From assembly GCA_018221125.1 (NCBI GenBank), contig JAAOYC010000018.1, positions 1-40,511 of the forward strand: a stretch of DNA of 40,511 bases, written 5' to 3'. The stretch comes from Candidatus Woesearchaeota archaeon. Lineage in GTDB: Archaea; Nanobdellota; Nanobdellia; Woesearchaeales; WJKL01. The notes beneath the pieces are model-generated. The model made no database searches and had not been told where the DNA came from. It saw only the letters and a list, made by a program, of their open reading frames with translations. The translations under genes were made by a program, and so were the position numbers. Of the stretch, positions 1 to 40,511 are shown one piece after another (within the stretch, counting starts at the first letter, position 1; each line of letters starts with the position of its first letter).

Positions 1-89
1 CTTTCATCCTCAAGAATTATTTCTCCCCCTTCTCCACTACTTGCATAAGTCTTCTTTTTGGCTTTAACTAGAAATTGTTTTAATTCCAT
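1..89 (-). CDS. hypothetical protein, N-terminal fragment running off the left edge
   Basis: Minus-strand ATG at 87-89, 1 nt after the stop of the upstream GTPase gene. The frame MELKQFLVKAKKKTYASSGEGGEIILEDE... stays open to position 1. It is missing from the ORF track because it is truncated. Confidence 0.4.
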   Translation of the reverse strand, partial: MELKQFLVKAKKKTYASSGEGGEIILEDE

Positions 90-90
90 T

Positions 91-1290
91 TTATTTACTT
101 GAAATAATTTCAATAACATCACGATGCTTCAAAGGATGCTCTTTTCCAACGACCATCTTTGTTCTTACGTCTATTGCTCTTATGAATCCATCTCCTAAAT
201 CTGTATGTAAAGAGTAAGCAAAGTCTAGTGCTGTTGATTTTTTAGGCAATAAGAAGCAGTCTGGCAAAACATTGCCATCTTTGTCTTCCAGCTTGTTAAC
301 TCCTCCTGGGAAGATTGCAATGTATTTCAAAAGATTGAATACAGCATCATCCAGAACTTGCTGCACTCCTGTTGAACCAAATTTTTTCAGGATATTCTCT
401 TTTATAAATTCCAGGGCTTTTTGCTGCTGTTCAGAAAGTCCGTCTTGTTTTAGTATTTCAAAATCATCATTTCCAGGAGTGTATTTGATCAAATCATGTT
501 TTGCAGCTTCTTTTAATGCAAGCTCTGATTCTGCTGAGCAAGCTATCATCATATAATCAGGAAATTCATTTTGCAGTTTAGCAAAGTTTTCAGCTGCTCC
601 TGGAACATCTACTTTGTTTGCAGCTATTATCATTGGCTTTGTGATCTTTCTTAATTTAGAAGCCATCTGTTTTAGATTATCTTCTGTCCATTCTGACGGC
701 TTTTCTTTGTTCAATCCTAAATCTTTAATTACATCTTCAATCATCACTTCTGTTACTCTTAAGAATGATAATTGTTTTGCTAAAGCTTGTTTTATTTCTT
801 TGTTTTCCTGCTGTATCTGTCTTGCAAATTTTTCCCAACCTTTTGTTATGTTTCTGAAATACCACATATCTAGTTCTACTTCAAGAAATTTAACATCTTC
901 TGATGGATTATAAGATAAAGGTTCAACAGGTTCTCCTTTTTCATTTACACTTCCTGAAACATCAATTACATGAATCAATACATCTGCCTGATTTAGGTCA
1001 TCAAGGAACTCGTTGCCACGTCCCTGCCCTTTGTGTGCTCCTGGAACTAGTCCAGCAACATCCAGCAAATCAACTGGAACAAATCTTATTCCGTCTATAC
1101 AATATCCAAATCTTGGATTGCATTTTACATTAAAGTCCTTGTCAGCGCATTCTACTTTAACATAGCCAACTCCATGATTTGCCTTAATTGTTGTAAATGG
1201 ATAATTAGCTATTTCAGCTTCTGCCAATGTGGCTGCTTTGAAAAATGTACTTTTTCCACAACTGGGTTTGCCCACAATTCCAACTAACAT
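91..1290 (-). CDS. Obg/YchF-like GTPase with C-terminal TGS domain
   Basis: P-loop GKPSCGKST, a G2-like YPFTT, DVAGLV (G3), NKVD (G4) and a TGS-like C-terminus (FIRAIDVRTKMVVGKEHPLKHRDVIEI). Confidence 0.85.
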   Translation of the reverse strand: MLVGIVGKPSCGKSTFFKAATLAEAEIANYPFTTIKANHGVGYVKVECADKDFNVKCNPRFGYCIDGIRFVPVDLLDVAGLVPGAHKGQGRGNEFLDDLNQADVLIHVIDVSGSVNEKGEPVEPLSYNPSEDVKFLEVELDMWYFRNITKGWEKFARQIQQENKEIKQALAKQLSFLRVTEVMIEDVIKDLGLNKEKPSEWTEDNLKQMASKLRKITKPMIIAANKVDVPGAAENFAKLQNEFPDYMMIACSAESELALKEAAKHDLIKYTPGNDDFEILKQDGLSEQQQKALEFIKENILKKFGSTGVQQVLDDAVFNLLKYIAIFPGGVNKLEDKDGNVLPDCFLLPKKSTALDFAYSLHTDLGDGFIRAIDVRTKMVVGKEHPLKHRDVIEIISSK

Positions 1291-1344
1291 TTTTTTAAGT
1301 AAAAGAAGTACCTTTAAATAGTTTGTTTTTTTCCTGTTTTCAGC

Positions 1345-2031
1345 ATGTTAAAGGCTGATTTTCATATACATACTAAGGAAGAGAGATACGATTATTGGAT
1401 AAGGTACTCTGCAAAGGATTTGATTAATCATGCTTCTAAGATTGGATATGAAGTTTTGGCAATAACAAATCATGGTTTATTTACTTATAATCAGGGATTA
1501 GCTGATTATGCTAAGGAAAAAGGCATATTATTGATACCAGGTATTGAAGCTTTTGTTGGAAAAAAGCATGTGATAATCCTTAATGCAACAAAGGATGCTG
1601 AAAAAATAAGAACCTTTTCTGAGCTTAGAGAATACAAAAAAAGAAATCCAAATGCTTTTGTTTTAGCACCTCATCCTTATTATCCAAGACATAATTGCTT
1701 GCGTAAAAAACTCCTTGAGAATATTGATGTTTTTGATGGTGTTGAATACTGCCATTATTACTGCAGATATCATAATCCTTATAATAAAAAAGCAGTTAAA
1801 ACTGCAAAAAAACATGGCAAGCCTTTGATAGGAACTTCTGATGCGCACAGGCTTTTTCAGTTTAATAATACTTATTCTATTGTTGATGCTGACAAGAATG
1901 TAGACTCTATTGTCAAAGCTCTTAGGGAAAATAGAGTCCAGATAAAAACAAAGCCGTTATCTGTTATTAATTGCACAAGAGCAATAATCCCTATGATGCT
2001 GCATAAAATTATCAAAAAGAAACCAATGTGA
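1345..2031 (+). CDS. PHP-domain metal-dependent phosphoesterase
   Basis: N-terminal DFHIHT motif, ITNHG, and later APHPY and SDAH histidine motifs typical of PHP domains. Confidence 0.75.
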   Translation: MLKADFHIHTKEERYDYWIRYSAKDLINHASKIGYEVLAITNHGLFTYNQGLADYAKEKGILLIPGIEAFVGKKHVIILNATKDAEKIRTFSELREYKKRNPNAFVLAPHPYYPRHNCLRKKLLENIDVFDGVEYCHYYCRYHNPYNKKAVKTAKKHGKPLIGTSDAHRLFQFNNTYSIVDADKNVDSIVKALRENRVQIKTKPLSVINCTRAIIPMMLHKIIKKKPM

Positions 2032-2073
2032 GCATAGAAAAGTTTATAAAAGAAGTTTTCTATTTTTATTGAT

Positions 2074-2700
2074 ATGCCCATCAAGAAACTTCAAAACTCT
2101 ATACCTGCTGCAAAGTTCAGGGTCAAATATAAAGATATTTTTAATTTAAAGGAATTCTATAGGGCTTTACATGAATGGCTTGTTGAATTTGGCTGGAGTT
2201 CTGTCGACTCTCTTGGGAATATTGAAGGACAGGACCACTGGGAAACCTATTATATTGAAAGGACAGAAACAAACGGCATGAAGGAGATGTATTGGTGGTG
2301 GAGACTGCAGAAACTTCCTATAATCAACAGTTATTATAAATTTCATCTTGATCTTGATTTTCATCCTTTAGGGATAAGTGACACAGAAGTCATGAGAGAT
2401 GGAAAAAAATTCAAAGTGCACAAAGGAGAAGTAGAAGTCAAGGTCTATGCTTACATAGAATTTGATTATAGGGGAGAATGGAGCACCCATCCATTCTTGA
2501 AATATTTTAATAAAATTTTTCCAAGCCGGATATTTAGGAAAGAGCTTTATGAGCACCATAAACTAGAACTTTATAGAGAGGCTTATACATTGCAGGCTTA
2601 TATGAAAAAATGGTTTAAACTAAAGAGTTTCTTGCCTTATGAGGAGATAACACCATTTTATCCTTCGCATGCATTCCCTAAGTGGAAGAAGGAATCTTAA
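2074..2700 (+). CDS. hypothetical protein (Trp/Tyr-rich)
   Basis: Long ORF filling the gap between neighbouring genes. No motif recognised. Confidence 0.55.
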   Translation: MPIKKLQNSIPAAKFRVKYKDIFNLKEFYRALHEWLVEFGWSSVDSLGNIEGQDHWETYYIERTETNGMKEMYWWWRLQKLPIINSYYKFHLDLDFHPLGISDTEVMRDGKKFKVHKGEVEVKVYAYIEFDYRGEWSTHPFLKYFNKIFPSRIFRKELYEHHKLELYREAYTLQAYMKKWFKLKSFLPYEEITPFYPSHAFPKWKKES

Positions 2701-2792
2701 TAGCAACCTTTTTAAATATTCTTTTTATTCTTTTGGTTATTGTTTTGGAAACTAAAACAAATACTCAAAAAGCTTCGCTTCTTTGAGATATT

Positions 2793-2887
2793 GCCTCCGT
2801 AGCTCAGCGGCCAGAGCGGTTGCCTTGTAACTGGTTACAACTGGTTAAGTAAGCAGCAGGTCAGGGGTTCAAATCCCTTCGGAGGCT
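2793..2887 (+). tRNA. tRNA-Thr(UGU) with a 22-nt intron at the canonical 37/38 position
   Basis: Folded by hand. Acceptor GCCTCCG/CGGAGGC, D stem GCTC/GAGC, anticodon stem GTTGC/GCAGC (one G-U), loop CT-TGT-A[intron 2830-2851]A, T arm AGGGG-TTCAAAT-CCCTT. A T-run follows the 3' end. Confidence 0.85.
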
Positions 2888-2898
2888 TTTTCAAAAGT

Positions 2899-2938
2899 TT
2901 AAAAGCCCAGTAAATCCTGGATTTACGCTGGCTTTTAA
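2899..2938 (+). terminator. long imperfect hairpin downstream of tRNA-Thr
   Basis: TTAAAAGCC...TAAATCC / GGATTTA...GGCTTTTAA arms follow the TTTTT run after the tRNA. The function is inferred. Confidence 0.3.
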
Positions 2939-2962
2939 ATTTCAAAAATTTTAGGGGAAAAG

Positions 2963-3421
2963 ATGGGATTAAAAGAAAAATATCAAAAATTGAGTAAGGA
3001 ACATAAACTTCCTTCTTTTGAAGAATTAGACAAGGAGTTTGAGATAAGCAAAATAGAAGATGAGAAATTTTTATTAAGAGAAGTCAGAAGGAAAATTATA
3101 GAAAAAATAGAGCTTTATGCTAAATTTCTTGAAGAAATACTGAATCCAGACACAACAATATCTAATATGCATGAAGCTAAAATATTCAATGAAGAAGAAA
3201 GAGAGAGAATTTTTGAATTTTACAAGAAGCTTATGTATTATGATAGATTATCAATAGAAGTATCTATTGATGAAGATGACAGCAAAAGCAGTGATTATAT
3301 CACTGGATTTTACAAAGAGTGGAGTGAGTTAAAAAAAGAATTCTCTAATTTTGTAAAGAAAGCAAAAGAAAGCTGGCTTAAAGACAGCAATATAAAACAA
3401 GAATCAGGTTATATGGGATAA
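2963..3421 (+). CDS. hypothetical protein (Glu/Lys-rich, helical)
   Basis: ORF preceded by a purine-rich GGGGAAAAG stretch. No motif recognised. Confidence 0.55.
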   Translation: MGLKEKYQKLSKEHKLPSFEELDKEFEISKIEDEKFLLREVRRKIIEKIELYAKFLEEILNPDTTISNMHEAKIFNEEERERIFEFYKKLMYYDRLSIEVSIDEDDSKSSDYITGFYKEWSELKKEFSNFVKKAKESWLKDSNIKQESGYMG

Positions 3422-3436
3422 CGAGGTGTATATAGA

Positions 3437-4081
3437 ATGAAACTTATTTTTTTAGGCCCTCCTGGAGCAGGGAAAGGAACTTATTCTCAGGCTTTAGTTG
3501 AAGAGCTAGGAATTGTGCAGATATCTACAGGAGATTTGTTAAGAGGGGCAATAAAAGAAGGGACAGAACTAGGGTTGAAGGCAAAAGAGTATATGGATGC
3601 AGGAAATCTTGTTCCAGATGATATTGTTATTGGACTGCTTAAGAAAAGAATTGAAAAAGAAGACTGTAAAAATGGATTTATTCTTGATGGTTTTCCTAGA
3701 ACAGTGCCTCAAGCAGAGGCTTTGGAAGAGTCTGGGATAAAAATAGACAAAGTAATAAATTTTACAGTTACTGATGAATTGATTATCCATAGGCTTTCTG
3801 GAAGAAGGATATGCAGCAAATGCAATGCGGTATATAATATCAATGAAGGTTGTGTTCCCCAGCCAGAAGATAAAAGCAAATGTGATGATTGCGGAGGAGA
3901 GCTTATTCAAAGAGATGATGATAAGCCAGAAGTGATAAAGACCAGGCTTGAGGATTATAAGCAAAAGACAGAACCTTTGATTGATTTCTACAAGGAGAAA
4001 GGAAGATTTGCTGAAGTCAATTCAACACAAGAAGTAGAAAAAATCCTGGATGATATAAGGGAAGTGCTTAAGGAGATTTAA
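3437..4081 (+). CDS. adk: adenylate kinase, long-lid type with a four-Cys zinc lid
   Basis: P-loop GPPGAGKGT, ISTGDLLR, GFILDGFPRT, and lid CSKC...CDDCGG. SD GAGGTG lies upstream. Confidence 0.95.
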   Translation: MKLIFLGPPGAGKGTYSQALVEELGIVQISTGDLLRGAIKEGTELGLKAKEYMDAGNLVPDDIVIGLLKKRIEKEDCKNGFILDGFPRTVPQAEALEESGIKIDKVINFTVTDELIIHRLSGRRICSKCNAVYNINEGCVPQPEDKSKCDDCGGELIQRDDDKPEVIKTRLEDYKQKTEPLIDFYKEKGRFAEVNSTQEVEKILDDIREVLKEI

Positions 4082-5078
4082 ATAAATAATCAATAATTGT
4101 GGTTGCATAACTTCCTTTTTTTAGAGAAAAAGAAATTATTGCTTTGAATCTGTTTTTATTTAATTTATCTTCCGATATTGATATTTCTAAGTTTTCAGGC
4201 TTAACAAATAAATCTCTTTCTGTTCCTTCTGAGCTTAGCTCTTTTACCTGAGGCAAAATAAAATCTCTTATGGAGATTTCTTCTTTGTCCAGAATATCTA
4301 TAATTATTTTCTTTAAATCAGAATCCTGGATGTTTTCTATTTCTGTTCCAAAGCCAATGATAGGGATTTTAATATTTTTATAAGAGCCTGTTTCAAGATA
4401 TGCTTCAACTGTTTTATTCCAGAGCAGGCTTTGATAAGCATGAATATAGATTTTTCTTGTTTTTAGGGGCAACTGTCTTAATGCTCCAATCAAATCAAGA
4501 GGGTTTTTTTCCAGAGATTCTTTGACTTCTTCCTGGTTTATCAAATCAATAGCTTTTTGAAAATTTCTTTTTACTAAGAATTTTCCTACCTCAGCATTGT
4601 TTTTAGAGAATCTTTGCGGTCCGAAGAGGTTTGGAATTAAATCTCTTTTTTTGATTCTTCTTCGAAGTTCTCTTGGAACTTCCAAGCCTTTCTCACTTTC
4701 GTTCGAAAGTTTAGTCTTGAGATTTCTTACTACAATCACAAATTCATTTCCTTTTAAATCTCCAAGAGAGATAGGATCTTTTCCTTTACCAATATATTCT
4801 AACTTGATGTCTTTTAATTTTATAGATTCAACTTTTTCTTTCTCTACTGATTTTATAGAAATTGTCTGTTTTGTTATTGCATTCTTGTCTTTTGTTCCTG
4901 CAAAACCAACTTTCTTTAATGGTATGTTTAGTCTTAATGCAATTCTTTTTATTGCATCTATTGTGTTATAATTTATCTTAGTTAACCAGAAATAAGAATA
5001 TTCTCCATTTTCATCTAATTCATGCCAAGGAATCTCTTTTACAATAAAATCTTCTGGTTTTTGTTTTATTTTATACAT
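4068..5078 (-). CDS. truD: tRNA pseudouridine(13) synthase TruD
   Basis: N-terminal KQKPEDFIVKEI and the catalytic FAGTKDKNAITKQ motif. I prefer the MYKIKQ start at 5078 over the track start at 5111. The 3' end overlaps adk convergently by 14 nt. Confidence 0.85.
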   Translation of the reverse strand: MYKIKQKPEDFIVKEIPWHELDENGEYSYFWLTKINYNTIDAIKRIALRLNIPLKKVGFAGTKDKNAITKQTISIKSVEKEKVESIKLKDIKLEYIGKGKDPISLGDLKGNEFVIVVRNLKTKLSNESEKGLEVPRELRRRIKKRDLIPNLFGPQRFSKNNAEVGKFLVKRNFQKAIDLINQEEVKESLEKNPLDLIGALRQLPLKTRKIYIHAYQSLLWNKTVEAYLETGSYKNIKIPIIGFGTEIENIQDSDLKKIIIDILDKEEISIRDFILPQVKELSSEGTERDLFVKPENLEISISEDKLNKNRFKAIISFSLKKGSYATTIIDYLFKSP

Positions 5079-5223
5079 AATATATTGGAATACGGAAAGT
5101 TTTAAAAACATTATTGAATAAATTTTAGTATCAATCTATTTTTTCTTAGTTTTCGTAATATAGTAAATCAACTATAAAATAATGATTTTCTTAGTGAAGA
5201 GACAGAACATTCGTTCTGAGTAC

Positions 5224-5260
5224 CACTGGTCACTGGACATGCCTCCGTAAGGTATTTAAA
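5224..5260 (+). promoter_or_regulatory. 16-nt box copy A (5224-5239) plus TATA-like TATTTAAA (5253-5260)
   Basis: Exact CACTGGTCACTGGACA, then a 13-nt spacer and a TATA octamer. The LAGLIDADG gene ATG lies 50 nt after the TATA start. Confidence 0.6.
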
Positions 5261-5302
5261 TAATAAAATCAATAGATAATTAATAAAGGATTCTTTGATA
5301 AA

Positions 5303-6262
5303 ATGAAAACTCACGAAATTCCAGATTTTCCTAAAATTAAGATCAATAATTATATATCTAAGCTTTCAAATAAAATAAGGATTATTCTGGAGAAAGACCT
5401 TTTTTCAAGTCTAATTAATGAGCCTATTTTAGAAAATATTGCTTTAAATTTGAATTTTCAAAAAGCTTCTTTGAAAAAATATATAAGATATAGAAAATAT
5501 CCTATTTTCTTTCTAAAGGAATTAAATAAACAAATAGATAAAGATGTATTTAATCTGATAGAGCAAAACAATCCCCTCTTTTTTTCTAAATGGAAATTAA
5601 TCAATCTTCCTAATTTTATAAATCCAAAATTAGCTTATTTTGTCGGATATTTACAGGGTGATGGATGTATTGAAAGCAACAAAAGAAGAATAGATTTTAC
5701 TGATGAATATTTGGAACAAATAGAACAAATAAATAAAATATGTTTTGATTTGTTTAATACTTATGGAAGAATTGAAGGAAAACACACAACGATAAGTAAA
5801 AAGGAAGTATATAGATTAGAAGTTGGAAGTTTGGTTCTAAATTCATATTTACATAAAATTTTTGGCATTAATAGAGGAGTAAAAATAAATTTAAAAATTC
5901 CGCAGATATTTACGAAACATAATGAGATACTCAAATGGTATCTTAAGGGATTGTTCGATGCTGATGGAACTTTGCCTAAAAATCCGGATAAATGCAAACA
6001 ATTTTTTATAGATGTTACTTTTAAAGATAAAGAATTTATTGAACAAATTAAGGAAAAATTAGGATTATTTGGAATAAAAACTTTAAAACCCTACTGTAGA
6101 ATTGCAAAATCTCCTACTTCTGATTTTATCTCAAAAACATGGGAATTAAGAATAAGGAAAAAAGAAGATATGGTAAAGTTTTTAAAAGAAATTAGCTTTT
6201 TTCATCCTAATAAAAAAAGAAGGGCAAAAAGGCTCTTGGATTATATTGCGCCTGTGGTGTAG
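5303..6262 (+). CDS. double-motif LAGLIDADG homing-endonuclease family protein with a ~100-aa N-terminal extension
   Basis: Motif 1 LAYFVGYLQGDGCI and motif 2 LKWYLKGLFDADGTL, both keeping the acidic residue. The C-terminus resembles that of the 35349..36071 protein. The last 15 nt overlap tRNA-Arg. Confidence 0.85.
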   Translation: MKTHEIPDFPKIKINNYISKLSNKIRIILEKDLFSSLINEPILENIALNLNFQKASLKKYIRYRKYPIFFLKELNKQIDKDVFNLIEQNNPLFFSKWKLINLPNFINPKLAYFVGYLQGDGCIESNKRRIDFTDEYLEQIEQINKICFDLFNTYGRIEGKHTTISKKEVYRLEVGSLVLNSYLHKIFGINRGVKINLKIPQIFTKHNEILKWYLKGLFDADGTLPKNPDKCKQFFIDVTFKDKEFIEQIKEKLGLFGIKTLKPYCRIAKSPTSDFISKTWELRIRKKEDMVKFLKEISFFHPNKKRRAKRLLDYIAPVV

Positions 6263-6338
6263 TCTGGATAACACAAGTGCCTCCTATTCTTTTTAAGAAG
6301 TAAGCACTAGATCGAGAGTTCGAATCTCTCCAGGCGCG
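6248..6338 (+). tRNA. tRNA-Arg(CCU) with a 16-nt intron at 37/38
   Basis: Acceptor GCGCCTG/CAGGCGC, D stem GTGT/ACAC, anticodon stem AGTGC/GCACT, loop CT-CCT-A[intron 6287-6302]A, T arm GAGAG-TTCGAAT-CTCTC. All stems are Watson-Crick. Confidence 0.85.
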
Positions 6339-6339
6339 T

Positions 6340-7047
6340 TTATTTCCATCTTTTTCTTGTTTTTCCTTTCGGATTTAAGACATGTATAGAATCTTCAATA
6401 AAACATTTGATATATCCTTCTTCCTTAAATCTTCTCATTGAAGTGTAAAGACAAGATTCTGTTATGAATCTGTATTTTCCCTTCTTTTTCATTCTTGTTA
6501 ATAAATCAACATCTTCCATTACTTGTAAATCTGTTCTATACAAAGTTCCATCTGGATTTTGCACTTTTTGTGCAAGTTCTTTTGTTAAATAAGTAAATGC
6601 TCCTGCTCCTGAGTCTATCCATGACCAAACACTGGTAAGTCTACTCAATAATTCAGAATATAAAGAAAATATTTTTGCTCTTAATCTTTTATCATCTAGA
6701 GATCTTATCTTTGCTTTGCCACAATCATAGCCTTTTTTAAGTGAATCATAGACTGCTTCAAGTAGATTTTCTTCCATCTGACTATCAGCATCCATGAAAG
6801 AACAAATATAACCTTTGGAATTTTGAAAACCAATATTTTTTGCAAAGGAAATCCCTTGTTCAGGAACTTCAAGAACAGTTGTTGCAAACTCTCTTGCTAC
6901 TTTTACAGTATCATCTGAGCATGCGTTAGCAACTACAATTGTTTCTAATCTGTCATATGTCTGTCTTTGTGCAGATTTTAAGGCCTCTGCTATGTAATCT
7001 CTTTCATTATATGCTGGAATTATTATTGAAATTAATGGTTCCTCCAT
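6340..7047 (-). CDS. family 2 glycosyltransferase
   Basis: N-terminal ISIIIPAYNE, a DD motif (CSDDT) and a later DAD (FMDADS), typical of the GT-A/GT2 fold. Confidence 0.85.
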   Translation of the reverse strand: MEEPLISIIIPAYNERDYIAEALKSAQRQTYDRLETIVVANACSDDTVKVAREFATTVLEVPEQGISFAKNIGFQNSKGYICSFMDADSQMEENLLEAVYDSLKKGYDCGKAKIRSLDDKRLRAKIFSLYSELLSRLTSVWSWIDSGAGAFTYLTKELAQKVQNPDGTLYRTDLQVMEDVDLLTRMKKKGKYRFITESCLYTSMRRFKEEGYIKCFIEDSIHVLNPKGKTRKRWK

Positions 7048-7127
7048 ACTTAAGATTTAAGGAATGCACTTTATAAACCTGGGGCTTTTTAGCAACTTTT
7101 AAATAAATCAATATTATCGATAAAATT

Positions 7128-8219
7128 ATGATAAATTTAACATGTGTATCAGAAGCTTGGAGAATTTTTAATAGAAGCAGATATGTAAAAAAGCAGGGTG
7201 TTAAGAAATACAAAGGAAATGCTGATGCTATCTGCAAACAGATAGTCAAAGACTGCTGGAATGGAAGGTATTTTCAAGTTAGCTCTGGGCATTTCTGTCA
7301 ATTTTATATGAGAGATTTTGGATGGTGTATTGATTCTTTGCTGAAATTAGGTTATAAGAAAGAGGTTCACAAGACTCTTGCTTATGCATTGAGTGTTTAT
7401 TCTAAGAAAGAATTAAAGACAACAATAACTCCAAATGGAAAAACTGTTGATGTATTTGCATATGCTCCTGATACACTTGCTTATCTGATTAGAAGCCTAA
7501 GGGTTTCAGAAGCTCATGATTTGGTTTTAAAGCACAGGGATTTTTTAATCAAAGAAATTGATAAATTTCATAAGTTAGTTATTGATGAGAAAACTGGATT
7601 AGTAAGGATAGACAGGCATTTCAGCAGCATGAAAGATGAATCTAAGAGAAAAAGTTCTTGTTATGATAATATTATGGCTGCAATGCTTAGCAATGAACTT
7701 AATAAGCTAAAATTGTATAATCCTTTGAAGAAATATGATTTTAAGAAGATAATCAAGCATATGTTCTGGACTGGAAATTATTTTACAGATGATCTAAGAG
7801 GAAATAAAGAGATTGTAACAGGAGACAGCAATATAATCCCATTTTGGACAGGTGTTTTTACAGACAAAGCAATGCTGAAGAAAGCAGTTGAGCAGATACA
7901 GTTGAATAACCTGGATGAGCCATTTCCATTAAAATATACAGATAAGAAACACAAACATCATAAGATGCTTTTTATTGAAAAATTTGTTCCAAATTATGAA
8001 GGAAATGCTGTTTGGATGCATATGGGTGGTTTGTATGTACAATTAGTAAAACAAATAGACCCGAAAAAAGCAGTAGAATATAAAAGAAAGTATAAAGAGA
8101 TAATAGAGAAGTATCATAATTTTCTGGAAGTGTTTGATTCTAATGGAAAGCCTTTCAAAAGCAGGTTTTATTATGCTGATGAAGGGATGTTGTGGGCTTC
8201 TAACTACTTAACATTATAA
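7128..8219 (+). CDS. hypothetical protein, possibly an (alpha/alpha)6-barrel glycoside-hydrolase-like protein
   Basis: Long ORF. FYMRDFGW and WMHMGG segments resemble GH15/GH63-like barrels. This is weak and by eye only. Confidence 0.5.
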   Translation: MINLTCVSEAWRIFNRSRYVKKQGVKKYKGNADAICKQIVKDCWNGRYFQVSSGHFCQFYMRDFGWCIDSLLKLGYKKEVHKTLAYALSVYSKKELKTTITPNGKTVDVFAYAPDTLAYLIRSLRVSEAHDLVLKHRDFLIKEIDKFHKLVIDEKTGLVRIDRHFSSMKDESKRKSSCYDNIMAAMLSNELNKLKLYNPLKKYDFKKIIKHMFWTGNYFTDDLRGNKEIVTGDSNIIPFWTGVFTDKAMLKKAVEQIQLNNLDEPFPLKYTDKKHKHHKMLFIEKFVPNYEGNAVWMHMGGLYVQLVKQIDPKKAVEYKRKYKEIIEKYHNFLEVFDSNGKPFKSRFYYADEGMLWASNYLTL

Positions 8220-8241
8220 AATAAAAAGAAATAAAAAAATC

Positions 8242-10854
8242 CTATTTAGCCTTTTCTTCCAACACAGCCTGAGCAGCTGCTAGTCTTGCAATCGGTACTC
8301 TGTATGGAGAGCAGGAAACATATGTCAATCCAACTCTGTGGCAGAATTTGACTGATTCTGGCTCACCACCATGCTCTCCGCAGATACCTAGCTTGATTTT
8401 AGGATTTACTTTCTTGCCTTTTTCAACTGCAATCTTGATTAGCTGTCCAACTCCTTCCTGATCTAATACCTGGAATGGGTCTTTTTCATAGATTCCAAGC
8501 TCAACATATTGAGTTAAGAATTTTCCTGCATCGTCTCTTGAAAAGCCACAACCCATTTGAGTCAGATCATTTGTTCCAAAGCTGAAGAATTCTGCATGTT
8601 CTGCAATCTCATCTGCTGTCAAAGCTCCTCTTGGAACTTCTATCATTGTTCCAATGTGATAAGGTTTGTCTTTTAGAATTTCTTTGCAGACTTTTTCAAC
8701 AATTTCTTTTTGATTTATGAATTCTTTTACATGTCCAACCAAAGGAATCATTATTTCTGGAACAGCATCTGTTTCTGCTGCTGCTTCGCAGATAGCTCTT
8801 GCCTGCATCTCAGTAATTTCAGGATAATAAATTCCTAGTCTGCATCCTCTATGTCCAAGCATTGGGTTGAACTCATGCAATTCTGAGATTTTTTCTTTTA
8901 GTTTTTCAACTGTAACTCCCATGTCTTTTGCTAATTCCTGAATATCATCTTCTTCCTGAGGAAGGAATTCGTGCAATGGAGGATCTAAAAGCCTGATTGT
9001 AACTGGCTTATCTTTCATCACTTTGAATAATCCTATGAAATCCTGTTTTTGGAATGGAAGAAGTTTATCCAGAGCTTTTTTTCTTCCTTCTAAGTCTTCT
9101 GACAGGATCATCTCTCTTACTGCCTTAATTCTTTCTCCTTCAAAGAACATGTGTTCTGTTCTGCAAAGACCTATACCTTCTGCTCCAAATTTTATTGCTG
9201 TTTCTGCATCTTTTGGAGTATCTGCATTTGTCCTTACTCCAAGTTTTCTTGTTTCATCAGCCCATTTGATTAGTGTTTCAAAGTCTTCAGATAATTCAGG
9301 TTCAACTACAGGGATTTTTCCATTGTATAGTTCTCCTGTTGAACCATCTAAAGTTATGAAGTCTCCTTCTTTGATTACTAAGTCTCCAACTTTGAACTGT
9401 CCTTCTTCGCTATCAACTGTTATATCTCCGCATCCTGCTACACAGCATTTTCCCATTCCTCTTGCAACAACTGCTGCGTGAGATGTCATTCCTCCTCTTG
9501 CTGTCAGGATTCCTTTTGCTGCATTCATCCCTTCAATGTCTTCTGGAGATGTTTCTTTTCTTACAAGAATGACTGCATGTCCTTCTGCTGCTGTGTCTCT
9601 TGCTTTGTCTGCTGTGAAAATAGCTTCTCCTACTGCAGCTCCTGGTGAAGCTGGCAAGCCTTTAGCCAAAACTTCTGCTTTTTCTTTTGCAGTTTGGTCA
9701 AGCTGAGGATGCAGTAATTGGTCTAGAACATTTGGGTCAACTCTTAGCAGTGCTTCTTCTTGTGTTATCAGTTTTTCATCAACCATCTCAACTGCAATTC
9801 TTACTGCAGCTCCTGCTGTCCTTTTTCCTGTTCTTGTCTGAAGCATGAAAAGCGTTCCTTCCTGGATTGTGAATTCCATGTCCTGCATATCTGTATAATG
9901 CTCTTCCAGCTTGTTTGATAATTCTATGAATTGCTTATAACAGTCTGGCATTACTTTTTCCAGTTCTTCGATTGGTCTTGGTGTTCTTATTCCTGCTACA
10001 ACATCTTCTCCCTGAGCATTCATCAAGAATTCTCCATAGATCTTGTTTTCTCCTGTTGATGGATTTCTTGAGAAAGCTACTCCTGTTCCAGAAGTCTCTC
10101 CCATATTTCCATATACCATTGTCTGGATATTAACTGCTGTTCCTAGAAGTCCTTTGATATCATTAAGTCTTCTGTATGTTATAGCTCTTGCGTTATTCCA
10201 GGAGCCGAACACAGCATCAATAGATTTCTGCAGTTGTTTTCTTGGTTCTTGCGGGAAATCTTCTCCTGCTTCCTGTTTTACAATCTTTTTGTATTCTTCA
10301 ACAAGTTTTTTCAAATCTTCTGCTGTCAAATCAGTATCATATTCAACTCCTTTTGTTGCTTTTGCATGCTCCAATGCTTTTTCGAATTTTGAATGAGAAA
10401 CTTCCATTACAACATCTCCAAACATCTGGATGAATCTTCTGTAAGAATCCCATGCAAATCTTTCATTGCCTGTTTTCTTTATTACTCCTTGAACAGAAAT
10501 ATCATTTAAGCCAAGATTAAGAACAGTATCCATCATACCAGGCATAGATACAGCTGCCCCAGATCTTACTGAAACCAGTAACGGGTCAACTGGATCTCCT
10601 AATTTTTTACCCATTGCTTTTTCCAGCCTAACAAGATTTTCATCAATCTGTTTTATGACTTTGTCTGGATGTGCTTTGTTGTTTTTATAGTATAGATCAC
10701 ATGTTTCTGTTGTGATTGTGAATCCTGGTGGAACTGGAACTCCTAATCCAGCCATTTCAGCCAAGTTTGCTCCTTTTCCTCCTAGAAGTTCTTTCATCTC
10801 TTTTTTTCCTTCTGACTGGTCTGCGCCAAAGAAGTATACATATTTTTCACTCAT
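8242..10854 (-). CDS. ppdK: pyruvate, phosphate dikinase
   Basis: 870 aa. N-terminal [13 protein letters not shown]-grasp region, phosphohistidine region [13 protein letters not shown], and PEP-utilising C-terminus CGEHGG. Confidence 0.95.
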
Positions 10855-11022
10855 TTTAATTTCCCCCTGTATAATTTTTATAATTATTATATTAAGAAGT
10901 GATTTGAGTTAATTTAAAAATGTTTTGGTGGAATTTTTGTTAAGTTTTTACTAATTTAAATTAATTACCAATAAGTAGTAAAAATAGAAAGATTTATAAA
11001 GTAGTAATACTTTAATATTTCT

Positions 11023-11859
11023 ATGATAAGAGGCGCTATTTTAGGTGGTTTGACTGCACTAGTTATTGCTTTATCTAGTGGAAATGCTGCTGCAGAGGAA
11101 GCAAAGCCTCCTGAGCCTGAGAAAGTTGTTAAAACTGAAGAAAAACCAGAACAAAAAAGAGATTATTCTAATATTGAAGTTAAACTTGATGCCAATAATC
11201 CAGAAGATTTTGAGCTTTTATTGAAAGGAGGATATTTGAATCAAGATTTTGATGAATTCTACTCTTTATTTGAGAAAAAAGCAGGCAAGGAAGCAGGAGA
11301 CATAACAAGGAAACTGTTTGCTGTGACAGGACAAGAGAGAATAAAACTATATGAGCAATATAAAGCTCTTTTCTTTAAATATGATTTAATGCCTGAATTT
11401 CAAAAAGCATGGAAAAATTACCTAGATTTTAAAGGGAAGGAAAGAGGTAAAATAGATCATTCAGATAATGTATTGCCATTTGATGAAATTGTTGATATGG
11501 ACATGTGGAATTTTATTGAAAAGCAAGATTCATTGGTTTTTGTTTATCTTGGTCCGAAGCTGGAGAAAAAAGGAATTAGAGATGCTTTTCACAAACTTGC
11601 TAGTCAGGATAAAAAATCAAACAATCTATATATGGAATTATTATTACTACCCGATACTACAAAAGAGTTTCTAAAAACTATACAGGACATAACATTACTG
11701 ACAGAACAAAAAGTAATTTCTCACTTTGTTGCAGGAGGTCCTAATCTCCTTGTGATTAAAGGCAAAAAGTTGCAGGAATGTTTGCCTGTGAAAGAAGCAT
11801 CTTCTATAATTGGTATAGTTGAAGCTTATAACGGAAAAAAACCAGAAGATGAATTCTGA
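11023..11859 (+). CDS. secreted or membrane-anchored hypothetical protein
   Basis: N-terminal hydrophobic segment GGLTALVIALSSGNAAA followed by a charged linker. Confidence 0.55.
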   Translation: MIRGAILGGLTALVIALSSGNAAAEEAKPPEPEKVVKTEEKPEQKRDYSNIEVKLDANNPEDFELLLKGGYLNQDFDEFYSLFEKKAGKEAGDITRKLFAVTGQERIKLYEQYKALFFKYDLMPEFQKAWKNYLDFKGKERGKIDHSDNVLPFDEIVDMDMWNFIEKQDSLVFVYLGPKLEKKGIRDAFHKLASQDKKSNNLYMELLLLPDTTKEFLKTIQDITLLTEQKVISHFVAGGPNLLVIKGKKLQECLPVKEASSIIGIVEAYNGKKPEDEF

Positions 11860-11975
11860 TTTTAATCTGATTAAATTTCATGATTGATAGTTACCAAAAT
11901 ATCTAGCTAAATAAGGAAAAATATATATACTAAAAGTATCAATTCTCTCTTAATAGTTAATATTAATTATATGGG

Positions 11976-12449
11976 GTGTTTGAATTGAAAAAAATAATCT
12001 TAGGAGTTCTGGTATTAGTGATTTTGTTATTAGGAGCAGGGATGGTGTCTGCTGAGTGTTGTTGCTTTTGTCAGGGTGCTAATGTATATAAACTGGCTGC
12101 AGATTGCGAATACGCCACTTGTAATGCTGTATGCAGTTCATCGATAGTTGTGGCAAAAACTTATGAGGCTTGTAGTGCAGTAACAGTAACAGACTGTGGT
12201 ACTGAATGTACAGGATCTGGTACTTCATCTAACTGTTGTACTAAGGATGAGTACGACGATTGCAGTTTTGCGTTTTGGAAGAGTGGCACAGGGGAGTGTA
12301 AGGGTGACCCCTCCTGTACTTGTCAAGAGGATACATGGGGTAGTCCAGTTCCAGAATTTTCAACAGTAGGAATATTAATTGCAGCTTTGGTTATAGCAGG
12401 AGTAGTATTCTTAATAATTAAGAAAAAGAAGGAAAAACAAAAGAAATAA
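11976..12449 (+). CDS. Cys-rich secreted protein with a PEF-CTERM-like sorting signal
   Basis: Signal peptide KKIILGVLVLVILLLGAGMVSA, about 20 Cys in the ectodomain, and C-terminal PEF + hydrophobic helix + KKKKEKQKK. The track start is GTG at 11976. TTG at 11985, 6 nt after GGGGTG, is an alternative. Confidence 0.7.
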   Translation: MFELKKIILGVLVLVILLLGAGMVSAECCCFCQGANVYKLAADCEYATCNAVCSSSIVVAKTYEACSAVTVTDCGTECTGSGTSSNCCTKDEYDDCSFAFWKSGTGECKGDPSCTCQEDTWGSPVPEFSTVGILIAALVIAGVVFLIIKKKKEKQKK

Positions 12450-12470
12450 ATTATTTCTTTTTTTATTTTT

Positions 12471-13988
12471 TTATATTGGTTTGAAAATTACTAGGTAACA
12501 AAACAGCATTGTAAGGCTTGATAAATAGGCTGTAAATACAATCCATTCTTTGTAATCTCTTTTATTTATTAGATAAAATTGTATTATCCCAAGAACAAAC
12601 AAAGGAATTAACATATATGATTCTTTAACAATAAAATAAACTGAAAGATATGTTAATATAAAAAATAATCCAATAATAAATTTAGATTTTTTAAGTCCTA
12701 GAATAACTGGAAGTGTTTTAATGCCTTCTTTTTTATCTCCTTCATAATCTTTTATATCGATGAAATTAATGACAGCTGTGAAGCCTATTAGAAAGATAGC
12801 GATTATTAATTTTGGAAATTCTTGAATTGAACCAGTTATTATTATAAATCCTAACATAATTAAAATAAGCGAATTAAGAGAGATAAAAAGCTTTGAAAAG
12901 AAAGGAATACGTTTTAATCTAAATGGAGGCATAGAATATAGGAAATAGTTTCCAATGAATAATAATATGATGAAAAATGCTTTAAAATTAACCATTGCTG
13001 CATAAAAAAGGGCAATAAATAAAAAGAACCATGATAGTTTAGTATATGTTTGGATATCTATCCTAGATTTTATTAATGGCCTTTGTTTATTTGAAATTTT
13101 ATCAATTTCATAGTCTTCAATATTATTAGTCATTACTGAATAAATCCATGCAAAAACTATGCTGATTGGAATGAATATAAAATAAAATATGTTTTCGTTA
13201 GTTAGACTAAATACATTATATTTTAGTCCTAAAATTATTCCTAAAATAAACATTAGTTCATAGTGTATTAATCTGAAAAATCTTATATCTTTAATAATAA
13301 TTTGGAAAAAAGCTTCATTTTTTAAGTATGCTATACCAATTCCTGTTAAAAAAATAATTGTAAGAAGGAAATTTATCATAATTAAATCAAAAACACTATT
13401 TGCGCCACTGAAAAACATCTTTGCTACAAAAAGAGGGGTTGCAAGAGAAATAAAGATTAATGTATAAACAAGCAGAGTATTTATGAGGCTTTTTAAAAAA
13501 TTTGAATTTTTAATATAGAAATAAATAAAACTAATGCATAAGACTATTGCAATTTCTATCCTCATTCCATGAGTCACACCAGATTCTTTAAAATTTCCAA
13601 AAAAAGTAAAAAATTTAAAAATTAAATTATGCCAAGTTTGTGTATTTGTATAAGCTATATCATATCCTCTTCCTTTGCTTAATATTAAATCTAGTAATGG
13701 TGCTAAATTTATTATAATAAATGAAGGCAAGATTACTTTAGCTATTTTTATTATATCTATATTTGTTATTAAATAGAATAATAATATCAAAGACATTGCT
13801 AAAGCAATCCAGTAAGAGTAGTAATGCAAATATGGTATGTATGATATGCCACTATCAGGGTCTGAAAACAGTTCTAGAAAAGTCCTTAAAGTAATTGCAA
13901 ACAAAAAAGTTAAAATAAAATAAATAAAAGGAGCTTTTGAGTTTTCTAAATTTGAGATTATTTTTTTTGGTATGTTTAATATTTTCAT
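12471..13988 (-). CDS. UbiA-family prenyltransferase with a ~220-270-aa polytopic N-terminal extension
   Basis: The Asp-rich motifs NNIEDYEIDKISNKQRPL and DIKDYEGDKKEGIKTLPV lie only in the C-terminal half. The N-terminal half is multi-TM with no recognised motif. Confidence 0.75.
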   Translation of the reverse strand: MKILNIPKKIISNLENSKAPFIYFILTFLFAITLRTFLELFSDPDSGISYIPYLHYYSYWIALAMSLILLFYLITNIDIIKIAKVILPSFIIINLAPLLDLILSKGRGYDIAYTNTQTWHNLIFKFFTFFGNFKESGVTHGMRIEIAIVLCISFIYFYIKNSNFLKSLINTLLVYTLIFISLATPLFVAKMFFSGANSVFDLIMINFLLTIIFLTGIGIAYLKNEAFFQIIIKDIRFFRLIHYELMFILGIILGLKYNVFSLTNENIFYFIFIPISIVFAWIYSVMTNNIEDYEIDKISNKQRPLIKSRIDIQTYTKLSWFFLFIALFYAAMVNFKAFFIILLFIGNYFLYSMPPFRLKRIPFFSKLFISLNSLILIMLGFIIITGSIQEFPKLIIAIFLIGFTAVINFIDIKDYEGDKKEGIKTLPVILGLKKSKFIIGLFFILTYLSVYFIVKESYMLIPLFVLGIIQFYLINKRDYKEWIVFTAYLSSLTMLFCYLVIFKPI

Positions 13989-13997
13989 TATAAATCC

Positions 13998-15407
13998 CTA
14001 TTTAACTAATTTATTCAGGATAGTCATTACTTTTTTGCCATCAACTTTGCCTTGGAATTTTTTCATGATAATGCCCATGTAGGCTCCTGGAGAAAGGCCT
14101 GGCTTCTGTTTTACTATCTTTTTGACTTCTTCTTCTAATTCTGCGTCAGTTGCTCCTACATATCTGTCCATTGATTCAAATTTGTTTGAGGCATAATCCA
14201 TTAGGATGTTGATTACAATATTTTTTGGTATTTTCTCCTGGTCTAAAGCAGAAAGAACTTCCTGGAATTGAGATTCTGTTATTTTATCTGCATCAATATT
14301 GTATTTTCTTTTGATTTCTCTTAAAGTAGGAACCAATGTTTCTGCAATAAATGCAGGTTTTATATTTTTGAATTCCTTGATGAATCTCTCAAACATCTCG
14401 ACTTTATCTGATTTTGCAATCAGTTTTGCTAAATCTTGAGATATTCCTTGCTTGATGTATTTTTTTACTTTGTCTTCAATTAATTCTGGAAGTTTTATTT
14501 TGGAAGCATCTACTTTTAATGGAACAACATCTGTTTCTGGATACATTCTCGCTGCTCCTGGCATTGGCCTTAGATAAGATGTAGTGTTATCTGGCTCAAC
14601 TTTTCTTACATGAGCAGGCTCTTTTTCTTTTAATGAAATCTGTCTTCCGACTTCCTTGTCAATTACAGCAGGCATTGATTTTAATTCTTGGAATCCTTTT
14701 ATTTCAACCCTGTTTTTTCCTTTAATTGAGACATTGACATCTTGTCTTATTGTTCCTATTCCACGCTTGACTTTTCCAGTGCTTCTTAGAATCATTCCAA
14801 TCTTTTCAGCTGTTTCTTTTGCATGCTCTGCATCTTTGATATCTGGTTCTGTTGCAATTTCTATTAACGGGATTCCTAATCTGTCAAGCCTGTATTTTAC
14901 AGACTCATCTTTTACTTCTATTTTCTGCGCTGCTTCTTCTTCTAAACAGATAGTTGGAATTTTTACTGGACCTTGATTTGTTTCAACAACACCATCATAA
15001 GCAACTAATGCTGTTCTTTGGAAGCCTGAAACATTAGAACCATCAATGACTGTTTTTCTCATCACTTGAATCTCATCGACAATCTTTGCTTTCAGGAGCA
15101 GAGCAACCTGCAAAGCAACCTGAACAGCTTCTGGATTTATTGAGTGTGGAGGCTCTTCATCCATCTCAACCAAGCAAGTGTCTTTTGAATCAGCTTCATA
15201 GATAAATTTCTTGGATTTCTCCATTTCATACTTTGCAGCAATATCAATCTCTCCTGTCTCTCCTGCAACTGCTCTTAATCTCCTGTTGAAATGAATATCA
15301 GACTTTTCGCTAGAATTAGTTGTAAGACATTCACAGAATAGCTTTTTACCTTTTAATTGCTGATGAATTTCTAAGCCGCATTTGAATCCTAATTTGTGAT
15401 AATCCAT
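13998..15407 (-). CDS. gatE: Glu-tRNA(Gln) amidotransferase subunit E, unusually short
   Basis: GatE-type N-terminus LGFKCGLEIHQQL..KLFCEC, RPMPGAARMYPETD, and a YqeY-like tail. The MDYHKLG start at 15407 lies 1 nt after the gatD stop. The track start at 15458 would overlap gatD. Confidence 0.85.
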   Translation of the reverse strand: MDYHKLGFKCGLEIHQQLKGKKLFCECLTTNSSEKSDIHFNRRLRAVAGETGEIDIAAKYEMEKSKKFIYEADSKDTCLVEMDEEPPHSINPEAVQVALQVALLLKAKIVDEIQVMRKTVIDGSNVSGFQRTALVAYDGVVETNQGPVKIPTICLEEEAAQKIEVKDESVKYRLDRLGIPLIEIATEPDIKDAEHAKETAEKIGMILRSTGKVKRGIGTIRQDVNVSIKGKNRVEIKGFQELKSMPAVIDKEVGRQISLKEKEPAHVRKVEPDNTTSYLRPMPGAARMYPETDVVPLKVDASKIKLPELIEDKVKKYIKQGISQDLAKLIAKSDKVEMFERFIKEFKNIKPAFIAETLVPTLREIKRKYNIDADKITESQFQEVLSALDQEKIPKNIVINILMDYASNKFESMDRYVGATDAELEEEVKKIVKQKPGLSPGAYMGIIMKKFQGKVDGKKVMTILNKLVK

Positions 15408-15408
15408 T

Positions 15409-16665
15409 TTAATACAAAAATTCTTCATCCAAACTTCTATCAGTGATTTCTCCTGCAATATTAGAAAGCATCAGTTCTTTTACTTTGTCTTTGTTTTTTG
15501 TTTTCCCTAAAATATAGCCTAGTTTTACATAAGCTGTTTCTGGAAGCATGTCTTCAACAAAGATGCAGCCTAATCTTATTGATAATTGTCTCAAGTTTGT
15601 ATAAACTAATGGATGCACACGGCCATAGATTGTTTCAGGAGCAATTACAACAGGAATATCCAATTTTTCAATTTTCTTGAATAATCTTTGAGGCAAGTTG
15701 CCTAAACCAGTTCCAGTTAAAACAATTCCTTTGTATCCATCTAAAGATTCTGATTTTATTCCTGGATAAGTATAGATTAAACCAATGTTTTCTTCGAAAT
15801 TAGTTTCTGCTTTAACTTTTCCTTTTTCTGACCTCTTTTTGTAATTTTTGTTTATAATTTCAATGTCTGTATTTTCAAAGATTTTTGCAATTGGTAAATC
15901 ATTTATTGGCCTAAAAGCATCTCTTCTAGAAGTATGCATTTTTCTTACTTTTGTTCCTCTTATCAGCAAGCAATAATCATCATCTGTTGTTGCATGCATG
16001 CAGGTCATTACTTCTGCTGCATCAAATTTAGCAGCTGCTGTAATTGCACAGACAAGATTCATGAATGCATCACTGCTTCCTCTATCGATAGAACGCTGGG
16101 CTGCTGTAAAAATAACAGGTTTATTAAGATCTTTTAGCATAAATGAGACTGCTGCTGTTGAATAATGCAAAGTGTCTGTTCCCTGTGTAACAACAACTCC
16201 ATCTGCTCCGCTGTTAAGTTCTTTTTCAACTTCTTTTGCTATTGCTTGCCATTCTTTTGCAGCCATGTCTTCTGACATTATGGACATTATTTTTTTTGCT
16301 TTGAGATTAGCAATAGAAGCAAGTTCTGGCATCATTGCTACAAAGTCTTCTGCAGTGTAATCAGCATAGACTCCGCCTGTCTTATAATCAATTTTTGAGG
16401 ATATTGTTCCCCCTGTAGAAAGTATTGTGATGTTAGGAAGATGAGGTTTTGGCTTGAGTGCAGCTTTTTCAGGTTTTTTTGGCTTGTATGGTTCGAGCAA
16501 ATCAATTTTCTTTATTTTTTTATTGTCAATTCCAATATTGTAGCCATTATCCAGCTTGACAACAGTAACATCTTTATCCAGAATTTCAGGACGCGGCATT
16601 AACACTCCTATGAATTCTTCTTTTTCTGTTAATACTCTTACTTTGTCTCCTGCTTTTGGTTGCAT
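15409..16665 (-). CDS. gatD: Glu-tRNA(Gln) amidotransferase subunit D (asparaginase-like)
   Basis: ILSTGGTISS asparaginase motif and HGTDT-like VVTQGTDTL. I prefer ATG at 16665, 1 nt after the NIF3 stop. The track start at 16689 is an alternative. Confidence 0.9.
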   Translation of the reverse strand: MQPKAGDKVRVLTEKEEFIGVLMPRPEILDKDVTVVKLDNGYNIGIDNKKIKKIDLLEPYKPKKPEKAALKPKPHLPNITILSTGGTISSKIDYKTGGVYADYTAEDFVAMMPELASIANLKAKKIMSIMSEDMAAKEWQAIAKEVEKELNSGADGVVVTQGTDTLHYSTAAVSFMLKDLNKPVIFTAAQRSIDRGSSDAFMNLVCAITAAAKFDAAEVMTCMHATTDDDYCLLIRGTKVRKMHTSRRDAFRPINDLPIAKIFENTDIEIINKNYKKRSEKGKVKAETNFEENIGLIYTYPGIKSESLDGYKGIVLTGTGLGNLPQRLFKKIEKLDIPVVIAPETIYGRVHPLVYTNLRQLSIRLGCIFVEDMLPETAYVKLGYILGKTKNKDKVKELMLSNIAGEITDRSLDEEFLY

Positions 16666-16666
16666 T

Positions 16667-17419
16667 TTATAGTCCTGTTGGATTATCAATAAATCTAGTC
16701 TGTATATTAAATTTTTCCTTTATTAAAGGCATTAGGGCTTTTACACCAACTGTTTCTGTTGCATAATGACCTGCTTCTATTACATTTATCTTATAATCTT
16801 TTGTACGATTAACTGAATTGTGGTCTGTTTCACCAACAATAAATAAATCTACTCCTTTTTTTACAGCTTCTTCTAGTAAATCAATTCCATAACCTGAACA
16901 AATAGCAATCTTTTTAATTTTATTTTTACCAAATGGATAAATATTTGTTTTTGTTTTTAATGTTTTGTTCAAAACGTTAGCAATGACTCTTATTGATTTT
17001 GCTTTTTGAAATTCTCCTTGGAAACCTATTGTAGTTTTATGATACTTTCCAAACCTTTTTACTTTTTGTAGATTTAGTATTTCACAAAGCTTTATGTTAT
17101 TACCGTATCTTTTATGCGCATCTAAGGGAAGATGACAACCATATAATGCTATCTTGTTTTTCTTAAGAAAGTTTTCTCTTTTTTTTGTTATTTCTTTGTA
17201 TTTTTGACCTTTCCATTTAAGACCATGATGGACAATTAATAAATCAACTTTTGCTTTTTTTGCTTTCTCAAATGTTGATAAACAAGCGTCTACAGCAAAA
17301 CCTATTTTTTTGATGTCTTTGTTTGTTTTAACCTGCAATCCGTTTCTAGATGAATCCAGTATTTTTCTGACATTGAGTTCCTTATTTAGAAATCTGACTA
17401 TGCTGTTAAGCTTTACCAT
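16667..17419 (-). CDS. NIF3-family dinuclear-metal protein
   Basis: LLIVHHGL.W motif, GLQV, and a C-terminal GHYATE-type motif (AGHYATETVG). Confidence 0.85.
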   Translation of the reverse strand: MVKLNSIVRFLNKELNVRKILDSSRNGLQVKTNKDIKKIGFAVDACLSTFEKAKKAKVDLLIVHHGLKWKGQKYKEITKKRENFLKKNKIALYGCHLPLDAHKRYGNNIKLCEILNLQKVKRFGKYHKTTIGFQGEFQKAKSIRVIANVLNKTLKTKTNIYPFGKNKIKKIAICSGYGIDLLEEAVKKGVDLFIVGETDHNSVNRTKDYKINVIEAGHYATETVGVKALMPLIKEKFNIQTRFIDNPTGL

Positions 17420-17451
17420 ATTAGGATAAGAGAAATGAAGTATATATAAAA

Positions 17452-19731
17452 TTAACCTAAATAAGAGGGTTTATCTTTCATTTCCTTGGCTCTTGCAGAC
17501 TTGAAATGACCTTTGATGTCTTCATAAGCCTTTTTGATTTCTTTTGTTACAGAAGGCTGGACGTCATTTAGAGCTTTGTCAAAGTGATCCATTTTAACCT
17601 CTTTTGCTTTTGAGTCTTCTCTTAAAGCAATCATTGCAGCTTCTCTGCAGACAGATTCAATATCAGCTCCAACATATCCTTGAGTACGTTCTGCAAGCCT
17701 GTCTAAGCTCACTCCTTTCAAAGGCATGCCTTTTGTATGTATCTTGAATATATTTTTTCTGGATGATCTATTTGGAGTAGATGTAAGTATGATCCTGTCA
17801 AATCTTCCAGGTCTTAGCAAAGCTGTGTCAACCATGTCTGGACGATTAGTTGCTGCTATAACAACAACATCATGCAATTCTTCTAACCCATCTATTTCTG
17901 TCAATATCTGGTTAACAACACGTTCTGTTGCATGGGCATCTGCTGATAAACCTCTTCTTGGAGCTATTGCATCAATCTCATCAAAGAAGATTATTGTTGG
18001 AGATGCTTGTCTTGCTTTTTTGAAAACTTCTCTAACTGCTTTTTCTGATTCTCCAACCCATTTTGACAGTAATTCAGGGCCTTTAACCAAAATAAAATTT
18101 GCTTTTGACTCGTTTGCAACTGCTTTTGCAAGCATTGTTTTTCCTGTTCCTGGAGCACCATAAAGCAATACTCCTCTTGGAGGCCTAATGCCCATCTTTA
18201 TGAATCTATCTGGATATTTTAATGGCCATTCAACTGCTTCTTTTAAATCTCTTTTAACATCATTTAATCCACCAACATCTTCCCATTTTGTTGTTGGTTT
18301 TTCAATTAAAACTTCTCTCATTGCAGAAGGTCTTACTGTTTTCAATGCTTGGAAGAAATCTTCTCTTGTAATCTGAAGTTTTTCAAGAACTTCTTTAGGA
18401 ATCGAAGCATCTTCTTCTAGTTTTAGATCAGGCAAGATTCTTCTTAAAACTATCATTGCAGCTTCTTTTGCTAATGATTCTAAATCTGCTCCTACAAATC
18501 CGTATGTTACTTCAGCTATCTCACTCAAATTGACATCTTTTGCTAATGGCATGTTCCTTGTATGAATCTTTAGAACTTTTAGTCTGCCTTTTTTAGATGG
18601 AACCCCAATCTCTATTTCCCTGTCAAATCTCCCCCCTCTTCTTAAAGCAGGATCTAAAATATTGGGAACATTAGTTGCAGCAATAACAACAACCTCTCCT
18701 CTTGATTTTAGACCATCCATTAAAGAAAGCAGCTGAGCAACAACCCTTCTTTCAACTTCTCCTTTAACTTCTTCCCTTTTTGGAGCAATTGCATCGATTT
18801 CATCTATAAATATGATTGAAGGAGCATTTTTTTCAGCTTCTTCGAATTTCTTTCTTAAGTTTTCTTCTGACTGGCCGTAGAATTTTGACATAATTTCAGG
18901 ACCATTGATTACAATGAAATGCGAATTAGATTCATTTGCAACTGCTTTTGCCAATAATGTCTTTCCAGTTCCAGGGGGTCCATGAAGCAAAACTCCTTTT
19001 GGAGCCTCTACACCTAAACGTTCAAAGATTTCAGGATGTTTTAATGGAAGCTCTACCATTTCTCTTATTTTCTTAATCTCTTCGCTTAATCCACCAATAT
19101 CTTCATAAGTAACATCTGGAACAACTTCATCTTTTATTTCAATTGCTTCTGGGTTTAATACAACCTCAGTTATATCTGATATCAGAACAGCTTCTTTTGG
19201 AGAGGTATCAGCAACTATGAATCTCAAATCTCCAAATCCAAATCCACTGTTCATAGAACCTTCTTCAAGCATCCTGAAGATATCATCAAATGGAGAGCCT
19301 GTCATTGTTGTACGTCTTCTTCTTGTTCCTCCTAATGAAACAATATCACCTTTAACAACAGCTCTTCCAAGAAGTCCTTGCTTGAATGTTGATGGAGAAG
19401 CTCTAATTACAATACCTTTTCTAGCTGGTGCAATAATAACTTTTTTTGCTTCTTTAAATTCTGCTTTTCTTATTTTTACTGCTTCTCCAATACTTGTTTT
19501 AGCATTTCTTCTGATTATACCATCCATTCTTATGATATTTAATCCTAAATCTCCTGGATAAGCTCTGTCAACCAATGCAACTGAAGAACGCTCTCCTTCA
19601 ATCTCAATAATATCTCCTGGCTTTACTCCTATTTCACGCATTTGAGCAGAGTCTATTCTGGTAATACCTTTATTTACATCGTCTTGTACAGACTCCATTA
19701 CTTTTAATTTAAGCTCTTTTTCTGATTTCAT
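17452..19731 (-). CDS. cdc48: Cdc48/VCP-type double AAA+ ATPase
   Basis: Two Walker A motifs (GPPGTGKT and GAPGTGKT), two DEID Walker B motifs, and an N-domain. Confidence 0.95.
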
Positions 19732-19816
19732 TGTAATTCTTGCTTATTTAAGCTTTAAAATCGTTTAAACGCCCCAAATATAACTATAAATAGAAATAAC
19801 AGGCTTTTTTAAACCT

Positions 19817-19862
19817 TTCGTAATTGCTTCGCAATTACGAAGTGTAAAATCCTTCGGATTTT
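19817..19862. other. two adjacent perfect hairpins with CTTCG centres
   Basis: TTCGTAATTGC-TTC-GCAATTACGAA (19817-19841) and AAAATCC-TTC-GGATTTT (19846-19862). They lie between the 3' end of 19892..20323 and the cdc48 start, so they could be a terminator or a small RNA. Confidence 0.4.
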
Positions 19863-19891
19863 AACTTTCGGAATAGCTTCAAAATCAGTGT

Positions 19892-20323
19892 TTATTCCTT
19901 TTTTTCTTTAGCAGTTCCTACTTCTACTTTTGGAAGAGGAATTGGTGAAGGCAGATTAATTAACTGGCTTAATACCAAAGCCTGTACATTGCTTTTGTTT
20001 AATGCAACATTAAGCACAGCTGCCATGATCTCTTTTGGGACTTTTTTGTCTTTTTTCCAGCCATTTACTAATTCTTCTATTTTGGCAGCTTCTCCCAGAT
20101 ACATGATATCTCCTGAAAGTCTTATTGAACCTGCTTTAGGCTCATAACTTGAATTAAAATCAAAAGAGAACTTAGCTACTTTTTGAGAAGAATCTCCTAT
20201 TGAAAGCTTGCTTTCTTCTACATTGACAATAACTATATTATTTTTGATATCTATCTTTCCTTTTAAAATCATATCTTTTCTTTCAACTTTAATTTTTGTG
20301 AAGTTAAATCCTACAATTGCCAT
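19892..20323 (-). CDS. hypothetical protein
   Basis: ORF in a compact same-strand gene array. No motif recognised. Confidence 0.55.
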   Translation of the reverse strand: MAIVGFNFTKIKVERKDMILKGKIDIKNNIVIVNVEESKLSIGDSSQKVAKFSFDFNSSYEPKAGSIRLSGDIMYLGEAAKIEELVNGWKKDKKVPKEIMAAVLNVALNKSNVQALVLSQLINLPSPIPLPKVEVGTAKEKKE

Positions 20324-20485
20324 AATATCACCCTAGTTTAGTTATTTGATATTTTTTGAGTATTAGGCATAGATTTATATATTTTTCCCTATTTCCCCAT
20401 TACATGAGTTCAGTAAGGAAAAACGGTTCATAAGAATTCTTTGGTTTTACTAGTTGATTTTATACTTAATTGGAGGTATACTATA

Positions 20486-21487
20486 ATGAAACACTACAAC
20501 AAAAAAATGTATGAGGTTAAGAAACCAGTTGATTTGAATAATTTGCCAGAGATTAAAGGCTATGATTTTGAAAAAGGGTTTGAGCTAGACAAATTTATAC
20601 AATCATTATCAACTTCAGGAATCCAGGCTGCTAATTTAGGCAGTGCAATAAGCTTGGTCAATGTAATGATAAGGGAAGAAGCTCCAATATTCATGTCTTT
20701 TACAGCAAATATGATTTCTTCTGGCATAAGAGAAATAATTTCTTATCTAGTTAAGAACAAGAAAGTAGCTGTTTTATGCACTTCTGGTGGAGGAGTAGAG
20801 GAAGATGCTATTAAAGCGCACATGCCTTTCAGAGTAGGAGATTTTAATGCAAAAGGGGAGATGTTATTTGATGCAGGTGTTGGAAGAATTGGAAATATCT
20901 ATACAACAAATGAGCATTATTCTTATTTTGAGTTTTTTATCAGGGAGGTTTTTGAGGAATTGCTAAAGCAGAAGAAAAAAGACAAGCTGGCAATAACACC
21001 TTCAAAGATTTGCAGGATGATGGGAAAATTGATTGGAGAGAAAAAAGAATATAATGAGGAATGTTCTTATCTTTACTGGGCTTATAAGAACAGTATTCCT
21101 GTTTACTCTCCTGGAATTATTGATGGGGCAATAGGAGATATTGCTTATTATTTCAGAAAGCAGAATCCTGATTTTGTGATTGATGCTGTTGCAGATCATG
21201 TAAATTTAATTGATTATGTTGTGAACTGCAAAAAAACAGCAGGAATAATATTAGGAGGGGGAATATCAAAACATTATATGCTGAATTCCCAGATTTTTAG
21301 AGAAGGTTTTGATTACAGTGTTTATATTTCAACTGCAACTGAGCATGATGCTTCTGACAGTGGAGGAAATCAGGAGGAGGCAATAAGCTGGGCAAAGATA
21401 AAGCCAAATGCTCCAAGAGTTAAAGTTTATTCAGAAGCTTCAATTGCGTTTCCTTTGCTGGTTGCTGCGAGTTTTGCAAAGAAATAA
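20486..21487 (+). CDS. dys: deoxyhypusine synthase
   Basis: MSFTANMISSGIRE, TSGGGVEEDAIK and ILGGGISKH motifs. ATG at 20486 lies 8 nt after GGAGGT. The track start at 20441 is a non-ATG extension. Confidence 0.9.
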   Translation: MKHYNKKMYEVKKPVDLNNLPEIKGYDFEKGFELDKFIQSLSTSGIQAANLGSAISLVNVMIREEAPIFMSFTANMISSGIREIISYLVKNKKVAVLCTSGGGVEEDAIKAHMPFRVGDFNAKGEMLFDAGVGRIGNIYTTNEHYSYFEFFIREVFEELLKQKKKDKLAITPSKICRMMGKLIGEKKEYNEECSYLYWAYKNSIPVYSPGIIDGAIGDIAYYFRKQNPDFVIDAVADHVNLIDYVVNCKKTAGIILGGGISKHYMLNSQIFREGFDYSVYISTATEHDASDSGGNQEEAISWAKIKPNAPRVKVYSEASIAFPLLVAASFAKK

Positions 21488-21513
21488 ATAGGATTAGTTT
21501 TTTTATTTTACTT

Positions 21514-22335
21514 ATGCAGCACTTGAAATTAATTAAGGATATAAATAAACTAGAAGAAACTCTTAAAGAGCAGATTAAAGATATTTTTTCTAAAGGAGAT
21601 AGAGTTGCTGTTAAGCTGCATATGGGAGAAGCAAAGAATAAATATTATCTTAAGCCAGCGATAATCAAAAGAATTGTTAATGTGCTTAATGAACTTGAGT
21701 TAAAGCCATTTTTGTTTGATTCTGTTGTTTTGTATAGGGGAGAAAGAGACACAAAAGAGAAGTACTATAATGTGGCTAAAGCACATGGTTTTACTGAAGA
21801 TAAGATTGGATGTCCTGTTGTTATTTCTGATGAGGGAATTGATGTTAAGACAGAACATCTAGTAATTCATGTCTGCAAGGAACTATCAGAAGCAGATGGT
21901 TTGCTGGATGTGAGCCATGTAAAAGGACATATGTGCTATGGGTTTGGAGGGGCAATAAAGAATCTTGGAATGGGAGGGGTAACGCCAGATTCAAAACATG
22001 ATATTCATACATCAGATAAAGCTGTTAGCGATAGATTATTGGCTGAAGGAGCACAAGCTGTTTTAAGGTCAGTAGGGAAAAAAGTATTTTTTGTTAATTT
22101 TTTGATTAATATCACAAAGGAATGTGATTGCTGCAATAATGCAGGACCTATTGTTGCAGAGGATATTGGTGTGTTGTTTGGCAAAGATATTGTGGCAATA
22201 GATAAAGCTAGTCTTGATTTGATTAACAAGCAAAAACCAGATGTATTTAAGAAGATTCATGAGCTTGACCCTTATTTGCATGTAAAATACGCTGCTGAAT
22301 TGGGATTAGGAGAGGAGAAATATGATATTAGTTGA
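21514..22335 (+). CDS. DUF362-family protein
   Basis: VAVKLHMGE, SHVKGH..GFGGAIKNLGMG pattern and a Cys cluster CDCC, as I recall for DUF362. Confidence 0.7.
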   Translation: MQHLKLIKDINKLEETLKEQIKDIFSKGDRVAVKLHMGEAKNKYYLKPAIIKRIVNVLNELELKPFLFDSVVLYRGERDTKEKYYNVAKAHGFTEDKIGCPVVISDEGIDVKTEHLVIHVCKELSEADGLLDVSHVKGHMCYGFGGAIKNLGMGGVTPDSKHDIHTSDKAVSDRLLAEGAQAVLRSVGKKVFFVNFLINITKECDCCNNAGPIVAEDIGVLFGKDIVAIDKASLDLINKQKPDVFKKIHELDPYLHVKYAAELGLGEEKYDIS

Positions 22336-23110
22336 TGTTCATGCTCATCTGGACCATGAAAGATTTAAAAATGATTTAGATGAGGTTATTGAAAGAGCAA
22401 AGCAAGCTGGAGTTAAAGCAATAATTACTTCTGGTGTTAATTCTGCTACAAACAGGCTGATATTGAAGATTGCTGAGAAATATGATATTGTAAAAGCAAG
22501 TTTTGGATTGTATCCAATTGATGCTTTGGCTAAGGAGCTTGAGTTAACTTCTGGTTTTGTTAGAGATATCAAAGAAATAGATGTTGATTCAGAATTGGAA
22601 TGGATTAAAGAGAATAAGGATAAATGCATTGCAATTGGAGAATGCGGGTTGGATTATCATTGGATTACTGGAAAAGAGAAAGAGCAGCAAATGATTTTTC
22701 AGAAAGTGATTGATACTGTTGAGAAGATAAATAAGCCAATTATTGTACATTCCAGGAAAGCAGAATTAGATGCAGTTGAAATGCTGGAAAGCAGCAAGTT
22801 GAAGAAGATAGTCATGCATTGCTTTAGTGCAAAGAAAAGCCTGATTAAAAGGGCTGCTGACAATGGATGGAGTTTTTCTGTTCCTCCTATCATAACAAGA
22901 CTGCAGCATTTCCAGACATTGGTTGAGATAGTTAATATCAACCAGTTGCTGACAGAGACAGATGCTCCTTATCTTTCGCCTTTTCCTGGAGAGAGGAATG
23001 AATCTGCTTTTGTTGCTGAAACTATAAAGAAAATAGCTGAAATCAAAAGAATGACAGAAGAAGATGTTGCAGGCAATATCTACATGAATTATACTAATGT
23101 GTTTTTGTAA
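22322..23110 (+). CDS. tatD: TatD-family metal-dependent hydrolase
   Basis: N-terminal DVHAHL, GECGLDY, VHSR and TETDAPYL motifs. Confidence 0.9.
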   Translation: MILVDVHAHLDHERFKNDLDEVIERAKQAGVKAIITSGVNSATNRLILKIAEKYDIVKASFGLYPIDALAKELELTSGFVRDIKEIDVDSELEWIKENKDKCIAIGECGLDYHWITGKEKEQQMIFQKVIDTVEKINKPIIVHSRKAELDAVEMLESSKLKKIVMHCFSAKKSLIKRAADNGWSFSVPPIITRLQHFQTLVEIVNINQLLTETDAPYLSPFPGERNESAFVAETIKKIAEIKRMTEEDVAGNIYMNYTNVFL

Positions 23111-23143
23111 ACATTTAAATATCAGTTTAACATTTTCTGCTGT

Positions 23144-23458
23144 ATGAAAATCACAATTGATACAAAGGAAGATTCACCAACTGACATAAGGAAAGTTATT
23201 GCTTTGCTTAGCAAGATGGTTGAGGATTCTCCAGAGACTCATTCTAATATATTTGGAGAGTCTGATTCTGGAATTTCAAGCCCAGAAACATCAAGTTCTG
23301 GATCTTCTGGAACAAATGCTTTTGCAAACATGTTTGGAGGAGATGATGATGGATTAGGAGGGACTCCTATTCTTGAGCCGAGCACAGCAAAAGAGGAAGA
23401 TGAGAAAGTAGAAGAGGATAGGGAATCAGAAGAAGCACCAGAAGTTATAGAGTATTAA
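23144..23458 (+). CDS. acidic low-complexity hypothetical protein
   Basis: ORF with a Ser/Gly/Asp/Glu-rich C-terminal half. It is translationally adjacent to the next gene. Confidence 0.5.
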   Translation: MKITIDTKEDSPTDIRKVIALLSKMVEDSPETHSNIFGESDSGISSPETSSSGSSGTNAFANMFGGDDDGLGGTPILEPSTAKEEDEKVEEDRESEEAPEVIEY

Positions 23459-23459
23459 C

Positions 23460-23939
23460 ATGGCCAAGATAGATGATGTTAAAAAAGGAGTTGACGAGTT
23501 AAGAGAAAGATTGCTGATTAAAGAGCCTGCGGATTTTTCTATGAGAGATTTGATTAGTGCTTTTTTTGGAGCTTTACTTCTGGGAATTACATTTGCTGTA
23601 AAAGGACTTTTAATTGAAGTAAGCTCTGCACTAGATAACACCCACCTAGCATTGATTGTTGGTTCTACTTTGTTGATATTAACAGCTGAAATATATTTTA
23701 TAGGATACAGCAGAGTAGGAAAGAAATCCAAAAGGAAGTTTGGACAATTTTGGCTGAAAAGATTGGTTGTGTTTTATTTTGTAGCTGTAATCACTTCTGT
23801 ATTCCTAGTTTATCTGTTTGGGCTAAACAAGCTTTCAGAGGTTGGAGTAAATAATTTAGGAGTTTTGAAGTTAGTAGTTCTTATCTCACTGCCTTGTGCA
23901 ATTGGTGCAGCAATAGCAGATTTACTGAATAAATATTGA
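23460..23939 (+). CDS. membrane protein (about 4 TM)
   Basis: Four hydrophobic segments. The start lies 1 nt after the previous stop. Confidence 0.6.
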   Translation: MAKIDDVKKGVDELRERLLIKEPADFSMRDLISAFFGALLLGITFAVKGLLIEVSSALDNTHLALIVGSTLLILTAEIYFIGYSRVGKKSKRKFGQFWLKRLVVFYFVAVITSVFLVYLFGLNKLSEVGVNNLGVLKLVVLISLPCAIGAAIADLLNKY

Positions 23940-23945
23940 TTGAAA

Positions 23946-24374
23946 ATGGAAGAAGGCAAAAAAGGAAAATATAAATTTATTGATGAACTGAAGTCAGACG
24001 TTCTTTTTGAAGTGTATGGAAAAGATCTGAAAGAATTATTTGAGAATGCTGCTGAAGCATTATTTTCTGTTATCTGTCAGCTTGATAAAGTAAAACCAAA
24101 AGAAGCTGAAGAATTTGAAATGAAAGGAGAAAATCTAGAAGGAACTTTCTGGAACTGGCTTTCTGGACTGATTGCAATTGTTGATACTGAGCAGAAATTC
24201 TATTCAAAGTTTGAGATTGAAGAAGTTGACGAAACACATGTCAGAGCTAAGTTATGGGGAGAATCAATAAGGCCTGAGATAGGAGAGACTGTTGTCAAAT
24301 CAATTACTAATTATAGGTTTTCTGTGGAAAAAAAAGGCAAAAGTTATAAAGCAACAATTAGTTTAGATATTTAG
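23946..24374 (+). CDS. archease (RtcB activator)
   Basis: YKFIDELKSDVLFEVYGKDLKELFENAAEAL matches the archease N-terminus. It lies immediately upstream of rtcB. TTG at 23940 is an alternative start. Confidence 0.85.
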   Translation: MEEGKKGKYKFIDELKSDVLFEVYGKDLKELFENAAEALFSVICQLDKVKPKEAEEFEMKGENLEGTFWNWLSGLIAIVDTEQKFYSKFEIEEVDETHVRAKLWGESIRPEIGETVVKSITNYRFSVEKKGKSYKATISLDI

Positions 24375-24375
24375 A

Positions 24376-25776
24376 ATGAAAGAGAAACTAAAACAAATTT
24401 CTGAGTATGAATGGATGCTTCCTAAAGAAGGGAAGATGAATGTGTCTGGGTTGATTATTGGCAATAAGGCAATAATTGACGGAATGGAAGATGATATGAT
24501 TGGGCAGATAGTTAATGTAACCCAGATGCCAGGTATTATTGAGCCTGTTATTGCACTCCCCGATGCCCACTTTGGATATGGCCTGCCAATGGGAAGTGTT
24601 GCTGCTTTTGATGCTGAAAAAGGAGTTATTTCAGCTGGGTTATGCGGGTTTGACATTAATTGTGGTATTAATTCCATCAGGACAAATCTTACTGCTGAAG
24701 AAGTTGTTGAGAAGATGGACGAATTAATTTCTGCTTTGTTTGATGCTATTCCTTGCGGTGTTGGAAGCAAAGGAAAATTGAGATTAGATGATAAACAGCT
24801 TGATGAAGTTATGGTCAAAGGAGCAAAATGGGCTGTTGAAAATGGATATGGTGTTAAAGAGGATTTGGAAAGTTTAGAAGAGAAGGGAATGATGGAAGGA
24901 GCAGATACTTCTAAAGTAAGCCCGCTGGCAAAAAAAAGAGGAAAACCGCAGCTAGGAACATTAGGGGCTGGAAATCATTTTCTTGAGATACAGAAAGTTG
25001 CAGATATTTATGATGAAGAATTTGCAAAGAAGTTAGGGATTGTTAAAAAAGACCAGGTTTTGATTATGCTGCACTGTGGAAGCAGAGGATTTGGACATCA
25101 GGTTGCAACTGATTACTTGAAAATACAGGAAGAAGCTGTTAAGAAATATCATATTGAGATTCCTGACAGACAGCTTGCTTGCGCTCCTGTTGATTCAAAA
25201 GAAGGGCAGGATTATTTTGCAGCAATGAAATGTGCTGTTAATTATTCTTTTACAAACAGGATAGTCATGACCCATTGGATAAGGGAAGTTTTTGAGAAAG
25301 TTTTTGAAAAAACATGGCAGGAGATGGATATGCATACTGTTTATGGGATTTGCCATAATGTTGTCAAGCTGGAAGAGCATGTTATTGATGGAAAAAAGAA
25401 AAAAGTCTATGTTCATAGAAAAGGAGCAACCAGGGCTTTTCCAGATATCCCTGTTTTAGTTGCTGGAAGCATGGGGACATCATCTTATATCTGCAAAGGG
25501 ACTGAAACAGCTATGCAGAAAACTTTTGGTTCTAGTTGCCATGGTGCTGGCAGAGCAATGTCAAGACATGGTGCATTAAAACAATTTCGTGGAGAGAAAA
25601 TTCAATCTGAATTAGCTGCAAAAGGAATTACTGCAAAAGCAACTCATCCAAAGTCTCTTGCAGAAGAAGCTCCACTTGCATATAAAGATGTAGAAGATGT
25701 TATTGATAGTGTTGATAAAAGTGGAATTAGTCCAAAAGTTGTCAAAGTAGAACCAATAGGTGTTTGTAAAGGATGA
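24376..25776 (+). CDS. rtcB: RtcB RNA 3'-phosphate ligase (tRNA splicing ligase)
   Basis: PDAHFGYGLPMGSV, GAGNHFLEIQ, HCGSRGFGHQ and SCHGAGR motifs. Confidence 0.95.
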   Translation: MKEKLKQISEYEWMLPKEGKMNVSGLIIGNKAIIDGMEDDMIGQIVNVTQMPGIIEPVIALPDAHFGYGLPMGSVAAFDAEKGVISAGLCGFDINCGINSIRTNLTAEEVVEKMDELISALFDAIPCGVGSKGKLRLDDKQLDEVMVKGAKWAVENGYGVKEDLESLEEKGMMEGADTSKVSPLAKKRGKPQLGTLGAGNHFLEIQKVADIYDEEFAKKLGIVKKDQVLIMLHCGSRGFGHQVATDYLKIQEEAVKKYHIEIPDRQLACAPVDSKEGQDYFAAMKCAVNYSFTNRIVMTHWIREVFEKVFEKTWQEMDMHTVYGICHNVVKLEEHVIDGKKKKVYVHRKGATRAFPDIPVLVAGSMGTSSYICKGTETAMQKTFGSSCHGAGRAMSRHGALKQFRGEKIQSELAAKGITAKATHPKSLAEEAPLAYKDVEDVIDSVDKSGISPKVVKVEPIGVCKG

Positions 25777-26382
25777 TTATTTTAATTCTATAATCTTTCC
25801 TTTTTTTCCAACATTAATAACTTTGGTGTTGCCAATCATTTCTTCAATGCCTTCTGCTTCATGAACATGGCTGCATAATAAAATGTCTGGCTTGAATGCT
25901 TCAACTGCTTTTCTTATTCCTGTTGAGCCTGGAAAGAACTGAGTGAACTTTTCCATTGCTGTTCCAGTTGGATGGACATGAGTTACCATTATTTTTGTTT
26001 TTAATTCTTTAATTCTTTCATGACCTTTTTTCAGCAAATCATAGATTTCCTGTTCTGATAACTGGAATAATCCTATATTTGCTCCGCCTGCTCCAAATAA
26101 ACCAACATCTCCTAATTTGATTGAATAACCATGAAGATTAATAGCATCATACTGCTCTGCTAAAAAATCAGCTGTTGCAATTGTTTCATGATTTCCTGGA
26201 ATCAGAACAACTTTTTTTCCTTTTTTTACAAAAGGACCAACAATACCTTCTGTTGACAATTCTCCAAAAGTCAAATCTCCGCAAAGAACAACCAAGTCAA
26301 CATTTTCTTTTTCTGCTTTTTCTGCTAGAGCTTTAGCTAGAGAAGTGTCTCCATGTATATCGCCACTAGCTAATATTTTCAT
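25777..26382 (-). CDS. calcineurin-like metallophosphoesterase
   Basis: SGDIHGD, CGDLT, PGNHE and a later VTHVHP motif. Confidence 0.85.
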   Translation of the reverse strand: MKILASGDIHGDTSLAKALAEKAEKENVDLVVLCGDLTFGELSTEGIVGPFVKKGKKVVLIPGNHETIATADFLAEQYDAINLHGYSIKLGDVGLFGAGGANIGLFQLSEQEIYDLLKKGHERIKELKTKIMVTHVHPTGTAMEKFTQFFPGSTGIRKAVEAFKPDILLCSHVHEAEGIEEMIGNTKVINVGKKGKIIELK

Positions 26383-26419
26383 GTAGAAATAGATGTAATT
26401 TTGATTTATAAACCTTCGC

Positions 26420-26956
26420 TTATATCTTAAATAATTTCCTTAGCTTTAACAATCGAATAAATCTTGGTATTCTTGTTATTATTTTTAATGCTTTTCCAGA
26501 TTTAACAGTCTTTCCAACTATTTTGTGGCTTCCAATAGTAGCATGAGTTGCTTGTTGAGCAGAGGTGGTTAATTTTATAGTTCCCATTATTAATCCTACT
26601 GGAATTAATGCTAACATTTCTAGGAAGTTATTTCTTATAAATAATTTCCATGTTTCTGATTCAAAGAAATTGAAATATAATTCAAAAGCAAAGAATGATA
26701 TTATAATATAATCAATTGTAATCACCCAGATTTCATGATGATGGATAAAATCTCCAAAGACAGTTAGAAAATGCAGTTCATGCAGCCCTATCTTAAGAAG
26801 AAGACCATTAATATCATGGGCAAATTCTCCAACAACTATCAACAATAGAATCAATACTAACCAAGGTATCATGTGTTTTACTATTTTTTCAACAGGCTTT
26901 AATCTGGCTTGATTAAAATTATGAAATTTTGTTTTCCATGACACCTCTTTTTTCAT
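26420..26956 (-). CDS. membrane protein resembling an isolated voltage-sensor domain (S1-S4)
   Basis: Four hydrophobic segments. S2-like FELYFNFF, S3-like NNFLEMLALIP, and an S4-like C-terminus with basic residues at every third position (KALKIITRIPRFIRLLKLRKLFKI). The protein stops right after S4. Confidence 0.55.
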   Translation of the reverse strand: MKKEVSWKTKFHNFNQARLKPVEKIVKHMIPWLVLILLLIVVGEFAHDINGLLLKIGLHELHFLTVFGDFIHHHEIWVITIDYIIISFFAFELYFNFFESETWKLFIRNNFLEMLALIPVGLIMGTIKLTTSAQQATHATIGSHKIVGKTVKSGKALKIITRIPRFIRLLKLRKLFKI

Positions 26957-27000
26957 AACTTTTTAAGAAAACTACTCCTATAAAAATTTTTCTCTTAGAA

Positions 27001-27582
27001 TTATCTTTCCCTTACTTTAACTTCATCTCCTTCAAGATGGACTATCTTAGAAGGTCTTCCTGGTTTTTCTCCTTCATACAGAACAAAACCTATTTTGTGC
27101 CTTATGTTTTCATTGATGTCCAAGTCCAAATCTTCTATTTTTGTCATATAAGGCTCATCTGTGGTATTAACAGAAGTTGTTATGATTGGGATTCCAATCC
27201 ACGCAATTAAACTTGATATCCAATGTTCAGGCATTCTGACTCCTAATGAATTTTTGTTTGGAGCTACTTCAGGAGCAACAGGAGAATCTTTTGTATTTAC
27301 TATCAATGTATAAGGTCCGGGGATTTTTCCAAGCCAGTCTTTTGCTTCTTTTCCTAGCTCACAGTTTTCTTCAACCCATTCTTTTGAAGGAACTATTACA
27401 GAGAAAGGTGTGTCAGGACGCTGCTTTATTTCTCTCAGTTTTTTGACTGCTTTTGAATCTAGTGCATTACAGCCTAGGCCATAGATTGTATCAGTTGGAT
27501 GGATAAAGATTTCTCCGTTGAGAATTCTCTCTCTGATCTCTCCTCTTCTTAGTTTTGCTTCTGCACGAGTTATGACTTGCAT
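27001..27582 (-). CDS. tsaC: L-threonylcarbamoyladenylate synthase, YrdC/TsaC type (single domain)
   Basis: IFIHPTDTIYGLGCNA, IKQRPDTPFSVIV and SLGVRMP motifs. There is no Sua5 C-terminal domain. Confidence 0.85.
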   Translation of the reverse strand: MQVITRAEAKLRRGEIRERILNGEIFIHPTDTIYGLGCNALDSKAVKKLREIKQRPDTPFSVIVPSKEWVEENCELGKEAKDWLGKIPGPYTLIVNTKDSPVAPEVAPNKNSLGVRMPEHWISSLIAWIGIPIITTSVNTTDEPYMTKIEDLDLDINENIRHKIGFVLYEGEKPGRPSKIVHLEGDEVKVRER

Positions 27583-27658
27583 AGTATATTAAAAATTATT
27601 TTGCTTTAAAAAGTTTGCGTATATACGCCATATACAATAAATTTTATAAGAAAAAGAA

Positions 27659-27685
27659 CCTCTTCCCAAAGAGGAAGGGAAGAGG
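27659..27685 (-). terminator. 9-bp GC-containing hairpin followed by a T-run on the minus strand
   Basis: CCTCTTCCC (27659-27667) pairs with GGGAAGAGG (27677-27685). On the minus strand it is followed by TTCTTTTTCTT. It sits downstream of the small-ORF pair and upstream of tsaC. Confidence 0.45.
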
Positions 27686-27780
27686 AGAGGTAGTTTAGCA
27701 GTCTAGGTGTTATAGAATTAGCGTGATTATGCTCAAAAGAATTTCGTCTTTTGGCACCCTAAAAATTGCTATCGCCATTT

Positions 27781-27912
27781 TTATGGAATCCAGCTGTCAC
27801 TGAATTGAATATCAAAGCTTTCCATTCCGCAACTTCTTTTTGTAATTCTTCTTATTTGTTGGTTAAACAAATCTTTTATTGTATCATGGCTTACATCGGA
27901 TGGGTTATACAT
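27781..27912 (-). CDS. 43-aa micro-ORF (unannotated)
   Basis: ATG preceded by GAGGTGA with a 5-nt spacer. Translation: MYNPSDVSHDTIKDLFNQQIRRITKRSCGMESFDIQFSDSWIP. It overlaps the end of the zinc-ribbon ORF by 22 nt. It falls below the apparent length cutoff of the ORF track. Confidence 0.3.
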   Translation of the reverse strand: MYNPSDVSHDTIKDLFNQQIRRITKRSCGMESFDIQFSDSWIP

Positions 27913-28034
27913 AATGAATCACCTCTCTTGGATTTTTGTAGATAACACTTAAGACACACTTTTTGGAAATTTGAGAAAAACGAATCCCTTGATTCAATCT
28001 CTTTTTCGCATTGTGCGCATGTTATCCATTTCAT
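27891..28034 (-). CDS. 47-aa zinc-ribbon micro-protein (unannotated)
   Basis: Hand translation: MKWITCAQCEKEIESRDSFFSNFQKVCLKCYLQKSKRGDSLCITHPM, with CxxC...CxxC. The ATG lies 30 nt after the start of the box-associated TATA, a leaderless geometry. Confidence 0.45.
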   Translation of the reverse strand: MKWITCAQCEKEIESRDSFFSNFQKVCLKCYLQKSKRGDSLCITHPM

Positions 28035-28056
28035 ATATTCTTTAGAATCTTTTTCC

Positions 28057-28095
28057 TTTAAATACTTCACGCGAGCAGATGTCCAGTGACCAGTG
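28057..28095 (-). promoter_or_regulatory. 16-nt box copy C (28080-28095) plus TATA-like TATTTAAA (28057-28064)
   Basis: Exact box on the minus strand, then a 15-nt spacer and a TATA octamer reading towards the zinc-ribbon ORF. Confidence 0.6.
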
Positions 28096-28147
28096 GTGTG
28101 TTAAAATGGCTGAGATGTTTGAATTTTGATAGTAGAAGACGAGAGAG

Positions 28148-28170
28148 CACTGGACAAAAAATTTATAAAA
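28148..28170 (+). promoter_or_regulatory. half-box CACTGGACA (28148-28156) plus TTTATAAAA (28162-28170)
   Basis: A single repeat unit of the box on the plus strand. It forms a 9-nt inverted repeat with 28080-28088. The TATA-like element lies about 27 nt upstream of ATG 28192. The 5-nt spacing differs from that of the full copies. Confidence 0.4.
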
Positions 28171-28191
28171 AACAAAAAAATTTACTTTTAT

Positions 28192-28527
28192 ATGGGAAAT
28201 CCAAGTAAAGCTTTGGTGAAAAAACCTTTTCTTGAAGCTAATTCGGGAGTGAAAAGAAATGATTTTGATCCAGATGCGCTAAAACAACTAATTGGAAGAG
28301 AGGCTGATTGTGATATCCAATCATTAGACAAGCATATATCAAGATACCATGCTGAACTACGGAAGGTAGGGGATAGGCATAACATTAGAGATACTAGCCG
28401 TAATGGGATTTATCTGGATGGAGAAAAGATTGATAAGGATAAATCTTATCTTCTTGAAAATGGAACAAAGATTGAACTTGGGCAGATGGGTGGAGTAAAA
28501 CTAATTTACCATTGCAAGAAATATTAG
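28192..28527 (+). CDS. FHA-domain protein
   Basis: IGREADCDI...ISRYHAEL...DTSRNGIYLDGEKI matches the FHA signature GR / SR.HA / S.NG. ATG at 28192 gives a leaderless geometry. The track start at 28126 is TTG. The 3' end overlaps orc1/cdc6 by 4 nt. Confidence 0.8.
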   Translation: MGNPSKALVKKPFLEANSGVKRNDFDPDALKQLIGREADCDIQSLDKHISRYHAELRKVGDRHNIRDTSRNGIYLDGEKIDKDKSYLLENGTKIELGQMGGVKLIYHCKKY

Positions 28528-29597
28528 AAATCAGTAAGTTTTTTTGTTGTTCCTTTATACCTGATTATTGTTGTATTTCCTTCTTCGCCGCCTTGTGTTT
28601 TTTCAGTTGTGATGTATTTGCCTTGTTCTAGTTTTTTGATTTTTCTCTGAAAGCTTTTGTAAGATAAAGAGCCGCTGTTTTCCTGATAGAGCTTGAATAA
28701 ATCTCCAATCTTGGTGTTGCTGTTTTTCTTTATTATATCAAGTATGCTTTTTGTATCATCCCGCAAATCTGTTGACTTCTTGATTGAGAATTCATCAAGC
28801 TTTTCAATTGCTTTTTTAACATGCTCTAAGGTTATTTTTTTGGCTGCATTGTCTTCTGCAATTGTGGCAGATTCTTTTAGCAGATATAACCCAGAACGGA
28901 TATCAGAAAGCTCTGCTGTTCTTTTAGCAGCTGTGTTGAATGCTTCATCATCCCAGACTCCTGGAACAAATGCATATTTTAATCTGTGTTTTAAGATGCC
29001 TTTTGTTTCTTCTGCATTGTACTGCCTGAATTCAACCAGTTCTGCTGTTAATCTTGACTTGACCCTTTCATCAAGGGAATTAAGCCAGGATTTGTAGTTT
29101 GTAATCAGGAAAATAGATTTTCTGTATATTTCTTCCAGAATGGTGTAAAGAAATTCAAGGTCTTCCAGCTTGTCAATCTCATCCAAGACAAAAACAGCTG
29201 TTTTTTGGTTGACTATTTTCTTTATTTCTTCTATTAATTCATCTGCTCTTTTATTTTGAGTGAATCTATAGCCTAATTGCTCGCAGATATCTGTTATTAT
29301 CTTGAATGTTGTGTTTTTTTTCCAGCAGTTTATGTAAATAGGATAGACATCATCTGTTTCATTTTCCAGGTCTCTTAGAACATGCCTTACTGCTGCTGTT
29401 TTTCCAATTCCAGGAGGGCCATGTATCAGAAGATTTTTTCCATTTCGCTTTTGCAGCAATGGCTTAATGCAGTTAGCTAGATAGAACTGCTCCTTTTCCC
29501 TGTAAGGAAGAAGCTTTGGCAAGAAATCATAATCTAATGCAATTTCATCCCTAAATAGAGATTCATTTTCCTTAAGCATATCTTTGAATAAGTTCAT
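28524..29597 (-). CDS. cdc6: Orc1/Cdc6 replication initiator (compact)
   Basis: LLIHGPPGIGKTAAV Walker A, VFVLDEID Walker B, and a C-terminal winged-helix region. Confidence 0.9.
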   Translation of the reverse strand: MNLFKDMLKENESLFRDEIALDYDFLPKLLPYREKEQFYLANCIKPLLQKRNGKNLLIHGPPGIGKTAAVRHVLRDLENETDDVYPIYINCWKKNTTFKIITDICEQLGYRFTQNKRADELIEEIKKIVNQKTAVFVLDEIDKLEDLEFLYTILEEIYRKSIFLITNYKSWLNSLDERVKSRLTAELVEFRQYNAEETKGILKHRLKYAFVPGVWDDEAFNTAAKRTAELSDIRSGLYLLKESATIAEDNAAKKITLEHVKKAIEKLDEFSIKKSTDLRDDTKSILDIIKKNSNTKIGDLFKLYQENSGSLSYKSFQRKIKKLEQGKYITTEKTQGGEEGNTTIIRYKGTTKKLTDF

Positions 29598-29705
29598 CTA
29601 AAGCCCCTCTTGTTTAAGAATAGTTTTAAGAGATTTAAAAATTTTTGGTTTTCAGTTAAGTTTTTATACTTTTAAATTTAATTTAGTTAAAAAAGAGGTG
29701 AATAT

Positions 29706-30008
29706 ATGGGAAAGAGAGCTCCTGTTAAGATAGTTGTGTTAGATGTTTTAAAACCGCATGAACCTAATATTCTTGATTTAGGAAGAGCATTATGTCAGGA
29801 TTCTAATGTTCTTGATGTGAATGTTTCTGTTTATGCTGTTGACGAAAAGACAGAGTCAACTAAGGTAACAATCTCTGGCAAGGATATTGATTTTGATCAG
29901 ATAAAAAAGATTGTAGATGATAATGGAGCTGTTATCCACAGTATTGATAAAGTTGTTGTTGGAAAGAAAGAAATTATTCCTGTACCTCCTGAAGTTTCTC
30001 TTAAATGA
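29706..30008 (+). CDS. DUF211-family protein
   Basis: VLDVLKPHEPNILDL ... VTISGKDIDFDQIKKIVDDNGAVIHSIDKV matches the family pattern as I recall it. SD GAGGTGA lies upstream. Confidence 0.75.
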   Translation: MGKRAPVKIVVLDVLKPHEPNILDLGRALCQDSNVLDVNVSVYAVDEKTESTKVTISGKDIDFDQIKKIVDDNGAVIHSIDKVVVGKKEIIPVPPEVSLK

Positions 30009-30586
30009 GCTTTGTAAATAAATTCAAATTACTGTATCAGCATAAAATAGTTAGAAGGTATATTGTTACTAATGCTTTTGACGGAGCATTGACGATATTG
30101 GGAATTCTTTTAGCTATGTTCTTTGCAGGTATAGAAGACCCTCGTTTAATAATCCTGCCTGGAATAGGTTCAGCTATTGCTTTGGGAGTTTCTGGTGTAT
30201 GGGGGGCTTATGCTGCTGAGACTAGCGAAACTGCCAATAAGATGAAAGAACTTGAAAGGCATCTTTTAGTTAAGTTAGGAAAAAGCAATATAAGCAAAAA
30301 AGCAAGCAAGATGGCTTATTTTATCTCTTTTGTTAATGGAACAATACCCTTGATGGTGTCTTTTTTGATATTGTCTCCCTTTTTTATTGTAATATTTAAT
30401 GTATTTTCTGTTGATGTTGGTTATTTGCTGGCTCTTATTATTGCATCTGTAATCTTATTTTTGTTAGGAGTTTTTACAGGATTTACAGCAAAAGAAAATA
30501 TGATCAAGAACGGATTCAAAATGCTTTTAGCAGGGGTTGTGATAGGAGCTATATTCTTTATTCTTGCCAGATTAGGATTGTTGTAG
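30005..30586 (+). CDS. VIT1/CCC1-related membrane protein (TIGR00267-like)
   Basis: Multi-TM protein with the N-terminal NAFDGALTILGI motif. Its start overlaps the DUF211 gene by 4 nt. I recall these two families as a common gene pair. Confidence 0.55.
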   Translation: MSFVNKFKLLYQHKIVRRYIVTNAFDGALTILGILLAMFFAGIEDPRLIILPGIGSAIALGVSGVWGAYAAETSETANKMKELERHLLVKLGKSNISKKASKMAYFISFVNGTIPLMVSFLILSPFFIVIFNVFSVDVGYLLALIIASVILFLLGVFTGFTAKENMIKNGFKMLLAGVVIGAIFFILARLGLL

Positions 30587-30588
30587 AA

Positions 30589-30798
30589 TTAAATCAATCC
30601 TTTAATCATATAATGGCTGCTTAGAAGTATTGTTATTGCTGCTGCTACAGAAACTATATAACTCAATAATTCATTGCTTGGAAGGATAAACAAATCTGCC
30701 AATCCCCAGATTCCACGCCAAAACAGGACAATACCAATTGCTATAACTACTGCAAATATTCTTTTTTGATTTTTCTTCAGGTTTTTGAAGTCTTTCAT
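30589..30798 (-). CDS. small two-TM membrane protein
   Basis: 69 aa with two hydrophobic helices. Its start overlaps the serS stop by 4 nt. Confidence 0.5.
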   Translation of the reverse strand: MKDFKNLKKNQKRIFAVVIAIGIVLFWRGIWGLADLFILPSNELLSYIVSVAAAITILLSSHYMIKGLI

Positions 30799-32075
30799 TT
30801 CTTTGCCTCAATCTTTGTCTTTCCATTCATATAAGGCTGAAGAACTTTTGGTATGTTTACTGAACCATCTTTGTTTTGATAGTTTTCCAGGATTGCAACC
30901 ATTGCTCTTGATGTTGCCATAACTGTGTTGTTCAAAGTATGAACAAAATATTTTTCTTTTTTGTCTGTAGCTTTGATGTTTAATCTTCTTGCCTGCGCTG
31001 CTTCCATGTTTGTCAAAGAAGTTATTTCAAAATATTCTTTTCTTCTTGGAGACCAGGCTTCTAAGTCTGATGACTTTGCTTTTAGATCTCCCAGATCTCC
31101 TGAGCAGCATTCGACTTCTCTTATCGGAAGGCCTAATTTTTTGAATATTGTTTTTGAATGTTTGTTCATCTCATCATAGAATTTGTATGAGTCTTCTGGC
31201 TCGCAGATAACAATCATTTCCTGTTTATTGAACTGATGTGTCCTGTATAATCCTTTTTCATCTATTCCATGGCTTCCAATCTCTTTTCTAAAGCAAGCTG
31301 AGAATCCTGTAATCTTGATTGGAAGTTTTTCTTTATTGATTGTTTTGTTGATAAACATCCCAATCAATGGATGTTCTGAAGTTGCTATCAGAAACAAATC
31401 TTCTCCTTCTATTTTGTAAGCCATCTGCTGGATTTCTTCATGAGAATAAACTCCTGTAAGTATCTCTTGTTTTATCATCAATGGAGGCTCTATGTATTGA
31501 TAATCCTGTTTTACCATATAATCGCGGGCAAAATTGACTAATGCCATGTTTAGCAATGCCAAATCTCCTTTGAGATAATAAAATCCATTGCCTGATATTT
31601 TTGCAGATGTGTCAAAATCAGCAACATCTAAATTTTCTGCAATCTCTACATGGGATTTTACATCAAAATCAAACTTCTTTGGCTTGCCAATAGTTTCTCT
31701 TACTTTGTTTTCTTTATCATTTTTTCCAGTTGGAACAGATTTATGAATCATATTAGGGATTATGTAGAGAAGCTGTTTGATTTCTATTTTTAATTTTTTT
31801 AATTTATCTTCAACTTCTCTTATCTGGTCTGGAATCTTTTTTGCTTTATTTACTAATCTAGAAATATCATCTCCAATCTTTTTTGCTTTATTTATATCAG
31901 AGGTAATTTTATTTCTTTCAAATCTTAGTTTTTCAGATTCCTGAAGAAGTTCTCTGTATTCTTGGTCTTTTTTTATCAAGTCATCTACTGCTTGTATTTT
32001 TTCATCCTGGAACTTCTTTTTTATGTTTTCTTTTACTTTTTCAGGATTTTCCCTTATGAATTTGATATCTAACAT
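30795..32075 (-). CDS. serS: seryl-tRNA synthetase
   Basis: N-terminal coiled-coil arm MLDIKFIRENPE, and class II motifs FRKEIGSHG and HTLNNTVMATSRAMVAILENYQ. Confidence 0.95.
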   Translation of the reverse strand: MLDIKFIRENPEKVKENIKKKFQDEKIQAVDDLIKKDQEYRELLQESEKLRFERNKITSDINKAKKIGDDISRLVNKAKKIPDQIREVEDKLKKLKIEIKQLLYIIPNMIHKSVPTGKNDKENKVRETIGKPKKFDFDVKSHVEIAENLDVADFDTSAKISGNGFYYLKGDLALLNMALVNFARDYMVKQDYQYIEPPLMIKQEILTGVYSHEEIQQMAYKIEGEDLFLIATSEHPLIGMFINKTINKEKLPIKITGFSACFRKEIGSHGIDEKGLYRTHQFNKQEMIVICEPEDSYKFYDEMNKHSKTIFKKLGLPIREVECCSGDLGDLKAKSSDLEAWSPRRKEYFEITSLTNMEAAQARRLNIKATDKKEKYFVHTLNNTVMATSRAMVAILENYQNKDGSVNIPKVLQPYMNGKTKIEAKK

Positions 32076-32212
32076 ATTGACTAATTTAAATAGAACTCCT
32101 ATATAAAATTACTCAATTTTTAACAGCTATTTAATGAGACGAAAAACACCAAAAAGTTTATATAGGAGATATGCTATAATAGTCCTGAGGGAGTAGCAGA
32201 GATTGGGGGCTG

Positions 32213-32677
32213 GTGGATAGACCAGCAATGTTTGAAGCAAAAACATCAACAACAGAGAAGGAGGATATAAGTTTCAGAGTTTCTAATTCAAAAGACTATC
32301 ATTATAGGGGCATATCTTATGATGGAATACAATATGAATTAGAAGCCAAACCTGATGATAGGGGGCTTGTTGATCTTACAATTCGAAGAGAGGGTATTCC
32401 TAAAGAAGCTAGATTTCTTTCACCTACTATGCATGATGCAAGGGCAGTTATTTCTTCACTTTGTTATGAGCCTAAGGATGTAGATTATGTATTCAAACAA
32501 TATGCAGATTTGCCTAATATAGGTAATAAAGTAAGTCACTCTAAATTATTAGATATAATTCACAAAGACTCTAAATTAGTATCAACACGTACTATGTATC
32601 CGTCTGAAGCATTCTTAGAAGCTTTTAGAGCACCTACAAAAAGATGTCCAAACTTAATTCCATCATACCAAAGTTAA
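32213..32677 (+). CDS. hypothetical protein (orphan)
   Basis: ORF only. The start is uncertain: GTG at 32213 or ATG at 32228. Confidence 0.45.
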   Translation: MDRPAMFEAKTSTTEKEDISFRVSNSKDYHYRGISYDGIQYELEAKPDDRGLVDLTIRREGIPKEARFLSPTMHDARAVISSLCYEPKDVDYVFKQYADLPNIGNKVSHSKLLDIIHKDSKLVSTRTMYPSEAFLEAFRAPTKRCPNLIPSYQS

Positions 32678-32809
32678 TCGCTGCAAAAGGATTTTATGCA
32701 GCAACTCATGAGTTAAAAAGAGAAGATATTCCTTACAAGGGATTTAATTTCAAAGCTTCATAGCCATTTTTTTGTGTTTGGTTGGGTTTTTTAGAAAGGT
32801 GAACCCAAC

Positions 32810-33547
32810 ATGAAATCAGTGCAGGAAATAGCCGTAACAAGAGAAGATAAGAACAGTTTAGAAGATAATATTTCTAGTAGAAAAATAATAGTTGAATCGA
32901 ATGATATTTATGGAAATGAGTTTAAATTCTATACTTGCAATGATCATTACAATGAAGACCAGCGAAAATGTGCGGTTGGTTATATAAAAGAAAATGAAAT
33001 TTCTTTTGAAGAAATAGCTTCAATTTTTTCAAGAGATATATTTATGAAGAAGGAAGGAAATTACAGAGCTCAGAAAAATGATTTTTTATATTACGATGGA
33101 GTGTTATATACCCAAGATGTTGATGGAAAAGAAATAAGAATATCCAAATTTTCAGAAAAAGAGATTGCAAGACTTCAAAATTATTTTGATATTGAAGTAG
33201 ATAATTCTGAGATGATCCAGCAAAAAAAAGTTGATGTCTATCACGGCGATTTTGACCCCTTAGGATTGATGGCTAAGTTTGATTTTCATTATAAGGCTCA
33301 ATTAAGAAAAGCTTTTGATGGAATATATTTTATTGCCAGCATAAATGGAAGTGTTTTTGAAAGAGGCAAATGGATAATTGGAAAGAAAAATAAAGCTAGG
33401 AGAGCTTTTAATTATCTTACCTTTAATGTAAAAGAATGCAATAAACATCTTGTAAGACTGCAAAAAAAACATCAAAAAACCGAAGTAAATTTTGATGAAT
33501 TTTTACAAGAAGAAGATATATCTTTAGAAGAAATTCTTGCAGCTTAG
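32810..33547 (+). CDS. hypothetical protein (orphan)
   Basis: ORF preceded by AAGGTGA. No motif recognised. Confidence 0.5.
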   Translation: MKSVQEIAVTREDKNSLEDNISSRKIIVESNDIYGNEFKFYTCNDHYNEDQRKCAVGYIKENEISFEEIASIFSRDIFMKKEGNYRAQKNDFLYYDGVLYTQDVDGKEIRISKFSEKEIARLQNYFDIEVDNSEMIQQKKVDVYHGDFDPLGLMAKFDFHYKAQLRKAFDGIYFIASINGSVFERGKWIIGKKNKARRAFNYLTFNVKECNKHLVRLQKKHQKTEVNFDEFLQEEDISLEEILAA

Positions 33548-35176
33548 TTATCTTCGTCTATTACCTTTTCTTCGCTTTCTATTTTTTTTGTTTCCTTCAA
33601 CCCCAACAAGTTCCTGGATATCTAAGCTTAAGCCAAGTTCTTGTTCAATCTCTCCAATGTGCTTTCCGCCTTTTCCTATGATTCCAGGGATTGCATATTC
33701 TGGAACACGGACAATTGCCTTGTTTGTTGAGATAACTTCAACATCAACATCATCAGCATACATCTGGAAATATCTTTTGATTGGGTCTTCTAGAAGTCTT
33801 AGTATTGGAGATTTTTTCCCTGTTGCTTTTACTGGAACAACAACTGTCTCTTCTCCATAGCTATATAATTCAAATTCAAGTTTTGTTGTTTCAAAGTCTG
33901 TTACTGTTACAACTGGACGAGCTAAATCTGCTTCTGTCATTCCTGACGGCACTTTGACTTCCATCTGCAGAGAAAGGACTTTGTTAATCTGTCCATCTTT
34001 TATGAAAATAACTGTGTCAATAATATGGGGAATAACTCCTAATTCAATCTTTCCAACAAATCTCTGGATAGCATCAACTGGAGCTGTTGCGTGGATAACT
34101 CCTGCTAATCCAATTCCTGATAATCTTAAGTCTGCAAATAATGCAAAGTCTTCTTTATTTCTCATCTCATCAAATAAAGTGTAATCTGGCCTTGATAACA
34201 ACAGGATATCATGGATTTCCTGTGAAGAGCCATGTGAAATTGCATATTGAGTTATTGTATCTGGAAGAACTAAATCACGGGGAGCTTCAATTGTCTTTAC
34301 TATTTTTCCTTTTTCAGCATAGAATTCTGCCAGTGCTGCTGCAAAAGTTGATTTTCCCATTCCAGGAGCTCCTGCAATCAATATTCCTTCTGCCTGTTCT
34401 GCAAGTCTTTTTTGAAGTTTTTCTGAGATGCTATAATCATTGATTGAAAGATGTTTTACTGGTCTTACTGCAGTGATTTCCCAGCCGTCTGAAAATGGAG
34501 GACGAGTTATAACAATCCTGAATTTTCCTAACTGAACAATTGTTGAGCCTTCCCTTTCAATCTCAATAAATCCATCCAGAGAAGCTCTCGCTTCTTCTAT
34601 TATCTCTGAGCTGATCTCTTTGATTTCTTCTTTATCTATCTTTGAATCTCTTATTTTTGTGAATTCCCATTTTCCTGGCTGTCCTTTTTTAGCTGCTGGA
34701 AATGTATTGTCCCTTAAATGGACAGACATTGTTGCTGCATCAAAGAAAGATTGTAATTTTAGTTTCTTTGTTTTTGCATATTTTTCAATCAAAATATATT
34801 TCATGCCTCTTGCCTGCGCAACCTTGGCTTGTATCTTGTCTGCAGTCATCAAGGTAGCATCTTCTTCATAGGCTAGCTGGCGAATCAGAGCATCAATCTC
34901 TCCTAAAGAAGCATATTTTATTTCTCCTGCAGAAGGCCTTTTTCCCGAAAATAATATTTCAAAATTATTTTTGGATAATTTTCTTAGTTTTTCTATTTCA
35001 TCCAATCCGATATGGCCAATTGCCTTTCCTTCATTAGCTTGATGTTCTAGTTCAGCTAAGACAGCTTCATGGATTATCAATGAGACTATTTCAATCTCTT
35101 TTTCCTGCAGTTTTTTTGACACCAGTCCCTCAACAATGACTGAGGTGTCTGGAATCAGTTTTTCGATTTTTTGCAT
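33548..35176 (-). CDS. PIN-domain / PilT-like ATPase / KH-domain protein
   Basis: N-terminal PIN-like IPDTSVIVEG, Walker A GAPGMGKST, and C-terminal KH GIIGKGGKHIGEIE. I start it at MQKIEKL (35176) because the track extension to 35278 runs into tRNA-Ser. Confidence 0.85.
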   Translation of the reverse strand: MQKIEKLIPDTSVIVEGLVSKKLQEKEIEIVSLIIHEAVLAELEHQANEGKAIGHIGLDEIEKLRKLSKNNFEILFSGKRPSAGEIKYASLGEIDALIRQLAYEEDATLMTADKIQAKVAQARGMKYILIEKYAKTKKLKLQSFFDAATMSVHLRDNTFPAAKKGQPGKWEFTKIRDSKIDKEEIKEISSEIIEEARASLDGFIEIEREGSTIVQLGKFRIVITRPPFSDGWEITAVRPVKHLSINDYSISEKLQKRLAEQAEGILIAGAPGMGKSTFAAALAEFYAEKGKIVKTIEAPRDLVLPDTITQYAISHGSSQEIHDILLLSRPDYTLFDEMRNKEDFALFADLRLSGIGLAGVIHATAPVDAIQRFVGKIELGVIPHIIDTVIFIKDGQINKVLSLQMEVKVPSGMTEADLARPVVTVTDFETTKLEFELYSYGEETVVVPVKATGKKSPILRLLEDPIKRYFQMYADDVDVEVISTNKAIVRVPEYAIPGIIGKGGKHIGEIEQELGLSLDIQELVGVEGNKKNRKRRKGNRRR

Positions 35177-35187
35177 TTTAAAAATGA

Positions 35188-35311
35188 CGCCGAGGATGAG
35201 ATTTGAACTCATGTGCCCCGAAGGACAATAGATTTTTGTGTGCCATTGTAAGTTTCTTACGAACAATGTTCGTAGCAATCTACCGCAATGGCCAGACTAT
35301 GCGACCTCGGC
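35188..35311 (-). tRNA. tRNA-Ser(GCU), type II, with a 39-nt intron at 37/38
   Basis: Hand fold of the reverse complement. Acceptor GCCGAGG/CCTCGGC, D stem GCA/TGC, anticodon stem GTAGA/TCTAT (one G-U), loop TT-GCT-A[intron 35234-35272]A, long variable arm TGTCC-TTCG-GGGCA, T arm ATGAG-TTCAAAT-CTCAT, discriminator G. CTTTAAAAA lies about 30 nt upstream. Confidence 0.8.
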
Positions 35312-35348
35312 TTAGTATGTTGGAATCCTAGTGGCTTTTTAAAGATTT

Positions 35349-36071
35349 CTATAAATTATATTTTTTAACTAATTGAACAAAACGTTTTTTATTAAACGGA
35401 ATTCTAAATCCTATTTCTTTAAATTTTGCAAAATTTTCTTTTTTATAAATAGATATTCTATATTGCCTAGTCCTATTTATTCCTCCAATTCTCGGTTTGA
35501 TGTAAGATTCTATATCTAAACTAGCTAAAATCTTCTTTATATCAAAGGCAAATTCTTCATCTTTTGTAATGAATCTAATTTCACTTAAAGATTTTAATAT
35601 TGTTCCTTCCATATCATAAGCTTGCTGCAGATATGCAATTCTAACTGATTTAGAAGAACCAAAAATCCAAGATGGAATTCTCATCTGTTCATTTGATTTG
35701 GGGATTCCAATAATATGATAACAGAATCTTGCTAATGTTTTTGAGTTAGTATAAATGTCAGTGCAACCTTTTTTGTCTATTTTTGTAAATATTTTATTCT
35801 TTGGAGAAAATATCTTTGTTATCAAATCTCTAAATAACTTTATTTTATTTAAATCTTTTTTCTGATGAAAATATATTCTCATCAAATCTTTTATTAAACT
35901 ACCATCGGGCATCATTCCAGCAAACCTTGCACAATCTTCATCTAATTGAAATGGTATTTTAATAAATATATTATTCCTTCCATTACCATATTTCAATTTA
36001 TATTTGCTATAATGAGGAGAAATTTCAAAATACCTCTCCAATAAATCTTTGGTTATTTTATTTGATTTCAT
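35349..36071 (-). CDS. divergent LAGLIDADG homing-endonuclease family protein
   Basis: Degenerate motif 1 CARFAGMMPDGS and motif 2 IAYLQQAYDMEGT, with acidic residues retained. The C-terminus RISIYKKENFAKFKEIGF parallels RIRKKEDMVKFLKEISF of the 5303..6262 protein. Confidence 0.75.
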   Translation of the reverse strand: MKSNKITKDLLERYFEISPHYSKYKLKYGNGRNNIFIKIPFQLDEDCARFAGMMPDGSLIKDLMRIYFHQKKDLNKIKLFRDLITKIFSPKNKIFTKIDKKGCTDIYTNSKTLARFCYHIIGIPKSNEQMRIPSWIFGSSKSVRIAYLQQAYDMEGTILKSLSEIRFITKDEEFAFDIKKILASLDIESYIKPRIGGINRTRQYRISIYKKENFAKFKEIGFRIPFNKKRFVQLVKKYNL

Positions 36072-36110
36072 TTGAATCTAATCTTAATAACTATCTAAAT
36101 GATTTTCTTG

Positions 36111-36147
36111 TTTATAAGCTCTATGGCTACTTGTCCAGTGACCAGTG
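36111..36147 (-). promoter_or_regulatory. 16-nt box copy B (36132-36147) plus TATA-like TTATAAA (36111-36117)
   Basis: Exact box on the minus strand, then a 14-nt spacer and a TATA. The ATG of the LAGLIDADG gene lies 46 nt after the TATA start. Confidence 0.6.
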
Positions 36148-36259
36148 GAAAAATTATAATTTAACAATTATTCATTAAGGATAATTGAAATCAATTAGAA
36201 TTACAAAGATACCCATTATAGCAAGTTTTATAAAAGGATATATGTTTTTTTGACAATAT

Positions 36260-36415
36260 AGCGAGGTGGGGCTTGAGTAGCCTTAATTGACTACTCACCC
36301 AAGAGTCAGGAGTGCCCGTCGGGCTCATATTGCTTTGAGCAACGAGACACCCGGAAAAGAAGGAGTAAATGCCTTCTTTGGGCAAAGGTCGGAAGTTCAA
36401 ATCTTCCCCTCGCTA
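36260..36415 (+). tRNA. initiator-type tRNA-Met(CAU) with apparently three introns (D region, 37/38, variable region)
   Basis: Acceptor AGCGAGG/CCTCGCT (A1:U72), anticodon stem TCGGG/CCCGG with three consecutive G-C pairs next to the loop, loop CT-CAT-A[19 nt]A, T arm GGAAG-TTCAAAT-CTTCC, discriminator A. The D stem GGGC...GCCC is separated by 41 nt, and 36 nt sit where a 5-nt variable loop is expected. The gene is 156 nt against about 75 nt mature. Confidence 0.65.
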
Positions 36416-36450
36416 TATTTTCTAAAAAAAAAGAGTGATAGCAATTTAAA

Positions 36451-37080
36451 ATGACAATAGATACTATTGGGTTTGACTGGAGCGGAACTTTAAGCAATGA
36501 TTTTGATTGTGTTATTAAGTCATTAAATGATGTTTTAGGAGAATATGGTGTTGGCCCTGTTTCTGCAGAGCACCTAAGGCAAAATTATGAAAAATATCCT
36601 GTTAAGTTTTATAGAAAATTAGGAATTACTGATTCTAAAGAAAATATTCATGAGAAATACAAAAAGCATTATGATGAAAATTATAGAATTAAAAGGCCAG
36701 AGCCTTTTGAAGACATTGAACTTATTTTAGCAGAATTATACAAAGAACACAAAAAGCTTATGGTATTAAGCACGCATCCTCAGGAATTTCTAGAGCGGGA
36801 GGTAAAAGAATATGGGTTTTATACTTTTTTTGATGGAAGAATATTTGGAGATGTAAGTGCTAAATCACTGACAATTAAAGAACAATCAGCTAATCTAAAT
36901 AATTTTGTTATGGTGGGAGATACGTGGGTTGATATGGAAGAAGGAAAAAAAGCAGGAGTTGTGACTATTGGAGTTCTTACAGGCTATAATTATGAAGATA
37001 AATTAGAGCCTTATGCAGACCATATATTGAAAGATCTTTCTGAATTGCCTGATCTTTTGAGAAGACTTGAGATTCCATAA
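36451..37080 (+). CDS. HAD-superfamily hydrolase
   Basis: Motif I IGFDWSGTL (Ser at the Asp+2 position), motif II-like LSTH, and motif IV-like VGDTWVDMEEGKKAG. Confidence 0.75.
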   Translation: MTIDTIGFDWSGTLSNDFDCVIKSLNDVLGEYGVGPVSAEHLRQNYEKYPVKFYRKLGITDSKENIHEKYKKHYDENYRIKRPEPFEDIELILAELYKEHKKLMVLSTHPQEFLEREVKEYGFYTFFDGRIFGDVSAKSLTIKEQSANLNNFVMVGDTWVDMEEGKKAGVVTIGVLTGYNYEDKLEPYADHILKDLSELPDLLRRLEIP

Positions 37081-37127
37081 AGTTTATAAACTAACTATTG
37101 ATTTTCAATTATATCAAGAGGTAGGAC

Positions 37128-37242
37128 GGTAGTGCGAATAAAATTTGCTTTGCAAATTTCGTACCAGCTTCCCTATGCTGGAGATGAAGAGACAAAGTTG
37201 GGATTGGCCCAACATGATTTAAAATTTGACAAAGTCAAATTT
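37128..37242 (+). other. run of four hairpins between the HAD gene and rps15 (terminator(s) or small structured RNA)
   Basis: GGTA..CGAA-..AAATTTGC-TTT-GCAAATTT-TCG-TACC (37128-37165), CCAGC/GCTGG (37164-37181), GTTGGG/CCCAAC (37197-37213), and AAATTTGAC/GTCAAATTT (37222-37242). Confidence 0.25.
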
Positions 37243-37303
37243 CAAATAATTCTTTATTTCCTAATTGATAATAATTTAAAAATTTGAAAAAGGTGAAAAT
37301 AAA

Positions 37304-37759
37304 ATGGCTAGAATGCATTCAAGGAAAAAAGGCAAGGCTGGTTCAAAAAGGCCTGTTAAGAAAAAAACACCATCCTGGGTAAGATATAATGCCAAGGAAG
37401 TTGAGATGTTAATAACAAAGCTGGCAAAAGAGGAGAAAACCCCTTCACAGATTGGATTGATATTAAGGGACTTGTATGGTATTCCAGACATCAAATGTGT
37501 TGTTGGAAAAAGGGTAACAAAAGTATTGGAAGAGAAAAAACTATTGTCAAAACTTCCAGAAGATCTGCTTGCTTTGATTAAGAAAAGCATCAAATTAAGA
37601 AAACATGTTGAAAACAATCATAAAGATGAATCTGTTAAAAGAGGATTGACATTAACTGAAAGCAAGATCAAGAGACTTATCAAATATTACAAAAGAACAG
37701 GAAAGATCGAAGAGGATTGGAAATATCAGCCAGACAGAGTCAGGATGTACATTGAATAA
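37304..37759 (+). CDS. rps15: 30S ribosomal protein uS15 (archaeal S15P/S13e type)
   Basis: MARMHSRKKGKAGSKRP N-terminus and a DLYGIP segment. SD AAGGTGA lies upstream. Confidence 0.95.
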   Translation: MARMHSRKKGKAGSKRPVKKKTPSWVRYNAKEVEMLITKLAKEEKTPSQIGLILRDLYGIPDIKCVVGKRVTKVLEEKKLLSKLPEDLLALIKKSIKLRKHVENNHKDESVKRGLTLTESKIKRLIKYYKRTGKIEEDWKYQPDRVRMYIE

Positions 37760-39161
37760 GATGCAGGAAAATTACAATAAGTTCTATGCATCTTTTGAGA
37801 AAGCAGTAGAAAGATTCAGGAAATGGGATAAATCTGAAACAATCCAGATTATATCTCATCTTGATGCTGATGGAATAAGCGCATGCGCAATATTGACGAG
37901 CGTATTGAATAAAGACAACAGAAAGTATGTTGTTTCTATCCTTCCTCAGCTTGCAAAAGACAAGATAGAAGAGATAGCTGGCAGCGAAGGCAGGCATATT
38001 ATTTTTGCTGACCTGGGCTCAGGGCAGATCAAAGATATCAAAGAATTGCTTAAGGATAAGGAAGTTCTGATTCTTGACCATCATCAGCCAGAAGAAGCTG
38101 AAGCTGATAATATAACCCATATAAATCCGCACCTGTTTGGGATAGATGGCTCTAAAGAGATTTCTGGAGCAGGAGTTGTGTACTTATTTGCAAAAGCATT
38201 GGATAAGGAAAATGTAAATCTTGCGCATATTGCTGTTATTGGAGCAATAGGGGATGTTCAGGAAGATAAAGGATTTTTGCATCTGAATCAGAAGATAGTT
38301 GAAGAAGCTGTTGAGAATGAGAAGATAAAAGTCAAAACAGGATTAAGGTTATTTGGGATGCAGACAAAGCCAGTGCATAAGGTTCTTGAGTACAGTAGTG
38401 ACCCTTATATTCCAGGAGTTAGCGGAAGTGAATCAGGAGCAATCCAATTTCTGCATCAGATAGGTGTTGAGCCAAAAGCAGAAAATAAATGGAAGAAGAT
38501 AGTGGATCTTAATGACGAAGAAATGCAGAAGCTTGTAGCAGGGATAATAATGAAAAGATTTGGAGAGGAGAATCCTGATGATGTATTGGGGAATATATAT
38601 ATTTTTCCTGATGAAGAAGAAGGAACTCCCACAAGGGATGCAAAGGAATTTGCTACTTTACTGAATGCCTGCGGAAGAATGGACAAGGCTTCTTTTGGGA
38701 TCGGAACCTGCTTGGGAATCAAAAAAGACAGGCAAAAAGCACTTGAAACTTTATCTGAATATAAAAGAGCGATTGTCCAGGCCTTGAATTGGTATAATGA
38801 ACACAAAGAAATCATGATACAGGGAGATGGATTTATTGTAATAAATGCAGAAGACAATATTCCTGCAACTATAATAGGAACATTAGCTTCTATTCTGTCC
38901 AAGTCAAATGGCATGAAAGAGGGAACTTATGTACTTTCCCTGGCAAGGGCAGATGATAACATGACAAAGATTAGCTTGAGGATTAGCGGGTTGAGGAACC
39001 AGGATATTGATCTAAGAGATATTTTAAAAGAGATTGTTGATGAAATTGGTGGAGAAGCAGGAGGGCATCAGTATGCTGCAGGAGCTTTGATTGACAATGA
39101 GACAGAACAGGAATTTTTGAAAGCTGCTGAGAAAATTTTGTCTGGCAAAGGAAAAGTTTAA
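37752..39161 (+). CDS. archaeal RecJ/GAN-like DHH-family nuclease
   Basis: DHH motifs ISHLDADGISA, ILDHH and GAIGD, and a C-terminal GGHQYAAGA (DHHA1). It overlaps rps15 by 8 nt. Confidence 0.85.
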   Translation: MNKMQENYNKFYASFEKAVERFRKWDKSETIQIISHLDADGISACAILTSVLNKDNRKYVVSILPQLAKDKIEEIAGSEGRHIIFADLGSGQIKDIKELLKDKEVLILDHHQPEEAEADNITHINPHLFGIDGSKEISGAGVVYLFAKALDKENVNLAHIAVIGAIGDVQEDKGFLHLNQKIVEEAVENEKIKVKTGLRLFGMQTKPVHKVLEYSSDPYIPGVSGSESGAIQFLHQIGVEPKAENKWKKIVDLNDEEMQKLVAGIIMKRFGEENPDDVLGNIYIFPDEEEGTPTRDAKEFATLLNACGRMDKASFGIGTCLGIKKDRQKALETLSEYKRAIVQALNWYNEHKEIMIQGDGFIVINAEDNIPATIIGTLASILSKSNGMKEGTYVLSLARADDNMTKISLRISGLRNQDIDLRDILKEIVDEIGGEAGGHQYAAGALIDNETEQEFLKAAEKILSGKGKV

Positions 39162-39170
39162 AAACCAGTA

Positions 39171-39431
39171 ATGCTAATTTATTCTAAAATGGATTATAAA
39201 ACTAAGTCTGTATTAACAGTTACTGTTCTAGCTTTATTTATGATTGTAACAGCTGTTTTCATAAACAATCTTGATGGCTCAATAACAGGAGCAACTGTAA
39301 AAACCATGTGCAATTGTGATAAAGATAAAGATTGTGATGATGGAGATGCATGCACAGAAGATATCTGCCTGTATGCAGATAATTGCGAAGCAGCTTTATG
39401 TGTGAATAAAGAAATAGAAAATTGTAAATAA
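39171..39431 (+). CDS. small Cys-rich secreted or anchored protein
   Basis: N-terminal hydrophobic anchor VLTVTVLALFMIVTAVFI, then CNCDKDKDCDDGDACTEDICLYADNCEAALC. MDYKT (39189) is an alternative start. Confidence 0.5.
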   Translation: MLIYSKMDYKTKSVLTVTVLALFMIVTAVFINNLDGSITGATVKTMCNCDKDKDCDDGDACTEDICLYADNCEAALCVNKEIENCK

Positions 39432-39435
39432 AAAA

Positions 39436-39708
39436 TTATAAAATATTTCTGATGCTTGCGATATTGTCAGCAACATCACTGCCTTTCTTTGTCAATGTAA
39501 GAAGCTTTAATCTTCCTTGTTTTTCAAAGTTGATTAAAGAAGCTTTTTCCATTTCCTGAAGAATTTTTACGACGTGAGAATATGTGCAGTCAATCTGTTT
39601 TGCTAATGATGAGGCATACATTGCTCCTTTTGTATTCTTTAGTCCAACTAACATCATAGCCGGTTTTTCCCGGAAAAAAATGTTAAAAATTTTTTCTTTT
39701 TCACTCAT
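39436..39708 (-). CDS. small winged-helix (wHTH) DNA-binding protein
   Basis: 90 aa. MYASSLAKQIDCTYSHVVKILQEMEKASLINFEKQGRLKLLTLTKKG fits an HTH plus beta-wing pattern. It is divergent from xpd. Confidence 0.6.
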   Translation of the reverse strand: MSEKEKIFNIFFREKPAMMLVGLKNTKGAMYASSLAKQIDCTYSHVVKILQEMEKASLINFEKQGRLKLLTLTKKGSDVADNIASIRNIL

Positions 39709-39820
39709 GTTATTACCCCCAAAGTATATAGTCGATAATATATATTTGTAAATATCTGTAGAAATTACACCTTTATATATTTATCGATTTTGTTATTTTT
39801 TAAGACGAGACTGTTGTATA

Positions 39821-39912
39821 AGACAATCGAAACCAAATAATTAGTTGAGCACTGGTCACTGGACAAGACAATCGCGAGTCCAGATAACCAGTTAAGCACT
39901 GGTCACTGGACA
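39821..39912 (+). repeat. tandem 45/47-nt duplication carrying box copies D (39850-39865) and E (39897-39912)
   Basis: Both units start AGACAATCG and end ..AGCACTGGTCACTGGACA. The interior is partly diverged. Confidence 0.8.
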
Positions 39913-39935
39913 AGTACCTCCATAAACTATATAAA
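39897..39935 (+). promoter_or_regulatory. 16-nt box copy E plus TATA-like TATATAAA (39928-39935), the xpd promoter
   Basis: Exact box, a 15-nt spacer and a TATA octamer. ATG 39960 lies 32 nt after the TATA start (leaderless geometry). Confidence 0.6.
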
Positions 39936-39959
39936 TCAATTAGAAATTCTTTTAGTATA

Positions 39960-40511
39960 ATGTCTGTCGATGAAGGCCTAAGGGAATTGTTGTTTCCCTA
40001 CAAAGAAGTTAGGAGGATCCAGGATGATCTTATCAAAGAAGTTGATAATTCTATTAAGTTCAAGAGGAATCTGATTGTACATGCTCCAACTGGATTAGGG
40101 AAAACAGCTGCAACATTGCCAATGGCTTTGTCTCATGCAGTAAAGAATGGACTGACTGTCTTTTTTTTGACGTCAAGGCATACCCAGCATCTAATTGCAT
40201 TGGAGACTTTGAAAGATATAAAGAAAAAATATGACAAGGAAATAATTGCAGTTGATCTGATTGGGAAGAAATGGATGTGCCCTGTTCCTGGAACAGACGA
40301 GCTGAGCAGTTTTGAGTTTACTGAATATTGCAAATCAATGCGAGGAGATAATAAATGCGAGTTTTTTGTCAATTCAAGAAAGAAATCTGGCAGGCCGACA
40401 TTAAAAGCAGAGAAAGCTGTTATTGATTTAAAGAAATTAAGCCCCTGTCATTGCGAGAATCTGGTTGAATATTGTACAGAAGAAAAAATATGCCCTTATG
40501 AAATCTCTACC
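39960..40511 (+). CDS. xpd: XPD/Rad3-family Fe-S DNA helicase, N-terminal part running off the right edge
   Basis: Open frame to the window end: MSVDEGLRELLFPYKEVRRIQ..., Walker A HAPTGLGKT, and spaced Cys residues (CPVPG, YCKSMRGDNKCEFF, ICPYE) consistent with the 4Fe-4S domain. It is missing from the ORF track because it is truncated. Confidence 0.85.
   Translation, partial: MSVDEGLRELLFPYKEVRRIQDDLIKEVDNSIKFKRNLIVHAPTGLGKTAATLPMALSHAVKNGLTVFFLTSRHTQHLIALETLKDIKKKYDKEIIAVDLIGKKWMCPVPGTDELSSFEFTEYCKSMRGDNKCEFFVNSRKKSGRPTLKAEKAVIDLKKLSPCHCENLVEYCTEEKICPYEIST

Follow-up and report, generated by a model that had tools for sequence, protein, structure and literature searches.

A conserved direct-repeat promoter box before recombination, repair and mobile genes in Woesearchaeota: a candidate archaeal regulon signature

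Introduction

What is the role of a 16-nt sequence that recurs in five identical copies within 40,511 nt of woesearchaeotal DNA (the whole stretch analysed here, hereafter the window), in front of genes as different as a repair helicase, two LAGLIDADG genes and a pair of very small open reading frames? DPANN archaea are mostly uncultivated and have few transcription factors, and we know of almost nothing that has been established about gene regulation in them. To our knowledge, the DDRE/Orc1-2 system is the only well-established damage regulon in archaea. It belongs to the Sulfolobales, in which the promoter motif DDRE (ANTTTC) is bound by Orc1-2 (PMC6061795); for archaea outside this order, a passage of the same report describes earlier UV studies as having given no conclusive evidence of a dedicated damage regulon. 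An earlier note on the window had read the 16-mer as an invariant box that marks a DNA-damage or selfish-element regulon, and had named three candidate binders encoded in the same stretch. In this report, we describe the position, conservation and targets of the box in the window and across archaeal genomes, and weigh the explanations that its distribution allows.

Results

The 16-mer, CACTGGTCACTGGACA, has five exact copies in the window (Table 1), where 0.15 are expected by chance and none of 100 dinucleotide-preserving shuffles reaches five. The window holds no further match with up to three mismatches, and all five copies are intergenic according to the ORF list and Pfam searches. Together they form four box promoters, namely those of the two LAGLIDADG genes, of the zinc-ribbon/43-aa ORF pair beside orc1, and of xpd, which has two boxes. 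The measured gaps between box and TATA element are 13, 15, 13 and 15 nt, and the ATGs at 5303, 28034, 36071 and 39960 follow 30-50 nt from the start of the TATA element; the geometry is leaderless at 28034 and 39960, where 22 and 24 nt, respectively, separate the TATA 8-mer from the ATG. Both xpd boxes belong to a tandem duplication with a box-to-box period of 47 nt, and the xpd promoter of a close relative (L113) is built alike, its three boxes recurring every 39 nt. The earlier note was right on the coordinates, strands and intergenic position of the five copies, on its claim that five copies cannot be chance, on the coordinates of the TATA elements, on the distances to the start codons with their two leaderless cases, and on the 45/47-nt duplication at xpd, whose units could be delimited. 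The 16-mer is a promoter-linked, oriented cis-element and not a product of chance.

Table 1. Box copies, core promoter elements and neighbouring genes in the window
Feature	Position	Strand	Description
Full box CACTGGTCACTGGACA	5224-5239	+	Exact match; TATA box 13 nt downstream
TATA box TATTTAAA	5253-5260	+	Preceded by purine-rich BRE-like stretch cgtaagg
Free-standing LAGLIDADG gene	5303-6262	+	319 aa; two LAGLIDADG motifs with acidic residues; Pfam LAGLIDADG_3, E 3.6e-17; box promoter
Intron-containing tRNA-Arg(CCT)	6247-6339		Abuts 3' end of LAGLIDADG gene 5303-6262
43-aa ORF (MYNPSDVSHDTIKDLFNQQIR...)	27781-27912	-	Shine-Dalgarno GGAGGTGA; overlaps end of zinc-ribbon ORF
Zinc-ribbon ORF	27891-28034	-	47 aa; CxxC...CxxC; ATG 22 nt past TATA 8-mer
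TATA box TATTTAAA (minus-strand reading)	28057-28064	-	BRE-like cgtgaag
Full box	28080-28095	-	Exact match; TATA box 15 nt downstream; between orc1/cdc6 and small ORFs plus sua5
Half-box CACTGGACA (conserved core)	28148-28156	+	Faces FHA gene; 6 nt before TTATAAAA (28163-28170)
FHA-domain protein	28192-28527	+	111 aa from ATG 28192; Pfam FHA, E 9e-17
Orc1/Cdc6	28524-29597	-	357 aa; TIGR02928, 191 bits
Intron-containing tRNA	35188-35311	-	39.9 bits; 41-nt intron; follows LAGLIDADG gene 35349-36071
Second free-standing LAGLIDADG gene	35349-36071	-	240 aa; Pfam LAGLIDADG_3, E 2.4e-9
TATA box cTTATAAA (minus-strand reading)	36111-36118	-	
Full box	36132-36147	-	Exact match; TATA box 13 nt downstream
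Winged-helix (wHTH) protein	39436-39708	-	90 aa; HTH_27/MarR-like; divergent from xpd
Tandem duplication with both xpd boxes	39820-39911	+	Units 39820-39864 (45 nt) and 39865-39911 (47 nt)
xpd distal full box	39850-39865	+	Exact match; TCCAGATA 13 nt on, no TATA box
xpd proximal full box	39897-39912	+	Exact match; TATA box 15 nt downstream
xpd TATA box TATATAAA	39928-39935	+	
XPD/Rad3 helicase	39960-40511	+	N-terminal 184 aa, runs off window; Pfam DEAD_2; 78% identical to L113 XPD

Behind the box promoter at 28080 lie two overlapping small ORFs that it drives, the zinc ribbon and a conserved 43-aa ORF. Orthologues of the zinc-ribbon ORF have the same box promoter in three other loci (L056, L108 and L110), which also share the synteny of the region, with the box between orc1/cdc6 and the small ORFs plus sua5. 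Relatives of the 43-aa ORF follow a box promoter in other species (L008, L009, L010, L018, L026, L052 and L088), membership of this family having been assigned by eye from the pattern LFxxQI, while BLAST clusters only L009, L010 and L026. The assignment of the box to zinc-ribbon and LAGLIDADG promoters, made in the earlier note for the window, thus extends to relatives, whose promoters of both kinds also carry it. The note had further linked the FHA gene to the box. This gene most likely starts at ATG 28192 and not at TTG 28126, so that the half-box lies upstream of it; the half-box therefore exists as described, but it is a single one whose spacing of 6 nt is not the canonical 13, which weakens the link and leaves its function at the FHA gene uncertain.

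A scan of species-representative genomes for the exact 16-mer gave at least 73 archaeal loci in at least 48 assemblies, with a locus GC content of 28-49%. All 73 loci among the matches listed are labelled Woesearchaeota/Nanoarchaeota or share genes specific to these lineages. About 40 bacterial matches among those listed lack the TATA context, and the promoter arrangement is present in one of five matches on viral contigs, for which reason a viral origin of the box was rejected. The common form consists of two units, CACTGGT and CACTGGA, followed by CA; across the lineage, however, the 16-mer that the earlier note had called invariant is only the commonest form, and the conserved core is the TATA-proximal 9-mer CACTGGACA. 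Part of the apparent invariance is an effect of ascertainment, because the genome scan required exact matches. Among the matches listed and with the window included, 78 of 81 exact archaeal copies are followed in the same orientation by a TATA box (at least seven of eight positions matched) 11-17 nt downstream, and the three copies without a paired TATA box are upstream members of xpd arrays. The uncorrected spacing in these listed matches is 13 nt in 49 copies, 15 in 19, 17 in four, 11 in four and 14 in two, and the box is oriented toward the gene in 78 of 78. The core promoters behind it have near-consensus TATA and BRE-like elements, and many ATGs lie 22-25 nt past the TATA box. Fixed orientation at a near-fixed distance from the core promoter, as in the four window promoters, conservation at orthologous promoters with diverged flanks (the radA operon and the zinc-ribbon ORF, and XPD in close relatives only) and coherent targets with several per genome are features of a transcription factor binding site, and the box has these three.

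Such a compact unit of about 40 nt, made up of box, BRE and TATA, repeated identically within 40 kb and carried by mobile genes, might also be the core of a dispersed repeat, a MITE or a promoter cassette that transposes without a dedicated regulator. We consider this explanation extremely improbable. Nothing outside the 16-mer is conserved except generic BRE/TATA positions, and identity in the alignment of the five window copies is confined to the same stretches; because the flanks are unrelated between copies, the box is not a MITE or dispersed repeat, and the longer repeat with conserved flanks that the earlier note had itself set against its reading did not emerge. No terminal repeats or target duplications accompany the box copies, their orientation toward genes is complete among the matches listed, and only one of the five viral matches has the promoter arrangement. 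In addition, the same motif is found in at least 48 species with a locus GC content of 28-49% and is kept at orthologous promoters.

The commonest target is a small-protein-radA operon, with 12 exact-box promoters among the matches listed, followed by LAGLIDADG genes with 11-12 of about 76 promoters. The other identified targets in this set are an RNase_H_2 (RNase-H-like) exonuclease (five promoters), Bro-N/KilA-N genes (four), a Cas4/PD-(D/E)XK nuclease (three), Hef, MCM, XPD, RadC, the TIGR03916 radical-SAM repair protein, integrases and type I restriction-modification (R-M) genes (two each) and Hjc (one), and toxin-antitoxin genes are also among the mobile genes that bear the box. In total, about 50 of the roughly 76 promoters listed precede recombination, repair, replication or DNA-mobility genes, and about one-fifth of the listed targets are tiny ORFs or proteins without known function; the listed set lacks ribosomal, metabolic and tRNA-synthetase genes. 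Single genomes hold at least three to four such targets: box promoters in YT2_768 precede hjc, the radA operon, the Cas4-like nuclease and the zinc-ribbon ORF, and those in SRP141376_co2_190 precede the radA operon, the radical-SAM gene and radC. Hence the DNA-transaction theme that the earlier note had perceived in the window is found again, and more broadly, over at least 48 species-level assemblies.

The prominence of LAGLIDADG genes in this set could mean that the box belongs to them, as an operator for autorepression or as a homing target, with the copies at host genes being secondary, and a near-invariant 16-mer would indeed suit a homing endonuclease as its site. This is very improbable in our judgement, given that the box occurs at radA, hef, mcm and hjc in genomes or loci without a nearby LAGLIDADG gene and is therefore not specific to endonuclease genes. 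Because it also serves radA, hef, mcm and others, the LAGLIDADG proteins are unlikely to be its binders; the I-TevI-like role proposed for them in the earlier note is further weakened by their divergence, since box-linked LAGLIDADG proteins are about 23-27% identical to the window pair and a common 16-bp specificity is unlikely. A tRNA gene directly adjoins six of the 13 LAGLIDADG genes, an indication that tRNA genes are their target or landing site. Insertion of LAGLIDADG genes between box promoters and regulon genes was also considered and is not supported, because the genes downstream of them are unrelated housekeeping genes, often on the opposite strand, and give no sign of it.

The association with radA does not depend on selection by the box. 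Seven small-protein-radA loci were fetched via the protein alone, and since three of them are identical in sequence, this test comprises five distinct promoter sequences only; all seven have a recognisable variant (CACTccCCACTGGACA, CACTGGACACACTGGACA, CCCCACTGGACA, CCACTGGACAACTGGTCA or CACACTAGACA) 11-15 nt before the TATA box. Taking all radA-operon loci examined, the core motif is present in 19 of 19, so that a recombinase is a conserved member, as in SOS-like regulons. In 479 kb of loci that were not selected by the box, CACTGGACA occurs 12 times versus 2.2 for permuted 9-mers, and nine of these 12 copies have a TATA box 10-18 nt downstream versus 0.3 expected. In the L197 lineage, the radA operon and hef share one variant, CACTyCCCACACTrGmCA, which in each promoter precedes the TATA box by 13 nt, and this shared variant is a case of co-evolution. 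A TrmB-like neighbour of hef in the same lineage was dismissed, as it does not recur near boxes. Sequence searches of Pfam, NCBIfam and the PDB found no match for the protein of about 90 aa encoded upstream of radA; a search of its predicted model (pLDDT 87) against the PDB with Foldseek gave no hit below E 0.1, the best being a small Mycoplasma SSB at a TM-score of 0.34, so that a PC4-like or SSB-like nature of the protein is a conjecture. The leader of the radA operon corresponds to no Rfam family, and its 3' part has no consensus fold.

The case of XPD is different in extent. Full boxes are present at the XPD promoters of close relatives (L113, L114 and L116), with a half-box in L115, and a set of 77 XPD promoters collected without reference to the box has the core in three close relatives and one weak case only. 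XPD as a core member of the regulon is ruled out by these 77-78 loci; its membership, asserted in the earlier note, is upheld in the window and close relatives and is lineage-restricted. Membership is fluid between lineages, as XPD exemplifies. The same loci bear on the 90-aa winged-helix protein, which the note had proposed as a binder from its position divergent from xpd. This protein has a DNA-binding fold and is confined, like the box, to Woesearchaeota/Nanoarchaeota, with more than 3500 relatives, and its identity of 68-95%, compared with 34-59% for XPD, would fit the reader of a near-invariant site. However, its divergent pairing with XPD is found in at least 45 of 78 box-independent XPD loci, about 40 of which lack a box at XPD, and because the pairing occurs regardless of the box, the adjacency is uninformative on box binding, and the sole positional argument fails. 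The direct-repeat structure of the box is also at odds with the palindromes that small MarR-like dimers normally recognise, and one palindrome, TTTATCGWCGATAAA, which is enriched about six-fold and occurs in 19 of 46 wHTH-xpd intergenic regions, is the more natural operator of this protein. Binding of the box by the winged-helix protein is thus quite improbable.

Orc1/Cdc6 had been put forward in the earlier note because of a likeness between the box and archaeal origin recognition boxes (ORBs). The ORB consensus is CTTCCAGTGGAAACGAAAGGGGT, with the core TTCCA(G/C)TGGAA (PMC4153887), and each box unit shares CACTGG(A) with this core. The box might accordingly be an ORB-derived element read by an Orc1/Cdc6-family regulator of the repair regulon, with the FHA protein perhaps joining in phospho-signalling. 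A position of the box beside orc1 is kept in the window and in L056, L108 and L110, a box promoter lies upstream of orc1 in L075 and L095 (with an R-M gene intervening), and the multi-box arrays at xpd, with their period of 39-47 nt, are iteron-like. Moreover, the DNA-damage response of Saccharolobus has Orc1-2 as its master regulator (PMC6061795), and an FHA protein of that system, ArnA, reportedly acts as a repressor of the damage response (PMC10470591). On the other hand, the likeness to ORB is limited to 6-7 nt (TCCAGTG), the GGAAA and G-rich parts are missing, and the box has no sequence relationship to the ANTTTC element of the Sulfolobales. The adjacency to orc1 is a single syntenic position that relatives have inherited rather than a series of independent events, the FHA gene is missing at that position in L056, L108 and L110, and the window orc1 itself has no box, as one copy lies 3' of the gene and none within the 108 nt upstream of it. 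The canonical ORB core is absent from the window and from 113 loci: TTCCASTGGAAA has no exact match in the 113 loci, and its 15 matches with up to two mismatches in the window are at chance level (9.8 expected). Box and ORB are alike in the heptamer TCCAGTG/CACTGGA, in high conservation within and between genomes, in the one copy beside orc1 and in the short arrays at xpd; unlike ORBs, which cluster around an AT-rich unwinding element, box copies lack the dyad TTCCAGTGGAAA and the G-rich extension and are dispersed at promoters in a fixed TATA register, those of the window being spread over four promoters and 35 kb. A canonical ORB or replication origin was rejected on the absence of TTCCASTGGAAA, the argument for Orc1/Cdc6 as binder via an ORB is not supported, and an ORB-derived element read by a regulator of this family is, in our view, unlikely.

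Discussion

The box described here probably is the upstream site for a regulator of a recombination and repair regulon that selfish elements have adopted. From its observed conservation, position, orientation, gene content and phyletic range, we infer protein binding, a direction of regulation and an inducing signal as follows. With a TATA box 13 nt (in fewer cases 15 or 17 nt) downstream, the box occupies a position immediately before the BRE, at roughly -45 to -60 from the presumed transcription start, where a predicted sequence-specific protein would bind, one molecule per unit and head to tail, and would control the recruitment of TBP/TFB. In archaeal promoters, such an upstream position is typical of activators. 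Both regulation and its direction would follow from the position of the box alone, and the predicted binder may be a repressor rather than an activator; a role as repressor or as a constitutive enhancer-like element is conceivable because the TATA and BRE elements are near consensus, and activator-dependent promoters often have weaker ones. The putative regulon would have the small-protein-radA operon as its core and a lineage-variable periphery of Hef, XPD, Hjc, MCM, RadC, the Cas4-like nuclease, the RNase-H-like exonuclease and the radical-SAM repair protein. The selfish genes with the box (LAGLIDADG, integrases, Bro-N/KilA-N, toxin-antitoxin and R-M) probably have their expression coupled to the host recombination response. 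Taken together, the regulon proposed in the earlier note is retained in its repair and mobile targets over at least 48 assemblies; its three binders are not supported, its FHA link is weakened, and XPD is a lineage-restricted member.

The inducing signal would most likely be DNA damage or replication stress. Another explanation would be a programme tied to the cell cycle or to replication, with an S-phase-like logic, in which the box factor is a periodic activator or repressor: MCM is targeted in two species among the matches listed, one box lies beside orc1, the target set mixes replication with recombination genes, and archaeal cell-cycle transcription factors that act through short promoter motifs (aCcr1-3) are described in an excerpt of one report (PMC13199686). 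This programme appears doubtful to us, as the most conserved target is radA, the periphery consists mostly of nucleases, repair helicases and mobile elements in the pattern of a damage regulon, and the roughly 76 promoters listed include no cell-division, nucleotide-synthesis, polymerase or primase gene.

Comparison with known systems places a putative damage regulon of this kind apart from each of them. Archaeal activator sites such as those of Ptr2 and TFB-RF1 lie directly upstream of the BRE/TATA at near-fixed distance and in fixed orientation, as would suit TBP/TFB recruitment; they serve single operons or small regulons of cultivated euryarchaea and are bound by Lrp-type proteins or members of other families. 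The box resembles these sites in position, near-fixed distance and orientation and, unlike them, is conserved over a whole DPANN lineage. With DDRE, the box has in common that an archaeal promoter motif is shared by a gene set, DDRE genes being damage-induced and activated by Orc1-2 (PMC6061795). DDRE, however, is a hexamer at -23 to -55 from the ATG, found in Thermoproteota at ups, ced and tfb3, whereas the box is a 9/16-mer direct repeat of unrelated sequence, 13 nt upstream of the TATA box, found in DPANN at radA, hef, hjc, mcm and nucleases; the box promoters are not members of the DDRE set, ANTTTC being unrelated to their element. The bacterial systems of the SOS box and LexA, of the Deinococcus RDRM and DdrO, and of WYL-type regulators (PafBC and DriD) are similar in that one element precedes the recombinase and variable repair genes, a stable core is combined with a variable periphery, and mobile elements, integrases and toxin-antitoxin genes are recruited. 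Their motifs are palindromes that overlap bacterial promoters and are mostly repressor operators, whereas the box is a direct repeat with a fixed orientation that precedes an archaeal BRE/TATA and belongs to a different transcription machinery, and Pfam searches found no LexA, DdrO or WYL homologue in the window.

Our literature search found no paper with the motif in this context, and from its targets the box looks like a previously undescribed signature of an archaeal DNA-damage/recombination regulon. As a tentative extension, clearly less probable than the regulon reading itself, we suggest that it may mark an SOS-like regulon that spans the Woesearchaeota, and perhaps the Nanoarchaeota, with CACTGGACA as its core and with a regulator from a family new to damage control there (an Orc1/Cdc6 paralogue, the 90-aa winged-helix protein or another), the mobile genes having copied the element so as to be expressed when RadA recombination is switched on. 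An element of 9-16 bp at radA and other repair and replication genes in about 50 species (at least 48 assemblies) is in any case a concrete, testable handle on regulation in these organisms, and could be used as bait for the regulator, as a predictor of regulon members in Woesearchaeota genomes and as a marker in metatranscriptomes. A further suggestion from its targets is that selfish genes, homing endonucleases among them, are expressed in step with the recombination response of the host. Should the SOS-like regulon of the tentative extension prove real, it would be the second one in archaea to be defined by a promoter motif and to respond to damage, and DPANN would have their first.

Results

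The box and its promoters in the window

Domain annotation gives the window the gene content of a small archaeal chromosome, with tRNA and translation genes (TruD, RtcB, archease, GatDE, seryl-tRNA synthetase, ribosomal protein S15), replication proteins and ATPases (Cdc48, a RecJ/Cdc45-like protein, Orc1/Cdc6) and XPD; its nearest relatives among the fetched loci are Candidatus Woesearchaeota MAGs (80-84% identity in Orc1, 78% in XPD). The 16-mer box occurs five times against a mean of 0.15 in dinucleotide-preserving shuffles, which never reached five, and no further copy with up to three mismatches was found in the window. The earlier note was therefore right that these copies are not due to chance, and its placement of all five between genes agrees with the ORF list and domain annotation. 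It also correctly described the TATA element that follows four copies in the same orientation, the ATG behind each, two of them leaderless, and the tandem duplication around the xpd box; of its four spacings (13, 15, 14 and 15 nt) three hold, and the third becomes 13 nt when all are registered on the 8-mer TWTWTAWA. In an alignment of the copies with 80 nt upstream and 100 nt downstream, the upstream flanks are unrelated and only a purine-rich stretch and the TATA box recur downstream, which argues against the core of a longer repeat or MITE with conserved flanks.

The boxes precede two free-standing LAGLIDADG genes (Pfam LAGLIDADG_3), a pair of overlapping small ORFs and xpd. The promoter at 28080 does drive the zinc-ribbon micro-ORF (47 aa) to which it had been assigned, and serves as well a 43-aa ORF with its own Shine-Dalgarno. 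A half-box does face the FHA gene, but 6 nt, not 13 nt, before a TTATAAAA element, and ATG 28192 is the probable start of this gene. The xpd arrays of the window and of a close relative (L113) share the conserved stretch GAGTCCAGATAACCA, which lies between their boxes. It includes GTCCAG, which matches part of the box core in reverse complement, and may be an inverted partial site or a remnant of a duplicated TATA region.

Features in the window and in loci outside it (L001-L113, exact-16-mer scan; L114-L193, XPD loci; L194-L200, radA-operon loci fetched through the small protein)
Feature	Location	Strand	Remark
Box CACTGGTCACTGGACA	5224	+	exact
Box CACTGGTCACTGGACA	28080	-	exact
Box CACTGGTCACTGGACA	36132	-	exact
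Box CACTGGTCACTGGACA	39850	+	exact; distal (upstream) unit of 45+47-nt tandem duplication at xpd
Box CACTGGTCACTGGACA	39897	+	exact
ATG behind boxes	5303, 28034, 36071, 39960		TATA-to-ATG gap just 22-24 nt (leaderless) at 28034 and 39960
Winged-helix (wHTH) gene	39436-39708	-	90 aa; divergent from xpd
xpd	39960-40511	+	
Half-box CACTGGACA	28148		
GAGTCCAGATAACCA	39868-39890; L113 2549-2571, 2588-2610		
tRNA-abutting LAGLIDADG	5303-6262, 35349-36071; L017, L032, L079, L098		
tRNA, intron	2793-2887		
tRNA-Arg(CCT), intron	6247-6339		at LAGLIDADG 3' end
tRNA, intron	35188-35311	-	at LAGLIDADG 3' end
Probable fourth tRNA	~36259-36416	+	long insert
34-nt inverted repeat	35176-35209/36394-36427		
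33-52-aa ORF family	27781-27912; L008, L009, L010, L018, L026, L052, L088	- (window)	
Small-protein-radA	L001, L012, L014, L021, L024, L049, L050, L070, L078, L081, L084, L094, L194-L200		
radA-operon leader, examples	L014 ~2070-1950; L199 ~9900-10000	- (L014)	
radA variant CACTccCCACTGGACA	L195, L196, L198		
radA variant CACTGGACA-CACTGGACA	L199		9-nt period
radA variant CCCCACTGGACA	L200		alone
radA variant CCACTGGACAACTGGTCA	L194		
radA variant CACACTAGACA	L197		
Two-gene cassette	L113 1729-2500		one-mismatch box CACTGGaCACTGGACA, own TATA

The box in other genomes

Scanning species-representative genomes for the exact 16-mer returned at least 113 loci, about 40 of them lone matches in high-GC bacterial DNA or CTGGnCA-type simple repeats with no promoter context. 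Among the matches listed, at least 73 loci in at least 48 assemblies are archaeal (labelled Woesearchaeota, Nanoarchaeota, 'archaeon', or Methanosarcinales with Woesearchaeota-specific genes), with locus GC of 28-49%. The phasing noticed in the window extends to these genomes: a good TATA lies 11-17 nt downstream in the same orientation for 78 of 81 exact archaeal copies (matches listed plus window), and the other three are upstream members of xpd arrays. Uncorrected spacings are 13 nt for 49 copies, 15 nt for 19, 17 nt for four, 11 nt for four (re-registering to 13 by eye) and 14 nt for two. Because the 7 nt before TATA are purine-rich and BRE-like (cgtgagg, cgtaagg), the box ends about 6 nt upstream of BRE, roughly -45 from the start site. 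In the 569 kb of archaeal loci among the matches listed, the 81 exact copies are joined by two that differ at one position and one that differs at two; permuted 16-mers gave none. The box keeps one orientation and a fixed register just ahead of BRE/TATA and is conserved in at least 48 species.

The conserved core

Two sets of loci were gathered independently of the box. Among 80 metagenomic XPD loci (34-78% identical to the window XPD), the box or its core precedes XPD in the nearest relatives (L116, exact; L114, two variants; L115, the 9-mer alone) and, beyond these, only in a single weak case (L166); the other ~73 promoters examined lack it. XPD, earlier listed as a target, is one in this lineage and is therefore a recent, lineage-specific recruit. 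The seven radA-operon loci represent five distinct promoters, all with a recognisable box variant 11-15 nt before TATA, so that orthologous promoters do carry the element in all seven loci. In 479 kb not selected for the box, the 9-mer CACTGGACA occurs 12 times (2.2 for permuted 9-mers), with a TATA 10-18 nt downstream in nine cases against 0.3 expected. At L197 an unusual variant, CACTyCCCACACTrGmCA, stands 13 nt before TATA at both the radA operon and hef, as expected from co-evolution of a factor and its sites. These four tests point to the TATA-proximal CACTGGACA as the conserved core, of which the 16-mer is the commonest two-unit version. The 'invariant' 16-mer of the earlier note is thus identical within the window, but its invariance elsewhere stems partly from exact-match searching.

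Target genes

Downstream ORFs were clustered and domain-searched, with counts among the matches listed. Most frequent are a ~90-aa protein without Pfam match (12 loci), LAGLIDADG genes (11-12) and a zinc-ribbon and/or ~45-aa ORF beside sua5 (11; BLAST clusters four zinc-ribbon and three small ORFs, the rest being assigned by eye on a shared LFxxQI pattern). There follow an RNase_H_2-type exonuclease (five), Cas4/PD-(D/E)XK nuclease and Bro-N (three each), Hef (helicase + ERCC4 + HhH), MCM, XPD, RadC, the TIGR03916 'DNA modification/repair radical SAM protein', tyrosine integrases and type I R-M genes (two each), Hjc, DUF763 and KilA-N (one each) and several toxin-antitoxin-like pairs; ribosomal, biosynthetic and tRNA-synthetase genes are absent from the targets listed. 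Single genomes carry several boxes: at hjc, the radA operon, a Cas4-like nuclease and a zinc-ribbon ORF in YT2_768; at the radA operon, the radical-SAM gene and radC in SRP141376_co2_190; and at mcm, KilA-N and a LAGLIDADG gene in DeMMO1_7. This target set has the make-up of a regulon with homologous recombination and repair at its centre. The proposal of a DNA-transaction regulon is upheld in that its targets are mainly recombination, repair and mobile genes, several per genome, whereas damage control is an interpretation.

Several target ORFs are very small or uncharacterised. One such family, 33-52 aa long and sharing ..I..LF..QI..L(T/S).., follows the box promoter, in most cases next to sua5 and close to orc1; its members are too short to be placed by the family searches and were mostly assigned by eye (BLAST clusters L009, L010 and L026 only).

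The ~90-aa protein is encoded at the head of the radA operon: at 12 of 12 box-selected loci and at all seven fetched through the small protein alone, its gene is followed in the same direction by a member of the Rad51/RecA family. Its consensus is PEKKFRAGAVSATIW...YKDK.G.W..T.SLR..DLPKA, it has no match in Pfam, NCBIfam or PDB, and its phyletic range is that of the box. The predicted structure (four strands and a long helix, pLDDT 87) has no significant structural match and resembles a small Mycoplasma SSB only weakly; the protein may bind ssDNA or act as a RadA partner peculiar to this lineage, and we consider it more likely a recombination accessory protein than the regulator. The operon's 5' leader of 50-180 nt ends, just before the Shine-Dalgarno, in a strongly conserved TGAAAYAARANGCGAAAGCAA (15 of 17 loci) that is kept regardless of reading frame and has no Rfam match or consensus fold; this stretch may be a protein-binding or translational control element. 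Many box-bearing MAGs (L009, L010, L012, L014, L021, L070 and others) are labelled 'uncultured Methanosarcinales archaeon', probably wrongly; L012, L014, L021 and L070 carry this Woesearchaeota-specific operon.

Selfish and mobile genes

The box-driven LAGLIDADG genes are stand-alone units, and both window proteins, read directly, keep the acidic residues of the LAGLIDADG motifs. Since six of the 13 have their 3' end no more than ~50 nt from a tRNA gene that is co-directional or convergent, tRNA genes are suggested as their target or landing site, and they appear to be free-standing homing-type endonuclease genes associated with tRNA genes. One window tRNA gene, with a 41-nt intron, was detected at a relaxed threshold only, and neither ARAGORN nor Rfam detected the probable fourth. 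What the repeat finder lists as a 34-nt inverted repeat consists simply of the 3' ends of two of these tRNA genes. The LAGLIDADG genes may have acquired, or travel with, the regulon promoter, and co-expression with RadA would favour repair-mediated copying. The box also stands at integrases, Bro-N/KilA-N genes, an R-M gene and toxin-antitoxin cassettes. That mobile cassettes carry the element is shown by L113, where a two-gene cassette absent from the window is inserted between the wHTH gene and xpd.

Discussion

The targets of the box are coherent, and separate promoters within one genome show parallel changes in its sequence. We propose that a sequence-specific protein binds one unit of about 9 bp, and that further units arranged head to tail, with periods of 7, 8 or 9 nt or in the 39-47-nt arrays at xpd, would raise occupancy; bound immediately upstream of BRE, the protein would help or hinder TFB/TBP binding. 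In archaea, a site just upstream of BRE is typical of activators. The factor may instead be a repressor, as would fit the near-consensus core promoters behind the box. With radA as conserved core and nucleases, repair helicases and mobile genes as periphery, an arrangement resembling bacterial SOS-type regulons, the signal would most plausibly be DNA damage or replication stress; the main alternative is a replication- or cell-cycle-coupled programme.

None of the three binders named in the earlier note has supporting evidence. The wHTH protein divergent from xpd is extremely conserved (68-95% identity against 34-59% for XPD across the XPD loci) and belongs to a family with over 3500 members, every one of them assigned by its label to Woesearchaeota or Nanoarchaeota. 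The divergent pair is found in at least 45 of 78 XPD loci, but about 40 of these have no box at XPD, so that adjacency is uninformative and the pairing is independent of the box. Moreover, a palindrome TTTATCGWCGATAAA, TTTATCG(A/T)CGATAAA, occurs in 19 of 46 wHTH-xpd intergenic regions (L193, L165, L156, L164, L150, L187, L160, L188 and others) at about six times background density, and not in the window; it may be the wHTH operator, a more natural one for a small dimeric wHTH. Its extreme conservation leaves this protein a candidate binder of the box, at low probability. The LAGLIDADG proteins, put forward by analogy with I-TevI autorepression, are unlikely binders: they are too divergent, and the box is too widely used at host genes.

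Orc1/Cdc6 is the most attractive specific guess, by analogy with Orc1-2 as a damage regulator (PMC6061795) and with an FHA protein reported as a damage-response repressor (PMC10470591). The suggested ORB likeness does not carry it: the box overlaps the ORB consensus (PMC4153887) in TCCAGTG only and fails the defining features of ORB, a pattern search found no canonical ORB in the window or box-scan loci, and the order orc1-box-small ORF-sua5 is a single inherited synteny.

As the putative cis-element of a damage regulon the box would act similarly to the SOS box, RDRM and the Sulfolobales DDRE, but it differs from them in sequence, symmetry or position and is a member of none. Full-text literature searches turned up neither a report of the motif in such a setting nor any work on promoter regulons in DPANN. 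The box offers experimenters a concrete way into DNA-damage regulation in DPANN archaea.
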